Shown here piece by piece: positions 1 to 64,000 of a stretch of DNA of 64,000 nt (positions within the stretch are counted from its first letter, which is position 1; each line of letters opens with the position of its first letter). The stretch lies in assembly GCA_019056785.1 (NCBI GenBank), contig DXJV01000005.1:1-64000 (forward strand), given 5' to 3'. The DNA is from Candidatus Heimdallarchaeota archaeon (lineage in GTDB: Archaea; Asgardarchaeota; Heimdallarchaeia; JABLTI01). The notes under the pieces were generated by a model. It was not told where the DNA came from and did not search any database. It saw only the letters and a list, made by a program, of their open reading frames with translations. The position numbers and the translations under genes were made by a program.

Positions 1-945
1 CAACCTTCTTTAGGTGGAATAAACCTCTAGGATATTTCCAAACCAAACTGCTATGCTGTTCTCGAAACCCTTCGTAAAGACCCTGAAATTCAGATTCCAG
101 TCTTTCATGATGATGCTCAAGGAACCGCAACTGTGATTTTAGCAGGTATTCTTGGAGCGCTAAAATTTGTCGGCAAAAGTCTGGACCAGGTTAAAATTGC
201 TATGCTAGGCGTTGGTTCAGCAAACACGCGCACAGCTTATTTATTTGAAGCTGCGGGGGCTAATCTCAAAAATGTTGTTATGTGTGATTCAAAGGGGATA
301 ATTACCAAGGACCGACCTGACATCGTTGAACAAAAAGATTACGACTTTTTCAAATATGACTTGGCCCAAAAAACCAATGGTGAGGGTTTAAGTGGTGACT
401 TTGGTGTGGCAACAAAAGGCGCTGATATTATTATTTCTGCTTCTAAATCCCAACCCGGAACCATTAAAAAGGAATGGATCTCTCACATGGCAAGTGATTC
501 AATTGTTTTTGCATGTGCAAACCCCCTACCTGAAATTTGGCCTTGGGATGCAAAAGAGGCGGGTGCAAAAATCGTCGGAACAGGTCGGAGCGATTTTCCA
601 AATCAGGTAAATAATAGCCTTGGCTTTCCTGCGATTTTCAGAGGCGCCCTTGATGTGCACGCTCGAACCATTTCAGATGAAATGTGTGTTGCTGCTGCCC
701 ATGCTCTAAGTGCAGTTGCTGAAGAAAATGGCCTGAAACAAGATTATATACTCCCAAAGATGGACCAATGGAAAGTTTATCCCAAAGAAGCCACAGCAGT
801 AGGGATGAAAGCCATTGAACAGAAAATTGCCCGCATAGAGATGGAAGAAGAAGAGCTCTATAAGATGGCTGAAGAAAAAATCAAATACGCACGTGATCTG
901 ACTAAGCTCTTAATGGATGAGAAATTCATCAAACCAAAAATTTAG
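1..945 (+). CDS. NAD(P)-dependent malic enzyme, 5'-truncated by window edge; in-frame TAG at 28-30
   Basis: Frame 1 from base 1 reads QPSLGGINL*DISKPNCY...PVFHDDAQGTA, then GVGSA, FACANPLPEI, TGRSDFPNQVNNSLGFPAIFRGAL, all malic enzyme motifs. Confidence 0.93.
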
Positions 946-967
946 CCTTCTTCCCTTTCTTTTTTTT
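946..967 (+). terminator. Oligo-T archaeal terminator candidate after malic enzyme
   Basis: Pyrimidine tract ending in a long T run immediately after the stop codon. Confidence 0.45.
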
Positions 968-1841
968 AATTTTCTTTTAATAAAAAGATAGCTTTTGCAA
1001 TTTGTTTTATACCAACTGTGATTAAGCAAATTATCAACAAAGAATTGCGAAATGCAAGTGTTTCTATTTCTCCTGTTTTCAAAAAATATTTTGTAATGAC
1101 AGTAAGGTGATACATAAAGGTCCATTCATAAGCTTCCGGGACAGAGAATACAAAGGCTGTTACAAAATTCACAAGAAAAGGAATGATATAGAAGAGAAAT
1201 AAGGTTGGAATAATTGCAATAGAACTTGAGAATTTAAAGCTATGAGCTAACATCACAAAAAACAAAGTGATGTTAGTAGCCAACAATGCCCCCAGAAGTG
1301 TCATTATAAAGGCTTTTAGTATTAATACAAAGGTTAGAGAGATACCCGTCCAAACCCAGAGAATTGCATCAAATGTTAGTACTGCAAGAACACCTGTGAT
1401 ACTTAACCCAAAAAATACCGTGAGGTAATGCGCAGCAAAAATATTTATTTTCCTCACAGGTAATGCAAAGTAGCGTTTCATGCTATCATTCGCCGTTTTT
1501 CCGAAAGCATCAAGGACAAGCATTAAGGCCATCATCTGTAAGAGAAATTGCCCGATGATTGTATAACCATCTGCGCTGAATTGTTGGAAAACTTGCACAC
1601 CATGATCAAGAATGAATGCTTCATATTCACTTGCAATGGCATTCAAAAAGATTATCGCCGGAAGGAGGATCAAAGAAAGTGCTACAAAGAATTTCAACGT
1701 AAGGATGATTCGTTTAAATTCAAATCTCACTAAAATAGCAATTTCTCTCAAATCTTTAACTATAGAACGTTCAAAAACATAGTAATAGAATCGTACGAGA
1801 AAGTTTCTTTCTTTTTTAGTAGATGGTTCAATTACTGTCAT
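966..1841 (-). CDS. ABC-2-type transporter permease
   Basis: About 6 hydrophobic segments and an ABC-2-like loop (YFALPVRKINIFAAHY); directly downstream of an ABC ATPase. ATG at 1841 preferred over the ORF start at 1901. Confidence 0.75.
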   Translation of the reverse strand: MTVIEPSTKKERNFLVRFYYYVFERSIVKDLREIAILVRFEFKRIILTLKFFVALSLILLPAIIFLNAIASEYEAFILDHGVQVFQQFSADGYTIIGQFLLQMMALMLVLDAFGKTANDSMKRYFALPVRKINIFAAHYLTVFFGLSITGVLAVLTFDAILWVWTGISLTFVLILKAFIMTLLGALLATNITLFFVMLAHSFKFSSSIAIIPTLFLFYIIPFLVNFVTAFVFSVPEAYEWTFMYHLTVITKYFLKTGEIETLAFRNSLLIICLITVGIKQIAKAIFLLKEN

Positions 1842-2808
1842 GATTTGCTTTTCCTCTCTGTTTGAGATTTGTTTTTTTCTTTTCTCTTCTTTGTTCAACA
1901 AACGGTCTGAAAGAAAACACAGGAATGCGATTTTCTTGCAATCGGTTAACTAGGCTAGTGCTGAGTTGTAATGCATCCTCAGTCTGAACCATGATTTTTC
2001 TCCCAGAAAGTTGATAGTTTTCATCTCCAAGGATTCGCTTTATTTCTTCAGGGTTAGGTGCTTCTTCAGTAAGAATAATCTCCATTGACTTGCAGCGTTC
2101 AGTAATAACTTCTGTAATTGGTCCGTCGATGAGAATCTCTCCTCTATCAATTACTATCAATCTATCGCTCATAATGAGAGCATCTTGAATATTATGAGTG
2201 CACATTATAATCGTTTTATTCTGATTTACAACATAATCATGAACGAGTTGATAGATCTTCATTTTCCCTTGCACATCGATGAAGGAAATGGGCTCATCAA
2301 AAAGTATGATTTCAGGATTGCCAATAAGTGCCAACGCTAAACTGAAGCGTTGCTTCATTCCGGAAGACATTAACTGTGGCGATAAGTCCCACCATTTGCT
2401 TAGCCCCATCATTTCGAGTAAGCGATTTGTTTCCTCTAATGCTTTTGCTCTTTTTAATCCTCGCAACAAGCCAAAGTGGTATAATGATTCCTTAATGTTG
2501 ACATTGGCGTAAAAGTCAAGTTCCGACGGCAAATACCCTATCAGTTTTTTAATGGTTAATTTGCTTTGCTGAGCATCATACCCCTTCACAAATACTTTTC
2601 CTTTGGTTGGTTTGATTAACCCCATGATTGCTTTCATAATTGTCGATTTGCCGGCGCCATTTGGTCCAAAAAGACACACTCGTTCACCTTCTTTAACATC
2701 AAAGGAAATATTCCGTAGTGAGGTGACTCGTGCCCGTGAGAAATATGTGCCATAGATTTTACTCAGTTGTTTAATCTGTATTAATGCGTCCATTCCAAAG
2801 CCTGCCAT
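1828..2808 (-). CDS. ABC transporter ATP-binding protein
   Basis: Walker A GPNGAGKST, signature MSSGMKQR, Walker B ILFDEP, H-loop CTH. Confidence 0.93.
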   Translation of the reverse strand: MAGFGMDALIQIKQLSKIYGTYFSRARVTSLRNISFDVKEGERVCLFGPNGAGKSTIMKAIMGLIKPTKGKVFVKGYDAQQSKLTIKKLIGYLPSELDFYANVNIKESLYHFGLLRGLKRAKALEETNRLLEMMGLSKWWDLSPQLMSSGMKQRFSLALALIGNPEIILFDEPISFIDVQGKMKIYQLVHDYVVNQNKTIIMCTHNIQDALIMSDRLIVIDRGEILIDGPITEVITERCKSMEIILTEEAPNPEEIKRILGDENYQLSGRKIMVQTEDALQLSTSLVNRLQENRIPVFSFRPFVEQRREKKKTNLKQRGKANHDSN

Positions 2809-2947
2809 TGTTGTTTATTTTTGATTAATTCCTCCTCAGTTAAAACCTTGTGCTATTCCTTAAAAATTGTTTTCTAATTAGTCTGAAAGTTAATAATTGG
2901 TAAAGGAGTACTAATAGACTATTACTAATTGGTTGGAGTGCTAAAAA

Positions 2948-3814
2948 TTGTCGCGTAAGAAAGGACCCCGGAACTTAAAGGGCTTCTTGCTTATCATTCT
3001 CCTTTCACTTTTTGTTCTTCTACCAAAGTTGCCAATTATCCTCCTTGGCTCGTTACATCTCCCCTCACATGCTCTTGCAACGGAGGCTAATGAAAATCAG
3101 TTTCCTTTTGTTGGGCAGTATAATGTTTACGAGGTTACTCAAACCACAGACATCCTAGTTGCTGCTTCTGGAACCCTTTCGGTGAATTACCTTTCCATGT
3201 TAAATGAAACTGCCATTTATGGCCGCTTCCGGATTGAAATCACCTCTGTGATTGAGTTTTACAATGAATCCGCTGTTGGCAGTGAAAATTTGAATACCCG
3301 GCACCTCTACATTGATTCTTCTAATACCTACATGATTTACTTATTTATGGAATATTTTTTTGATTGGATCCCTGGAGAAGTTACTCCCACTCCGATATGG
3401 ATTTTCCCACAAGACATGCAAGTGAACAAAACAGTCAAATTCTGGAATTATTATGGCAATTGCTCAAAAAGCCAATCCATTCTTATTATGGAGAAATATT
3501 ACGAAGTGTTTGTCTTTCGATTGCAAACGCCTGAACTCAATATGACTTTAATGTATGGTTTTGCCCGCCACAATCTCAGCTCGTGGTATGGAATGCTGTT
3601 TTACATGTCTGCCTCCTTTTATGAACCAAACCAGGGGCGAATGTTACATGCTTATTTCAAATTAGTATCTACCAATGCTGAATTGCTACCATTAGGAGAG
3701 CTTAATAAGAAGAATATCCTGTCAATTACTCTTTCATTTTATTCTGTGGTAATCGTTGGGTCAATAATTGTCCGTTTAAAGAAGCGACGAGACTTAATTG
3801 GGGGAGAAGTTTAA
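2948..3814 (+). CDS. Hypothetical secreted/membrane-anchored protein
   Basis: Basic N-terminus plus hydrophobic signal-like segment, aromatic beta-rich body with N-x-S/T sequons, C-terminal TM helix followed by KKRR. Confidence 0.7.
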   Translation: MSRKKGPRNLKGFLLIILLSLFVLLPKLPIILLGSLHLPSHALATEANENQFPFVGQYNVYEVTQTTDILVAASGTLSVNYLSMLNETAIYGRFRIEITSVIEFYNESAVGSENLNTRHLYIDSSNTYMIYLFMEYFFDWIPGEVTPTPIWIFPQDMQVNKTVKFWNYYGNCSKSQSILIMEKYYEVFVFRLQTPELNMTLMYGFARHNLSSWYGMLFYMSASFYEPNQGRMLHAYFKLVSTNAELLPLGELNKKNILSITLSFYSVVIVGSIIVRLKKRRDLIGGEV

Positions 3815-3917
3815 TGAACCGGTTCGCTGAAAAAGAGAACCGCAACAAAAGATTTAAAGATAAAAATTTCTTTGAACAAGTAGTCTTATTAAGATGATTG
3901 GATAGAGATGAAAGCAA

Positions 3918-4262
3918 ATGAGTGCCCCTGAAGCAACTGAACAGAAAAAGAGCGAACAATTTGTCCATTGGAAAGAGCAACCATACGAAGTTAAAGTTAT
4001 GGACTTAGCTTCAATTGCTTGGTTTATCATGGTTATTTTGACAGCGATCTTCGCCTTCTTCATTGAATTTAATTTACGAACATTTCCGACTCTAATGTTT
4101 CCCTTATTCATGTTTTTGTTTACTATTAGCCTTCGTTACAAACTTGTGGATAAACCTTCCGCCTTAAAAAACATCTTCATTATCTGGGTGGTTGTTTTCT
4201 GCATTATGTTGCTCGTATCAATCCTCATCATTGCAAAATATCCCCCACTAATTAGTACCTAA
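3918..4262 (+). CDS. Small hypothetical membrane protein (3 TM)
   Basis: 114-aa ORF with three hydrophobic helices. Confidence 0.7.
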   Translation: MSAPEATEQKKSEQFVHWKEQPYEVKVMDLASIAWFIMVILTAIFAFFIEFNLRTFPTLMFPLFMFLFTISLRYKLVDKPSALKNIFIIWVVVFCIMLLVSILIIAKYPPLIST

Positions 4263-4368
4263 AATCTTTTATCCACAAACTTTCCTTCTTTTAATTAATT
4301 GTGGTAATTAAAATAGCTTGCTGGGAAGTTATTTATAGATAAGTTGTTTAAAAGATTCAAATAGAAAG

Positions 4369-5328
4369 GTGTCTAATTTGTTGCTCGAAGAATTGAAAAA
4401 ACTAGACGGAATAACGGATGAGCTCCTTGAAAAACTCACCGAGAAAGGGTATACAACGGTAGAATCACTCTGCTGGTTGATGCCGGAAGAATTAGCTGCA
4501 AAGATCGCTATTGAAACCGAGTTGGCTGTGGAAATTATTGAAAAAGCAAATTCGCTCATGAGTTTTCAACCTCTCTCAGCAGCAGCGCTTTTGGAAAAGG
4601 AGAAAGAGAAAAAACCAATAACTACAGGTTCAAAAGAATTGGACGACCTTTTAGGTGGAGGGATTTTTACAGGTGAGATAACTGAAATCGCTGGTGAATT
4701 TGCAACTGGAAAGACTCAGCTTTGTTTTCAATTGGCAATCAATGTCCAATTACCACCTGAGAAGGGAGGACTAAAAGGCGGTGTTTATTATATTGACACT
4801 GAAGGCACTTTTTCTTCTACCCGTATTGCTCAAATTGCCAAAGAAAATGGTCTTGACCCACAACAATTCTTGAAAAACATTGCCGTTACTCGGACCTATA
4901 ATTCGGACCACTTAATGTTTTTGGTTTTAAATGCAGAACAGCTTATTAAGAAACGCAACATAAAACTTTTCGTGATTGATTCTATAGCTTCTCATTTCCG
5001 GGCAGAATATATCGGCGATAAGAAACTTGTTCCTCGTCAACAAGCAGTCATGCGTCTTGCAGAGACCCTAAAACATTTGGTTGAAAATTATGAATTAGCA
5101 ATAGTGGTGACCAATCAAGTGATTGCCACTATTGACGAGAGTTTATTTGATAAATCACCTCATCCGGCATTAGGTTTTGCGTGGGCACATCGTCCACATC
5201 AAAGAATTCTTCTTCGAAAAGGCCGGGGACAGGCTCGTATTGCTCGTATGTATGATTCTTCGCGCTTACCAGATCGAGAATGCATCTTTTTTGTCACAGA
5301 AAAAGGCATTACAGATAAAGGCACTTGA
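4369..5328 (+). CDS. radA: RadA/Rad51-family recombinase (possibly a paralogue)
   Basis: N-terminal HhH-like domain, ITTGSKELDDLLGGGI, Walker A GEFATGKTQ, YIDTEGTF, Walker B VIDS, FRAEY, TNQV. Confidence 0.9.
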   Translation: MSNLLLEELKKLDGITDELLEKLTEKGYTTVESLCWLMPEELAAKIAIETELAVEIIEKANSLMSFQPLSAAALLEKEKEKKPITTGSKELDDLLGGGIFTGEITEIAGEFATGKTQLCFQLAINVQLPPEKGGLKGGVYYIDTEGTFSSTRIAQIAKENGLDPQQFLKNIAVTRTYNSDHLMFLVLNAEQLIKKRNIKLFVIDSIASHFRAEYIGDKKLVPRQQAVMRLAETLKHLVENYELAIVVTNQVIATIDESLFDKSPHPALGFAWAHRPHQRILLRKGRGQARIARMYDSSRLPDRECIFFVTEKGITDKGT

Positions 5329-5333
5329 CTTTT

Positions 5334-6002
5334 CTATCGTTTTAAAAATTGCATGTGTTCTGCCCAATGCTTGGAGGGGATCTCCAGAGTTGCAAGTACC
5401 GCTTTTGCAGAGATTTCTCCTTCTCTTATGATCTGTGGGCTTGGTTGTAATTGAAAATCTACTAATGTTGAGGGTTTCCTTTGTGGTAATTTTCCCACAT
5501 CCAAAATTATATCCTTTTCATCAACAGTTATTTGTGAAAGGATTTCTCCTACTGAGAGCGGGGAAGACATACCTGTTCGATTGGCACTTGTCGATACCAA
5601 CGGTCTTTGAAATTCTCCTAGAATTTGTTGCACCAGCGGATGACTCGAGATTCTAAAGGCAATGGCTTTTCTATTAAGAATGTCGGGAATGACTTTCTTT
5701 TTGGGGAGCGCTATTACTATTGGCCCCGGATGAAATCTTTTCGATAATTTCTCTGCAAGCGGATTCAGCTCTGCTATTTCTTGCACTTGTGCCAAATCCC
5801 TAACAATAACTGCCATTGGTTGGTCTTGGGGGCGGTTTTTTCGCCGATAAATCTTGTTAATTGCTTCTCTATTAAAAGCATCACATCCTAATCCATAGAC
5901 CGTTTCTGTTGGATAAAATAGCAATCCCCCTTTTTCGAGGTGTTCTTTTATTTGTAATAGTAGTTTCTTTGATAGCTTCTTTGTTTTAACATTAATCCTC
6001 AT
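5334..6002 (-). CDS. tsaC: L-threonylcarbamoyladenylate synthase (YrdC/TsaC, short Sua5-type)
   Basis: YPTETVYGLGCDA, KNRP, PGP, STSAN, PST motifs; coupled to kae1. Confidence 0.93.
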   Translation of the reverse strand: MRINVKTKKLSKKLLLQIKEHLEKGGLLFYPTETVYGLGCDAFNREAINKIYRRKNRPQDQPMAVIVRDLAQVQEIAELNPLAEKLSKRFHPGPIVIALPKKKVIPDILNRKAIAFRISSHPLVQQILGEFQRPLVSTSANRTGMSSPLSVGEILSQITVDEKDIILDVGKLPQRKPSTLVDFQLQPSPQIIREGEISAKAVLATLEIPSKHWAEHMQFLKR

Positions 6003-7068
6003 TTTCCTTTCCTCTCGTCGATTTTACCTTTGGTGAATGGGGCAACTCGAGTGAACTCCAGGTTATTTTAACATGGTCGCTTCGCCAGTCAGGTTTAACC
6101 TGGGACTCTTCAATGGAAAGCCCTCCTTCTGCTACAAAGGTTAATATTCCATTCCAAGCGATCATTGCACCATTATCACTGGCAAAATGGAAAGGGCAGA
6201 TTGAAAGGTTAACATTCCAATCCTTGCAAATTTCGTGAAGCATTTCTTGGAAGCGTTTGTTCCTCGCAAATCCTCCGACAACTAATATTTCTTTTGTGCG
6301 AGTGTGTGCAATCGCTCGTTCAGTAATTTCAGCTAACATGGACAATGCTGTTTCTTGTAAACTGAATGCAACATCTTCTACTGCTATGTTTTCTTTCCTC
6401 ACTAGTCGTAGGGCTGCTGTCAGCAAACCGGAAAAGCTAATACTCATCCCTTTTACGCTATAGGGCAGTGGATGGTATTTTGTTCCTTTGGCTGCGACTT
6501 GATCGAAAACCGGTCCTGGCCAAGGATTATTAGGGTCGTGTAATCCTACTTCTCTTGCAAATTTATCCAAGCAATTACCAACAGAGATATCTAATGTTTC
6601 ACCAAAGATTACATAATAGTCATTTACAAGAGAGGAGATTTGAGTTGTTCCCCCACTAACCATTAAAATAACGGGATCTTTTGTTTTAGTCAAAAGTTTC
6701 CCTATCTCAATATGACTAACAACATGATTAACACCCACGAGTGGAATATTATTATATGTTGCAATGGAGCGGGCAATGACTGCACCTGTTCGTAAGCAAG
6801 GCCCCATCCCCGGCCCTTGAGAGAATGCTACAAGTATCAGGTCGTGGGGAGAAAGTTTGCTTTCGGTGAGGGCTTGTGTTATAAGTTGTGCGGCTTTAGC
6901 ACTATGATGCCGTGCGGCTTCTCTGGGATGAATGCCACTCCCTTCTGGAGGAAGATACGATGATTTAATATTTGCATAAATCTTTCCTCGGGAATCAACA
7001 ATACCAATTCCCAAAGTGTGTGCAGTGCTTTCAATTCCCAGACAAATAATTGGTTCTTCGTTAGTCAT
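5992..7068 (-). CDS. kae1: tRNA N6-threonylcarbamoyltransferase Kae1 (KEOPS)
   Basis: LGIESTAHT, GIHPREAARHH, GPGMGPCL, VNHxxxHIE, VSGG, GETLD, DNGAMIAW. Confidence 0.96.
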   Translation of the reverse strand: MTNEEPIICLGIESTAHTLGIGIVDSRGKIYANIKSSYLPPEGSGIHPREAARHHSAKAAQLITQALTESKLSPHDLILVAFSQGPGMGPCLRTGAVIARSIATYNNIPLVGVNHVVSHIEIGKLLTKTKDPVILMVSGGTTQISSLVNDYYVIFGETLDISVGNCLDKFAREVGLHDPNNPWPGPVFDQVAAKGTKYHPLPYSVKGMSISFSGLLTAALRLVRKENIAVEDVAFSLQETALSMLAEITERAIAHTRTKEILVVGGFARNKRFQEMLHEICKDWNVNLSICPFHFASDNGAMIAWNGILTFVAEGGLSIEESQVKPDWRSDHVKITWSSLELPHSPKVKSTRGKENED

Positions 7069-7214
7069 TAAGCTTTAATCCTTTTGATGCTTTTTAAAAA
7101 TAATACTCATTCTTGTTAATCTGCCATTTAAATTTGATTCTAAAAATCAAAGAAATTGATGGCGATTCTTCGCTTCTGTTTGCAAAATTGTAGCTCGCTG
7201 GTTTTAATTTCCCC

Positions 7215-7517
7215 CTATTTATGAGTGAGTTCTAAAGGAAAGACTGTTGCAAGGGCATTGTAAATGGTTTGATTCACATAGCTGTCTGCATCAGACAAGA
7301 TTAATTCTATTACTTCTTGAAGAAGATTCCCTTCTTTGTCTCTAATTTCATCCAATCCCAAAATGGCTGAAAGTGTTGGTTCATTTGTGTGAACATACTT
7401 CCCTTCTGCTACTTTCTGATAGCCAGCACTTACTAATAATTTATGAACTCTCTCGAGGTCTTTGCGAATTTTCGGTGTTCCTATTCGAAGAATCATCGGT
7501 CTTGATATATTGGTCAT
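7215..7517 (-). CDS. Hypothetical ~100-aa protein immediately downstream of the Arf GTPase
   Basis: ATG at 7517 with GTGAGG RBS, 14 nt after the Arf stop codon. Confidence 0.7.
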   Translation of the reverse strand: MTNISRPMILRIGTPKIRKDLERVHKLLVSAGYQKVAEGKYVHTNEPTLSAILGLDEIRDKEGNLLQEVIELILSDADSYVNQTIYNALATVFPLELTHK

Positions 7518-7531
7518 TTTATCATCCTCAC

Positions 7532-8086
7532 TTAAATTTTCTCGAGTTCTATTACAATCCATTGAATAGCTTCTTCTACCCCCACTCCTTCTGTAGCAAT
7601 TGTTGGTTGGATATGCCAGCTCCGGTTTTTCATCTGTTCAGGGTCATTCAATCCCAATTTGTGAATCAATTCTTCGATTGACATCGCCCCTTCTTTATCT
7701 TGCTTGTTCGCAACGATAAGTAAAGGTGCATCAGGATACTGCGGGTCAAGCAGCACTTTCCAGAGTTCAGTTTTAGCTTCTTCAAATCGTTCTCGGTCAG
7801 CAGAATCAATCACAAAGATTATTGCACTCGAACCTTTCATCAATGTTCCCCAAAGGTTGCGAAAATGCAGCTGCCCTCCAAGATCAAAAATGCTAAGATT
7901 GACGTTTTTCCTTTTCAAGACTTCAACGTTGACTCCGATTGTTGGTAACGTTTCGATGTTTTTTTCAAATCGCAAGAAATTAAGCATGGTGGTTTTTCCT
8001 GCAGCATCTAAACCCACAACAGCAATTTTAAATTGTTTTCGTTGTCTAAAGAGTCTTGCTAAAAAGCTCAATTGTCTCGTCCTCAT
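7532..8086 (-). CDS. Arf-family small GTPase (Asgard Arf-related)
   Basis: G1 GLDAAGKTT, PTIGxNVE, DLGGQ, LW, IFVIDSADRER, ANKQD, R-S-WHIQ; N-terminal amphipathic helix (L)SFLARLF. Start may be TTG at 8071. Confidence 0.95.
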   Translation of the reverse strand: MRTRQLSFLARLFRQRKQFKIAVVGLDAAGKTTMLNFLRFEKNIETLPTIGVNVEVLKRKNVNLSIFDLGGQLHFRNLWGTLMKGSSAIIFVIDSADRERFEEAKTELWKVLLDPQYPDAPLLIVANKQDKEGAMSIEELIHKLGLNDPEQMKNRSWHIQPTIATEGVGVEEAIQWIVIELEKI

Positions 8087-8257
8087 TTCTTAGCTTTTTT
8101 ACAGAGTTTGTTTTTTCGGTTATAACAAAAGCATATAACCTTCTGTCATTAATTGTTGCTCTATGAACCCTTATTGGAATTACTGTTAATAAATCCATCT
8201 TAAGGGACATTCTTCTCCTTTTTTATCTTTTTACTTTTTAAGATAGCTCAACATTAC

Positions 8258-9007
8258 TTATACGAGATCGGCAGTGATTTCAATCGTGTCAAGTCGCTCG
8301 TCATATTTCACTATACCTTTACTGTCCAAATTCCGGATGGCTTTTAGGATGATGACCGGCGGCGTTTTTGAAACGGCTTTCTTTAGTTCTTCTAATCCCA
8401 TTGCTTGATTACGGTAGGCTAACGTTGCAAGGATGTCCACTTCAGGGATGTCTATTCGTACCTCTTTTAGGAGAAAGTCAAGTACCGGGCTAATCTTTGT
8501 ATCTTGCTCTTTTTCCTCGAGTAATTGTTGCAGAGTCTTTTGAGCATCTTGAATTCGATTGTTCATACGATTCTTAACCTCTTCTTTTTCTTGGAGTTTT
8601 GTTTTTGTGCTGTCTTTTATGGTTTGAATTTGCTGTTCTAGTGAGGATAATTCACTCTTTTTATTGTCGAGAGTTTTTACTAATTGTTCTGTTTCTTCGG
8701 TTAATTTTTGTATTTTCTCATCTTCATCATTGATAGAGAGATTAATTCGATCTATTTGCTCTTTTAATGATTCAATCTCTCGGAGGAGCCCTTTTTTCTC
8801 CTCTTCTAGTTGAAGCTCATCATTCTTCCGATTAGTGAGATTTTTCTCCAATTTCTTGAAATGCTCTTCTGTTTTGTCTAAATAGTCGATAGCTGAAGCA
8901 ATTTCTTTGACAATACCTTCAAATTTCTGTTTTAAGTTTGTATTTAAATGTTCAAGGCGTTCTTTTTCAGCAATTAAGTTTCTTTTGAGGCTTACAAAAT
9001 CAGTCAT
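8258..9007 (-). CDS. Long coiled-coil protein with C-terminal winged helix (paralogue B)
   Basis: About 170 aa of E/K/L-rich heptads, then LDFLLKE...EVDILATL...ILKAIRNLDSKGIVKYD, a wHTH pattern. Confidence 0.8.
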   Translation of the reverse strand: MTDFVSLKRNLIAEKERLEHLNTNLKQKFEGIVKEIASAIDYLDKTEEHFKKLEKNLTNRKNDELQLEEEKKGLLREIESLKEQIDRINLSINDEDEKIQKLTEETEQLVKTLDNKKSELSSLEQQIQTIKDSTKTKLQEKEEVKNRMNNRIQDAQKTLQQLLEEKEQDTKISPVLDFLLKEVRIDIPEVDILATLAYRNQAMGLEELKKAVSKTPPVIILKAIRNLDSKGIVKYDERLDTIEITADLV

Positions 9008-9022
9008 CTTATTTCATTCCTC

Positions 9023-17573: not shown

Positions 17574-17846
17574 TTATTCCCTCGATTTTGCCATCTTTAA
17601 AAGTTGGAAAGCCTTTTTCAAGACATTTTTTGAAGAGAGCTGAGGATGATATGTCATCCCATCATCGATTATATTACTAATCGAATAGAGAAAGTTGGTG
17701 AACTCTTCATCGTCTAAAGTTGACTCTAAAGAGCTTATAGCCATTTCTTTTGGGGTTTTTTGTGAAACAAACTTATTATTTGTAGCGCCGGTTCTGTGTG
17801 GTTTTTCGATCAAACTTTTTTTATTCATTTTTAATCGATTAAACAT
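17574..17846 (-). CDS. Hypothetical protein
   Basis: 90-aa ORF co-directional with the downstream gene; no recognisable motif. Confidence 0.5.
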   Translation of the reverse strand: MFNRLKMNKKSLIEKPHRTGATNNKFVSQKTPKEMAISSLESTLDDEEFTNFLYSISNIIDDGMTYHPQLSSKNVLKKAFQLLKMAKSRE

Positions 17847-17972
17847 AACTGATTATAATATTAAAACACCATTCTATTGAAGGATTTTTTCCGCAAAAAA
17901 TACCTTTATTTTTGCTTAAAGCAACAGATTTAATTATAGAAAGTATTATTTATCGGAAAAGAAATTCCAAGA

Positions 17973-18563
17973 ATGTTCCCAAAAAATAATTATCTGATGA
18001 AATGGTGGCTTAGAGTGAAACTATTAGCGAAAGTTGTACTTGCAGGTGACGGTGGTGTTGGAAAAACAACTTTAATACATCGCTATATAACTAATAGTTT
18101 TATTGATTCGACAAAATTAACTATCGGTGCTGCTTTTCACACGCACGAAATAGAAATGGGCGAGCATTCGGTTTTGACACAAATCTGGGACCTTGGGGGA
18201 CAAGAGCAGTTTAAACAGATGGGCCTTTTCGACCGGTATTTTAAAGGCGCAACTGTCACGGTAATAATGTTTGATTTAACTCGTTTAAATACACTTAATA
18301 GCGTCCCTGAATGGGCCGAACTGGCGGTTAACTCGAGTAATACAAAGCTAATCCTTGTAGGCGGGAAAAAGGACTTGGCAAATGGCATTACTTTTACTCT
18401 GGACTCTTTCAAAGATTTAACTGATAAATACAAGTTCGAGTGTTATCATGAGACTTCTTCGGCAACAGGAGAAGGTGTAGCAGACGTTTTTAATTCGATT
18501 GCAAATATTATCATTGATACTACTATTGAAAAACAAAATAACGAAAACAAAGAAAAAGACTAA
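17973..18563 (+). CDS. Rab-like small GTPase
   Basis: GDGGVGKT, TIG, WDLGGQEQF, RYFKGA, GKKD, ETSS; the true start is probably a few codons downstream. Confidence 0.92.
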   Translation: MFPKNNYLMKWWLRVKLLAKVVLAGDGGVGKTTLIHRYITNSFIDSTKLTIGAAFHTHEIEMGEHSVLTQIWDLGGQEQFKQMGLFDRYFKGATVTVIMFDLTRLNTLNSVPEWAELAVNSSNTKLILVGGKKDLANGITFTLDSFKDLTDKYKFECYHETSSATGEGVADVFNSIANIIIDTTIEKQNNENKEKD

Positions 18564-18652
18564 ACAAAATACCCTAATAACTAATTTTTTATAGAGGGAA
18601 GTAGGGAAATATAACACAATTCGCTCATAGTTCGAGATAAATCATTTAAAAG

Positions 18653-19474
18653 GTGAGAGACGAACAAAAGATCTTTTGTTTGAAGGAGCTTTTGAAGAAC
18701 ATGTCCCAAAGACCGGCGATAGCCAATTTGAAGGCGTTGGTAAGCGCCATAATTGCCAATGGAAAAACAGGCAATGTTCGGGCTGTAGTGCAAACCCTAG
18801 ATAATTTTGAGAAACTTACAAAAAATTACCGGAACGATGATGAAATCCGCCTTCTCATTGCTAAAGCCTATCGCCATGCGCTTGATCCGTTTGGTGTTGC
18901 GAAAAAATTCAAAGACTGCGAAAATATGATCGAAAAAATTGAGGGCCTTTTAAAAACAAATTCGAAATCTGAAGAACTACAAGAGGTCTTCAGCGAAGCG
19001 TTAAATGCACTTATTTTTCATTACATTATGAATGAACGCGACAAAGATATTCATAAAACTTTGACTCGCTTAGGACGTTTTGCTTCAAGTCATCAAATTA
19101 ATCCTTTTGTTCAATTTAATTATGCTTTGGCTCTTTCCCAAGTGGCGAGTTATTTTGCTGAGAAGGAAGACAAAGACGTTGCTTATAATATCCTCTGGGA
19201 AATTATTGGCATTGTCACTTTCTATCCCGGGAAAGAAATTCTTACCCAGGTAGCTGATGGGTTGTTGCAGTGTATTAACGTTGTCGGTAATCGTTTGACT
19301 TATTCGGAATTAGAAGATTTGGCAAATAGGATTGACGAATTTATTAATTTCACTAACGAATTTGAAATTCAACAAAAACTAACAAGCTGTCAAGGGAAGA
19401 TATTTCAATATATCGCCGGATTACGAATGCGCTTAGGCTATAGCCCCGACGGAAAAAAAGCCAATATTAAGTAG
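18653..19474 (+). CDS. Hypothetical alpha-helical repeat protein
   Basis: All-helical, with recurring ~40-45-aa helix pairs; lies between two Rab-like GTPases. Confidence 0.72.
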   Translation: MRDEQKIFCLKELLKNMSQRPAIANLKALVSAIIANGKTGNVRAVVQTLDNFEKLTKNYRNDDEIRLLIAKAYRHALDPFGVAKKFKDCENMIEKIEGLLKTNSKSEELQEVFSEALNALIFHYIMNERDKDIHKTLTRLGRFASSHQINPFVQFNYALALSQVASYFAEKEDKDVAYNILWEIIGIVTFYPGKEILTQVADGLLQCINVVGNRLTYSELEDLANRIDEFINFTNEFEIQQKLTSCQGKIFQYIAGLRMRLGYSPDGKKANIK

Positions 19475-20300
19475 TAGAGGCTCGCTCGGTTTTTTCAAGC
19501 ATCTGTTGTAATATATTTTCAAGATGAGCAATTTGAATGATCCCTACCAGTTGTCTGCCCCCAATTAAAATTGTTGGGAGAGCTGTTACACCATATGCTT
19601 TTGCAATCGTAGGGTCCTTTTCAGCGTCGATCGTTTCCACTTCGAGGGCGAATTTTTTCCCAACTTTTTCGATGTGATTGACTGCAACCTGTGACCAGGC
19701 ATCATCCTTTTTAACAAAGAACAATATCTTAGCTGATTTCTCTTTATGGATTCTCGGCGAGAGATCCGGAAGGGGCAATAATCCACTAATTATTTCCTGG
19801 ACAATGAGATTGAATGCCGCATCAACATTTGTATCTGTCTTTGCACTTGTAAAGATTACATTTGCTTTAGAAAGCGGTGTATCACCTAAAAACCTCATAT
19901 CAAATGCTAAAGGTGTATTGTGCCTTTGTGCCAGGTCTAATTTTGTTCCTACGAGGACAATTGGAACGGAATCTTTGTTTGCCTTACAAAGATCTTCATA
20001 CCACCCAGGAAGATTAGCAAATGTCTTGGGATTGGTAAGGTCATAAGTGAGTAAAGCACCAGAAGCACCCTGAAGATATCGCAGACCAATTTGTCGTCTA
20101 CTTTTTTGCCCAGCAATGTCCCAAATTAAAAGTTTAACATGAACATCGGGATATTCAAAGGTTCTCACATAGAAATTTACACCAAGGGTTGTCATGTAAT
20201 CTTTCTGAAAAGTATCGAAAATGTACCGTCGAACTAGGCTGGTCTTCCCTACACCAGGGTCGCCCAATAAAACTATCTTCCGTTGGTACATTTTAACCAT
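19467..20300 (-). CDS. Rab-like GTPase fused to a C-terminal thioredoxin-like domain
   Basis: GDPGVGKT, TTLGVNF, WDIAGQ, TKLD, TSAK; C-terminal ILFFVKKDDAWS...IDAEKDPTIAKAYGVTALPTILI. Confidence 0.9.
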   Translation of the reverse strand: MVKMYQRKIVLLGDPGVGKTSLVRRYIFDTFQKDYMTTLGVNFYVRTFEYPDVHVKLLIWDIAGQKSRRQIGLRYLQGASGALLTYDLTNPKTFANLPGWYEDLCKANKDSVPIVLVGTKLDLAQRHNTPLAFDMRFLGDTPLSKANVIFTSAKTDTNVDAAFNLIVQEIISGLLPLPDLSPRIHKEKSAKILFFVKKDDAWSQVAVNHIEKVGKKFALEVETIDAEKDPTIAKAYGVTALPTILIGGRQLVGIIQIAHLENILQQMLEKTERASTT

Positions 20301-20373
20301 TTGTATTTGTCCCTCAATTGCTTGTTTATTGTAAGCTTTTTGTAGGTTTTGTTTTCGGCATTAATTTTGCTTC

Positions 20374-21294
20374 TTAGCCTGTGGTAAGAATCTCACAGCC
20401 AGTGGCGGTAATCATGATCGTGTGTTCTGCTTGAGCCACCGGTGTGTTATTTTTACTCAAAAGTATTGGATAGCGGGTAAGCGTTTTGTAAGAAATAAGT
20501 TCTTTAAGTGCTTCAAATAGCCTTGTCTCAGGCAAAAGTCCCTCCAACCAACGAATGGCAAAAGGCAAGCCCTTAAATGAGTTAATTTTCTCGAGAAGTT
20601 TTTTCGCATCCTCTGATTTTGCTTTTGAGCCATTTTGAGAGAAGATATAAGTATAATTCTGATCCTTCACTTCTCGCGAACCATTAGCAGTTGTAACGAA
20701 TGGTTCTATCGCCAGAATGTCTCCTTCCTTTAGTTTAGGCGCAAAGAAATCCATTTTTGCTTTAAAATTAGGGATGCTAATTCCTGCATGTAATTTCCAC
20801 CGCTTAATTACATGTCCGGTGAGGTCCGTGATGGGCGTTAACCCTTCTTTTGTTATTGTATTTTCAATGACTTCGCCTATGTCGCTTGGCCGAATGCCTG
20901 GTTTAATAACTTCGATTGCTTTTTCAAGTGCTAGCTCAGCAACCCGTCGTAGTTGCTGGTAGGTTTTGGTTCCTCCAACAAGAAAGGTTCGGGCATGATC
21001 CGAGATGTAGCCATCGATATGTGCTCCGAGGTCTATTTTAACAATTGCTCTTTCTGGGACTAAAAGATCATCATCAATTGGCGAGGTATAATGGGCGGCT
21101 ATTTGATTTATTGAGATATTCACAGGAAAAGCAGGTTTGCCACCTTGTCTCATAATTTCTTGTTCCAAGGTGTCACAAATATATTTGAGCTTCCGCCCTT
21201 TTGAGACCAGTTTCTTGGCTTTTCGCATTACTTTATGAGCAATTATCCCGGCCTCGCGATATAAAGCAATTTCATCTTCGGTTAATTCTGACAA
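20374..21294 (-). CDS. map: Methionine aminopeptidase type II
   Basis: AFPVNISINQIAAHY, KIDLGAHIDGYISD, LTGH, LHAG, AIEPF, AQAEHT. Confidence 0.96.
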   Translation of the reverse strand: MSELTEDEIALYREAGIIAHKVMRKAKKLVSKGRKLKYICDTLEQEIMRQGGKPAFPVNISINQIAAHYTSPIDDDLLVPERAIVKIDLGAHIDGYISDHARTFLVGGTKTYQQLRRVAELALEKAIEVIKPGIRPSDIGEVIENTITKEGLTPITDLTGHVIKRWKLHAGISIPNFKAKMDFFAPKLKEGDILAIEPFVTTANGSREVKDQNYTYIFSQNGSKAKSEDAKKLLEKINSFKGLPFAIRWLEGLLPETRLFEALKELISYKTLTRYPILLSKNNTPVAQAEHTIMITATGCEILTTG

Positions 21295-21375
21295 ATGTTT
21301 CTAACACCTAATTATTTCACTAATGAATATCTAATCAAGAATTCATCATACTAATAAGTTTTGAGAAAGTTCTTT

Positions 21376-22221
21376 TTACTTTTGAAATAAATTCTTTAAC
21401 CAGGACCAAAAGGCAATGGCTAGACTTTTCAACTCATACTTTTCTGGAAGCTGCCAGAGCATCCAAGAAGGAAGTGGGTATTGTTTAATTACTTGGAGGA
21501 GAAAGAGCGCAAATAACCCAAATAAAAGAAGGAGTGTGAGATAATCCCACCATTTGAGTCGTAATGAATACAAAAAGGTGCGTTTCTTCATTGCATTCCA
21601 TCCTCGGGATTCAATGGCCTCTGCAAGCTGCCATGAGCGACGAAAAGCAGAAGCAAAAATGGGAATAAGTAAAGGAATCATATTTTTTAAACGTTTGAAA
21701 ATATTCCCACGATCGATTTGCAGTCCCCTTGCTTTCTGAGCGGCAACAATAATAGCTGTCTCTTTTGTTAAAGTAGGAATGAACCTATAAGCCGTACTAA
21801 TGGCCCAGGCAAGAGAATAGGGAAACCTAAATTTAATGAACATTTGAGAAAGCTCGTCTGGTGAAACCGTTTGAAAGAAAATGCCAAACACTTCAGCCAG
21901 AATCAAAAAGCGAAACCCCATAGCAAGTCCGGCTGTGGTTGGTGAGGGGACGTTTTTCAATAAGAGAGCATTAAGAATTATGATCAAGAGCACCAAAGGT
22001 AAAACTGTAATCATTGCTCGCAACCATTTCTTGAAAAACTTTGCAAGGAGGACTAAGGGGGTCACACCAGCAAAAAGAAGCATCAATGGGACAAGGTCTC
22101 TAAAAAGAATGGTGTAACAAGTTAAAACTATAACGAAAAGCATTTTTGTTCGGGGATCGAAGCGATGGATAAGCGACTTGTCTTGCTCATAATTGAAATA
22201 CTCTAAAATTCGTGTGCTCAT
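21376..22221 (-). CDS. ecfT: ECF transporter T component
   Basis: DPRTK, RFIPTL, AQKARG, AIESRG. Confidence 0.92.
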   Translation of the reverse strand: MSTRILEYFNYEQDKSLIHRFDPRTKMLFVIVLTCYTILFRDLVPLMLLFAGVTPLVLLAKFFKKWLRAMITVLPLVLLIIILNALLLKNVPSPTTAGLAMGFRFLILAEVFGIFFQTVSPDELSQMFIKFRFPYSLAWAISTAYRFIPTLTKETAIIVAAQKARGLQIDRGNIFKRLKNMIPLLIPIFASAFRRSWQLAEAIESRGWNAMKKRTFLYSLRLKWWDYLTLLLLFGLFALFLLQVIKQYPLPSWMLWQLPEKYELKSLAIAFWSWLKNLFQK

Positions 22222-23066
22222 TTTTTACCCTCCTGAGACGCCGCTTGAAGTAGAATATCCTTAAACTTTTCAATGAATTCTACTTCCGATGTTGCCGGTA
22301 AGTATTCTTGGTTGGTCATTTTTGCAACTTTCTCTTGGATTTCCAATAAAATGGGTTTTTCCAAGTCCGCTTGTTGTATTAACAACTCATCCTGCAGGAT
22401 TGTCTTTGACTCACCGTCAGCAATTATTTGTCCATCAACCAAAACAATTACTCGAGGGAAGTAGTCTAGGATAAAATCTATGTCGTGAGTAACAATGAAT
22501 ACTGTTATACCTTTGTTTCTCAAATCGCATAAATAGGTGCCAAGTCTTTTCTTCTGCCGGTAATCTTGCCCAAAAGTGGGTTCATCAAGAACCAAAATCT
22601 TTTGCCCCATAGTCAAAACAGAGGCGATAGAAACAAGTCTTCGTTCTCCTCCAGAAAGCTCTAAAGGACTTTTCTGAAGTAAATGAGTAATATTAAAATT
22701 TTCAGCAATTTTTTGAACCATTCGCTCCTGTTCCTCTTCCGGCATTCCAAGATTTTTGGGGCCAAATGCTAATTCTTTTTCAACGGTTTCCGCGAAGAGT
22801 TGATGATTCGGATTTTGAAAAGCCAAGCCAACTGTTTGTGCTAATTCAGAAATGGGCTTTTTAATGATGTTTTCATTATTTATCCACACTTCTCCTTTCG
22901 TGGGCTTTAATAGGCCAATTATGTGTTTTAAGAGCGTTGTTTTTCCTGCGCCGTTTTTCCCAACAAGCGCAACTAATTCTCCATCGGTTATTTTAAAACT
23001 AATGCCTTTCAAAACATCGGGATTTTTTTTAGCATACCGGAAATAAACGTCTCGAAATTCTATCAT
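22218..23066 (-). CDS. ecfA: ECF transporter ATPase (A')
   Basis: GKNGAGKTT, FQNP, LSGGE, LDEPT, THD. Confidence 0.92.
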   Translation of the reverse strand: MIEFRDVYFRYAKKNPDVLKGISFKITDGELVALVGKNGAGKTTLLKHIIGLLKPTKGEVWINNENIIKKPISELAQTVGLAFQNPNHQLFAETVEKELAFGPKNLGMPEEEQERMVQKIAENFNITHLLQKSPLELSGGERRLVSIASVLTMGQKILVLDEPTFGQDYRQKKRLGTYLCDLRNKGITVFIVTHDIDFILDYFPRVIVLVDGQIIADGESKTILQDELLIQQADLEKPILLEIQEKVAKMTNQEYLPATSEVEFIEKFKDILLQAASQEGKK

Positions 23067-23953
23067 ACGCTTTCTCTCCCTCCTTTGATAAACAATAAAA
23101 AGTCATCAATAGTCAGCGGTTCTGGGACTGCCAGTAGTTGTTTGCGGTGCTTTTCCGGGAGAATGGCAAAATTATCAGTTACTTTTTTGAGCTGTTCGTA
23201 TAAGCTTGTAATTCTGGGATATAATTCGAGTGGATAGTTCTTGTTGTGCAGTACCTCTCTTGGTGGTCCAAAGGCTTTCAATTGTCCAGATTCAATATAC
23301 GCAATTTTAGTAACATATTGTAGATTCCTATCCAATCGATGTTCCGAAAGAATAACAGTTTTTCCTTGTTCTCGATTTAACTCGGCAATTTTTTTAATAA
23401 TTTTGGTGGCACTTTGTGGTGAAAGGTGGGAGGTTGTTTCATCGAAAACAAGAATGGGTGGGTCAAGAGCAAGTGCAGAACCAATTGCTGTTAGTTGTTG
23501 TTCTCCACCTGAAATGGCAAAAGGTGATTTATCCTGTATTTTTTCGAGGTCTAATAATGCAATAATCTCATTAACTCGGCGCCTTATCTCCTGTCGTGGA
23601 ATGGCAAAATTCTCAAGTGGAAAAGCAATCTCGCGTTCCACAGTTAAAGCCGATAATTGGTTCTCAGGGTTTTGAAAAACAAAGCCGATAGTTTTGGCAA
23701 GTTGCGCGGTCTTTTTCTCGGCAATACTCTCACCAAATAACTTGACATCCCCCCCAAACAGCCCAGAATAAAAATGCGGGATTAATCCATTCAATGTTTT
23801 CAAAAGGGTCGATTTCCCAGAGCCACTATAGCCAACCAGGAGAACAAAATCCCCTTGTGCAACTTGAAAATTAACATTCTCCAGAGCAAATTTGTCGCAA
23901 TTTTTGTACTTGAAAGTGACATTTTTGAGCTCAATCACAGGAGTGTATGTCAT
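23063..23953 (-). CDS. ecfA: ECF transporter ATPase (A)
   Basis: GYSGSGKST, LNGLIPH, FQNPENQ, ISGGE, FDETT, SEHR. Confidence 0.92.
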   Translation of the reverse strand: MTYTPVIELKNVTFKYKNCDKFALENVNFQVAQGDFVLLVGYSGSGKSTLLKTLNGLIPHFYSGLFGGDVKLFGESIAEKKTAQLAKTIGFVFQNPENQLSALTVEREIAFPLENFAIPRQEIRRRVNEIIALLDLEKIQDKSPFAISGGEQQLTAIGSALALDPPILVFDETTSHLSPQSATKIIKKIAELNREQGKTVILSEHRLDRNLQYVTKIAYIESGQLKAFGPPREVLHNKNYPLELYPRITSLYEQLKKVTDNFAILPEKHRKQLLAVPEPLTIDDFLLFIKGGRESV

Positions 23954-23977
23954 TTTTCCTGAACCTTGTTCTTACCC

Positions 23978-24991
23978 TTATTTCAAACACTTTCTCAGCA
24001 GTTTAAAAGTTTCGTTCTTCAACTCATTTTCGGGAATTTCTGCTTCGATGGTTAATGCTGCTGCGGTGGAATGGCCGCCACCATCACCATGGAAGTGTTC
24101 CCCCAAGGGGCGCATAATATCACTTCCAAAATTGATGTTTGTTTCCCGATAAAAGTTACTTGTTGCTCGAACGATTAAACGAGTGAGTTTTTTACGCTTT
24201 GTATAAACAAGAGCAACATCTGCTCCTAAATCTAGAATTCCTCGGGCAGCAGAACCCTCATAAGAACCAACTCGACTCCAGACTATGACCCAATTATTCA
24301 GTTTTTCTAATTGCAATCTCGAAGCACACTTTAATCTTGCGATTTTCTCAGGCGGTTCCAAAGGGTTTTGCAGTAAAGAGACTGCTAAATCATAGTCACC
24401 TCCCAGTTCAATTAAGGTTCCGGTTGTCCGTAATAAGGAGAGGTTCAGATGATAAAACCGGCGACTGTCGTATATAATCCCTGCTAACAAAGCTGTTAAG
24501 AGTTTTTTTGGCGGTTTTAATCCTAATTCAATAATTAGCTCAGCAATTATTTCTGCGGTGGAGGATTTGTTTTCATCTATAAATGCAAGGGCATTTTTTT
24601 CGCTTAGTTCGGAAGGAGTGTGATGATCAATAATAATAACATCTTTTTCGAGATGTTTTTCCACCAATGATTTGAATTTCCCGAGCTGGATAAGAACATT
24701 CACATCGACAATTATTAGTAAGTCATACTCTTTGTCAGTTTTTGTTAGGTATTCTCTATTGTAGAAATCCATTAATCTTGTAGTATGAGGGCTGACGCCG
24801 TCAACTAAAATGTCAATTGTTGCTTTGGGCTGTAAATGCTCAAGAATAAATGCCATTGCAAAGGTTGAAGCAATAGAATCAGGATCAACGCTATTATGCC
24901 CCAGGATAGCAACAGACTGCAATTGTCTTGAGCGAAGCTCATTAATTAATTGTGTGTACCAATTCACTGAGAAAAATTCTCCTTTAGCCAT
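23978..24991 (-). CDS. DHH/DHHA1 phosphoesterase
   Basis: GHNSVDPDS, IIVD, IIDHH, GIIYDS, GGGH..AA. Confidence 0.92.
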   Translation of the reverse strand: MAKGEFFSVNWYTQLINELRSRQLQSVAILGHNSVDPDSIASTFAMAFILEHLQPKATIDILVDGVSPHTTRLMDFYNREYLTKTDKEYDLLIIVDVNVLIQLGKFKSLVEKHLEKDVIIIDHHTPSELSEKNALAFIDENKSSTAEIIAELIIELGLKPPKKLLTALLAGIIYDSRRFYHLNLSLLRTTGTLIELGGDYDLAVSLLQNPLEPPEKIARLKCASRLQLEKLNNWVIVWSRVGSYEGSAARGILDLGADVALVYTKRKKLTRLIVRATSNFYRETNINFGSDIMRPLGEHFHGDGGGHSTAAALTIEAEIPENELKNETFKLLRKCLK

Positions 24992-25281
24992 TGATCCAAG
25001 TTTGCAAAGGTTTCTTCTAAAATCTTTTGAATAACTTCTTCTTCAGCTTTCTGACGCTGAGGTCGCGTCAGTAGTAATTCGGCATTAATAATCAATTCTT
25101 TACCGGTATTGTAATTGACATCCACAATAATTTCGTAATTCTTTACTGTTGCTGGAGCAACTCGCTTTTCGAGAGTGGTATGAATGAAAGAATGCACTGT
25201 TTCTGAAATCTTGAGTAGGTCGTCCTCTGTGAGTTCCCGCAAACCAAGATTTACTATTGCTAACTTTTTTTCGTCTTTCAC
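24964..25281 (-). CDS. Conserved archaeal protein (DUF3194-like)
   Basis: LGLRELTEDDL..ISE pattern; position between pfdB and DHH matches the conserved archaeal gene order. Confidence 0.65.
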   Translation of the reverse strand: MKDEKKLAIVNLGLRELTEDDLLKISETVHSFIHTTLEKRVAPATVKNYEIIVDVNYNTGKELIINAELLLTRPQRQKAEEEVIQKILEETFANLDQWLKENFSQ

Positions 25282-25312
25282 GAGAATCTACCAAAAAGTT
25301 AGTAAGTATGGT

Positions 25313-25663
25313 TTATTTACCACCTTCGAAAGCGGCTTTCAGCTCTTTCTCAATCTCATCGAATTGCTTCTTGAGTTTGTTCAAGCTCTTTTCTGAAAGT
25401 TCTATGCGCGTTTTAGCTAATTCTTTTTGATCTTTCAGTTTAGTTTTCGTTTCTTTAATGGTAGATTTTACCAGTAACCGCCCGATGCTTCGATAACAAA
25501 TCTCATCATCAGGTCGCTCTTCAATTTCCTTTAAAGCTTTATCGATATCCATTTGTTCAATTTTCAGTGCTTGTATCTGTTGTTGCACTGAACCAATTTG
25601 CTGTTGGAGAGATTGGTAACGTTTAATTTTTTCCTCTAATTGTGGGCTTAATCCTTTTGCCAA
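25313..25663 (-). CDS. pfdB: Prefoldin beta subunit
   Basis: SPQLEEKIKRYQSLQQQ...ALKEIE...YRSIGRLLVK; TTG at 25663 preceded by AGGAGG. Confidence 0.93.
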   Translation of the reverse strand: MAKGLSPQLEEKIKRYQSLQQQIGSVQQQIQALKIEQMDIDKALKEIEERPDDEICYRSIGRLLVKSTIKETKTKLKDQKELAKTRIELSEKSLNKLKKQFDEIEKELKAAFEGGK

Positions 25664-25824
25664 AGGGAATCCTCCTTTTATCTGATTTACAACAACGAAA
25701 AGTGCCTTTAAATAAACTTTCGGTAGCAATCATAAAGAAGGAGAAAAGTTTTTTCTTTTCATTATCCAAATTTTTTTAATTATGTTGTGTCAATTCCTTT
25801 TTTACAAAGTCCAAAAAGGATTAA

Positions 25825-27054
25825 TTGCGGATGACTGTCTACTTGGCTTTTCTGTTGCACATTTACCAACCTCCTACACAGAAAGCAAAAGTGTTAAAAC
25901 AAGTCATTAAGGAATCTTATGAACCTCTTTTTGCAACCTTGCTAAATTATACTTCTACCAAATTGACCTTTAATATCAATGGTTCGTTACTCGAGTTACT
26001 CGAGTTATATCAAGAAGAAGGGTTATTGGGTGACATCCGGAAAGCTGTTTTTTCCGGTCAGATTGATTTAGTTGGTTCGAGTTGTTATCATGCCATTTTA
26101 CCATTAATACCAAAAGAAGAGATTATTCGCCAAATCGAACTGAATGAAAAACTTCATGATAGAATCCTGGGACAAGGGGCAATCGCTTCTCACGGTTTTT
26201 GGCTTCCAGAGATGGCTTACGATCATCGGGTTATTGAACCCCTCGTCGAGAAAAATTATGCTTGGAGTGTTCTCTCGAGTGTTGCTTTACCAACAAAGGA
26301 ATTGCCCCAAAATTTCATCCCCACAGTGAACGGTTCCTTTTCTACTTTTTTCAGAAATGACCTTCTCTCAAATTTCATTTCTTTTAAACATCCAACTGTT
26401 GAGAACTTTTTTAACCAGATGCTTAAAGGGAAAAATGTCCGAGAAGATAGTTATGTCATTCTGGCAATGGATGGGGAGACATATGGCCATCACGTGAAGG
26501 GGCTTGTTGAAGACTTTCTTGCACCATTGATCTCTAAAGTACAAGACGATCCTGATGTAACTTTTGCGAAGATAGCTGATTTGCCGGCATTGTTTAAAGA
26601 GCGACGGGCAGTTGTTCCACGTTCAAGTTCATGGTCAACAACAGAGGAAGACATTCAACGTGGGATACCTTTTCCCTTGTGGTCTGACCCGAATAATCAT
26701 ATTCACAATTTACAACTATTGGTAATGAACCATACCCTTCATTTGGTGGCAACGGCACAACAGTACCAAAAGCTGAAAAAATTCGCCCAGGAAGAAACTA
26801 TTCAGCAGAAGTTTCAGAATTCCCGTTCATGGTTAGACCGGGGATTGCACAGTTGTCAACTCTGGTGGGCATCAAAACGCCCCTGGTATTCTGCGGAAAT
26901 GATTTTGGAAGGTTTGAATCAGCTGATTCTGGCAGCATCTGAAGCATTAAAAGTTATTCTTTTTACAAGCGAAAAGGAGGAAGAGAAAAAGAAAGCTATG
27001 GCTATTTTTGATGAAATTTTTCACGCACAAAAAGAGATTTACTTAACTGTTTAA
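25825..27054 (+). CDS. Glycoside hydrolase family 57
   Basis: LHIYQP, HAILPL, FWLPE (nucleophile), MDGETYGHH (acid/base), SSW, HSC..WWA. Confidence 0.92.
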   Translation: MRMTVYLAFLLHIYQPPTQKAKVLKQVIKESYEPLFATLLNYTSTKLTFNINGSLLELLELYQEEGLLGDIRKAVFSGQIDLVGSSCYHAILPLIPKEEIIRQIELNEKLHDRILGQGAIASHGFWLPEMAYDHRVIEPLVEKNYAWSVLSSVALPTKELPQNFIPTVNGSFSTFFRNDLLSNFISFKHPTVENFFNQMLKGKNVREDSYVILAMDGETYGHHVKGLVEDFLAPLISKVQDDPDVTFAKIADLPALFKERRAVVPRSSSWSTTEEDIQRGIPFPLWSDPNNHIHNLQLLVMNHTLHLVATAQQYQKLKKFAQEETIQQKFQNSRSWLDRGLHSCQLWWASKRPWYSAEMILEGLNQLILAASEALKVILFTSEKEEEKKKAMAIFDEIFHAQKEIYLTV

Positions 27055-28320
27055 TTGCTTTTCTTTTTGCTGTGTTGTTTTTCTTTTTGTTACAGTTTGA
27101 TATTTTAAATGGTCTTTTCGCGTTTTCCACCAATGGTTGCGCCATTCTTTGAAGATTTTTTGATAAATTTCAATTGTTTGGTCCGCAATAATCTCCCAGT
27201 CAAAAACATGAATCAATTTTTCATAGGCATTTTTGACTATTTTTTGGCGTAATTTTTCATCATCCAGCAATTTTATCAGTGCTTCAGCGATGGCATGCGA
27301 ATTATCCGGTGGGACTTTATAACCGGTCCAATGGTGATCAATGATCTCTGAAAGCCCTCCCACATCTGAAACGACTACTGGTGTTTTCGTAGCCATTCCT
27401 TCGAGGGCGACGATCCCGAATGGCTCATATGTTGAGGGAACGACAAGAATATCGGCAACGTTCAAATAGGCAAGAAAATCCTCTTCAGGAAGGTAGCCTG
27501 TAAACAGTACTTTGTTATTTAAACCGAGTTCTTGAGCAATGCGCTCGAGCTCTTTCCGGTGCCAACCTTCGCCGGCAATAACGAATTTTGTATTTGGTTT
27601 TTTTTCCAAAACCGCAGGAATTGCTCCCAGCAAAACATTAACCCCTTTCTCCGGGACCAAACGGCCAATATAGGCAACTATTTTTTCTTCGGGTTTAGCA
27701 TATTTCAAGTGATGTTTTTTCTGTTCTTCTTTTGATAATTTTATATTGAACTCTTTATAACGAACTCCGTTTGGAATGATACTCATTTTGTCTTGTGGGA
27801 AGTCAAAGGCGAAATGACAAAGTGATTGCATATATTGGCTACAAACAATCAAATGCCATGATTCTTGGATGAGCAAATTCTCAATCTGATCAATCATTCG
27901 CTGACCATCATTGTAGAGCCCATTCCGTCTTCCTCGCTCGAGAGAATGAATCGTCACCAATAAGGGTTTTCGGAAGAGGTGTTTAAGACCTATAGCTGCC
28001 AGTGCAACGAGCCAGTCATGAGCATGGATGATATCGATGTCATATTTTCTGACAAGTTCAATAGCCTTTTGCTCCATCAAGAGGTTCATATTGAGGTCCC
28101 AATGAAGGAAGTCCGGTGCAGGAATTGCATAGGCATCAAAGCGATGGACATGAACCCCATTAACAACTTCATACTCCTTTGCGCCGGGAAAGCTGCAGGT
28201 TAAAATATGAACTTCTAAACTTTTTTGCACAAGCATTTGTGAGAGATCATTAACATGGGCCGCCAAGCCACCTACTTTGAATGGGGGAAATTCCCAACTA
28301 AGCATTAGTACACGAAGCAT
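27043..28320 (-). CDS. Glycosyltransferase family 4 (glycogen/alpha-glucan synthase-like)
   Basis: SWEFPP..VGGL, HAHDW, TIHS.E.GR, IPNG, GRL..EKG, PSTYEPFGIVALEGMA. Confidence 0.93.
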   Translation of the reverse strand: MLRVLMLSWEFPPFKVGGLAAHVNDLSQMLVQKSLEVHILTCSFPGAKEYEVVNGVHVHRFDAYAIPAPDFLHWDLNMNLLMEQKAIELVRKYDIDIIHAHDWLVALAAIGLKHLFRKPLLVTIHSLERGRRNGLYNDGQRMIDQIENLLIQESWHLIVCSQYMQSLCHFAFDFPQDKMSIIPNGVRYKEFNIKLSKEEQKKHHLKYAKPEEKIVAYIGRLVPEKGVNVLLGAIPAVLEKKPNTKFVIAGEGWHRKELERIAQELGLNNKVLFTGYLPEEDFLAYLNVADILVVPSTYEPFGIVALEGMATKTPVVVSDVGGLSEIIDHHWTGYKVPPDNSHAIAEALIKLLDDEKLRQKIVKNAYEKLIHVFDWEIIADQTIEIYQKIFKEWRNHWWKTRKDHLKYQTVTKRKTTQQKEKQLNS

Positions 28321-28325
28321 CTTTT

Positions 28326-28967
28326 TTAGCTCTCCTCCTTGTACTCTGAGGGCAATAAAGTAAGGTACTGTTGAAAAATCTTCGGCGCAATTTTTCTCTG
28401 ACGTATTTTTTGGGTTATAACTTTCGCTGGATCTAAATTATATTCTTCAATAGCATTCAACATCAATTGGTCTGTATCCACTAAAATTAAATCTACATTT
28501 TTTAGTGCTTTTTCTTCAATCTTTTTTAATCCTTGATGATAAGGGAAGTGAGCATTCTCTCTAGATATCTGTATGGAAGTGGTTGTATAAACAACTTTAG
28601 GTTGAATGTTACCATCCCACGGAACAAGCAAAGGGAGTGTCTGCCATTCAAATAAATGGATGATATCTACTTGATGTTCATGCATGATCGCAGCAATGGC
28701 TGCTTGATAAGCGCATTTAAGATTTAATATGATGGTTAAGTCAGAAATGTTATTTGGTATGTGATTTGGAATTCGATTAACAACAATTCCATTCTCATTC
28801 GTAATGTCCGAACGCCAATCATCGAATGTAACGACCCAAACATTTGTCTCCTTTTTCAGGCAGAAGGTGGCAAGCTGAAAGACAACATCACTGATGGGTG
28901 AGAGTCGTCGAGGTGGATATTCAAATGAAACTAGAATTACACCTGATAAGGATTTTTCGCTAGTCAT
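28326..28967 (-). CDS. GT4 N-terminal-domain-only protein
   Basis: SFEYPP, NGIVVNRI, DIIHLFEW align with the N-half of the adjacent GT4; no C-terminal EPFG domain. Confidence 0.75.
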   Translation of the reverse strand: MTSEKSLSGVILVSFEYPPRRLSPISDVVFQLATFCLKKETNVWVVTFDDWRSDITNENGIVVNRIPNHIPNNISDLTIILNLKCAYQAAIAAIMHEHQVDIIHLFEWQTLPLLVPWDGNIQPKVVYTTTSIQISRENAHFPYHQGLKKIEEKALKNVDLILVDTDQLMLNAIEEYNLDPAKVITQKIRQRKIAPKIFQQYLTLLPSEYKEES

Positions 28968-29061
28968 TTATTTATCCACTCTTGTTCAATATTTCTCTGT
29001 AGCTCAAAGGATAAGCTTTACATTTTATACTAAGAGAATTGGTCGTTTCAGCATTTAATTG

Positions 29062-29298
29062 TTAGGTGAAAATCGCTGCCACAGCGATAATTCCTTTCCC
29101 CAGAAGGAAGTACCTATCGTTAAATTGTCCAATATATCCTTGTTCAACCAATTCTTTGATGATTTCTTCTAAATTATACCCAGGGATATTTTGAATCAGA
29201 TTATTTAGTTCTTCAAAAGTAAGGGCTGATTTAGGTTTAGTGATGCCATTTGAAAAAAGTAAATGGCAAACATGAAAGAGCTTATTTGTTTGAGCCAT
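29062..29298 (-). CDS. Small winged-helix protein
   Basis: LEEIIKELVEQGYI...YFLLGKG wHTH pattern. Confidence 0.65.
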   Translation of the reverse strand: MAQTNKLFHVCHLLFSNGITKPKSALTFEELNNLIQNIPGYNLEEIIKELVEQGYIGQFNDRYFLLGKGIIAVAAIFT

Positions 29299-29370
29299 TT
29301 TATCACAGTATTTGATTTAGGTTAGGGCATTAAAAAGATTTTCAATAACTCCTATGAAAAACTGCTTTTA

Positions 29371-29922
29371 TTATCGTAACACCGGTGGTTCAATTTCTTC
29401 TGTTTGAACGATTTCTATTTCAATGTCAGTCGAAGAGACTCTCCCTGAGAAGATGACTGAATATTGGTTGTCAGCTTTCCGGTAACGAACAATATTGTAT
29501 TCCCCTTCTCCTTCATTAAAGTAGATATAAAGTAAAACCTCTGCAAGGTCTTTGAAATAGGAGCCACGAAGTACTTTGGAAATATCAAATTTTGATTGTA
29601 ATGGAATCCTTACCACAAGTAAAATGTCATCTTCAAATGGTCTGAAATTTTTCCCTTTAGTATAGCGGAGCATAATTTGTCCTAATTGTCTATCACATCT
29701 CGGGCAAAACGGTTTCAATTGCCCATGCACCATTCGAAAACCCACCCCTCGTTTGCACAGATAAAGAATGCCATCATTCACGCAATAGTAGGAACCATGT
29801 AAAAATCGATCATCAAAACTACTAATCTTGAAAATCCGTCCATAGGGACAACTGACGCAGGGTGAATCACAATCTAGATAAATGTCACTCAATTTACAAT
29901 TGCTCTCCAGTGTTTTATTCAT
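29371..29922 (-). CDS. Hypothetical Cys-rich (Zn-binding) protein
   Basis: CxxxCxxC, further single Cys residues, and CPRC. Confidence 0.65.
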   Translation of the reverse strand: MNKTLESNCKLSDIYLDCDSPCVSCPYGRIFKISSFDDRFLHGSYYCVNDGILYLCKRGVGFRMVHGQLKPFCPRCDRQLGQIMLRYTKGKNFRPFEDDILLVVRIPLQSKFDISKVLRGSYFKDLAEVLLYIYFNEGEGEYNIVRYRKADNQYSVIFSGRVSSTDIEIEIVQTEEIEPPVLR

Positions 29923-30151
29923 TAAACTAAATAATGAATCATGTACCTATTTATCTTATAGACTGATTACTTAAAAGATTAACTTATCTCATTAAAAGAT
30001 TGTTGCCTAAGAAAAAGGCTCGTTAAAATGTTCTTTTTTACACCAAACGAATCTTTTGAAAGAAGGGCTCTGTTAGTTGCTTTTTCAAAGCGCGTGAGGA
30101 TTAAATAGCGAAAGGAGAAATTAATAAATTAAAGAAGATACTGGTAGAAAT

Positions 30152-31114
30152 ATGAAGTATATTGGCTCAATTGGTGAGGTTTTAATTGATTTCATTGCTC
30201 AAGAAAGACAGCAAAAAGACTCTGTCGCTACGTTTCTCAAATTGCCGGGTGGTGCTCCTGCGAACTTTGCAGTTGGAATTGCAAGGTTAGGAGCCAAGGT
30301 GCGTTTTTTCGGAAAGGTGAGCGATGACCCTTTTGGCCAATTCTTAGTAAAAAAACTTGCCGAAGAGGGTGTGGGGATTGAAAATCTTGTCACCGCGAAA
30401 AATGGCGAAAAGACATCACTAGCGTTTGTCTTTCTAAATGCTTCAGGTGAACGGAGTTTTCTTTTTTATCGAGAGAATGCTGCGGATGCAGCCCTCACTC
30501 CTGAAGAACTTGATCCTTTACTGTTTAAGGACCTCCAATATCTTCATTTTGGAGTGATCTCTTTATTAAGCGAGCCAAGTAAAAGTGCAACCTTCAAAGC
30601 GATCGAGTATTGTAAAAACAATGGTGGAGTTATTTGTTTCGACCCAAATATCAGGAAAGATTTACTTCGTAATGAAGAGGAATTTCGAGCGCTACTTAAC
30701 GCTGCCCTCCAAACAGTGGATATCTTTTATCCATCAGAAAAAGAGCTGACTTTTATTCTTGACCGAAAAATGCCCCCTCAGAAGGCCATTCTCGAGATAA
30801 TGGCAAACTATCCGTTGAAAATTGTTGCTTTAAAATTAGGGAAGGATGGTTGCCTCCTAAAATCACGAGACGGCTTTTTCTCCACAATACCTTCTTTCGA
30901 AGTGCCAGTAGTAGATACAACAGGAGCAGGTGATGGCTTTAATGCCGGGTTCATTTTCGGGCTGTCACAAGGCATGTCGCTCGAGGAAGCAGGAATATTA
31001 GGTAATGCTGTGGGTGCCTTGGTTGTCGGGAAAAAAGGAGCAATGACTGCTTTACCGACTCTAACAGAATTGAAGGCTTTTTTGACTGCTCAGAAGATTC
31101 AAATATTAAAATAA
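30152..31114 (+). CDS. PfkB-family carbohydrate kinase (fructokinase-like)
   Basis: GGAPANFAVGIARLG, DPFG, FDPNIR, VVDTTGAGDGF. Confidence 0.95.
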   Translation: MKYIGSIGEVLIDFIAQERQQKDSVATFLKLPGGAPANFAVGIARLGAKVRFFGKVSDDPFGQFLVKKLAEEGVGIENLVTAKNGEKTSLAFVFLNASGERSFLFYRENAADAALTPEELDPLLFKDLQYLHFGVISLLSEPSKSATFKAIEYCKNNGGVICFDPNIRKDLLRNEEEFRALLNAALQTVDIFYPSEKELTFILDRKMPPQKAILEIMANYPLKIVALKLGKDGCLLKSRDGFFSTIPSFEVPVVDTTGAGDGFNAGFIFGLSQGMSLEEAGILGNAVGALVVGKKGAMTALPTLTELKAFLTAQKIQILK

Positions 31115-31138
31115 AGTTTGACTTATAAAGTGTTAACC

Positions 31139-32200
31139 GTGTGTCATCTTGCTGGTTTTATCACCAAAGAAAAGAATGTCGTGCCTTTTATACTCAATTC
31201 TTTGGAAGCTCAAGAAGCAATCATTGGCGGGCAAGCAACAGGGCTTGCCGTCCTAGCTAATTCTACTGTTCGTTTGGCAAAGACAATTGGTCCTGTGCGC
31301 GATTTTCGAGACCAAAACAAAGAACTGCCTGTTGCTTCGATTGGCATAGGACACACGCGTTATGCCCTTAAGAACCTTCTATATGCAGAGACGAATAGCA
31401 CAGAAAAATCTCATCCTTTCTGGGACAGTAAAAAACAGTTTGTAACAATGCATAATGGAACAATCACCAATTATCAATTGTTTGTTCATGAATTAGAAAA
31501 GAAAGGTTATTCCTTTAGGTCGAAATCGTCCTATCGTAATGAGAATGATGAGGAAGTTGTTGACTATTGTGATAGTGAGATTTTTAGCTTTCTTCTTGAA
31601 GAAGCACTAAAAGCGGGCACTACAATAAAGACTGCAATAAGGGAGATTTGCAGGCAATTCGAAGGACAATTTGCTTTTGTTATCTTGCATCCCGCGTACC
31701 CTGAGACTATCTTTATTGCTAATTGGGCGCAACCACTTTTTATTGGCACTAATACAGAAAGTTCGTTTTTCACCTCCTTTCTCGAAGGCTTCGAGCCAGT
31801 AGAACAAATTCTCAACAGAAAATTTGCTCCGCAGAAAAACGCACTAATAACACTCACTCCTGGCAAAGCAGTAATTGAAACTCTTCTACCTGAACGCTCT
31901 CCACCGGCTTATGAACCCGAGGGTGTCGCTTTTGAAGCTCTTATTCTAAAAGCATTGCGCGAAAATCACAATGATCTTGGGAGAATCTATTATTACTTTA
32001 AAACTGCTTATAATGAGCTGGGACTCTCTGAGGAACAGCTGACTGCTTTAGATAAGCAAGGTTTTACTTTTTCACCGTTGATTTATGCAACTTTACAACG
32101 ATTAGAACAACAAGGCATTATTTACAGGAAAAAAGAGCTCGTCTGGGAAGGTGGAGTTAGCCATACGCCTCGATTCCGCTTTTATCTGAAAGAGGGATAA
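31139..32200 (+). CDS. Class II (Ntn) glutamine amidotransferase domain protein lacking SIS domain
   Basis: GTG at 31139 gives M-C-HLAG (N-terminal nucleophile Cys); GIGHTRYA, SHPF, HNGTITNY, DSE, EGQFAF. Confidence 0.85.
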   Translation: MCHLAGFITKEKNVVPFILNSLEAQEAIIGGQATGLAVLANSTVRLAKTIGPVRDFRDQNKELPVASIGIGHTRYALKNLLYAETNSTEKSHPFWDSKKQFVTMHNGTITNYQLFVHELEKKGYSFRSKSSYRNENDEEVVDYCDSEIFSFLLEEALKAGTTIKTAIREICRQFEGQFAFVILHPAYPETIFIANWAQPLFIGTNTESSFFTSFLEGFEPVEQILNRKFAPQKNALITLTPGKAVIETLLPERSPPAYEPEGVAFEALILKALRENHNDLGRIYYYFKTAYNELGLSEEQLTALDKQGFTFSPLIYATLQRLEQQGIIYRKKELVWEGGVSHTPRFRFYLKEG

Positions 32201-32303
32201 AAAAAAGTGTTTGAAAAAAATTAGAGGAAGTTTGCATTTCTTTTTATAGGTAATATATTAAAAAAAAGATAGTTGTAAAACAGTTTGTAGAAAAGAACCT
32301 CCT

Positions 32304-33125
32304 TTGAAGGCAAAAAAAGGTTTGATGGCTGAAATGAACGAGGAATTAATTATTGAGACAAAAGACCTTTGTAAAAGCTTTGGTCAAAAACAAGTGCTAA
32401 AAAATGTTTCTCTGCATGTCCCCAAAGGGTCAATTTATGCTCTGCTGGGACCAAATGGCGCTGGAAAGACGACCACAATCCGTATTTTAACTGGGATAAT
32501 GAAGCCAACATCAGGCGAAGTAATTGTGCAAGGCATTAATGTCGTAGAGAATCCTGAAGATATTCGCGCAGAAATTGGGATCTTGTCACAAATGAGCGCC
32601 GGTTATAAAGATATTAAAACTCGAGATAACATCCTATTATTCACTTCAATTGTTGGCGTAGATAAAGCTCTAGCGTCGGAAAAAATGGTTGAACTGTTAG
32701 AACGCCTTGAAATGGCCGATAAATTGGATCTAAATTTTGGCAAGCTCTCCGGAGGGGAAAAGCGGGTGGTTAACTTGGTGCGAACAATTATCTCCAGTGG
32801 AGAACTCATTGTCTTGGATGAGCCTACTACTGGTTTAGATATCGCCAGAGCTAAAAAAGCACGAGATATAATTCAAGAATTAGTTGTGAACGAAGGGAAG
32901 ACCGTTCTAATGTCTTCACACATCACTTCGGATCTCGAAGACTTAGCAACCTATACCGGCATCTTAAAAGAAGGCGAATTAATCTTTGAAGGAACAAAGA
33001 AGGCAGTAATAAAACAATTTGCTCCTGATGGGAATTTTGAAATGGCAATTATCAATGCTTTTGAAAATGGTTCAAAAAACTTCCAAAGTTTAGAAACAAC
33101 AGAGGATTTACTGGAGGGCACATGA
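32304..33125 (+). CDS. ABC transporter ATP-binding protein
   Basis: GPNGAGKTT, LSGGE, LDEPTTGLD, SSH; start likely a few codons downstream. Confidence 0.93.
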   Translation: MKAKKGLMAEMNEELIIETKDLCKSFGQKQVLKNVSLHVPKGSIYALLGPNGAGKTTTIRILTGIMKPTSGEVIVQGINVVENPEDIRAEIGILSQMSAGYKDIKTRDNILLFTSIVGVDKALASEKMVELLERLEMADKLDLNFGKLSGGEKRVVNLVRTIISSGELIVLDEPTTGLDIARAKKARDIIQELVVNEGKTVLMSSHITSDLEDLATYTGILKEGELIFEGTKKAVIKQFAPDGNFEMAIINAFENGSKNFQSLETTEDLLEGT

Positions 33126-34378
33126 TGACTAAGAAGAGAAAGCAGTTTAGAGCGATTTTACGGAAAGATTTGAAACTCGTCTTTACTTGGAAAACCATCA
33201 TTCTCACAATCGTTGTGCCATTTATAATGATGTTTGCTATCGTTGGGATTCCAACATTATTTGTTAGTGGTTCAAATACTGTCATTACCGTTTGTAATGC
33301 AGATGAAGGCGGAACAGTCACCCATGTTAATGGTTCTGTCTATTTCATCAACGTTGGGCAAAATGTTCTTTATAACATGCAATATTATGCAAACCAGGAA
33401 GACAATATCAAAATAGAAGTTGTTTCCACACGGGCAAAAGCACTCAATGCTTCTAATGGGATATATTTTCCGACCAATTTCACAACCGCAACTTTTGCCG
33501 GCGAGTCCGTATTCGAATATCATAAAACAGCAAGCGATGTCTCTTTGCAGGGTTATAATTTTGATACAATGTTAAATCTAATCCAGGAGGTTGTCTTTAG
33601 CACCTATCTCTTCTTTAGAAATATCACCGAAGATAACATTCCTCAAGTAGAGCCTATTCAATACATCCCACCTGCAACAGAACCATCAACCATCTGGTCT
33701 CAAGAGACAATGAAATTGGCAATGCCTTTTGCTTATGCCCTCTTTATCCTTTTATCTCTTATTGGGAATATGGGGCGAACCATTGGCTTCTCCAAAGAAA
33801 AAGAAGATGGCACATTTGAGACAATGCTCTCCATAACAAAGAATCGCTCAAACCTTGTTTATTCGAAACTCATCGTAGGAACGATCGCATCGACATTAAC
33901 TATCTTGTCTTATTTTGCCGGCTCAGCAATTGCAGGAGCAATAAGCAAGGCGGTGTTGGGACAAACCGCTGATGACTATGGTGCGACAGGCTTTTTATCG
34001 CTCCCCTTTAGAGACTTGCTCTCATATAAAGGCGTTGTATTACTAATTGGCTTGGGGTTGGCGCTTGTCTTGACTATGCTAGCTTTAATGACTGTTGATA
34101 CGCTTTTCACTAAAACTGTAGCAGAACGAATAGGGGTTCCTGTTATTCTCATGTTTGGCTTACTATTCATGTTGCCGGTAATGATAAATCCAGGGCAATC
34201 AAATTTCATTCTAGTGATTAATCCCTATTATTGGATTTATCATGTTAGTATGTCAATTGCCGATCTAACCTTTACCTGGATTGATGGACTCTATTTAGTT
34301 CTTTCCTTGGTTTTATTGGCATTAATGGTTCTTGCGGCTCGAAAAGCCATTGAACGAGAAAAAGTACTTTTCACCTAA
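33122..34378 (+). CDS. ABC-2/NatB-like permease
   Basis: N-terminal TM, extracellular loop, KEKEDGTFETMLS motif, about 5 C-terminal TMs. Confidence 0.85.
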   Translation: MMTKKRKQFRAILRKDLKLVFTWKTIILTIVVPFIMMFAIVGIPTLFVSGSNTVITVCNADEGGTVTHVNGSVYFINVGQNVLYNMQYYANQEDNIKIEVVSTRAKALNASNGIYFPTNFTTATFAGESVFEYHKTASDVSLQGYNFDTMLNLIQEVVFSTYLFFRNITEDNIPQVEPIQYIPPATEPSTIWSQETMKLAMPFAYALFILLSLIGNMGRTIGFSKEKEDGTFETMLSITKNRSNLVYSKLIVGTIASTLTILSYFAGSAIAGAISKAVLGQTADDYGATGFLSLPFRDLLSYKGVVLLIGLGLALVLTMLALMTVDTLFTKTVAERIGVPVILMFGLLFMLPVMINPGQSNFILVINPYYWIYHVSMSIADLTFTWIDGLYLVLSLVLLALMVLAARKAIEREKVLFT

Positions 34379-34399
34379 GCAGTGTCATAGGTGAGCTCT

Positions 34400-34783
34400 T
34401 TATTCTTTTTTCAAATCGTCTGGTGCCCCCCAACAGACGCACCATTTAAAATAACGGAAGATCTCTACAAACAGAAATCGCAAGAAAATATAGACACCCC
34501 ATCCCAACCAAAAAAACCATTCGAGAGGGTGATACCAGGGACGTTTTCTCTTTGCTGGTTTCCACCATGGTTTTTCTTCTGGTTTCTTTCTTATTAATAC
34601 TGTTTTTGTTGGAAAGGGTTCTGTTTTTTTCTTGGTTTTAGTAGGGGTTAGAGAAGGGGTTGTTTCTTTATCTTGGTTCTGTTCAGAAGAGTTGTTTTTG
34701 AGGAGTTGACCACAGAAGTTACAATAAACAGACCATTCATCATTTTCACGATAGCAATTAGGGCAAACGATTTTTTTTGTCAT
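34400..34783 (-). CDS. Zinc-ribbon membrane protein
   Basis: CPNC...CNFCG, basic linker, Trp-rich C-terminal TM. Confidence 0.72.
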   Translation of the reverse strand: MTKKIVCPNCYRENDEWSVYCNFCGQLLKNNSSEQNQDKETTPSLTPTKTKKKTEPFPTKTVLIRKKPEEKPWWKPAKRKRPWYHPLEWFFWLGWGVYIFLRFLFVEIFRYFKWCVCWGAPDDLKKE

Positions 34784-34895
34784 GCTAACTGACCAAAGAA
34801 CGGTGATATTTCACATATTGATTTTCCTTCTAAAATATCTTTAGACTCAAATTAAAAAGGAGAAAAAAAGAAGATACGTCCATAAGAAAAAGATT

Positions 34896-35471
34896 TCAAT
34901 AATATTCTTCGAATGGTTCGTAATAATTGTGGGGGTGACCGCAAGAGGGACAGATCTTAGGTGGCTCTGTTCCTTCGTAGACAAATCCGCATTCCAAGCA
35001 TTTCCATTTAATTTTCTTGTCTCTTTTGAAGACTTTGTTGTTTTTCACAAGCTCCAAGAGTGCAAGGTAGCGTTTTTCGTGTTCTACTTCTACTTTTGCG
35101 ATGTTTTTGAATTTCAAAGCAATTTCTGGAAAGCCTTCCTTTTCTGCTACTTTCGCAAAACCTGGGTAGACTTTCGTATGTTCTTCGTTTTCTCCTTCTG
35201 CAGCAAATTTCAAATTTTCCTCTGTTGTACCGATGTCGGTTGGGTAGGCAGCTGTGAATTCCACCGGTCCTCCCTCAAGGAAGTCAAAGAACTGTTTTGC
35301 ATGTTCGTATTCGTTATCTGCTGTCTCTAAGAAGTATTGAGAAATGCGGATAAAGCCTTCTTTTTTAGCTACTTTCGCATACATGGTATATCTATTTCGT
35401 GCTTGCGATTCGCCGGCAAAGGCTTTCAAGAGGTTCTTTTCTGTTTCTGTTCCTTTAATTGATTTTCCCAT
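34896..35471 (-). CDS. rbr: Rubrerythrin
   Basis: [12 protein letters not shown], ExxH diiron motifs, C-terminal WKCLECG...CPSCGH rubredoxin domain. Confidence 0.97.
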
Positions 35472-35486
35472 TTTTTATCAACTCTG

Positions 35487-35867
35487 TTAGTTTTTCCAAA
35501 GGCTGTGCTTATTACAATATTCTCTTGCAATAATATTAGATGTATCTTTTACCATAAAGATTGCTTTTGGTTCATCGCCAGGGTTTAAATACTTTCGTTG
35601 TGTTTTCCCATCAGCGATGATTTCAATCCATTGAATCCAATGATCTTCAACCATTGGATGCAGTGTACTTCCAATGACCACTTCGACTTTCCCGCCGCCT
35701 TTATCTTCCACGACAGGAACGTGTTTCTCGTTTTTCCAGTCAGCTGTTTGTTCTTCTAAAAGAACCATTGGTTCGCCGCAGCAAACAAGGGTCCCTCCAC
35801 CTGCATTTAGAACTTCAACGATGTTCCCACAGATGTTACACTTATAAATTTGGTATCGTTCTGTCAT
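35487..35867 (-). CDS. dfx: Desulfoferrodoxin (2Fe superoxide reductase)
   Basis: [11 protein letters not shown]...[28 protein letters not shown]; ATG at 35867. Confidence 0.96.
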
Positions 35868-36011
35868 TACGAATTCACCAATTGGATTTACGTACGATTG
35901 ACCTTTATTAAATAATTTTTCTTTAAAAAGTGAAGAGAACAATTAAAGAGGAACTAAAAACTGTGACAAAAATTGCGCATTGAAAAAAATAGGGAAAGGC
36001 TGGGGATTATT

Positions 36012-37199
36012 TTATTTGGTTATACCCAGCTCTTTATGCTTTTGATAGATCGCGTTAGCGAGTTCGTCGAGTTTCTTTCGTCCTTCGTCTGTAAGTTTGC
36101 CACGCATGATCACAGGCTCAATGAATTCAGGATGAATTCTCGTCAAAATCCCAACCAATTGTTCTTTCAGTTTAGCTTTCCAGCCATAAGAGCCGATAAT
36201 AGATGCGAATTTTGCTTTTGGCCGTAAAGCATTTACGAGGTAGGTTGCGTAAATTGCAAGGGGATGTGCTCCGGTTAAGACCGCTGGGGCACCGATAACA
36301 ATAGTGGCTGCATCTACTAAATCCATGGCTAATTCGCCGATGTCAGTAACTGCAAGATTATAGGGTTTTACAGTAATACCTTTCTCTACGAGTTTCTCGA
36401 TGAAATATTCAACCATCTCTTGAACACTATGATGCATTGAAATAAATGGTAACACAACCTCATTCTTTACGTCGTCAGAGATCCATTCTTTGTATGCATT
36501 TATTATAAACTCTGGTTCTTGATGAACGGGGCCATGACTTGGAGCAATCATATCGAAGTCGTATTTTTCCAGTTTTTTGAGATTCTTAACAATGATTTTC
36601 CGGAAGGGCATCATGATTTCAGCGAAGTATCTTTTGGCAGAAGAGTATGTTAAAGGTTTGTCGACAACAAAAGTTTCACTCTGGGCAAGATGCGTACCAA
36701 ACATATCACAAGTAAAGATTATTTTGTCTTCTTTTACATATGTTGCAATTGTTTCCGGCCAGTGCACCCATGGAATGGTGACTATCTCTAATGTTTTGTC
36801 CCCTAAAGAGAGTGTTTCGCCATCTTCCCGTACAAGAAAGCGGTCTTCAGGAATGTGAAGATGAACCATTAAATGTTCTTTCCCTAAGCTACTGGTCACG
36901 ACCTTAGCTTTTGGATAAAGCTCGAGCATTTTCACCAAGCCTTCGGAATGGTCCTGCTCGCTATGATTGGAGATCAAATAATCAATTGTTTTTACAGGTG
37001 CTTGTTCAAGGTTGTGAAGCAATTCATAGACTTTCGTTCCATCAACGGTGTCAATCAAAGCAGTTTTTTCTGAACCGATTATCAAGTAAGCATTATAGGT
37101 TGTCCCATTTGGGAGGGGAATTAGCTGATCAAATAAGCGACGGTCATAATCCTTCGCTCCTACTGCATAAATTTTAGGCTTAATTTCAGTTATTGCCAT
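36012..37199 (-). CDS. fprA: Flavodiiron protein FprA (O2/NO reductase)
   Basis: GTTYNAYLI, NHSEQDHS, HWPE, CDMFG, PSHG, flavodoxin domain GSYGW. Confidence 0.95.
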   Translation of the reverse strand: MAITEIKPKIYAVGAKDYDRRLFDQLIPLPNGTTYNAYLIIGSEKTALIDTVDGTKVYELLHNLEQAPVKTIDYLISNHSEQDHSEGLVKMLELYPKAKVVTSSLGKEHLMVHLHIPEDRFLVREDGETLSLGDKTLEIVTIPWVHWPETIATYVKEDKIIFTCDMFGTHLAQSETFVVDKPLTYSSAKRYFAEIMMPFRKIIVKNLKKLEKYDFDMIAPSHGPVHQEPEFIINAYKEWISDDVKNEVVLPFISMHHSVQEMVEYFIEKLVEKGITVKPYNLAVTDIGELAMDLVDAATIVIGAPAVLTGAHPLAIYATYLVNALRPKAKFASIIGSYGWKAKLKEQLVGILTRIHPEFIEPVIMRGKLTDEGRKKLDELANAIYQKHKELGITK

Positions 37200-37366
37200 G
37201 TTTGCATCAACTCACATAGCTATTAATTTCCTTTGCTTGAAAAACTTATCCCAAAGAAAACTATAATTCATCCTATCTGAAAATTTAGATTCTAAACCCT
37301 CAAAATAAAGGGAAAAAAAGGAAATCACCAAGTAGCAACTTGGCTTAACTTTGCTATCTTGCATTT

Positions 37367-38017
37367 TTAATGCTTGAAAGACTCGAGTATTGCTTGTAAA
37401 AGCATTTCTTCTGGAACAAGCCCTTCAACATTTCCCTTCCCATCATTAATTATCGTATTTGGTACGCCAAAGATATCAAAGACTGAAGCAAGTTGAGCAA
37501 ACTGTGAGGCCTCAATCATCTCAGCAGTAATAAAATCGTTTGCAATGGCTAATTTGTGCGCACGTAATACCATCGCCGGGCAGTAGGGGCACTCGAGGGT
37601 AACAAACACCTTGAGATTAACTTTTTGTTTAATCGATTTCAACATTTCATGTGCTTGGGGTGATAGAATTGCATCTCGATTTGCAACAAGCATTATGGAT
37701 TCAACTAAAGTGGTGAATTCCTTTCCGGCCGGAACGCCGAAGAACCGGACGCCATAGTCTTTATCTCCTTCAATAACAATTGCAGGATGTCGTTCAATGC
37801 CATATTCTTTCGCTTTTGGATGACTTGCTTCACAATCGCAAATATCCAGCTCGATTTTATCTGATAAACTTGCTACCTCTGTCATCAGAGAAATCATTTC
37901 ATTACAGAATAAGCAATGTCCTTTTGTTGAAAAAACTCTGAGAGTAACGGGGTTTTTCATATCACTAAAACGTTGCTTGACAATTTGTCTAACACTTTCA
38001 TCTAATAATGTTGTCAT
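37367..38017 (-). CDS. Protein disulfide oxidoreductase (PDO / AhpF N-terminal-like, double thioredoxin fold)
   Basis: CLFC and CPYC motifs, GVPAGKEF, GVP. Confidence 0.9.
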   Translation of the reverse strand: MTTLLDESVRQIVKQRFSDMKNPVTLRVFSTKGHCLFCNEMISLMTEVASLSDKIELDICDCEASHPKAKEYGIERHPAIVIEGDKDYGVRFFGVPAGKEFTTLVESIMLVANRDAILSPQAHEMLKSIKQKVNLKVFVTLECPYCPAMVLRAHKLAIANDFITAEMIEASQFAQLASVFDIFGVPNTIINDGKGNVEGLVPEEMLLQAILESFKH

Positions 38018-38321
38018 TTTTGTTAGCTCCTTTTATTAGTTCAAACTGAAAAGTAAATGCTTTTTTTAAAACTATTCTTTTTTAGTTTCTTAAGCTTAGG
38101 ACACTATTTTCTTTTCATTCTAATTTTTCTATAGGTTAATTAGCTATCTTATTTGTCCCAAGTAATTCAGTTCACAAGTGGTACTCTACAAGTAAGTCAA
38201 CTAAAAATTTTCTGCAGAAAAAAGGCGATAACAAAAGGAATTTAAAGATTAAGCATAAAATAATGTTGGGAAAAACAAAAATTATCAAAAATTCCTGAAT
38301 AGAAAATGGTTGTAGGTTTCC

Positions 38322-40475
38322 TTGCAGCAGATTCTTGAAGAAGAGACTCGAGAGTTCCATTCACTCTTCGTACATGACTTTAATGTGGATGGTATTTCCG
38401 AAATAATTGCTTCACGCTTACAAAAAAGTAGCACAGAGATTAGTGTTCTTCATCCCAAACATCTTGCTAATTCTTCTGTGAAAATTAATGAACGCATTAA
38501 CGTTCTCTGTGTGGCACAGACAAGTTTGGATAAAGGCTTTGAATTAATAACTGGCGATATCAAAGGAGTCCTTCGGATCAATGCTAGAAATGGCCGTCCC
38601 TTTTATAGTAAAGATATTAAAGATGGCATTCGCTTGCCTTCCAGTATTTTGGCAGCCGCGCCAGGTGATTTGAATGGGAATAAGCTTTCTGAAATAGTCG
38701 TTGGTTGTGCAAATGGCGAAGTAGTAATGATTGAACGCATTCCTGGCAGAAAACACCGGTGGGATAAGATTCGCGGTTTCTCCTTGGGAAAAGTCTTCCA
38801 AAAACCAGTGACAACCATTCTTACAGGTGATTTCAATGGTAACGGTTATACTGGTTTCATTGCAGGCTCTGAAGATGGTTTTTTCAAGGAGATCGAATTT
38901 CGACCGCAATTACAAAAATTTGACCTTATTGGAGAGTTTAAAGTTGAAAGCCCTCCATCATTTTGTTTCTGTGGTGACTTTGACCGGGATGGTATCTCTG
39001 AAGTGATGGTAGGAGAGCAGTCAGGAAAACTCAATATCTTTAAACGAAATTATTTAATGTCGAGTCACACCTTAGATGGCGCTATAACTTGTGGTGTGGT
39101 TGGTGATGTAGATAATGACCACCAACTTGAGGTTGTGGTTGGAACTTCTCGGGGCTCTTTTCATATTCTTCGTTCGAATACAATTGAAACACATGAGGGC
39201 TACAGCAATATCGCAGACTTGAAAATCGGCGATTTATACGGAAATAGACAAAATGAATTGATTTTTTCTATAAATAAAAGACGAATTCTTGCTTTTACAA
39301 TCACACGTGATAAAGCCTCGGAAAAATCAAATGTTGAGTTGATCCCATTCAAGGACCCGCAACAATTACAAGCACGCACACCACAGCCATCGGTGGCACA
39401 AAATGCTTTCTGCCCGAATTGTAGCTCACAAGTGCGTTTTATTGAGCAATATCGACGATGGTATTGTTATACTTGCCGGCAATATGTCGCACCTGTAAGT
39501 AAGAAAGAAGAAGTAAAACGAAAGGTGCCAACGATCGAGGCGAAAAAGTATGGAACACCCTACAGTGTCGGCTCTCACTATGACCCTTATCGCCCCTATG
39601 AACCAACAAGGGAAACAGCTGCCGGTGGAGCATCGAAACTTGAGAAAGTAAAAGATAGAGTTGAGAGTAAATTAGCAGATCTTCAGCCTGGGCAAAACCT
39701 CGAGTGGCAAGAAGAAATTGATGAGAATGGTATTGTAGATGCTCAAGAAGATGTGAATTATTTTCTCCCCCTCGATTTAGAAGCTGACTTGGATGTTGGA
39801 GTGTCCATTTTTAATGACATCCTAAAAATAAAGCACGTAATTCTAATCCATTCCCAATCAGGCGTTCCTCTATTTAGTCAAGGCTTCGGAAAGGATATCG
39901 ATGTGTCTTTGACTAGCGGCTTTTTAAGTGCTGTTGGAACTTTTACTGAAGAAATGGCCGGCGAGTCAGAAAAGCGAATTGGAGTCTTTAGTGAAATTGG
40001 CCGTGAAGGATTCTGGATAATAATTTATGAAGGCGAAATGTCAAAAACCGCCCTCCTTGTTAGCGAAAAGATCGGTGAACACTTGAAAAAACGCATACAG
40101 ATTTTCATGAAAGAGTTTGAACAAACATTTAAAACAGAACTTGAGAATTTCAATGGCTTTATCTCCGCTTTTAAGGGAGCAACCGACCTTTTGGAAAAAC
40201 ACCTGCGCTTAGAATACCTTTATCCACTCAAGATGGATGCTAAAAGAATGCGGCTAACAGCTATCAACCAAAATGAAAAAACCTTGGCAAAAGCATTCAC
40301 AGATTTTCTCAGCCAAACAGACGAAGAGGTTTTCTATGTGACAGAATTAATTGATGTTATTATGCAAGATCCAAAGAATAACCTCCTAAAGGAAGATGTT
40401 CTTAAAATTCTTATTAAATACCTCGAAAATGGCATGTTAATCCCTCTCCCTCCCCCACCAACAGAACATGTTTGA
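38322..40475 (+). CDS. Cytosolic FG-GAP beta-propeller - Zn ribbon - longin - winged helix protein
   Basis: Seven (G)Dx(N/D)xDGxxE-like repeats; CPNC...WYCYTC; longin segment HVILIHSQSGVPLF...LTSGFLSAV..F.EE; C-terminal wH-like region; no signal peptide or TM. Confidence 0.8.
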   Translation: MQQILEEETREFHSLFVHDFNVDGISEIIASRLQKSSTEISVLHPKHLANSSVKINERINVLCVAQTSLDKGFELITGDIKGVLRINARNGRPFYSKDIKDGIRLPSSILAAAPGDLNGNKLSEIVVGCANGEVVMIERIPGRKHRWDKIRGFSLGKVFQKPVTTILTGDFNGNGYTGFIAGSEDGFFKEIEFRPQLQKFDLIGEFKVESPPSFCFCGDFDRDGISEVMVGEQSGKLNIFKRNYLMSSHTLDGAITCGVVGDVDNDHQLEVVVGTSRGSFHILRSNTIETHEGYSNIADLKIGDLYGNRQNELIFSINKRRILAFTITRDKASEKSNVELIPFKDPQQLQARTPQPSVAQNAFCPNCSSQVRFIEQYRRWYCYTCRQYVAPVSKKEEVKRKVPTIEAKKYGTPYSVGSHYDPYRPYEPTRETAAGGASKLEKVKDRVESKLADLQPGQNLEWQEEIDENGIVDAQEDVNYFLPLDLEADLDVGVSIFNDILKIKHVILIHSQSGVPLFSQGFGKDIDVSLTSGFLSAVGTFTEEMAGESEKRIGVFSEIGREGFWIIIYEGEMSKTALLVSEKIGEHLKKRIQIFMKEFEQTFKTELENFNGFISAFKGATDLLEKHLRLEYLYPLKMDAKRMRLTAINQNEKTLAKAFTDFLSQTDEEVFYVTELIDVIMQDPKNNLLKEDVLKILIKYLENGMLIPLPPPPTEHV

Positions 40476-40611
40476 CTTGAAATTAGGTTCTCTTCCTAAT
40501 ACTAAAAACTTAAGTGTTCTTTTACTTATTCTTTTTGTACTTGTAAAAGAAAATGCAAAATTGTAAACCAATAAATTAGTTAACATAGATTTATTGAATG
40601 GTGAATTTGAC

Positions 40612-43600
40612 ATGTCAGAATTGGTTAAAAAAGCCATGGTGTTCGAAGAAAAAGGAAAATGGAGCAATGCTGCGAAAAGCTATTTACAAGCAGCGAGAGA
40701 AGCCGTTGAAACTAACCAAACAAAAGACGCCAAGAATCTCTTTTTAAAAGCAATTGCTGCTTCTGAAAAAACCGAAGACAATCTCTTATTAGTGGAAAGT
40801 GTTTTTGCGTATGAAAAAATTGCCACTAAAGCTGAGAAAAAAGAAGTGCTCCCAAAGGCACTGCCGGCTGTTAAAAGTTTGTTAGCTCTGGCATTAACTA
40901 AGAAGAAGAATCTACTGGCCTTTGAATATTTAGAAAAGAAAGAACTTATTAGTAGAAGTACAGGTGTGGATTTAGAAGAGACCTTAAGAGAGAAAGGCGA
41001 GGTCTCAAGACGTCTAGCCTTAAAAATGGTTATCAGTAAAAAAGTGGAGGAACGAGAACGTGGTTTTGCTTTCCTGAAAGAGGCTGCAAAATGCTTTTTA
41101 GAAATTAATGCCATTAAAGAGAAATTTAAAGGTGATTTCCAAGCTTTCCAGTTGTTAATGGAAAAGGGTTTTATAAAAGAGGGGTTCAGTTTATTTGAAA
41201 AGCTCATCAGTTTTTGTGAAACTAATCAACTTGCAGAGGAAGCAACAACCGTTCTTCAGCAAATAATTACTTATGCAAATGCAATTTTAAATGGAAAAGG
41301 ATCGAAAAAATTGGTCAAAGCGCTTCAAGCAACTTTCTCTTCTGCGGATCCTGGTGGAGAACTCTTGAAAATAGGCATTGAAAAAGCGCAGGAAATAGGC
41401 GCAAATGAAGTTATAGTCGCTGCAGCAACCATACAAGTTGAGCAAGGCAACCTGCAATTCAATAAAAAGAAATTTGATATTGCTAAACGCCTTTATGAAA
41501 AGGCTTTACTTCTTCTTACAACAATTCAAGCTGTAGATACTGCGAAAAATGTTTTCAAGCAAATTGCCACCAAAGCGTACACCTTACTTGATACGAAAGG
41601 GAAATTCCAACTTGCACTCGATTATTTTGCAATGCTTCAAATTATGGAAGAGCTCGATAAAGGCTTTCTCGCTGACTTCTTTGTCGAAAAAGGAGCCAAC
41701 ATGTTTCAACGGGATCTCATCACTTTGGCGTTAGAGGATTACAAAAGTGCTTGTAGAGTTTATCTCTCTGGTCAGCTAACTGTAAAGTTCGAAAAAACTG
41801 TTAGTATAATTTTTGAAAAAAGTTTGGAGCTTATAGCGCATGCGGACTTTCAAAATGCCCTCATTTATTCACATGATGCAATTTCCATTCTCCTTAAGGT
41901 TGAGAAATTTGAAAACATAGGTGAGCAGGCTTCTAAAATCGCGCATGCCTTACTCGAAAACAATCAACTCCCTGAAGCAGAAGATTTTGTAAAAATCGCA
42001 TTTGACAACTTCCTCAAAGCCGGAAAAACCGTAGAAGCAGCCACTACTTACAAAACCATGGGTGAATCTTTCCTTGCTCTTGAGCGATTTGAAACAGGGG
42101 CTGGATATCTCATTCAGGCAGCAAAAACATATCGAAGTGCCGAAGCTGAAGATAAAATCATGCAGACAGCAAAGCCTCTCCTTAAAGCTGCCATCGATCA
42201 ACTTATAGATGGGAATGCAGACCTCGCACAATCATTAAATCTTAAGGCTATTGAATGTGCGAAAGAAAAAGGTCCATTGGCACAAGTCGAAGTACTTCAG
42301 GAGTTTAATACTCAAGCGATGATTTCTAACCAACCAAAGTTAGTTTTAAACAACATTCAGCTGGCCACTAAAATTGTTGGAGCGAATTTTCCGGCTGAAA
42401 AAAGAGCTCTGGCGGAGAAAGCGATATCCTATGGTCAGCAACTGATAATTTCGAATCAGCAATTTAAGCTGGGAACTGATTTTATCACACATGCTGTTTT
42501 AACTCTGGCTGAACTTGGAGACAGTACCCAGAGTAGTCAGATCATCTTTGAAATTGGTTCTTTACTTTTTGAGAACAAACAACCGGAACTGGCAAAAGGA
42601 CTGTTGCAATTAATTACTCAAGTCTTAAAAACAGAGGAGAATCCTGAAGTTTTCGGAACAAACGTTGCGAATGTTGCCAAACTTCTGATTGAAAATCGAT
42701 TTGTTGATGATGGTATTGATCTCTTGCGCAAGAGTGTTGGCTCCTATCTTAACGTAGGCGGCGTTGAGCCGGTCATTAAATTGGCTCGCTATTGTGCTCT
42801 AAAAGCACAGGAAAATATGGCAGCGGGTGATGTTGTGTTTGCCAAACACTTGTTTATTGCTGCAATGGAGTTCAGTACCCTCGTTGATTTGGAAGTTCAG
42901 AGCGAGATTTTAACTTCCGCAACAAATGCTTTTCTCGAGATTGGTGATTTCTATACTATAAATGAATTTTATGACTTTGCTAAGGCAAATCTCGAGGGTG
43001 AAAAAGACTATTTGGGAAAAGTGGGCCGCTTACAAATTTTCCAAGGGAGTACTTTGCGTGATCAAAAAGGGTTGGTAGATGAAGCCTCAGAATTTATACA
43101 CAATGGTATTGCAACCTTAAAAGAAGTTGATATGATTGCCGAAGCTGGCGAGGTTGCGCTCAATCAAGGAAAAGCTTTCATTGAGAAGGGGAATTTTGTC
43201 TATGGTGAAGAATTGATTGAAACTGCAGCTCAAATCTTCATTCAGTTAAATGATATTGAACGTTCTGGCGATGCCTTCTTATCCCTTGCAGAAATTAACA
43301 TGCAAAAGTCGCAATGGCAAGATGCTTTTCAGCAGATTGAACTTGCGAATAAATCCTATAGTCAAACCAACTTGGACAAACTTGCTTCCACAATTATTAT
43401 CACTGCAGATATCGGACAAAAAGCATTAATAAATAAACCCGCTGAAAACAAAGAATTTGCTTTACAATGTTTTGATAGAGCAATCCAACTCGCCAATGAG
43501 CATAAGCTCTTTGCCAGTGAGGTAGATGTTACTTTACTCGAAGGACGGGCGTTTGCAACAATTAAAGATCACCAAACTGCTTACAACTTCTTTTTACAAC

Positions 43601-46600
43601 TTGCAAACTTGCTCGAAGAGAAGGATGAAACCGAGAAATCCCCGCTAATCGCTGAAGAACTCACTACTTTTGCGACAATATTCATTGCTGATAATGAAGT
43701 TGAGTTAGGACTCCAACTGGTAGATTTAGCAACAGCTATTTATTTGCGTCTTGGCCAGCCAATAAATGCTTCGGAGACTTATATGAAAGCCTGTAATGCT
43801 TTATTGAAGATGAACAAAATCGTTCAAGGCGTAAAGCTTGTGCTTCTTGCTTCTGATACTTTAATGGTAGCAAATGAATACAAACATGCTGTGAGAATTT
43901 TAACTGAAATTGTTGATTTCCTGTATGATTTGAAAGACTATCAAAATGCTGCCATTGTTGCTGGCCAAATCGTCACTGTTCATCAAAAAACCGGCGAAGT
44001 TGAAGAACAAAAGAAAGTGATAAATCGATTAGTCGAAAAGGCAATCGAAGTGATCAATGAGGGCAGAATCATGGAAGGAGAACAACTTTGGGAGCAGGCA
44101 GCCAATTTTAGCATCTCCGTTGACTTGGATTATGCACTTCAAATCAATGACCAAAGAATTGAAAATCTCTTGAACGCCGGCATGTATAACTCTACTAATA
44201 ATGCCTTCAAACAGTTTTTGCCAATTCTAGAAGAAGATAAGGAAAAATTACTTTCACAAGTTGTAAAGATAGCCGAAATTACTGATGATCTTTTTGCGAA
44301 AGAAGAATTCAAACTGGCAAAGGATTTTGTTTTCACGGCAGTTGATTATTACCTTAAAGCTGAGGAATTTGATCAGGTAATAACTTTCTGTTTGGATGTT
44401 GGTCAACGGTTTATTGTTGCTAATGAGGAAACAAGTGGCATTGAGTTGATTGACAAGGCAGCATTTATTGCTAACGATTCTCTAGGTGCACATGAAGCTG
44501 CGAAAATCTACCTTCGCACAGGATTCTTACTTGTTGAAAAGGACTACAATGAAAGTGGTTTTCTGGCAATAAATAAAGCTGTTGACATTGAACTTCAAAC
44601 GCAAAATATGGAGGGGTGTAATGAACTTGGTGAGATTGCTATTGAAAAAGCAAATGAACTCATTAACCATAACATTCCTCTTGCAATTAAAATTTATGAG
44701 CAAGCTTCGCAAATCTTTCAGAAAGCATCTAATTTTATTAAAGCAGGAGAAGTACAAACAACGATTCTTAATGCCTTCTTAAGTCTTGGAGATGCAGTTG
44801 GAGCAATAAAAGCTTGCGAACAAGCAGTTGATTATTATCTAAAAGGGAAAAATAGCGAACTTGCCGCAACCGCTGCAAGACAAATAATTGAGTCTTCGAG
44901 GAGATTTTTCGATGAAAATGACTTTCCAAAAGCCGTGTTAATTCTCGAGCGCGGACGATTCTTGGTGGAAAAGACAACAAGATATGATCTTTTGGATTTG
45001 ATAGTCAGTATCTACATGAACGCTGCAAATCAGAACCTTCCAAATAGAAAATCTGCCATTGGTGTGTTTTTCTTGAAGCGTGCAATTGCAATTGCCGAAA
45101 GCAGCCCCGACCCAGAAGAAATCAAAAAAGTAGTAAACCTCTCATTAACTATTGCTTTGGAAACCATTAAAAAGAAAAACTCTCTTGCAGGAGCAAAAGT
45201 CCTGGAAATGATCTCTCGACTCGAGATTTCTAAAAATGCTCTCTTGTCTCAATTAACCGCGACTCTTCTTGATGCTCTAAAACTCACTTTAGAAACAGAA
45301 TGGAATATGATCGGGAAAGTACTTCGAGATGCTTTTCATTTCTTTAAAGGCGCCAATCAAGATGAAGCAATTAAAGAGTTAATTTCCATTTTGACAAAAA
45401 GAGCAAATGCTGACTTGCTCCTCAATAAACCCCAACTTGGCTTCTTCTTTTTAGAGCATGCAATCCGGATTGTTAATGAGTCTGGAGACAAAGAACTAAT
45501 GTTTTATCTTGGCAATGACCTTCTCGAACAGTTCCTCGTTTTGCATGAGGAGGTAACTTTCGATTCTCTCTATCGGTTGCTTGGATATTGCTACCAAATT
45601 TTCCAACAGATTCAAGACTTGGAATCCATCACTCGTGTTGGGGCAGAGTTTGCTAAATTGGGTTCAAAGGACCTTATTAATAATATGCAATCAATCCGTG
45701 GCTATGAGTCTCTCTTAACTGCAAGAGATATTGCAAGTCAGACACAAAATAGTGCGCTTATGAAAGCTGTTGTGCTTGCTCTCTTAGATTTTGCGATTCA
45801 ACAATCTGCGAAAAATGCCAATTCTGTGCTGTCAACCTTAGAGGATATTGTTCAAGGGTTAAAAGAATTCGAAATACCAAAGTCAACATCAGTAGCTATT
45901 GATTACGCTTCCTTGCAAAGTTATCTTAAAACTCTCACCTCTTTTGGCAATAAAGTCAGTAAAAATGATAAAACATTCAAGCTTGGGAAGAAGATCATTC
46001 AAAATTGCTCTAGATTACTCGCCCTCACCGGCAACCATCTTGAACTCGAAAAAGATTTAGCTGATGTCAAAAAGAACATGCAGAAACTTTGTCGCCGGGG
46101 CAATCAAGAGGCAGCTTATAAATTGCGAGAAGCAGCCATTGTTTTTATTGATTTGAATGAAACAAACCAGGCCATTAAAATTGCTGAAGATGCTTTTGCA
46201 GCTTCCCAACAACTACTAGAGCGGAAAAAGTACCTCGATTCTGTGGAATTTGCTAAAGTGAGTTTGGTTGTTAACCAAAAACTCGATATCACTTCTGAGT
46301 TAAAAAACATCGGCTTATTTGCCTACAGTTCAGGTGACCGGCTTATAAATGAAGGCAAAATTCTGGAGGCAATGGACTTTTATGATATTGCAATCGAGGC
46401 CTTCGATTTATCAAATGACGATGAGAATTCTAATCGCTTGATCAACAAGATTGTACAGACGCGTGAATGGGATGCCAATAAAATGGTTGCTTTTCAAGTC
46501 TATAAAATAGCCTCCGAATCAGCCATTCGAATGAAAAACTGGCAGAAGGCTCATGAAATTGCCAATAAATGTTATAATCGTGGTATTGCTTTTATCGACC

Positions 46601-47523
46601 AACCACGGGTTCCAACTGAAATATCGCTAAAATTCATCACCCTTGCCGGGCGAATTTTTGAGGATATAGGTGCAATCAAAGATGCTGCCAATTCCTATGA
46701 TTCTGCCATTCTAAAATTCATTCGCTTAATGAGAACCAGAAAAAACATTGAATCAATAATTACTGAGCTTCTTGTAAAAACGGGAATAAATCGAATGGCT
46801 GGTTGTGATATGGACTCACTTGAGACCATCTTTCTGCGAGTCATGGAATTAGCTGAAATGAAGAAGTCCAAATACACGAAGATCATCTCTCGCGTCTTAA
46901 AACTCATTAATTCTTCTAAGGTTGGTCAAGCATGGGACTTGATGGTTTCTCTTCCTTATGTCTCCCATGGGCGAATCCGGAAAATTATTGGAACAACAAA
47001 GCGTCGGATAATTTACGACCTTCAGTCCAAAGGAACTTTCGATCGTACGGTTCTCTCTACAACAGACCGCTCTTTACCGCTTTCAGATTATCTCATCGAA
47101 AATCTCTTAATTTCCCGTAAAATTGATGGGCAATCAATAAACAAAGATGTCTTTATTTCTGCTACGAAAATTAAAGCCATTCGTTCGTACTTTTATAATG
47201 AATATGAGCTTTGGGGTCGAGTTGATTTAGAGGCTCTTACAAAGGAATTTGGCGTCCTCCCCACCGATGCAGCATCCATTGTCCGGCGGGAATTTCTCCC
47301 CACAATTTATATGGCGGTACTTGATACAGAGCAAAAAGTCTTCTATTCTTTTGACCGCTTAAAAGCTGAAATCTCTCTTATTCTTGGACGTGAACGTAAA
47401 AAGAACGCTCATTTTGATCCCATGCAAGTTGCTTCGGAAATGCATGTCCCTCCTGATATCATTAAAGAGGTTCTTCGGGAAATTTCTTGCGATGAAGTAG
47501 TGGAAAATGCTCCTACAATGTGA
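40612..47523 (+). CDS. Giant (~2300 aa) alpha-SNAP/TPR-like solenoid with C-terminal PCI-like winged helices
   Basis: Recurrent A..Y..AA..F helix pairs along about 2100 aa; C-terminal GRVDLEALTKEFGV...AVLDTEQKVFY and a further HTH; ATG at 40612 with GGTGA RBS. Confidence 0.82.
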   Translation: MSELVKKAMVFEEKGKWSNAAKSYLQAAREAVETNQTKDAKNLFLKAIAASEKTEDNLLLVESVFAYEKIATKAEKKEVLPKALPAVKSLLALALTKKKNLLAFEYLEKKELISRSTGVDLEETLREKGEVSRRLALKMVISKKVEERERGFAFLKEAAKCFLEINAIKEKFKGDFQAFQLLMEKGFIKEGFSLFEKLISFCETNQLAEEATTVLQQIITYANAILNGKGSKKLVKALQATFSSADPGGELLKIGIEKAQEIGANEVIVAAATIQVEQGNLQFNKKKFDIAKRLYEKALLLLTTIQAVDTAKNVFKQIATKAYTLLDTKGKFQLALDYFAMLQIMEELDKGFLADFFVEKGANMFQRDLITLALEDYKSACRVYLSGQLTVKFEKTVSIIFEKSLELIAHADFQNALIYSHDAISILLKVEKFENIGEQASKIAHALLENNQLPEAEDFVKIAFDNFLKAGKTVEAATTYKTMGESFLALERFETGAGYLIQAAKTYRSAEAEDKIMQTAKPLLKAAIDQLIDGNADLAQSLNLKAIECAKEKGPLAQVEVLQEFNTQAMISNQPKLVLNNIQLATKIVGANFPAEKRALAEKAISYGQQLIISNQQFKLGTDFITHAVLTLAELGDSTQSSQIIFEIGSLLFENKQPELAKGLLQLITQVLKTEENPEVFGTNVANVAKLLIENRFVDDGIDLLRKSVGSYLNVGGVEPVIKLARYCALKAQENMAAGDVVFAKHLFIAAMEFSTLVDLEVQSEILTSATNAFLEIGDFYTINEFYDFAKANLEGEKDYLGKVGRLQIFQGSTLRDQKGLVDEASEFIHNGIATLKEVDMIAEAGEVALNQGKAFIEKGNFVYGEELIETAAQIFIQLNDIERSGDAFLSLAEINMQKSQWQDAFQQIELANKSYSQTNLDKLASTIIITADIGQKALINKPAENKEFALQCFDRAIQLANEHKLFASEVDVTLLEGRAFATIKDHQTAYNFFLQLANLLEEKDETEKSPLIAEELTTFATIFIADNEVELGLQLVDLATAIYLRLGQPINASETYMKACNALLKMNKIVQGVKLVLLASDTLMVANEYKHAVRILTEIVDFLYDLKDYQNAAIVAGQIVTVHQKTGEVEEQKKVINRLVEKAIEVINEGRIMEGEQLWEQAANFSISVDLDYALQINDQRIENLLNAGMYNSTNNAFKQFLPILEEDKEKLLSQVVKIAEITDDLFAKEEFKLAKDFVFTAVDYYLKAEEFDQVITFCLDVGQRFIVANEETSGIELIDKAAFIANDSLGAHEAAKIYLRTGFLLVEKDYNESGFLAINKAVDIELQTQNMEGCNELGEIAIEKANELINHNIPLAIKIYEQASQIFQKASNFIKAGEVQTTILNAFLSLGDAVGAIKACEQAVDYYLKGKNSELAATAARQIIESSRRFFDENDFPKAVLILERGRFLVEKTTRYDLLDLIVSIYMNAANQNLPNRKSAIGVFFLKRAIAIAESSPDPEEIKKVVNLSLTIALETIKKKNSLAGAKVLEMISRLEISKNALLSQLTATLLDALKLTLETEWNMIGKVLRDAFHFFKGANQDEAIKELISILTKRANADLLLNKPQLGFFFLEHAIRIVNESGDKELMFYLGNDLLEQFLVLHEEVTFDSLYRLLGYCYQIFQQIQDLESITRVGAEFAKLGSKDLINNMQSIRGYESLLTARDIASQTQNSALMKAVVLALLDFAIQQSAKNANSVLSTLEDIVQGLKEFEIPKSTSVAIDYASLQSYLKTLTSFGNKVSKNDKTFKLGKKIIQNCSRLLALTGNHLELEKDLADVKKNMQKLCRRGNQEAAYKLREAAIVFIDLNETNQAIKIAEDAFAASQQLLERKKYLDSVEFAKVSLVVNQKLDITSELKNIGLFAYSSGDRLINEGKILEAMDFYDIAIEAFDLSNDDENSNRLINKIVQTREWDANKMVAFQVYKIASESAIRMKNWQKAHEIANKCYNRGIAFIDQPRVPTEISLKFITLAGRIFEDIGAIKDAANSYDSAILKFIRLMRTRKNIESIITELLVKTGINRMAGCDMDSLETIFLRVMELAEMKKSKYTKIISRVLKLINSSKVGQAWDLMVSLPYVSHGRIRKIIGTTKRRIIYDLQSKGTFDRTVLSTTDRSLPLSDYLIENLLISRKIDGQSINKDVFISATKIKAIRSYFYNEYELWGRVDLEALTKEFGVLPTDAASIVRREFLPTIYMAVLDTEQKVFYSFDRLKAEISLILGRERKKNAHFDPMQVASEMHVPPDIIKEVLREISCDEVVENAPTM

Positions 47524-47531
47524 AAGATGCT

Positions 47532-48926
47532 TTACTCAAGAACTTTGGTTACTGCTCCCATTTTGGCTATTTTCGCTAAATAACGGGGGTTGGTCTCTTT
47601 TATAAGCAAGAACGCTAATAGAAGTGCTAATAAGCCAAAGAATATTGGGAAGAGCGGGATGACAAAAATCCCTTGGGGAATATATTTTGGTAATATCGTC
47701 CCCGGAAAAATGTCTGCTATATAGCAACCAAAAATCGCTCCAATATTTCCAAAGAAGACTTGTTCCATTTGTATCAAGCTCATCCCCCTCCCCCGTTCAT
47801 TTTCTTTTGTTAAATCTGCCATAATAGTGTTGGCAGTTGGAACTTTCAATGCATATAATGGATACAGATAAACAATAAAGAGTGCAATGGGATACATGGA
47901 AAGAGTAAATATTAACGTATAGACAATTGGATAAGCTAGTATTGAAAAAATGAAGACTCGTTTTCGACTTGTCCTATCCAAAATAGAACCACTAATGAGT
48001 AAGATAACCATTCCAAGGGCTGTAGCAATAGTATTGGACTTTGCTATAAGCATATTTGACAATCCAGCCGCTTTAAAGTAGACAGAAGTGATAACATTAA
48101 AAGGCCCGAAACCGAAGTCCAGAATTGCGAGAACAACAATAAGAGAGACTACATTTTTTCGCTTAAAAATGTCAAAATATGATGCATATTTTTCTGCCTC
48201 TTTTATGTCGCTGGTAACTCGACTTTCCATAACCGTTGGCTTTTCTCCCTTTTCTTCTATTGTTGCAGTTGTGGATAAGAATTCTTCTGGTAAAGGGACA
48301 AGAAGTGGTTCAATTATTGAACCCTTTGCTTTGGAAGGTGAAAACAGTGAAAGAATTCCCGCTAGTATTGCAAATCCGGCCGCGAAGCTTAATGTGCCAA
48401 TAATTCCTTTCCAATCGTAAATGATGTCTGATAAGGCACTGCCGATCATCCAACCTGCACTGGCAAAAAAGACTTGATAACTGGACACTTGCCCCTTTCT
48501 ATTTTGTGGGCAAATAATTGTTATTAATGCACTATGTTGTGTATAGTAAATTTGTGTGAAAATGCCAAAAATAGCTAAAATAAGTAAGATAGACCAAATG
48601 GTTTTATTAAAAAACAAGAGGAGTAAAAATTGAACCATCGAGAGTACTTTTGCGATAAAAATGAGCAACTTTCGTTTCCCTGTTTTATCGGAGAAAGAAC
48701 TTAAAACAGTTGTGCCAAGAATTGAGACAATCGCTGGAATAGCAAGAACAATCGCGATATTGAGGTAAGAGTTCGTTACTTTCTCACTGAGGAAGATGCC
48801 GAAAAAAATCCAGTAGATAGATAAAGCGATATGTTCGAGTAGGTAAGAAAACAAAAGCGGCAAAAGATAGGCTGGTGGCAATAGTTCTTTAAGGGTTCGG
48901 TCTTTTTCCTCAATCATACTTGTCAC
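47532..48926 (-). CDS. MFS transporter
   Basis: About 12 TMs, motif A SSFSDKTGKRK, ERGRG. Confidence 0.9.
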   Translation of the reverse strand: MTSMIEEKDRTLKELLPPAYLLPLLFSYLLEHIALSIYWIFFGIFLSEKVTNSYLNIAIVLAIPAIVSILGTTVLSSFSDKTGKRKLLIFIAKVLSMVQFLLLLFFNKTIWSILLILAIFGIFTQIYYTQHSALITIICPQNRKGQVSSYQVFFASAGWMIGSALSDIIYDWKGIIGTLSFAAGFAILAGILSLFSPSKAKGSIIEPLLVPLPEEFLSTTATIEEKGEKPTVMESRVTSDIKEAEKYASYFDIFKRKNVVSLIVVLAILDFGFGPFNVITSVYFKAAGLSNMLIAKSNTIATALGMVILLISGSILDRTSRKRVFIFSILAYPIVYTLIFTLSMYPIALFIVYLYPLYALKVPTANTIMADLTKENERGRGMSLIQMEQVFFGNIGAIFGCYIADIFPGTILPKYIPQGIFVIPLFPIFFGLLALLLAFLLIKETNPRYLAKIAKMGAVTKVLE

Positions 48927-48940
48927 AGTTATTTATTTAT

Positions 48941-50827
48941 TTATTCCTCTGTTTGCAACTTTTCTCCATTTAAATCCTTTTCTTGGTTTTTGAACTGAAG
49001 CTGATACAAGCGGTAATATTCTCCTTTTCTTGCGAGAAGCTCAGCATTTGTGCCTTCTTCGACAATTTTCCCATCCTTAAGAACTATGATCCGGTCAGCA
49101 TTTCTGACTGTAGAAAGTCGGTGGGCAATAATAAATGAGGTTCTCCCTGAAAGGAGTTTAGTTAAAGCTTTCTTAATGAGTAATTCTGTATATGCATCAA
49201 CTGAAGAGGTTGCTTCATCCAAAATGAGGATTTTCGGGTTGGGGAGTAAAGCTCTAGCAAAGGAGATTAATTGTCGTTGACCAAGGGATAGTTTGCTTCC
49301 TCGCTCGCCGACTTCTGTTTCATATCCTTTTGGTAGCCGTGAGATGAATTCGTGGGCATTTACTTTTGTTGCCGTCTCAATTACCTCGTCCATACTGACA
49401 TCTTTTTGATTGAAGATAATGTTCTCTGCTATTGTCCCTGAAAAAAGATAGGGGTCTTGTAAAACAATGCCTAACTGTCTGTGGAGTGATTTATGAGTGA
49501 CGTCTTGTATATTATGCCCATCAATAGTAATTCTCCCCTTTTGAATTTCGTAAAACCTTGCAAGCAGGTTAACAATCGTTGTTTTTCCGGAGCCTGTCGG
49601 TCCAACAATCGCCAACGATTCACCGGGTTGCACTTCTAAATTAAAGTCTTCCAATACAGGCTCCCCTTCTTTGTAACTAAAATTGACTCCTTCGAATTTC
49701 ACTTTCCCTTGAATTTCAGGCATATCATAGGCTGTGGGTTTCTCCACAACATCAGAGTTGCTGTGATTTAAATCATATACCCGTTCTGTTGCAGCCATTG
49801 TTGACTGAAATGTGTTGTAAAACATCGTCAAGTTCAAAACGGGCCTGAAGAAATTCCCGACATACTGTGTAAAAGCTATTGCGGTTCCCAAAGGAATGGC
49901 AAATAATATCCCGACAGAACCATAAATAGTTGTGTAGCCTGCATAGAAGTAAACGAATCCGACGACAGCTGTTGCTAAGAAGTTAAAGAGTGGAAAAGTT
50001 GTGGCAAAAACACCAATAGCTTTCATATTTGCTTGCCGGTTCTCTTCATTAATCGATGCAAATTCCTGGATGTTTTTTTGCTCTCTTGAAAATGATTTGG
50101 AAATTTTAACGCCGGAAATGCTCTCTGAGAGGTTGGCAGTGACGGTGGCAATTGTTTTCCTTGTTCGGCGATAGGCCTTTCGTGCTCGTCGTTTGAAGAA
50201 ATAACTGATTAGTAATGTGATTGGAATCGATAAGAACATACACCATAGGGCTAAACGCCAGTCCAGTACGAAGAGCACAATGGAAATTCCAATTAGAGTA
50301 ATAAAGTCAATTAAGGAAGTAATTATCCCTCCACTCACTAATTCATTGATTTTATCGCAGTCATTGGTGACTTTGGAAATCAGTCGCCCTGCTTCTTGGT
50401 TATCGAAGAATTTCATTGAAAGACTTTGCATATGTCGGAAAGTGTCAGTACGAATCTTTTTTACAGTATTATAGCCTATCTTATAGAGTAAAATCGTTCT
50501 GAAAATTTGCACGACTGCTGTCAGAATTGTTGTTCCGAGGAGTGCAAGTGTCAAGATTAACAAAAGTCTCTTTAATTCTGCAATAGTACTAGTGGCGTTT
50601 TTAAATACGTTATCAATAATGAATTTCATGATAAGGGGCGATACAAGGTCCAGTACCGAACTAAAAGCAACCAGTAACAGCGCAACGATTGCTAATCCTT
50701 TATATTCACCGAAGATAAAACTTAGAATCCATTTTGCAAGTGTCCAATCACTTGTTACTTTCAAACGTTTCTTCTCTTCATCATCTTCTATTAATGCACT
50801 AAAGTGTCCGCCTCGATGCCAGCCCAA
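48941..50827 (-). CDS. Heterodimeric ABC exporter subunit (consensus Walker B/H-loop half)
   Basis: TMD plus NBD; GPTGSGKTT, degenerate signature LSLGQRQ, LDEATSSVD, IAHRL. Confidence 0.93.
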   Translation of the reverse strand: MGWHRGGHFSALIEDDEEKKRLKVTSDWTLAKWILSFIFGEYKGLAIVALLLVAFSSVLDLVSPLIMKFIIDNVFKNATSTIAELKRLLLILTLALLGTTILTAVVQIFRTILLYKIGYNTVKKIRTDTFRHMQSLSMKFFDNQEAGRLISKVTNDCDKINELVSGGIITSLIDFITLIGISIVLFVLDWRLALWCMFLSIPITLLISYFFKRRARKAYRRTRKTIATVTANLSESISGVKISKSFSREQKNIQEFASINEENRQANMKAIGVFATTFPLFNFLATAVVGFVYFYAGYTTIYGSVGILFAIPLGTAIAFTQYVGNFFRPVLNLTMFYNTFQSTMAATERVYDLNHSNSDVVEKPTAYDMPEIQGKVKFEGVNFSYKEGEPVLEDFNLEVQPGESLAIVGPTGSGKTTIVNLLARFYEIQKGRITIDGHNIQDVTHKSLHRQLGIVLQDPYLFSGTIAENIIFNQKDVSMDEVIETATKVNAHEFISRLPKGYETEVGERGSKLSLGQRQLISFARALLPNPKILILDEATSSVDAYTELLIKKALTKLLSGRTSFIIAHRLSTVRNADRIIVLKDGKIVEEGTNAELLARKGEYYRLYQLQFKNQEKDLNGEKLQTEE

Positions 50828-50828
50828 T

Positions 50829-52655
50829 TTATTTTCGCCCTCCTGCTATTTCTTTTGCTGTTGTTGTTTTGCTGCTTGTTTCTTGTAGCGGTTCTTTAAT
50901 TGGTCCAAATTCCTGTTCAATTAATTGTGTTTCGTAGAGATACTTGTACAATCCTTCTTTTGCCATCAGTTCTTCATGTGTACCTGCCTCAATTATTCGC
51001 CCTTTATCCATCACAATTATTTTTGTTGCGAATTTAATTGTTGAGAGCCTTTGAGTTATTATCAGCGTGGTTCGGTTTTTGATCAATTCATTTATTGCCT
51101 TTTGGAATTGATATTCGGTTTCAAAATCCAAAGCACTCGAGGAGTCATCCATGATTAATATTGGGGTGTTTAATAACAAGGCACGAGCAATAGTCAGTCT
51201 TTGTTTTTGCCCGCCACTTAATGTCACTCCTCGCTCACCAACAATAGTATCATAGCCATTCGGAAAGCTCATAATGAAATCATGTGCTTGAGCAATTTTG
51301 GCAGCGCGAATGATCTCTTCTTCTGTGGCATCTGGTTTGCCAAAAGCAATGTTCTCCCGGATAGTTTTGGCGAAGAGAAAAGCTTCTTGTTGAACAATAG
51401 AAATTTGCTGTCGTAAAGTTTCCACAAGCACATCACGAATGTCTATGCCGTCTATTTTTATCACTCCTTCTTGAGGGTCGTAAAACCTAGGGACCAAGCT
51501 AACAATTGTACTCTTCCCCGAACCCGTTGTTCCTAAGAAGGCAACTATTTCGCCCGGTTTAATCTCTAAATTAATGTTTTTCAGTACTGGGGGATTTCCT
51601 TCCACATAACTAAAAGTAACATGTTGAAAAGAGATTGCTCCTTTGATCTCTGGCATGGGTATTGCCTCGGGCTTATTTTGGATTTTCTTTTCCATGTCAA
51701 TAATCTCAAAAATTCTGTTCAGAGAGGCACTCCCTTCTTGGAAATGGAGGATTGCAAAGGACATAAAACGCGTGGGCATTTGGAGCATGATAAGATAGCT
51801 GTTGATAGCGATAAGCCGTCCAATGTCCATATCTCCACCAAGGATAATCATTCTCCCTCCGACAAAGAGCAAGAGAAATGACCCTATACCCAATATGAGT
51901 GGAAACATGGTTGTTAGAAAAGCTCGTAAACGAGCCATTTGCATGTTCATTTGCAAGTAGCGCTCATTTTCGCGCTCAAATTTATCGAACTCATAATCCT
52001 CTGCTGCAAAAGCCCGGACGACACTGGCGCCATATACATTCTCAGCGAGAACAGAATTCATATCACCAAATTTGTTTTGAATTTTGCGCATTAATGGTCG
52101 GATCTTTCTTGCATATGTAAACATGATTATAAACAATACCGGCGCCAGGGCTGTGAGAATCAGCATTAATTTCCAATCCATCAAGCCAACCATAACAAAA
52201 ATACCCAGATACAAACAAATGGAGCGTAAAAAAATCCGCATGCCGATACTTAAAAGCCTTCGAATTGCTTCAATGTCACTTGTTCCTCTCGAGATTAATT
52301 GCCCCGTTTCGATCCTGTCGAAAAAGTCGATGGATTGTTTCTGAATTTTCGCATAAAGAGTATTTCGAATGTCATAGATGACTGATTGTGAAACATATTC
52401 ATTGATATATCGCTGAAGGAAGCGAAAAATCGACGCAAAAAAGCCAATCCCGATATATACCGGCACCCAAAGTTTCAAAGCATGAAGCTGGGTTGTGAAA
52501 TCGCCTGACTCGAAAATTAGATTAATGATGTTTTTCGCCACCCAAGGCGTTAAAAGCGTAAAGATTGAATCGAGCATTGCAGCAAAAATAACAACTACTA
52601 ATGCGAACCAAGTTTTTCGTGTCATGTGATGGAATAGTCGGAAAATTGGGTGCAT
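50829..52655 (-). CDS. Heterodimeric ABC exporter subunit (degenerate-site half)
   Basis: TMD plus NBD; GTTGSGKST, LSGGQKQR, MDDSSSALD (E->D), ITQR (H->Q), as in TM287/288-type pairs. Confidence 0.93.
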   Translation of the reverse strand: MHPIFRLFHHMTRKTWFALVVVIFAAMLDSIFTLLTPWVAKNIINLIFESGDFTTQLHALKLWVPVYIGIGFFASIFRFLQRYINEYVSQSVIYDIRNTLYAKIQKQSIDFFDRIETGQLISRGTSDIEAIRRLLSIGMRIFLRSICLYLGIFVMVGLMDWKLMLILTALAPVLFIIMFTYARKIRPLMRKIQNKFGDMNSVLAENVYGASVVRAFAAEDYEFDKFERENERYLQMNMQMARLRAFLTTMFPLILGIGSFLLLFVGGRMIILGGDMDIGRLIAINSYLIMLQMPTRFMSFAILHFQEGSASLNRIFEIIDMEKKIQNKPEAIPMPEIKGAISFQHVTFSYVEGNPPVLKNINLEIKPGEIVAFLGTTGSGKSTIVSLVPRFYDPQEGVIKIDGIDIRDVLVETLRQQISIVQQEAFLFAKTIRENIAFGKPDATEEEIIRAAKIAQAHDFIMSFPNGYDTIVGERGVTLSGGQKQRLTIARALLLNTPILIMDDSSSALDFETEYQFQKAINELIKNRTTLIITQRLSTIKFATKIIVMDKGRIIEAGTHEELMAKEGLYKYLYETQLIEQEFGPIKEPLQETSSKTTTAKEIAGGRK

Positions 52656-52761
52656 GTTCTTCTTCTCACAATTTTTCTTACTGTAATACTACCCTTTCCT
52701 TTATAAAATTATTTTGACTGAATTAATTATTAAAAATAAAATGAACGTTTCAAACACCTTT

Positions 52762-53802
52762 TTAATTTTCACGAAGCTTCTGCAATGCTTGGTAAGCTGC
52801 TTCAGAAACAATCTTGTAGTTGCTTTTTTTGGCACTTTTTAATGCTTCTTTAACAGATGGGTCGCCAATTTTTCCCAAGGAAAGAATAATCTCTCGACGA
52901 ACGAAGGGGTTTGTATCGGTTCCTAATATTTCAACTAAATTTGGCACAGTACGCTGATCAGTCAATTTTCCCAACGCTTCTGCACACACTCGCCGGACAA
53001 TGTAGGATTGGTCTCGCAATAAGGTCCGGCTGAGAATACGGACTGCTATGTCCTTTATTTTTTCAAATCCTTCGATCTCTTCTTTTCTACTTAAATGGTG
53101 TTGTAAGATATTACCGATAGCAAAAACGATTTCTCTTTTCGCAAGTTCAAAGGATTCTTTTTCGAGGGCTCTACAAAGGACTTGGATAGATTCAATAGCT
53201 TTTATTCGATGGAGTGCCCATGCTGCAAGCATTCTATTTGTGGCGGTTGTGTCTTGTTGCAAGGTTTTTTCAAGAGCTACTCTCGCCGGTCGGACTTGAA
53301 CTTTCCCCAGAAGCCAAATAACTGCACGCCGAATCATTTGAGACCTGCTAGATGTCAGTAGTTTTAACAATTGATCGAGGATCGATTTGAAATTATAATT
53401 TTGGAGCCCAATTATCGCCCAATACTTAACCTCTTCACTAGTATCATTTAAGGCTTTCAAGAGGATTTGATAAGCTTCTTTTGTTTGTAATTTTCCGGCA
53501 ATCCAAATGGCTCGTGCGCGTAAATAACGATGTTCAGAAGTGTCAAAAAAAAGGTGTTTAACAATCTCAAATAATTGTCTGTCTTGTTTATCGAATAAAA
53601 GAAGGAGTGCCAGTTCACAAACGATATAGTCAGGGTCCTTGTTAATAATTGTCTTTAAAAGGTCATTAACTTCTGGTGTTTGCATATCTTTTAAGTAGAG
53701 AACTGCATTAAATCGTTCAAAGGGATTTGTTGATTGTAATTGTAGTTTGATCTGTTGTAAAGTTAGTTGTTCTGGTGGCTTTTCGGCGTTTAAATCTGTC
53801 AT
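52762..53802 (-). CDS. HEAT-repeat (PBS lyase-like) protein
   Basis: About 10 repeats of D....VR..A..ALG.I. Confidence 0.88.
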   Translation of the reverse strand: MTDLNAEKPPEQLTLQQIKLQLQSTNPFERFNAVLYLKDMQTPEVNDLLKTIINKDPDYIVCELALLLLFDKQDRQLFEIVKHLFFDTSEHRYLRARAIWIAGKLQTKEAYQILLKALNDTSEEVKYWAIIGLQNYNFKSILDQLLKLLTSSRSQMIRRAVIWLLGKVQVRPARVALEKTLQQDTTATNRMLAAWALHRIKAIESIQVLCRALEKESFELAKREIVFAIGNILQHHLSRKEEIEGFEKIKDIAVRILSRTLLRDQSYIVRRVCAEALGKLTDQRTVPNLVEILGTDTNPFVRREIILSLGKIGDPSVKEALKSAKKSNYKIVSEAAYQALQKLREN

Positions 53803-53946
53803 TCAGCTTTCCCATCATGTTGGATAAATAAAAGGCTGTTTAAATTTTTTTAAAAGATATGAAATAAAGTTTGGCAATGCAGCTTAAAAAAAAGGAAAAG
53901 TATTCCCCCAAGAAGGGGTAAATTATTTCTTTTGTTTTCTGTTTCT

Positions 53947-55185
53947 TTACTCTGTAATGATTTTTGCTTGCATCTTTGAAAGCTCGATTTTTCTTCCTTC
54001 ATGAACCCAATCGGTGAAAATTTGATATTGTTTAAAGGTATCACCGATGATGTCATCAATTGGGTGTTTGAAGAAGAAAGCCAATTCATGAATAGCGCCA
54101 AATTCACCTCTGGATTTAGCGAATAAAAGGCATCGAGCGATATCGATTGCTATTGGTGCTGCTAAAATAGAGTCAATTCCATGCCATGTGAATTGCAACG
54201 CCATTTTCGTTCCAAGAAATCCGCGATATGAGATATAGTCCCAAGCAACTTTGTGGTCAACTAGGGGTGGGAAATATTTGATTTCCGTAATAGAGAATGG
54301 AGAATAACCAATACTACTTGAGATTGCTTTGTCTTTGCTTTCGATCTTGCTTTCTTTGTTCTTATCTTTGCTTAGTGTTACACCATCGTCGTCCCCGAGG
54401 ATGTTGAACCCAGCCCAACCAAGGATCTTGAGATTCCTCATTTTGAACATTGGTGCGAGCGTTGTTTTCATCAGCGTTTCGCCTGTCTTTCCATCATCGC
54501 CCATATGGGGCACTTTGTTTTTGATGGCTAATTCACGAATTGCCGGAACAGTTGCTCCATGTGATGGTGTGAAATTTCCGTAAGGTATTTTCAGCTTCAA
54601 TGCGGCATAGGCATAGAGCATGCTTGCAGTTACTTTTTCGACTTTATTTTCGTCGATTAATCCTTCAAAGGCATCTAGCGATTGATGCTCTTCACTGAGT
54701 GGTATGTGCTGTTCTGTTGATGCAACATTCATCATGACGACTTCGCCATTTTTGTTCTTAAAACTCTCAAAGTCCTTCATCAATTGTCCTACTATCTCAG
54801 GGAGTGTTAAGCCATCAGCCTCGAGTGTTTGCAGGTTGCCAAGAGCCTGTACACCTGGTCCACAATTAATTGCCGTCCCTTTTTTAGCATAAACCTTCGA
54901 AAGCTCATTTTTAGCAGCATCTAGATAATGTCTTTGAAAATGATAGTTTTCTTCCCAAATCTTTTCTGAAGCTTGAAATGCGTTCTTGTCCAAAAAACGC
55001 ACTTCTGTACCTCCAAGTTTGATGTCATCTAAGGGAAACTTACTTCGAATGGGATCGCATTCGGGACTTTCTGTGACTATTCCTGCTTGTACTCGTGGCG
55101 CAGCACCCTTCTTAATAGCAGCAAGTCCTGTCAAAGTTGTGGTTGCGACTGCACCATAAGCACCGATAAACCAAATTCCAGTCAT
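53947..55185 (-). CDS. ino1: Myo-inositol-1-phosphate synthase
   Basis: GAYGAVATT, NVASTE, YAYAA, NFTPS, DGKTGETLMK, NILG..DG, DSILAAP..ID, FFKHP. Confidence 0.94.
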   Translation of the reverse strand: MTGIWFIGAYGAVATTTLTGLAAIKKGAAPRVQAGIVTESPECDPIRSKFPLDDIKLGGTEVRFLDKNAFQASEKIWEENYHFQRHYLDAAKNELSKVYAKKGTAINCGPGVQALGNLQTLEADGLTLPEIVGQLMKDFESFKNKNGEVVMMNVASTEQHIPLSEEHQSLDAFEGLIDENKVEKVTASMLYAYAALKLKIPYGNFTPSHGATVPAIRELAIKNKVPHMGDDGKTGETLMKTTLAPMFKMRNLKILGWAGFNILGDDDGVTLSKDKNKESKIESKDKAISSSIGYSPFSITEIKYFPPLVDHKVAWDYISYRGFLGTKMALQFTWHGIDSILAAPIAIDIARCLLFAKSRGEFGAIHELAFFFKHPIDDIIGDTFKQYQIFTDWVHEGRKIELSKMQAKIITE

Positions 55186-55313
55186 TTCGATCAACTCACG
55201 TGAATCGTTTATTATATGGTCATATAATATTTACTCTTTAAAATACTTTAGGTTTTAATTTAAAAAAGGTAATAAAAAAATTTTAAGAAAAAGTTAAAAG
55301 GAAAAATATGCGT

Positions 55314-55913
55314 TCAAGCCTTCATGGCTTTTAAATTCTCGAAAAGAACTCTTCCGGCTTCGGTTGCTTTTCCTTGTCTGTTTGGGATAACTAAAAGTAG
55401 TGCACCTGTTTTTTGCCCGATAGAGGCCGCAACTATTTTGTTTAGAAGCTGGTGTTCCATAAGCAAGTCCAGTGAATCTTCGTCTCGTGCACGGCTTGTG
55501 TCTAATTCCCGCCTCTTTTTAATCTCTTCAGCAGTAGTTTCGATTAAAACCAGTAGTTTCGGATGAAATGCCTCTGAGACCCAGGAAGGAATGCCTTGAA
55601 GAAAGCTCCCTATACCGGTTTTAATAGTAAAATGGGTGTCTACTATAACCACTTTCCCTTTGGCTCTTTCAGCAATCTCTAAAGCAGCTTGGCGTTGAAT
55701 CTCCTTTTGGGCTCTTGGTGGAAGCTTTCGCATAGCATCTCGGTGTTTTACATTATAGTTTTTTTCAGCAATTTCCATCATAACAGTTCCATAGATAATT
55801 ACAGAGATGTCGAAATTCTCTGCTCGTGCAATTTTTAATGCTTCATTAATTACAGTAGTCTTTCCTACCCCAGGTATGCCACCAACAATAGCAATATAGC
55901 TTTCGTTGTTCAT
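55314..55913 (-). CDS. adkA: Archaeal adenylate kinase
   Basis: GIPGVGKTT, YGTVM, RDAMRKL, VDTH, GxP, RR..D..R.RD. Confidence 0.93.
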   Translation of the reverse strand: MNNESYIAIVGGIPGVGKTTVINEALKIARAENFDISVIIYGTVMMEIAEKNYNVKHRDAMRKLPPRAQKEIQRQAALEIAERAKGKVVIVDTHFTIKTGIGSFLQGIPSWVSEAFHPKLLVLIETTAEEIKKRRELDTSRARDEDSLDLLMEHQLLNKIVAASIGQKTGALLLVIPNRQGKATEAGRVLFENLKAMKA

Positions 55914-55928
55914 TTTTCTACCTCAAAA

Positions 55929-57488
55929 TTAAAACATTAAATTGGTCAACAATTCGTTGATCTTTTTATATGTTCGTTTAGAAATGATGTTGTTCGTAAG
56001 CAGATATTCGAGTCCTTGTTTGACAGCCCCGGCAAATTCGCCTGTTGCAAGAAGATTTGTTGCTCGCAAGTTGTCAAAGGATTGTTTCAATTTCCTGTTA
56101 AATACCAATTCTTCTGCAAGTTTATCCGCAACCTCTTTGCCTCCGATCAGGGCGGAGTCTCGGTCGGCATTTGGATAATCAATTCGAGATCCTCCTCGTG
56201 GTTTAGTTAATGGTGGGATAACAAAATAACGGGTCTCTTTTTTATCTTGAAACCGAATTAAATAAAGAGAAAGCAAAATCGAGCGAGGAATGTTGCCGCT
56301 TATGGAAAAAGCTGATTTATTTATCATTTCCTTGCGATTCTTGACAACGGCATCCATTTTTTTACAAAGCTCATCTGTATTTTGCTTAATCCTGTCTTTC
56401 ATCTCTAGTAAATCCCCAAGAGAGCGGTCCCGTTGCATGCGAAGTTCGTCTAGTTCGTTTTCAGCATTGGCTTTCTTAACCTCATACTCAGTAATGGCTT
56501 TTTGTTTTCCCTCTTCAAAATTTTTCGTAATTTCATTCAAAGCCTTTGCAAGATTTTTCCGGTCATTTTCGAGAGTTTTAACTTTGTTAGCGATATTATC
56601 AATTTGCCCTTTGCTCTTGGACAAAAAAGATTGCATATTCTCACGGAATTTTGGTGTTTCAATAGAAGGGATGTCGTTTAATATTTTGCGTGCATGTTCT
56701 TGAATGGGATTGATCATTCCTGTTAGACCAAGTGTACTGGATTCAAACTTCGAAAGCTCTCGAAAAATCGCTTGGTTAGCTTTTTCTAATTGAGAATCGA
56801 TTATGTCATCTAAACGCTCTTTGTAGCGTTCAATGCGTTCTTGAACCTCCTCTTGTTTGCTCTGGATTCTTGATGTAAATGTTCTTTCGATGTTCTCAAT
56901 CTCCGAATTAATTTCTGCTAACCATTGGCGAGCGAGCTCTTGAAATCGTTCTTTAATTTCCGAGAACTGGGGGATTTCATTCAAATAGGTTATTACTTCA
57001 GCATTAATGCTATCCTCAAAACTGGGCAAAATCAATGGTTTGTCGATACGCCCTAATTCACTCGCAGTTTTTGCCAGAGTTATTGTGGATTTTGAGAAAT
57101 TGTGATTAAAAAGTGGATAATTTTGTGTGTTTAAAATTAATGTATCATTTGCATCCTGTAAATTATTGGTAAAAGCTTTTAAAGTAGACGCATCTTGGAC
57201 CGCTTTTAGATGGGCAATAACATTTGAAAGAGAAAGGTCATTAACTGATGTACCTCCACCATATATTCCAAGAGAATCGATAACCACAAGTCGTTGCTGC
57301 ACAGAATCAAAATAAAGGCGCCAATAGAATTTCGATACTTGTGTTAAACGTTCTTTTGTCCGTTTAAAAAGTCCACCTTTTTTTATCTTATCACCAACCA
57401 CTCCTATAACAAAAGCTAGTTCTGCTTCGAGAGGAATGTCTTTTCTATCTACAATAAAGGGAATAACTGTTTCCTCTTGGATACTCAT
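55929..57488 (-). CDS. Hypothetical protein: globular N- and C-ends flanking a ~200-aa coiled coil
   Basis: KKGGLFKR and FYW beta region, long heptad stretch aa ~175-385, C-terminal RYFVIPP domain. Confidence 0.78.
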   Translation of the reverse strand: MSIQEETVIPFIVDRKDIPLEAELAFVIGVVGDKIKKGGLFKRTKERLTQVSKFYWRLYFDSVQQRLVVIDSLGIYGGGTSVNDLSLSNVIAHLKAVQDASTLKAFTNNLQDANDTLILNTQNYPLFNHNFSKSTITLAKTASELGRIDKPLILPSFEDSINAEVITYLNEIPQFSEIKERFQELARQWLAEINSEIENIERTFTSRIQSKQEEVQERIERYKERLDDIIDSQLEKANQAIFRELSKFESSTLGLTGMINPIQEHARKILNDIPSIETPKFRENMQSFLSKSKGQIDNIANKVKTLENDRKNLAKALNEITKNFEEGKQKAITEYEVKKANAENELDELRMQRDRSLGDLLEMKDRIKQNTDELCKKMDAVVKNRKEMINKSAFSISGNIPRSILLSLYLIRFQDKKETRYFVIPPLTKPRGGSRIDYPNADRDSALIGGKEVADKLAEELVFNRKLKQSFDNLRATNLLATGEFAGAVKQGLEYLLTNNIISKRTYKKINELLTNLMF

Positions 57489-57629
57489 ATCAAATCACAA
57501 CATCTTGATTATTGAACTACTGCTTCAAAGATTCTTTTTAATTGTTCATTTAACGTACTTTTACAGCTATTTTAAAACTTAGGATAGAGCAAAAAGAACG
57601 CGTAAAAATTAATGTTGGGTTAATCTTTT

Positions 57630-58676
57630 CTATCGCCTTTTCTTTCGCTTTTGTTTCTTTGTTTTTTCTTCCAATATTCTCTCCTCCTTAAGATAAGGGC
57701 AATTAACTTCATAAAGCGACCAAAGGCGTTCTAATTGATAGGCAATGTCTTCATTAGGTTTGCCCCCTTTCAATGAATAGAAACTACCATCATGAAGAGC
57801 ATAAAGAATGGCTAAAGCTTGTAAATTGTCAAATTGCAAGTAATTTGAATATCCTTTCTTTTCTTCCACAACACAAAGTTTTCGATAGTGCTTACAGGGT
57901 TTGGGACAATTAAGGCATTGAGTGATGTTAGCTTTGACTTGATTCCGGTAAAAATCAACCTCAAAAGTGAATTTTTTATCGTGGACAAGCACAATGCCAT
58001 CAGGTAATAATTCATACCCAATTTTCATAACTAAATTTTTGACCTTTTCAAAAGTATTCTTGTTAAAAATTTTGTAAATATTGGCTGGTTTGTTGCTGTT
58101 GGAAATGAAGGTATGATACTCCCCGGAAATAATATCTTGGGCAATTTTTTGACCGATGATTTCAAAAACCGAGGAAATTTCTTCCAGGGAATTAATTTTC
58201 TTATAGAAAATGTTCCTTGATTGATCAGAAACATTGAGGTTATTTATTGTTCGATTAACTACTTCTCTATTGAAATTTTGCTCTTGGTTCATAGCTACAA
58301 AAGTGATGGGAATTCCTTTTGGGGCAATGCTTGCTAATCCTCTGACCAATTCAATATCCGAGGGGTTTTTTGTGACGATAATTGAATGGCAAACCCCAGA
58401 GAAATATGCTGCACGAAAGAGGTCAAAACGGGCTTCATTATTTATCAACCAAATGGACATGCATAAAGTGCCTAAACGTGTTTGAACTTTTGAAATTACA
58501 GGGTACATTCCAATAGTGTTTAAACAATTAACGTTGATGGCAGATTCTGACCAATTTCTTAATTGTTGGGCAAGTGTTTTAATGTCATCTGAAAAAAGTA
58601 GCAATTTGCTAAGATAAATGTTTGGGGTTGTTTCTATTTCATTCTCTTCTGAGAAGCCTCTTCCAGATAAACTCAA
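57630..58676 (-). CDS. Degenerate Rab-like pseudo-GTPase with C-terminal Cys cluster
   Basis: KLLLFSD, TIG, SIWLINNEARFDLFRAAYFSG parallel Rab motifs but lack GKT/DxxG; CLNCPKPC...LC. Confidence 0.65.
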   Translation of the reverse strand: MSLSGRGFSEENEIETTPNIYLSKLLLFSDDIKTLAQQLRNWSESAINVNCLNTIGMYPVISKVQTRLGTLCMSIWLINNEARFDLFRAAYFSGVCHSIIVTKNPSDIELVRGLASIAPKGIPITFVAMNQEQNFNREVVNRTINNLNVSDQSRNIFYKKINSLEEISSVFEIIGQKIAQDIISGEYHTFISNSNKPANIYKIFNKNTFEKVKNLVMKIGYELLPDGIVLVHDKKFTFEVDFYRNQVKANITQCLNCPKPCKHYRKLCVVEEKKGYSNYLQFDNLQALAILYALHDGSFYSLKGGKPNEDIAYQLERLWSLYEVNCPYLKEERILEEKTKKQKRKKRR

Positions 58677-58909
58677 TTAATTGCCCTCAATATACTTACT
58701 AAGTATTGTTGAATATATGAATTGAATTACCATTACTTTCGATTATAATTTTATTTATTGTTCTATCTTATAAATAAGTTATGTTTTACAAAAAGAAATG
58801 CAATAAATGTGCTCGAGAATGGTATAATTTGGTTAATGAACTATCTTTTTTATCAAAAGACTTTTTAATATAGGACTCACAAATGATTTAATGAAAAATA
58901 AAAAGGATT

Positions 58910-59305
58910 GTGAAAAATTTAAGTCAAAGAAAACCAAAACCTAAGAAAGGACAAAAAAGATCCTATCGCTCACGCCAAGAACAAGGCACCTCCTTCCAAA
59001 TTACCGGTGCAGATGGGCAACCAGAGCACATACGAGTGAGATTGCCAAAAGAGGGCGAAGTTTTGGGTATTGTAACACAAATTCTTGGAGCCGACAGAAT
59101 AAAAGTCAGATGCACAGATGGAAAAACGCGAACAGTGCGCATTCCTGGAAAGCATCGCAAACGTCTGTGGATCAGACAAAACGATGTAGTTAGTGTGATG
59201 CCGTGGTACGGCTTACAAGAAGATACTCGTGCAGATTTAGTTTATCGTTATAATCGAAATCAAGCAAATTGGTTAGAAGATAAGGGCTATATCTCTTTAG
59301 ATTAA
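58910..59305 (+). CDS. eif1a: Translation initiation factor aIF-1A
   Basis: RVRLPKEGEVLG.V..ILG...V.CTDGKTR..RIPGK..KRLWI..NDVV.V.PW. Confidence 0.96.
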   Translation: MKNLSQRKPKPKKGQKRSYRSRQEQGTSFQITGADGQPEHIRVRLPKEGEVLGIVTQILGADRIKVRCTDGKTRTVRIPGKHRKRLWIRQNDVVSVMPWYGLQEDTRADLVYRYNRNQANWLEDKGYISLD

Positions 59306-59367
59306 ACTAGTTATTGTTAGAAACAACAATTAATGGTCTCGAGTTTTCACTTTGCGTGTAAAGTACA

Positions 59368-60291
59368 TTGCTTGCATATGACAGGAGGAGTAGCAATTTG
59401 ACAAAAAAACGAAAGCGGGCAAAAGCACCACCATCTGATGAGCTAGAAGAGGATTTTTTGGGTTTCGAAGACAATGCTGCAATAGATAAACAGCTGAAGG
59501 ACATCGACCGGTTAGAAGTAGAACGGATTGACGAGAAAAAACAGAAGTTAAAAGATAGCGATGAGCAAAAAGTTGCTGAGTCGGTTTTAGACGTTGAAAC
59601 ACGAACAACACTATTCAAGATGCGCCAGAAAAATGTTTTTGAAACGATGACGGGTGTTATTTCGACTGGAAAAGAAGCTAATGTATATCATGCCTATACA
59701 GCTGATGGCTCTGAAGTTGCAATTAAAGTCTACCGCACTTCCACGAATATTTTCAAAGGGCTTCAAATGTATATTTTGGGAGATCCACGGTTTGCAAAAA
59801 TAAAACGTGACCAACGCTCGTTTGTCTACGCTTGGGCAAAAAAAGAGTTTAAAAATCTCTCGCGAGCATACAAAGCCTCTGTGTCTGTACCAATACCGGT
59901 TATCTGTGTCAAAGATGTTGTTGTCATGGAATTTATTGGCAAAAATGGCATTCCATATCCACTTCTTAAAGATGAACTAATTCGAAAAGCAGAGAAAGTT
60001 TACAAAGAAGTGCTGGAAAACATCAAAAAACTCTATCATAAGGCAAGACTGGTTCATGCAGATCTTTCGGAATACAATATAATTTATACGCCAAAAATTT
60101 ATTTTATTGATATTTCACAAGCAGTGCTTTTGGAGCATCCCTTATCCCTGACTTTTCTCTATAGAGACATTAAGAATGTTAATCACTTTTTCCAAGCACT
60201 TGATGTACCAATAATTGAAAATGATGCATTTTTTGAAGAAATTGTTGGAGAACCTCCCTCACCACGCATCAAATCTTTCATAATTAAATAA
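59368..60291 (+). CDS. rio1: RIO1 serine kinase/ATPase
   Basis: ISTGKEANVY, AIKVY, YILGDPRF, WAKKEFKNL, HADLSEYNI, IDISQAV; start possibly TTG 59398. Confidence 0.96.
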   Translation: MLAYDRRSSNLTKKRKRAKAPPSDELEEDFLGFEDNAAIDKQLKDIDRLEVERIDEKKQKLKDSDEQKVAESVLDVETRTTLFKMRQKNVFETMTGVISTGKEANVYHAYTADGSEVAIKVYRTSTNIFKGLQMYILGDPRFAKIKRDQRSFVYAWAKKEFKNLSRAYKASVSVPIPVICVKDVVVMEFIGKNGIPYPLLKDELIRKAEKVYKEVLENIKKLYHKARLVHADLSEYNIIYTPKIYFIDISQAVLLEHPLSLTFLYRDIKNVNHFFQALDVPIIENDAFFEEIVGEPPSPRIKSFIIK

Positions 60292-60373
60292 ACTTGAAAA
60301 CAATTAAGTGATAGTGATACAAAATCATTAAAAATAGAAAAATGAAAAAAGGTTTGACTGGAGGAAAAAGCTG

Positions 60374-61033
60374 TTGGACTTTCACGAAGAAGAAGAAGAA
60401 TTCACAGACCAAGAAGCATTAGATGATGAAGAATTTACAGAGGAAGATATAAGTCGGTTTCTAGTAACAATCCCTCACAATCGAATTGGCGCATTAATCG
60501 GTCCGAAGGGACGTGTAAAATCCCGTTTGGAAAAACTAACAGGTGTTGATATTGAGATTGACAGTTCCTCAGGTGAGGTGCTCATTAGTTCAACAGCAAA
60601 TTTGAAGGATCCTTTTCTCATTTTTAAAGCGAGAGACTTTGTGCAAGCAGTAGGTCGAGGATTTAACCCAGAAGCGGCTTTTACTCTCTTAGATGATGAC
60701 ATTTATCTCGAGATTATTAATTTAAAATATCTTCTAGGAAATAATCCAAACAAGTTACGACGTTTTAGAGGGAGAATAATCGGACGGGAAGGGAAAACGC
60801 GACAAATTATTGAAGAAACAACTGGTACCAAAATTTCTGTCTTTGGGAATACCGTAGGTATAATCGGGACACATGACCGGTTGCGAGTGGCGAAAGAAGC
60901 AATAGAGATGCTTATTGGTGGCTCAAAGCATGGCACTGTCTATTCTTACCTCGAGGAGAAAGCACAAACATTCAAATTAAGTTCTCGTGAGTTGTGGGAA
61001 AAAGCTTCGAAGGATGCCAGAAAACCATTCTAA
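60374..61033 (+). CDS. KH-domain ribosome biogenesis protein Dim2/Pno1
   Basis: RIGALIGPKG, AVGRGF.PE.A, GRIIGREGKTR, GSKHGTVY; conserved aIF1A-RIO1-KH cluster. Confidence 0.93.
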   Translation: MDFHEEEEEFTDQEALDDEEFTEEDISRFLVTIPHNRIGALIGPKGRVKSRLEKLTGVDIEIDSSSGEVLISSTANLKDPFLIFKARDFVQAVGRGFNPEAAFTLLDDDIYLEIINLKYLLGNNPNKLRRFRGRIIGREGKTRQIIEETTGTKISVFGNTVGIIGTHDRLRVAKEAIEMLIGGSKHGTVYSYLEEKAQTFKLSSRELWEKASKDARKPF

Positions 61034-61049
61034 GACTAAAGTGTTGAAA

Positions 61050-62261
61050 ATGCCGTTAAAAATACGACAAGCAGTAAAAAGTGATTTCGAAAAAATTCAT
61101 GAATTAACTGCTTATTGTTATGGATTGGACCCTGCAGCTTATAGAGAGCGTTTTGCAAGAAAATGGCAGTTGACTTTTCAAGAAAATTATCTTGTTGAAT
61201 TGGACAGGCATGTTGTAGCAAATGCGCGGTTAATTCCCTATGAGCAAAACATTCGCGGCGTCTGGAAGAAAATGGGCGGCGTTGGAATGGTCGTGAGCGA
61301 ACCTTCCACCCGACGAAAGGGGCATGTTCGAAAATTAATGGTCTATCTTCTCGAAAAAATGGCTGCGGAAAATTATGCCATTTCTTGTCTTTATCCTTTC
61401 AAAGATACTTTTTATTCCGCCTTTAATTATACAAATATTACCGCTAATCAATTTATCAAGTTTAACCCCAAATTTCTAAAACGCTGGGAAAACTTGCCAA
61501 AAGGTTACAGCCTTAAACGATTCTCGCATTCTGAAGGGTTTGTTTTTTTAAAAAGCCTCTATGAAAAGGCAATGGCAAAAATACATGGTGGTGTTAAACG
61601 AGGAGAAAATCAATGGGCAACGCAGAATTTTCCCAACTCCCTCTCTTATGTCGTTTGTTTTAATCCAAATGGTGTGGCCGAAGGTATTTTGCGGGCCATT
61701 CCTCAGGGTTTTTCTAAAGGATTTGATTGGGCAGAAACAGGTCAACTTGAAATCAAGGACTTCTTTTCTTTAACGCCAAAAGCAAAACAAGCATTGTTGC
61801 ATTTTCTCTACCTCCATACAGATCAAATTATTGAAGCACTTTTACCAATCAATCCACAAGAGTCAGAACTCTACCCTTGGTTACATGATTATTATCTTAC
61901 CACTATTAAAACAACCAATATTTGGCAAGCAAGAATTATAAATATTCAATTGTCTTTGGAAAATCTTCCGGTGCCATGCGAAGGGGAGACAATCATCCGG
62001 GTTAGAGATCCATTACTCCCAGCTAATGATGCATCTTATCTTCTAGTATCAAAAAATCGAAAACTAACTGTCCAACAAACTGAAGGGCAGAAAGCCGACT
62101 TTGAGTTTTCGATTGAAGGACTGACAGCATTACTTTATGGAATTTTGAGCCCGGCAGAACTCGAGGCATTTGGTTGGTTGAAAATTCTAACCGTTCAAAA
62201 GACACCCCTCCTTACTACTTGGTTTCCGAGAGTCTCCCCATTTATGAGTGAAGAATTCTAA
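61050..62261 (+). CDS. Eis-like GNAT acetyltransferase
   Basis: GGVGMVV..P..RRKG (acetyl-CoA motif A), LYPF...FY..F.Y, C-terminal SCP2-like domain ending EEF. Confidence 0.88.
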   Translation: MPLKIRQAVKSDFEKIHELTAYCYGLDPAAYRERFARKWQLTFQENYLVELDRHVVANARLIPYEQNIRGVWKKMGGVGMVVSEPSTRRKGHVRKLMVYLLEKMAAENYAISCLYPFKDTFYSAFNYTNITANQFIKFNPKFLKRWENLPKGYSLKRFSHSEGFVFLKSLYEKAMAKIHGGVKRGENQWATQNFPNSLSYVVCFNPNGVAEGILRAIPQGFSKGFDWAETGQLEIKDFFSLTPKAKQALLHFLYLHTDQIIEALLPINPQESELYPWLHDYYLTTIKTTNIWQARIINIQLSLENLPVPCEGETIIRVRDPLLPANDASYLLVSKNRKLTVQQTEGQKADFEFSIEGLTALLYGILSPAELEAFGWLKILTVQKTPLLTTWFPRVSPFMSEEF

Positions 62262-62297
62262 GAAGCATGTATAGGGATAAAGTTTTTTCTGTTTTTT

Positions 62298-63455
62298 TTA
62301 ATTGTTAGCGGAAAAAAGAAGAGCGTTTTGAAATCGTTCTTTAATCTGGCGGGCAGTGTAAGGGATGTTTTTGACATTCGCATTTTCTGGTTTTACAATG
62401 ATTTGCAACAATCGAGGACCTTTTGGAAGCGTTCGTAACCCCCGGAGAATCTCTTCCGGAAGGTCCGCTTTCAGCGTGTTTTTTATGCCGTAAACACGAG
62501 CAAGAAATTCCAAATCTACTTGTTTGTAGGCAATTGTCAGTTGATTCCCAGTCGAGCCACATGTCCCATTATCCATTAAGAGGATTGTTAAATTCTGGCA
62601 TCTGTCACCGACCTGTGAAATTGTCCCGAGAATATTTGGGTTTGTCAAAAGGCTTGCATCACCATCAATAACGAAAACATCTTTCTCTGTACAAAGCGCT
62701 ACCCCAAGACCAATGGCAGAAGCCATGCCGAAACTACCAAGCATATAGAAATTGCTGGGTTGATCAAGGATGTCAAAAAGCTCTTTGCTGGGAATGCCAA
62801 TATTACTAATAACGATTTTATCTTGAATTTCACCGGACAAGATTTCAATAGCTTGATATCTTGTCAAAGTTGGCTTTGAAAGGATCGCTTCTGTTAATCC
62901 AATGTTGAAATAAATACTCCTCTCTGGAAAAGGACTCTTGATTATTGGTTCTTCTTCCTTAAACTTGCTTTTTTCCCAGAATTCAGGCGAAATTAGGATC
63001 GCAGTTGGAAGGCTCTTTTCGTAGCAGGTCTTCAAAGCTTGTTCGATTTGCATAACATCCGTAGCTTTATGGATTTCTACAAATGGGATTTTTGCGGCCT
63101 TTAAAATTGCTGGTAAATACTTTCCCATAGGTATTTGAGCTTCGATGCCTTCTTTATATATCCCCCGCCAGGAAATAATGATCGGGATGGGAATATGATA
63201 TACCATTGCCAGAGAAAGAAGAGCATTTAAGGAGTTGCCAATACCACCGCTTTGAATCATCAAAATACTTCGTTTTCCAGCCAGATGAATTCCCGTTGCA
63301 ATCCCAATACCTTCTTCTTCCCGCGAGAGGGGAATGTGGGTAAATGATTCTGCCGCCAAATAAATTAACCGTTTTATCTTTGCGCAGGGAAGCGTTAAAG
63401 CGAAGTCGATATTAAAACTCTTGATAAGTTCAATGGTCTTTTTCTCCAAGTCCAT
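62298..63455 (-). CDS. comDE: Fused sulfopyruvate decarboxylase alpha/beta (ComDE)
   Basis: TLPC, SREEEG.GI..G, QS.G.GN..NAL.SL, SWRG.YKEGIEAQ.P.G, NFYMLGS.G.AS.IGLG, TPP motif DGDASLL...DNG..GSTG.Q. Confidence 0.85.
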   Translation of the reverse strand: MDLEKKTIELIKSFNIDFALTLPCAKIKRLIYLAAESFTHIPLSREEEGIGIATGIHLAGKRSILMIQSGGIGNSLNALLSLAMVYHIPIPIIISWRGIYKEGIEAQIPMGKYLPAILKAAKIPFVEIHKATDVMQIEQALKTCYEKSLPTAILISPEFWEKSKFKEEEPIIKSPFPERSIYFNIGLTEAILSKPTLTRYQAIEILSGEIQDKIVISNIGIPSKELFDILDQPSNFYMLGSFGMASAIGLGVALCTEKDVFVIDGDASLLTNPNILGTISQVGDRCQNLTILLMDNGTCGSTGNQLTIAYKQVDLEFLARVYGIKNTLKADLPEEILRGLRTLPKGPRLLQIIVKPENANVKNIPYTARQIKERFQNALLFSANN

Positions 63456-63527
63456 ATTATCATCTCTTCGAAAGGGGTATTAGTCTTTTGTTGGCTGTAA
63501 GTAATATAAAAATAGGAATTGTTGGTT

Positions 63528-63998
63528 TTATAACTTTCCAGCTTTTTGTAATTCTTTGATTTCTTTAAATTTCTCAGGAAGGTATTCATCGACAACAAAG
63601 GTAAGGCTTTTTGAGGTCAATGATTGTTGTTCTGCCTTCTTTTTCAGTTTGATGAATTTCCTCAGCTCTTGCTGGAGATAGGGTGTTTGATAGCGGGGGT
63701 CTTTCAGCAATTGGAAGGTACGAGTAATGTCTCCTTTTGTGAAATGATCTGTTGGAAGATCATATTTCATTATATCACTTGCTGTGAGTCCCATCCAAAT
63801 TGCATCTGGTGTTGTCAAACCAACAAGGTGGGCGGCAGCAGCGCTACCCGAAGCAATAACATTATAGATATGTACTCCCCAAGGGTCGCCATCTACAAAA
63901 ACATAGACCGGTAAGTTTAATTCTTCATTTAGTCTTCTAATCAGCCTTCTTGTTCCTCTTGGTGCTTGTCCTGCGAGATGAATGAGAATAGCATTAAA
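63528..63998 (-). CDS. top6A: DNA topoisomerase VI subunit A (Spo11 homologue), 5' part outside window
   Basis: Minus frame from window end reads FNAILIHLAGQAPRGTRRLIRRL...VFVDGDPWGVHIY...GS (Toprim DxD)...KKAEQQSL...YLPEK. Confidence 0.94.
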   Translation of the reverse strand, partial: FNAILIHLAGQAPRGTRRLIRRLNEELNLPVYVFVDGDPWGVHIYNVIASGSAAAAHLVGLTTPDAIWMGLTASDIMKYDLPTDHFTKGDITRTFQLLKDPRYQTPYLQQELRKFIKLKKKAEQQSLTSKSLTFVVDEYLPEKFKEIKELQKAGKL

Positions 63999-64000
63999 TT

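Follow-up and report, generated by a model that had tools for sequence, protein, structure and literature searches.

Asgard archaea have been searched for forerunners of the eukaryotic trafficking machinery, and two adjacent genes in a 64,000-nt window from a Candidatus Heimdallarchaeota archaeon (GCA_019056785.1, DXJV01000005.1:1-64000) raise the question of whether one such forerunner is encoded there. The original prediction, made from the DNA sequence, described a cytosolic beta-propeller protein with a longin domain (gene A) beside a giant helical solenoid (gene B) and read the two as an archaeal coat or scaffold complex akin to protocoatomer, the BBSome, or KICSTOR. The candidate adaptor or scaffold survives our analysis with weak backing from a complex prediction; the coat, BBSome, or KICSTOR ancestry does not. 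Very probably neither the eukaryotic coats nor the BBSome or KICSTOR descend from the pair. It is a lineage-specific candidate adaptor/scaffold whose two proteins may work together, and a new fusion of known and widespread Asgard parts. A propeller, a longin, and a giant solenoid together mimic a trafficking forerunner, and what is found here is a recent, genus-level build from mobile parts, which cautions against over-reading parts lists as eukaryotic ancestry.

Reading frames and domain anatomy

ORF analysis confirmed both reading frames where they had been placed, on the same strand and separated by the predicted 136-nt gap (Table 1). Gene A encodes 717 residues from a TTG, and its start residue is shared among the 24 aligned orthologues (MQQTLE...). 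The gene B frame is open from 40594 to 47523 (+), and we take the ATG at 40612 as its start because the database form has 2303 aa; orthologues range from 2302 to 2306 aa. Frames of such length are impossible by chance at 38% GC, so a chance origin is ruled out for both. Full-length orthologues number about 20 for each gene, with identities of 55-86% for gene A and 48-55% for gene B, and neither protein has a predicted signal peptide or transmembrane (TM) helix. The spacer, described earlier as T-rich, is indeed AT-rich with runs of T4-T5. Orthologous spacers measure 131-135 nt and are poorly conserved, and an alignment from four genomes contains no conserved promoter or terminator.

Table 1. 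Features of the gene pair, in nucleotide positions of the window
Feature	Position	Strand	Basis
Gene A, cytosolic multidomain protein (P0001)	38322..40475	+	ORF, orthologues sharing start, no TM/signal peptide
Seven-bladed FG-GAP beta-propeller (aa 1-328)	38322..39305	+	
Cys4 zinc ribbon (aa 362-391; C364, C367, C382, C385)	39405..39494	+	Cys conservation, model, weak Pfam
Disordered P/Y/E-rich linker (aa 392-478)	39495..39755	+	pLDDT <50 across 394-478
Putative divergent Roadblock/LC7-superfamily domain (aa 487-603)	39780..40130	+	Strand order, hhalign
Helical connector and winged helix (aa 604-708), second half of module	40131..40445	+	AF2 pLDDT ~80-89
PLPPPP C-terminal tail (aa 708-713)	40443..40460	+	Invariant in 24 orthologues
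Spacer, 136 nt, AT-rich, T-runs	40476..40611	.	Sequence
Gene B, helical-repeat giant, 2303 aa (P0031), ATG start	40612..47523	+	ORF, database form
SNAP/TPR-like alpha-solenoid (aa 1-2113)	40612..46950	+	
Tandem winged helices (aa 2119-2183, 2184-2246)	46966..47349	+	AF2 secondary structure, model residues 1016-1143
Conserved C-terminal helices (aa 2247-2303)	47350..47520	+	AF2; many invariant columns

From its N-terminus, gene A comprises an FG-GAP propeller, a zinc ribbon of the Cys4 type, a disordered P/Y/E-rich linker, a Roadblock-like domain, a winged helix (wH), and a PLPPPP tail. The cytosolic seven-repeat propeller, zinc ribbon, and wH of the original prediction are upheld by the AF2 model, Pfam FG-GAP matches, the invariant cysteines, and the lack of membrane or export signals. 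The AF2 strand map and the sequence give seven four-stranded blades, each with an FG-GAP motif of the D-x-N/D-x-D/N-G type (residues 19-27, 78-82, 115-124, 169-178, 218-227, 261-270, and 303-312), and two Pfam models pass their cut-offs, FG-GAP (PF01839; 43.2 bits against 22.1) and FG-GAP_3 (PF13517; 38.1 bits against 26.9). The zinc ribbon is modeled with three short strands and matches Zn_ribbon Pfam families weakly; all four cysteines of its CPNC-x14-CYTC motif are invariant in 24 orthologues. The linker varies in length and sequence among orthologues and keeps the motifs GSPY, PY, and NYFLPLDLEAD. Among 126 module sequences from the wider family described below, the PLPPPP tail is present in one, the gene A orthologue itself. 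A candidate reader of such a PPPP tail is profilin, whose Pfam model has no match here, but none in any control genome either.

Gene B likewise proved to be the solenoid of about 2300 residues ending in wH domains that had been predicted, as modeled for its C-terminal 1200 residues: at a pLDDT of 87.8, AF2 builds unbroken helix-turn-helix repeats followed by two wH domains. By hhalign, the N-terminal half matches these repeats in several registers (88, 81, and 63%), and it shares their low Pro+Gly content. The protein passes the Pfam SNAP cut-off and contains the antiparallel helical-hairpin stack. Its closest known counterparts are alpha/gamma-SNAP and long TPR scaffolds (Ski3, Ctr9, and the IFT-A TPR subunit); its structural matches are generic TPR/SNAP scaffolds only. 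Conservation is highest in the C-terminal 420 residues. Helical repeats capped by wH domains also occur in PCI/UFL1-type proteins, and gene B has no Pfam PCI or UFL1 match. The gene A wH and the gene B wH pair are not similar to each other (hhalign 0.3%).

With wH domains at the ends of both proteins, the pair could in principle be a giant DNA-binding sensor-regulator of transcription, similar to the TPR-HTH regulators MalT, SARP, and Rap/NprR, and the bacterial TPR regulators AfsR/SARP, Rap, NprR, and PlcR are indeed among the Atlas and VIA matches of the solenoid. These regulators, however, are generic TPR matches, and the wH regions match no DNA-binding Pfam family. The best language-model look-alikes of the gene B wH pair are instead the N-terminal wH clusters of UFL1, of a protein-binding type (0.89, at low recognition and thus a lead only), and the wH domains of the family to which gene A belongs sit mostly on membrane-anchored tails. 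We give a role in transcription very little credence.

The domain first read as a longin

A domain is present where the original prediction placed a longin, but its identity is probably different. In the AF2 model of whole gene A, its elements (H490-500, E503-510, E516-521, H528-546, E556-561, E564-570, E574-580, and H586-602) follow the Roadblock order of helix-strand-strand-helix-strand-strand-strand-helix, after which come further helices and the wH. A longin runs strand-strand-helix-strand-strand-strand-helix-helix without an N-terminal helix; the N-terminal helix of the gene A domain aligns with Roadblock helix 1, and the longin (PF13774) and NPRL2-type (PF06218) models match nothing genome-wide. 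When 126 module sequences were aligned by hhalign with nine PF03259-positive Roadblock proteins from the same genome, the probability was 86.8% (E 4.2e-6, 116 columns); PF03259 itself gives no direct Pfam match to gene A or to the module. Judged by profile and model, the supposed longin is a divergent Roadblock/LC7 domain.

The Roadblock-like domain, the helices, and the wH form a module that has neither a name nor a Pfam model. No PDB chain was matched meaningfully by the module, whether by sequence or by profile, and Pfam at E<=10 returned nothing usable for the module halves or for the wH end of gene B. The family comprises 923 cluster representatives at E<=1e-3, so far from Asgard archaea only, and in most matches the wH accompanies the Roadblock domain. 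Most members consist of a signal peptide, an ectodomain, a TM helix, and the module, which is thus the cytoplasmic tail of a single-pass membrane protein. Cytosolic fusions also occur, to Ras-like GTPases (P0054, P0057), HerA ATPases, and TPRs, the last in paralogues within this genome. The paralogue nearest to gene A, likewise from this genus, is a type-I receptor with a propeller, and a related cytosolic Asgard propeller carries a fused Ras GTPase (L059). One module gene of this genome lies directly 3' of a Roadblock/LC7 gene. In the literature searched, we found no description of the single-pass receptor-tail architecture or of the propeller fusion of this module.

Roadblock platforms are known to bind small GTPases, as in MglB-MglA and Ragulator-Rag. 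The gene A module shares its fold order with these platforms and with dynein LC7, and has significant profile similarity to PF03259 members, but it bears an extra wH and is too divergent in sequence for the Pfam model. In Asgard archaea, the Roadblock/longin superfamily has been described as occurring in a wide range of shuffled architectures, with fusions to small GTPases that include Rag-like ones (Liu et al., 10.1101/2020.10.19.343400), and the module resembles those multidomain proteins as a divergent, shuffled, GTPase-fused family.

Likeness to KICSTOR, the BBSome, and coats

Whole-model fold searches of gene A are dominated by its propeller, whose closest solved relatives are ITFG2 of KICSTOR and BBS2. 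ITFG2 (PDB 9v6e chain B, 9o5a chain G) is likewise a cytosolic seven-bladed FG-GAP-type propeller; it is the best PDB sequence-profile match (E 4.4e-10 over 72 residues, or two blades) and the top Foldseek match (E 7e-14). BBS2 is the best VIA match, and the propeller fold is also close to BBS1, BBS7, and BBS9 (PDB 6vbu, 6voa, 4v0m, 4yd8). Such matches speak for the pair as a true homologue of a eukaryotic complex: of KICSTOR, in which ITFG2 accompanies the giant SZT2; of the BBSome, in which BBS2/7/9 join TPR subunits and Arl6; or of a coat of the protocoatomer type. The KICSTOR complex of ITFG2 includes a giant scaffold just as gene A adjoins giant gene B, and by analogy drawn from the titles of KICSTOR structures, a propeller may sit at the C-terminal end of its giant partner. 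Asgard BBS7/ITFG2-like propellers have, moreover, been listed as eukaryotic signature proteins (10.64898/2026.10.28.762692).

We nonetheless regard homology of the pair to any of these complexes as highly improbable. Bacterial and extracellular FG-GAP propellers match the gene A propeller about equally well, and the solenoid matches are generic. The Pfam models Itfg2 (18.1 bits), BBS2_Mid (25.6 bits), and Beta-prop_BBS7 (23.2 bits) all fall below their cut-offs of 27, and the last two are unspecific because extracellular Asgard FG-GAP proteins exceed their cut-offs. For the C-terminal half of gene B, no SZT2 chain is among the Foldseek and VIA-align matches listed, in searches for which long repeat models perform poorly. 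The architectures also differ. The zinc ribbon, Roadblock domain, and wH are found in gene A and not in ITFG2, and gene A is known from a single genus; BBSome subunits follow their propeller with coiled-coil, GAE, platform, and alpha-helical domains, whereas gene A continues with zinc ribbon, linker, Roadblock, and wH; and protocoatomer proteins of the COPI/COPII/clathrin/Nup/HOPS type join propeller and solenoid in one chain, whereas here they are separate genes. The pair resembles a BBSome or KICSTOR adaptor by analogy only.

Gene order, predicted contact, and a possible joint role

Among Heimdall-type Asgard archaea, gene A is restricted to a single genus and gene B to that genus and its sister. 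The two co-occur in all ten genomes of the genus and are neighbors in each one in which both are assembled. The flanks are conserved as well (Trx-ODP-Dfx-Rbr upstream, MFS and ABC genes downstream), and in the most divergent relative a glyoxalase gene is inserted between A and B. Because the whole neighborhood is syntenic, the adjacency may be inherited gene order. The two proteins could then be functionally independent, with A as a soluble module member with partners of its own and B as a general TPR scaffold, kept side by side in a young lineage. The T-runs and motif-free spacer fit such independence, as does a gene B paralogue of the same length and 19% identity that sits among unrelated genes; a 733-aa protein near this paralogue (in G082) was considered as a counterpart of gene A and rejected because it is not gene A-like. 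On the other side stand the restriction of both genes to the same small family, their co-occurrence throughout the genus, and the TPR-module fusions in paralogues of this genome. The predicted contact counts on both sides, its score lying in the weak zone and yet well apart from its controls. On balance we consider independence rather unlikely.

The complex prediction paired the propeller with the C-terminal end of the solenoid and reached an ipSAE of 0.55 (runs 0.55, 0.56, and 0.53), against a best value of 0.00 in three controls. Runs share at least 69% of their contacts, with partner pLDDT of at least 80. With another chain in place of the propeller the score falls to 0.00, an indication that the propeller makes the contact. 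Of 80 solved complexes, 58 attain the mark used, as do two of 110 mismatched pairs; values at or below 0.60 hold only seven of the 80 solved complexes but both passing mismatches, and by the tool's own rating a pass at 0.55 is wrong more often than it is right if binding was not already likely. The three-chain job also differs from the tool's calibration set-up. The model thus lends weak support to the propeller binding the C-terminal end of gene B.

In the reading that we prefer, whose chances we put slightly below even, the pair acts together as a soluble adaptor/scaffold; the analysis shows the domain anatomy, the range of module architectures, the narrow distribution, and the adjacency of the genes, and we infer binding, dimerization, and any link to a GTPase or membrane. 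The ITFG2/BBS2-like propeller would first dock on the conserved C-terminal end of gene B, formed by the last TPR-like repeats and the tandem wH domains. The Roadblock-wH module of gene A would then pair with another Roadblock-type domain, which could belong to a second gene A molecule, to a small Roadblock protein, or to the same-type tails of the lineage's single-pass surface proteins, and such a Roadblock pair may bind a small GTPase. The Ras-module fusions and the Roadblock/LC7 gene beside a module paralogue lend this indirect support. Finally, gene B could recruit further clients along the 2100 residues of its repeat surface. Recruitment by Arf- or Rab-like GTPases of the window had been suggested earlier; the genome encodes 33 small GTPases, no GTPase gene lies within 19 kb of the pair, and none is linked to it.

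A broader and improbable extension would make the module a pairing device linking hundreds of Asgard single-pass surface proteins to cytosolic machinery, with gene A as the soluble adaptor that couples receptor tails to the gene B scaffold through the propeller-TPR contact, much like a BBSome or KICSTOR cargo adaptor but independently assembled. 

Two leads follow from the analysis: the weakly predicted propeller-TPR contact, and the uncurated Roadblock-wH module on many Asgard surface proteins and Ras-like GTPases, which could generally connect the cell surface with GTPase switches in Asgard archaea. Additionally, a 148-aa gene always adjoins the wider family of 555-aa BBS7-like propellers, and its product aligns to the module only at 12% probability (E 0.0025).

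The gene pair and its surroundings

Gene A, which encodes a propeller-zinc ribbon-Roadblock-winged helix (wH) protein, and gene B, which encodes the helical-repeat giant downstream, are adjacent co-directional ORFs located exactly where the original prediction had placed them. Because the database form of the gene B protein is 2303 aa, its start was set at an internal ATG, and the spacer is therefore 136 nt; described earlier as T-rich, it is AT-rich with runs of T4-T5. Upstream, on the opposite strand, lies an oxygen-defence cluster kept in all relatives examined, and downstream an MFS transporter and two ABC exporters are convergent with gene B. Thus, the two genes form an isolated unit on the plus strand.

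Features of the gene pair, its surroundings and related loci
Feature	Position	Strand	Details
Arf-family GTPase	7532-8086	-	Pfam Arf, E 3e-52
Ras/Rab-like GTPase	17973-18563	+	E 1e-34
Oxygen-defence / oxidative-stress cluster	34896-38017	-	rubrerythrin, desulfoferrodoxin, ODP-type metallo-beta-lactamase, double thioredoxin; divergent from gene A
Gene A	38322-40475	+	ORF, 717 aa, TTG start
Gene A propeller	aa 1-328		seven four-stranded blades (AlphaFold2)
Gene A zinc ribbon			CPNC-x14-CYTC, invariant; three strands (AlphaFold2, 24 orthologues)
Gene A linker	aa 394-478		disordered (AlphaFold2)
Gene A Roadblock-like domain	aa 487-603		helix-strand-strand-helix-strand-strand-strand-helix (AlphaFold2)
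Gene A helical connector and wH	aa 604-708		AlphaFold2
Gene A C-terminal tail	40443-40460	+	PLPPPP, invariant in orthologues
Gene B	40612-47523	+	2303 aa; ORF opens at 40594, start set at ATG 40612
Gene B winged helices	aa 2119-2183 and 2184-2246		two in tandem (predicted model)
All-HEAT (PBS-lyase type) repeat protein	52762-53802	-	346 aa
Double-KH protein	60374-61033	+	Krr1/PNO1-like
Gene B paralogue-like giant	G000:C18:33088-40005 (locus L014); L012:5149-12075		2306-2308 aa
Roadblock/LC7 and module genes	L028:6257-7985 (G000:C72)		window's genome
Propeller-wH-wH protein	L047-L057 and L061		555 aa; 12 genomes, Asgard family f20
Propeller-Ras fusion	L059:7679-10045 (G333:C5)		788 aa

Of 400 Asgard genomes, all 10 from the window's genus, and no others, carry an orthologue of gene A; gene B is shared by these genomes and the sister genus, where the contig ends inside the gene. 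Wherever both genes are assembled they are neighbours, but their flanking genes are likewise conserved, and in the relative that has diverged furthest (55% identity) a glyoxalase gene separates them. That A and B are independent neighbours, as the conserved flanks and the insertion would allow, we consider somewhat less likely than a joint function.

Arf-family and Ras/Rab-like GTPases are typical Asgard signature genes, and recruitment by those in the window had been proposed. The gene neighbourhood lends this no support: the two genes lie 30 and 20 kb from the pair, and the nearest to gene A of the genome's 33 small-GTPase-like ORFs is 19 kb off. A GTPase link of gene A would draw on fusions of its C-terminal module to GTPases and on the known behaviour of Roadblock platforms.

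Gene A and its Roadblock-wH module

The AlphaFold2 model of gene A, built on an alignment of 24 orthologues (mean pLDDT 68.8, domains about 75-90), bears out the predicted propeller, zinc ribbon and wH, and hydropathy gave neither a signal peptide nor a TM helix. The remaining domain had been called longin. An alignment of 126 modules (Roadblock-like domain, helical connector and wH) matched nine PF03259-positive Roadblock proteins of the window's genome (86.8% probability, E 4.2e-6) across the whole domain, N-terminal helix included. The domain thus belongs to the Roadblock/LC7 superfamily as a divergent member, and the longin label is correct only at superfamily level.

The module itself matches no Pfam family. 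An exhaustive profile search with gene A aa 478-717 (E<=1e-3) returned 923 cluster representatives, 336 of which reach 1e-10, and all named members are Asgard (Hodarchaeales; Lokiarchaeia including Lokiarchaeum ossiferum). In most proteins among the matches listed (about 230 to 2640 aa), the module sits near the C-terminus. Most are type-I membrane proteins by hydropathy, with a signal peptide, a large ectodomain (FG-GAP, LVIVD, MG2/MG4, Big_1, SBP_bac_5, TSP3) and a single TM helix some 40 residues ahead of the module. In cytosolic versions, the fusion partner is a Ras-family GTPase (Rag-like layout), a HerA/FtsK-type ATPase, HEAT, TPR or PCI/UFL1-like wH. The window's genome holds six copies besides gene A: the closest is a type-I receptor (E 6e-36), another is a six-TM protein, three follow TPR-like helical N-terminal regions (Pfam TPR matched in both of two scanned), and one, a 424-aa protein beginning with the module, is encoded directly behind a 137-aa Roadblock/LC7 gene on the same strand, a possible heterodimer operon.

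Within the 126 modules, the PLPPPP tail is a trait of gene A orthologues only and could act as a peptide on which a proline-binding or TPR partner docks. As a candidate PPPP reader, the Pfam profilin model had 0 matches in the window's genome and 0 in control genomes too.

Likeness of the propeller to ITFG2 and BBS proteins

Gene A exceeds the Pfam cut-offs of FG-GAP and FG-GAP_3 and falls below those of 27 for BBS2_Mid (25.6 bits), Beta-prop_BBS7 (23.2) and Itfg2 (18.1). A sequence-profile search of the PDB with the propeller placed human ITFG2 first (E 4.4e-10, two blades), followed by bacterial lectins, BBS2 (0.079) and BBS7, and Foldseek ranked KICSTOR ITFG2 chains ahead of BBS2/7/9/1. However, bacterial FG-GAP/VCBS propellers in the ESM Atlas fit equally well (TM by target up to 0.72), and the cut-offs of BBS2_Mid and Itfg2, missed by gene A, are exceeded by secreted FG-GAP proteins of Asgard archaea that carry TSP3 repeats. 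The likeness is real, not exclusive.

The closest propellers from other genera are distant relatives (E>=1e-16). One such group, a widespread 555-aa cytosolic propeller-wH-wH protein, lies above the Pfam BBS7, BBS2_Mid and Itfg2 cut-offs and is probably the 'BBS7/ITFG2' cluster that appears among catalogued Asgard signature proteins (10.64898/2026.10.28.762692). In each of its 12 loci the gene is flanked by a convergent 148-aa gene that belongs to no known family, and in 11 of the 12 also by a 720-aa DUF11 protein. Another of these remote propellers, the propeller-Ras fusion, joins a BBS7/BBS2-like FG-GAP propeller (Pfam above cut-off) to a C-terminal Ras/Roc GTPase, and ORFs of about 770-830 aa match its propeller in several genomes of the same family.

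Gene B and its predicted contact with gene A

The predicted helical solenoid ending in wH domains is borne out by the model of gene B aa 1104-2303 (pLDDT 87.8), in which ~50 regular helices form hairpins up to residue 2113, followed by the wH pair and conserved terminal helices. The N-terminal half has the same composition as the C-terminal repeats and aligns to them at several registers (88, 81 and 63%); Pfam SNAP is above cut-off in four stretches. Structural neighbours are generic: an IFT-A TPR subunit, Ski3 and Ctr9 at TM 0.1-0.18 by Foldseek and bacterial TPR proteins at TM below 0.33 in the ESM Atlas. A language model calls the wH pair UFL1-like (0.89), which is a lead only; a DNA regulator built on the winged helices is the least likely of the readings considered. 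The window's genome and its relatives each encode a second giant, which is only 18-19% identical to gene B yet has kept almost its length; it is surrounded by unrelated genes (for a GHMP kinase, a beta-CASP nuclease and an Alg9-like glycosyltransferase).

True homology of the pair to KICSTOR, the BBSome or coats, to which the propeller ranking points, is very unlikely: gene A is confined to one genus and falls short of the family cut-offs, the accessory domains are missing, and the solenoid is generic. Of the undescribed coat or scaffold complex first proposed, a scaffold pair is retained as a candidate, favoured by gene-level adjacency and a weak predicted contact. That contact comes from one three-chain job (propeller, module and gene B aa 1874-2303), which gave ipSAE values of 0.55, 0.56 and 0.53 vs 0.00 in three controls and was rated 'weak support' by the tool. 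In the benchmark, 58 of 80 solved complexes reached the pass mark, as did 2 of 110 mismatched pairs; passes at 0.60 or under comprised 7 of those 80 complexes and both of the mismatches. At least 69% of contacts agree between runs, with partner pLDDT of at least 80, and the score was lost when the propeller was swapped out, an indication that the propeller makes the contact. Since a three-chain job is unlike the tool's calibration, the odds of binding are raised only modestly.

The best explanation, held tentatively, is that A and B form a lineage-specific soluble adaptor or scaffold. The propeller would dock on the conserved C-terminal end of the gene B solenoid, the Roadblock-wH module would pair with a like domain (another copy of the module, a small Roadblock protein or the tail of a receptor) and perhaps also with a GTPase, and the gene B repeats would recruit clients. 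Each part is familiar in kind (FG-GAP/BBS-like propellers, Roadblock superfamily, TPR); the way in which they are fused and paired is a novel variation.

Elsewhere in the window, the all-HEAT repeat protein carries weak adaptin-N and mTOR-domain echoes, and the double-KH protein resembles Krr1/PNO1, a eukaryote-type ribosome-biogenesis factor.

Follow-up and report, generated by a model that had tools for sequence, protein, structure and literature searches.

What does the 717-residue protein encoded in this Heimdallarchaeial contig do, and does it bring the origin of Rag/TORC1 regulation any nearer? The window analyzed here is a stretch of 64,000 nucleotides (contig DXJV01000005.1). A sequence-only reading of the gene had described an ITFG2/BBS2-like intracellular FG-GAP propeller joined to a longin and winged-helix tail, and had interpreted it as a Rosetta-stone fusion of KICSTOR-like and GATOR1-like modules. 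Together with a folliculin-like gene, this fusion was thought to hint at precursors of Rag/TORC1 regulators. In KICSTOR, ITFG2-KPTN sits on SZT2, and the partners of ITFG2 are KPTN, KICS2, and SZT2. We find that the observation of a propeller with a longin/winged-helix tail stands, whereas its interpretation as a KICSTOR/GATOR1 precursor is not supported. The reading that we prefer, with a probability of about 0.6, is that the protein is a soluble cytoplasmic adaptor or scaffold, in which a propeller, a Cys4 ribbon, and a linker precede a longin/winged-helix docking tail, and which is a local Heimdallarchaeial fusion of known folds. The features of the locus are collected in Table 1.

Table 1. 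Features of the 717-aa gene and its surroundings (positions in the window).
Feature	Residues	Position	Strand	Remarks
Candidate archaeal BRE/TATA promoter, A/T-rich CAAAAGGAATTTAAAGATTAA, TTTAAA core		38232..38252	+	about 76 nt 5' of the start codon
717-aa ORF		38322-40475	+	TTG start
Seven-bladed FG-GAP/VCBS-type beta-propeller	1-335	38322..39326	+	
Cys4 zinc ribbon (C364, C367, C382, C385)	358-393	39393..39500	+	invariant YRR-x-Y-C core
Linker, about 85 aa	394-478	39501..39755	+	poorly conserved, charged, P/Y-containing; predicted disordered
Longin-type alpha/beta domain	486-633	39777..40220	+	from AF2 secondary structure and profile comparison
Winged-helix-like end	636-708	40227..40445	+	helical, not basic; from AF2 elements
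PLPPPP tail	708-713	40443..40460	+	invariant columns in alignments A1 and A2
2309-aa alpha-solenoid gene		40594..47523	+	co-oriented, starts 118 bp downstream; context, not proven partner

The gene has 28 orthologues, all from Asgard archaea, with identities of 55-86% and a mean column identity of 74%, which rules out a chance ORF. The TTG start and the N-terminus MQQ(T/I)LE are kept in the orthologues. The upstream element is largely kept at three orthologous loci, with a few substitutions in the most divergent one, and the regions around it are otherwise poorly conserved; it is a candidate promoter. The strings quoted in the sequence-only reading are all present in the translation, GDFDRDGISEVMVGEQSGKLNIFK at aa 218-241, GAITCGVVGDVDNDHQLEVVVGTSRGSFHIL at aa 253-283, and GDFNGNGYTGFIAGSEDG at aa 169-186. 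A hydropathy scan found neither a hydrophobic N-terminus nor a membrane helix in the protein, confirming the earlier remark that it has no signal peptide. Since it lacks a hydrophobic segment and carries a Cys4 zinc ribbon, the protein is likely to be cytosolic. An AF2 model was built with an alignment, as single-sequence AF2 gave a pLDDT of 34.9 and was unusable. The protein consists of an FG-GAP propeller, a Cys4 zinc ribbon, a flexible linker, and a longin/winged-helix tail.

The propeller contains D-x-[DN]-x-[DN]-G-x-x-E loops at aa 19-27, 116-124, 170-178, 219-227, 262-270, and 304-312, and a seventh, degenerate one near aa 79. The Pfam models FG-GAP (PF01839, 43.2 bits, cut-off 22.1) and FG-GAP_3 (PF13517, 38.1 bits, cut-off 26.9) both match above threshold. 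With these matches and the seven-bladed fold of the FG-GAP/VCBS superfamily, the propeller is a member of that superfamily.

Is it closer to ITFG2 than to other members? The resemblance is measurable, since aa 211-283 match ITFG2 residues 20-93 with E = 1.3e-5 by phmmer and E = 1.9e-8 by profile. Among the PDB sequence matches of the 717-aa protein, ITFG2 is the sole significant one, and it is also the top Foldseek match (7.3e-14, TM 0.67 by target), heading the list together with the BBSome propellers. The VIA fold list, obtained with the full-length model as query, is headed by BBS2. However, a bacterial VCBS cluster in the Atlas matches equally well (TM 0.72 by target, rmsd 2.9 Å). The sequence-only reading depended on ITFG2 being closer than generic FG-GAP/VCBS repeats, and it is no closer: in the profile search, prokaryotic proteins scored 46, 41, 38, and 35 bits against 34 for insect ITFG2, and the best BLASTP HSPs were with a bacterial VCBS protein (41.6 bits), an Asgard ecto-propeller (40.8), and ITFG2 (39.7), so that secreted prokaryotic VCBS proteins equal or outscore ITFG2. 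The ITFG2 match covers two blades, out of register and not colinear, and we found no colinear full-length similarity to ITFG2 exceeding that to other FG-GAP proteins. The Pfam Itfg2 model (PF15907) gives 18.1 bits, below its cut-off of 27, and only for aa 251-290 against model positions 13-54. Furthermore, a bacterial VCBS protein also matches both BBS2 (1.6e-6) and ITFG2 (6e-3).

The proposed likeness to BBS2 fares similarly. The BBS2 models are below threshold, BBS2_Mid reaching 25.6 bits (cut-off 27) over one blade only, and this match is generic because extracellular Asgard FG-GAP proteins score higher (44 bits in P0040). The domains that follow the propeller in BBS2 are absent from the model. 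We infer that the protein looks like ITFG2 and BBS2 through common FG-GAP descent and is not an orthologue of either.

All four cysteines of the zinc ribbon are invariant in 24 orthologues. Pfam zinc-ribbon matches are weak, and the AF2 model has short strands at aa 372-389. The pLDDT of the linker that follows is below 50, and alignment A1 is most variable and gapped there. At the C-terminus, L706, P708, and P710-P713 are invariant across all orthologues, and at the LPPPP position the nearest relatives of the tail module carry only I/L-x-P-I-P. The LPPPP sequence may serve as a proline-motif ligand.

The longin-type domain is predicted to have the order helix, two strands, helix, three strands, helices. 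In the AF2 model, strands at aa 503-510 and 516-521 are followed by a helix at 528-546, strands at 556-561, 564-570, and 574-580, and a helix at 586-602, and an additional helix at 490-500 precedes the longin strands. Most 10-residue blocks of the domain have a mean pLDDT of 82-89, with a drop to 47-64 over aa 521-560. Its signature is SG-x-P-x-(F/Y)-S ... D-x-x-L-x-S-G-F-L-x-A-(V/I)-x-x-F-x-x-E. When the full-length model was the query (Foldseek pdb, VIA wide, and Atlas), the propeller filled all the lists, and these searches were uninformative on the tail; the longin assignment is therefore based on profile comparison and on secondary structure as predicted. Comparison by hhalign of the tail with Heimdall proteins picked by Fuz_longin_1 (PF19036) gave 98.3% (E = 1.3e-14, 104 columns), and the tail HMM matches 18 of 29 Fuz_longin_1-positive proteins in register. 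One paralogue, L023, passes Fuz_longin_1 itself (26.5 bits, cut-off 26.1) and has a faint winged helix too. Direct searches gave little: aa 478-717 have no Pfam match at E ≤ 1, Pfam over 40 tail-family members returned no family, with one Fuz_longin_1 match at E = 0.17, and PDB profile searches of the tail gave nothing below E = 0.5. By these profile comparisons, the tail is related to the Asgard longin proteins that pass Fuz_longin_1. It also aligns by hhalign with ORFs of its own genome that overlap Roadblock/LC7 (PF03259) matches (73.5%, E = 3e-5), and the tail HMM matches one own-genome Roadblock ORF (E = 0.011), while the 717-aa protein has no Pfam Roadblock match. These similarities are compatible with a relationship at the superfamily level.

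The end of the tail contains helices at aa 640-646, 650-665, 673-682, and 690-702 and a strand at 706-708 in the AF2 model, compatible with a winged helix. The model and the profile comparison together support the longin and winged-helix layout that had been read from the sequence. The suggested kinship with NPRL2/3 has no sequence signal behind it, as there was no NPR2/NPR3 Pfam match at E ≤ 1 and no match to GATOR1 chains at E ≤ 10 in the PDB profile search. Atlas feature matches of 0.84-0.91, which are leads only, are with unnamed Asgard clusters, 'Roadblock/LAMTOR2', and 'clathrin adaptor small chain'. Two co-folded copies of the tail gave a median of 0.39 against a mark of 0.42, which bears on pairing in neither direction.

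Where else does the tail occur? It is a promiscuous Asgard module, found mostly on membrane proteins. At E ≤ 1e-3 the family comprises 923 clusters (50% identity), of which 336 reach E ≤ 1e-10; its source-named members are all Asgard, and it has no Pfam model. The module is about 220 aa long, with the longin domain always followed by the winged-helix-like end, and its bearers span 75-2640 aa. The proteins that carry it at their C-terminus are highly diverse; most are surface proteins with one membrane helix, and in these the module follows directly on the inner side. A membrane helix is found within 90 aa upstream of the tail in 118 of 158 non-orthologous bearers (about 75%), 65 of which have a hydrophobic N-terminus as well. 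Among the ectodomains joined to it are SBP_bac_5, LVIVD, FG-GAP/PQQ, TSP3, and Big; other partners include Ras GTPase, HerA/DUF87 (HerA-type ATPases), and HEAT repeats. The Ras GTPase-tail fusions form two clusters (E = 1e-50 and 1e-54), both within the five closest non-orthologous relatives of the tail. A word-indexed search with the tail alone recovered only orthologue fragments. Judged by eye, tail-like ORFs occur near GTPase genes only slightly above chance.

The propeller-tail fusion has a much narrower distribution. In the sample of 301 Asgard genomes, full-length orthologues were found in 9/9 genomes of one genus and 0/291 other Asgard genomes. Since it is limited to one genus, the fusion looks young and local.

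The 717-aa protein is probably a GTPase-linked adaptor. The tail would be a common docking platform, and its partner is probably either a second longin/roadblock protein or a small GTPase, by analogy with the longin/roadblock platforms of eukaryotes and Asgard archaea. Genes of the Ras superfamily number at least 35 in this genome. The N-terminal domains would provide the input, in this case through a cytosolic propeller binding a protein or ligand. Most likely, an FG-GAP propeller was joined to the tail in one Heimdallarchaeial lineage, which gave rise to the protein. Longin/roadblock dimers are GTPase platforms, and fusions of a GTPase with a longin or a roadblock domain are encoded in Asgard genomes (Tran et al. 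2024, PMC10933270); for the multidomain longin proteins of Asgard archaea, an action on small GTPases has been proposed (PMC11188069). A structural cluster of Asgard and eukaryotic proteins that bears the label BBS7/ITFG2 has already been catalogued (10.64898/2026.10.28.762692). We found nothing specific in the literature on Asgard archaea with BBS2, FG-GAP, or BBSome, and the main text of the Nature Microbiology ESP paper mentions neither ITFG2 nor BBS nor longin. Some observations weigh against the adaptor reading. No small-GTPase gene adjoins the 717-aa gene; the window has three, at distances of 18-30 kb. A look for Ras-tail fusions in this genome, over 14 extended GTPase ORFs, gave none, and the conserved neighbor is a giant solenoid and not a GTPase. 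The extra N-terminal helix of the modeled longin domain is a roadblock-like feature.

Could the solenoid be the partner? The two proteins might act on membranes as one complex, resembling a proto-coat, a tether, or the BBSome. The solenoid has an MIT-like N-terminus and TPR/SNAP-like repeats (Pfam SNAP 36.4 bits, MIT 25.6, and TPR_12), a PDB sequence search with it gave no match, and in the VIA list the propeller matches BBS2 best. The solenoid gene adjoins the 717-aa gene in the same orientation in L001-L003 and in all genomes of the genus where contigs allow, with a spacing of 118-150 bp, and its distribution is equally narrow, with the gene present in 9/9 genomes of the genus and 1/1 of the sister genus. 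However, the whole neighborhood is syntenic among these close relatives, so the adjacency weighs little, and at one orthologous locus a glyoxalase gene is inserted between the two genes. The intergenic region before the solenoid gene has T-rich stretches and a TATA-like element of its own, which suggests separate transcripts. A paralogous giant (G000:C18:33088-40014) occurs without a propeller partner, and combining a propeller with a solenoid is a very generic design. We therefore consider a coat-like complex unlikely. It is very unlikely that the propeller-longin protein and the solenoid are stably associated as a regulator or recruit of a small GTPase, in an archaeal counterpart, by design and perhaps by descent, of eukaryotic GTPase regulators that combine propellers with a giant scaffold, such as KICSTOR or the BBSome.

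A role in transcription or RNA regulation, with the zinc ribbon and winged helix binding nucleic acid and the longin-like domain sensing a ligand, is likewise quite improbable. The language-model neighbors of the tail do include clusters with TrmB (52%) or HTH_47 (11%) members, there are faint HTH_45 and MarR_2 matches in paralogues only, and the zinc ribbon is invariant. However, the winged-helix region is acidic, with a net charge of -3 over aa 636-717; five of the six members nearest to the query have -2 to -10, and the sixth has +4. For the third helix, the median net charge over 40 members of the family is 0. DNA binding by the winged helix is unlikely because of this charge. In addition, the module is membrane-tethered in most of its bearers, and Pfam finds no significant HTH family on the 717-aa protein.

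A true ITFG2 relative fused to an NPRL2/3-like longin, as a precursor of Rag/TORC1 regulators and with the giant neighbor perhaps in the place of SZT2, is the least credible reading: the protein is intracellular like ITFG2, its tail is of the longin type, and a giant scaffold gene of equal distribution adjoins it, but the ITFG2 likeness is generic, Pfam and PDB searches gave no NPRL2/3, NPR2/NPR3, or SZT2 sequence signal, the tail also occurs in unrelated surface proteins by the hundreds, only one genus among the 301 sampled Asgard genomes has the fusion, and the folliculin-like gene (9878-11203), which the sequence-only reading had invoked, is 27 kb off and unlinked.

The 717-aa protein is thus a local fusion of known folds and no demonstrable ancestor of KICSTOR or GATOR1. 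As to the origin of Rag/TORC1 regulation, it brings us no nearer, since its ITFG2 likeness is generic and the fusion is limited to one genus. The tail matters more, as an uncurated longin plus winged-helix module with at least 923 clusters. If the tail docks small GTPases, like the longin platforms of eukaryotes, it would physically connect the surface of Asgard cells with their expanded GTPase repertoire, a connection that can be tested, and the soluble propeller version would be the easiest member of the family to express and use as bait.

How does the protein compare with known systems? Human ITFG2 (PDB 9v6e, 9o5a) is also an intracellular seven-bladed FG-GAP-type propeller and is the best solved match both by sequence (about 37% identity over two blades in the printed alignment) and by Foldseek, but it has neither a zinc ribbon nor a longin tail, and the archaeal protein has both, in one genus only. 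The propellers of BBS2, BBS1, BBS7, and BBS9 (PDB 6vbu, 4v0m, 4yd8; BBS2 Pfam PF14781, PF14783, PF14782) resemble it in the fold lists. The model contains none of the coiled-coil, GAE, and platform domains of BBS2/7/9; instead, the ribbon, linker, and longin tail come after the propeller. Prokaryotic VCBS/FG-GAP propellers give the best Pfam matches, with pairwise and profile scores equal to or above those of ITFG2, but they are mostly secreted, whereas the 717-aa protein has no signal peptide or anchor and its propeller is joined to cytosolic modules. With NPRL2 and NPRL3 of GATOR1 (PF06218, PF03666), it has only the general class in common, a longin domain followed by further helical domains. 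The predicted strand-helix order of the tail agrees with that of the Fuz/Mon1/HPS1-type longins and the stand-alone Asgard longins; the tail differs in its extra conserved N-terminal helix, as in roadblock domains, and in the winged-helix-like end that always follows. The Asgard GTPase-longin and GTPase-roadblock fusions and the Rag GTPases, with their roadblock C-terminal domain, have a common design principle with the Ras-tail clusters. In the Asgard GTPase-longin fusions the N-terminal partner is a GTPase, whereas in the 717-aa protein it is a propeller.

The ORF at 38322-40475 (+) has a TTG start and runs for 717 codons without interruption. The TTG start is kept in three loci for which orthologous DNA was compared, and the N-terminus MQQ(T/I)LE is common to the protein and its orthologues. 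A conserved CAAAAGGAATTTAAAGATTAA element about 76 nt 5' of the start looks like a candidate BRE/TATA promoter. The 28 closest proteins are labelled Heimdallarchaeota or Asgard group, with full-length identities of 55-86%, and the window DNA is Asgard. Full-length orthologues were found in all nine genomes (9/9) of the genus; the other 291 Asgard genomes sampled yielded none. A 310-aa database fragment (P0210), 78% identical to the propeller of our protein, is labelled by NCBI as 'VCBS repeat-containing protein, partial [bacterium]'; it is probably a mislabelled Asgard fragment. DNA nearly identical to window positions 38000-42000 occurs in several metagenome studies, independent of one another, of hydrothermal vents and marine sediments; six runs contain 50% or more of the words sampled from this segment.

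All the motifs quoted in the sequence-only reading are found in the 717-aa translation. A hydropathy scan agrees with its statement that there is no signal peptide, as the N-terminus is not hydrophobic, and the scan found no membrane helix. The AF2 model, obtained with an alignment of 24 orthologues, has a mean pLDDT of 68.8, and its domains are listed in the table. The C-terminal ...IKYLENGML-x-P-x-PPPP is invariant across all orthologues, and the proline tail could be a ligand of profilin or another reader of proline motifs. A Heimdall profilin is reportedly a polyproline binder.

Features of the studied protein and of its surroundings in the window
Feature	Position	Strand	Remarks
Seven-bladed propeller	aa 1-335		AF2, pLDDT 70-90 in most 10-residue blocks
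Small zinc ribbon	C364, C367, C382, C385		All four invariant; AF2 and orthologue alignment
Linker	aa 394-478		Disordered and poorly conserved; AF2
Alpha/beta domain	H490-500, E503-510, E516-521, H528-546, E556-561, E564-570, E574-580, H586-602		Then further helices; AF2
Winged-helix-like end	aa 636-708		AF2
P-L-P-P-P-P C-terminal tail	40443-40460	+	Invariant; seen in the studied orthologue group only
2309-aa alpha-solenoid gene	40594-47523	+	MIT-like N-terminus, TPR and SNAP-like repeats
Oxidative-stress cluster	34896-38017	-	Divergent from the studied gene, upstream side
Ras-superfamily small-GTPase gene	7553-8029	-	
Ras-superfamily small-GTPase gene	18030-18512	+	
Ras-superfamily small-GTPase gene	19788-20279	-	

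The alpha/beta domain and winged helix (aa ~478-717, here the tail) gave no sequence match in Pfam or the PDB. L023, a 218-aa tail-bearing ORF of the source genome (G000), passes Pfam Fuz_longin_1 with 26.5 bits and also gives faint adaptor-sigma, sybindin, and MarR matches. Fuz_longin_1 selected 29 proteins in 61 genomes of the class; 18 of these are also matched by the tail HMM, in the same place. The hhalign probability of the alpha/beta domain is 98.3% (E 1.3e-14, 104 columns) against these longins, and 73.5% (E 3e-5) against own-genome ORFs overlapping Roadblock/LC7 (PF03259) matches. Because of these Fuz_longin_1 links and the lower roadblock score, the domain is assigned, indirectly, to the longin clan, with a more distant roadblock kinship; the longin tail proposed earlier thus stands at the profile level. 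The domain has a conserved extra N-terminal helix, a roadblock-like trait according to the topologies in PMC10933270.

When 1.84 billion cluster representatives were searched with the tail profile, 923 clusters passed E<=1e-3, of which 336 also passed E<=1e-10. Almost all matches are C-terminal, in proteins 75 to 2640 aa long, and the named bearers are all Asgard (Hodarchaeales, Promethearchaeota, Lokiarchaeum ossiferum). Four other families have the tail without the rest of the studied protein. Of 158 non-orthologous bearers, 118 have a membrane helix that precedes the tail by no more than 90 residues, and 65 have a hydrophobic N-terminus as well; 34 of the 158 are free of membrane helices. 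The partner domains include SBP_bac_5, LVIVD and FG-GAP/PQQ propellers, TSP3, and Ig-like repeats. Soluble bearers contain Ras-family GTPases, HerA-type ATPases, or HEAT repeats, and the two clusters with a Ras-family GTPase are both among the five closest relatives of the studied tail. Thus, the tail is probably a common cytoplasmic output or docking module, and the studied protein is a rare soluble bearer. We found no description of this preference for membrane proteins in the literature searched.

The tail HMM matches about 20 ORFs in the source genome. The only other full-length copy there, L013 (G000:C5:667-3084, 805 aa), is built like a surface receptor: its tail is preceded by repeats of the LVIVD propeller and TSP3 types and then by a hydrophobic segment (membrane helix). 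A 424-aa protein (G000:C72:18256-19984) has an N-terminal tail-like longin domain and a winged helix (HTH_45); its gene directly adjoins a Roadblock/LC7 gene, with Ras-family genes 4-5 kb away on both sides.

What is the function of the protein? The evidence best supports a cytosolic adaptor, with the domains observed as described and binding steps that we infer. The propeller, perhaps together with the zinc ribbon, would bind a protein or ligand, and the flexible linker would set it apart from the longin plus winged-helix platform. This platform may pair with a longin/roadblock partner or a small GTPase, because of the analogy with longin/roadblock platforms and the Ras-tail fusions. The small-GTPase genes closest to the studied gene lie 18-30 kb from it; the source genome, 82.5% complete, has at least 35 Ras-superfamily small-GTPase genes.

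Alternatively, the protein and the solenoid could together form a complex of the coat or tether kind, which we consider unlikely. The solenoid gene is adjacent to and co-oriented with the studied gene wherever contigs allow, and it has the same distribution, with an additional copy, cut off by the contig end, in the one genome of the sister genus. These close relatives, however, share synteny across the whole neighbourhood, and in one orthologous locus another gene separates the two. The region between them resembles a terminator with a promoter after it, and a paralogous giant (G000:C18:33088-40014) has no propeller-longin partner gene. This distant paralogue has the same length and 18-19% identity, and most of the other genus members sampled have paralogues like it. 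The solenoid evolves faster than the studied protein (identity within the genus 48-55% vs 67-73%), and the ATG at 40612 may be its real start. The oxidative-stress cluster, which encodes a double thioredoxin, an ODP/metallo-beta-lactamase (flavodiiron-like) protein, desulfoferrodoxin, and rubrerythrin, is also syntenic in the orthologous loci.

A nucleic-acid-binding regulator, in which the zinc ribbon and the winged helix would make the contact, is harder still to credit. In the studied protein, and in five of its six nearest family members, the winged-helix end is acidic, which argues against DNA binding.

The sequence-only reading saw an ITFG2/BBS2-like propeller joined to an NPRL2/3-like tail, and hence a KICSTOR/GATOR1 fusion. 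Human ITFG2 is indeed the sole significant PDB sequence match (E 1.3e-5 for the protein alone, 1.9e-8 for its family profile). In Foldseek, ITFG2 chains rank first (7.3e-14, TM 0.67 by target) and BBSome propellers next. However, the PDB ranking is skewed to eukaryotes because few prokaryotic FG-GAP propellers have been solved. The Pfam models Itfg2, BBS2_Mid, and Beta-prop_BBS7 all fall below cut-off, whereas generic FG-GAP models are above it. Among 5.8 billion proteins, prokaryotic FG-GAP proteins that also carry secretion-type domains give the best non-orthologous profile matches (46, 41, 38, and 35 bits); eukaryotic ITFG2 first appears with a beetle sequence at 34 bits. The best BLASTP HSPs are to a Gemmatimonadota VCBS protein (41.6 bits), an Asgard ecto-propeller (40.8), beetle ITFG2 (39.7), and another Asgard surface protein (37.7). 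As a control, the bacterial VCBS protein used as PDB query found BBS2 (1.6e-6) and ITFG2 (6e-3), and a clearly extracellular Asgard propeller scored 44 bits on BBS2_Mid. In the Atlas search, bacterial VCBS models equalled any other match (TM 0.72 by target). Therefore, the similarity to ITFG2/BBS2 is no better than that to generic FG-GAP repeats, the result which the sequence-only reading had itself named as counting against a specific relationship. The folliculin-like gene that it also cited (9878-11203) is 27 kb away, and a true KICSTOR/GATOR precursor seems very improbable.

The folds are already known, and an Asgard-eukaryote structural cluster labelled BBS7/ITFG2 is among catalogued signature proteins (preprint 10.64898/2026.10.28.762692). 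We found no published description of the propeller-longin fusion in the literature searched. The match to ITFG2 spans two blades, which align out of register (aa 212-283 with ITFG2 20-93), and the studied propeller scores as well with prokaryotic VCBS proteins.
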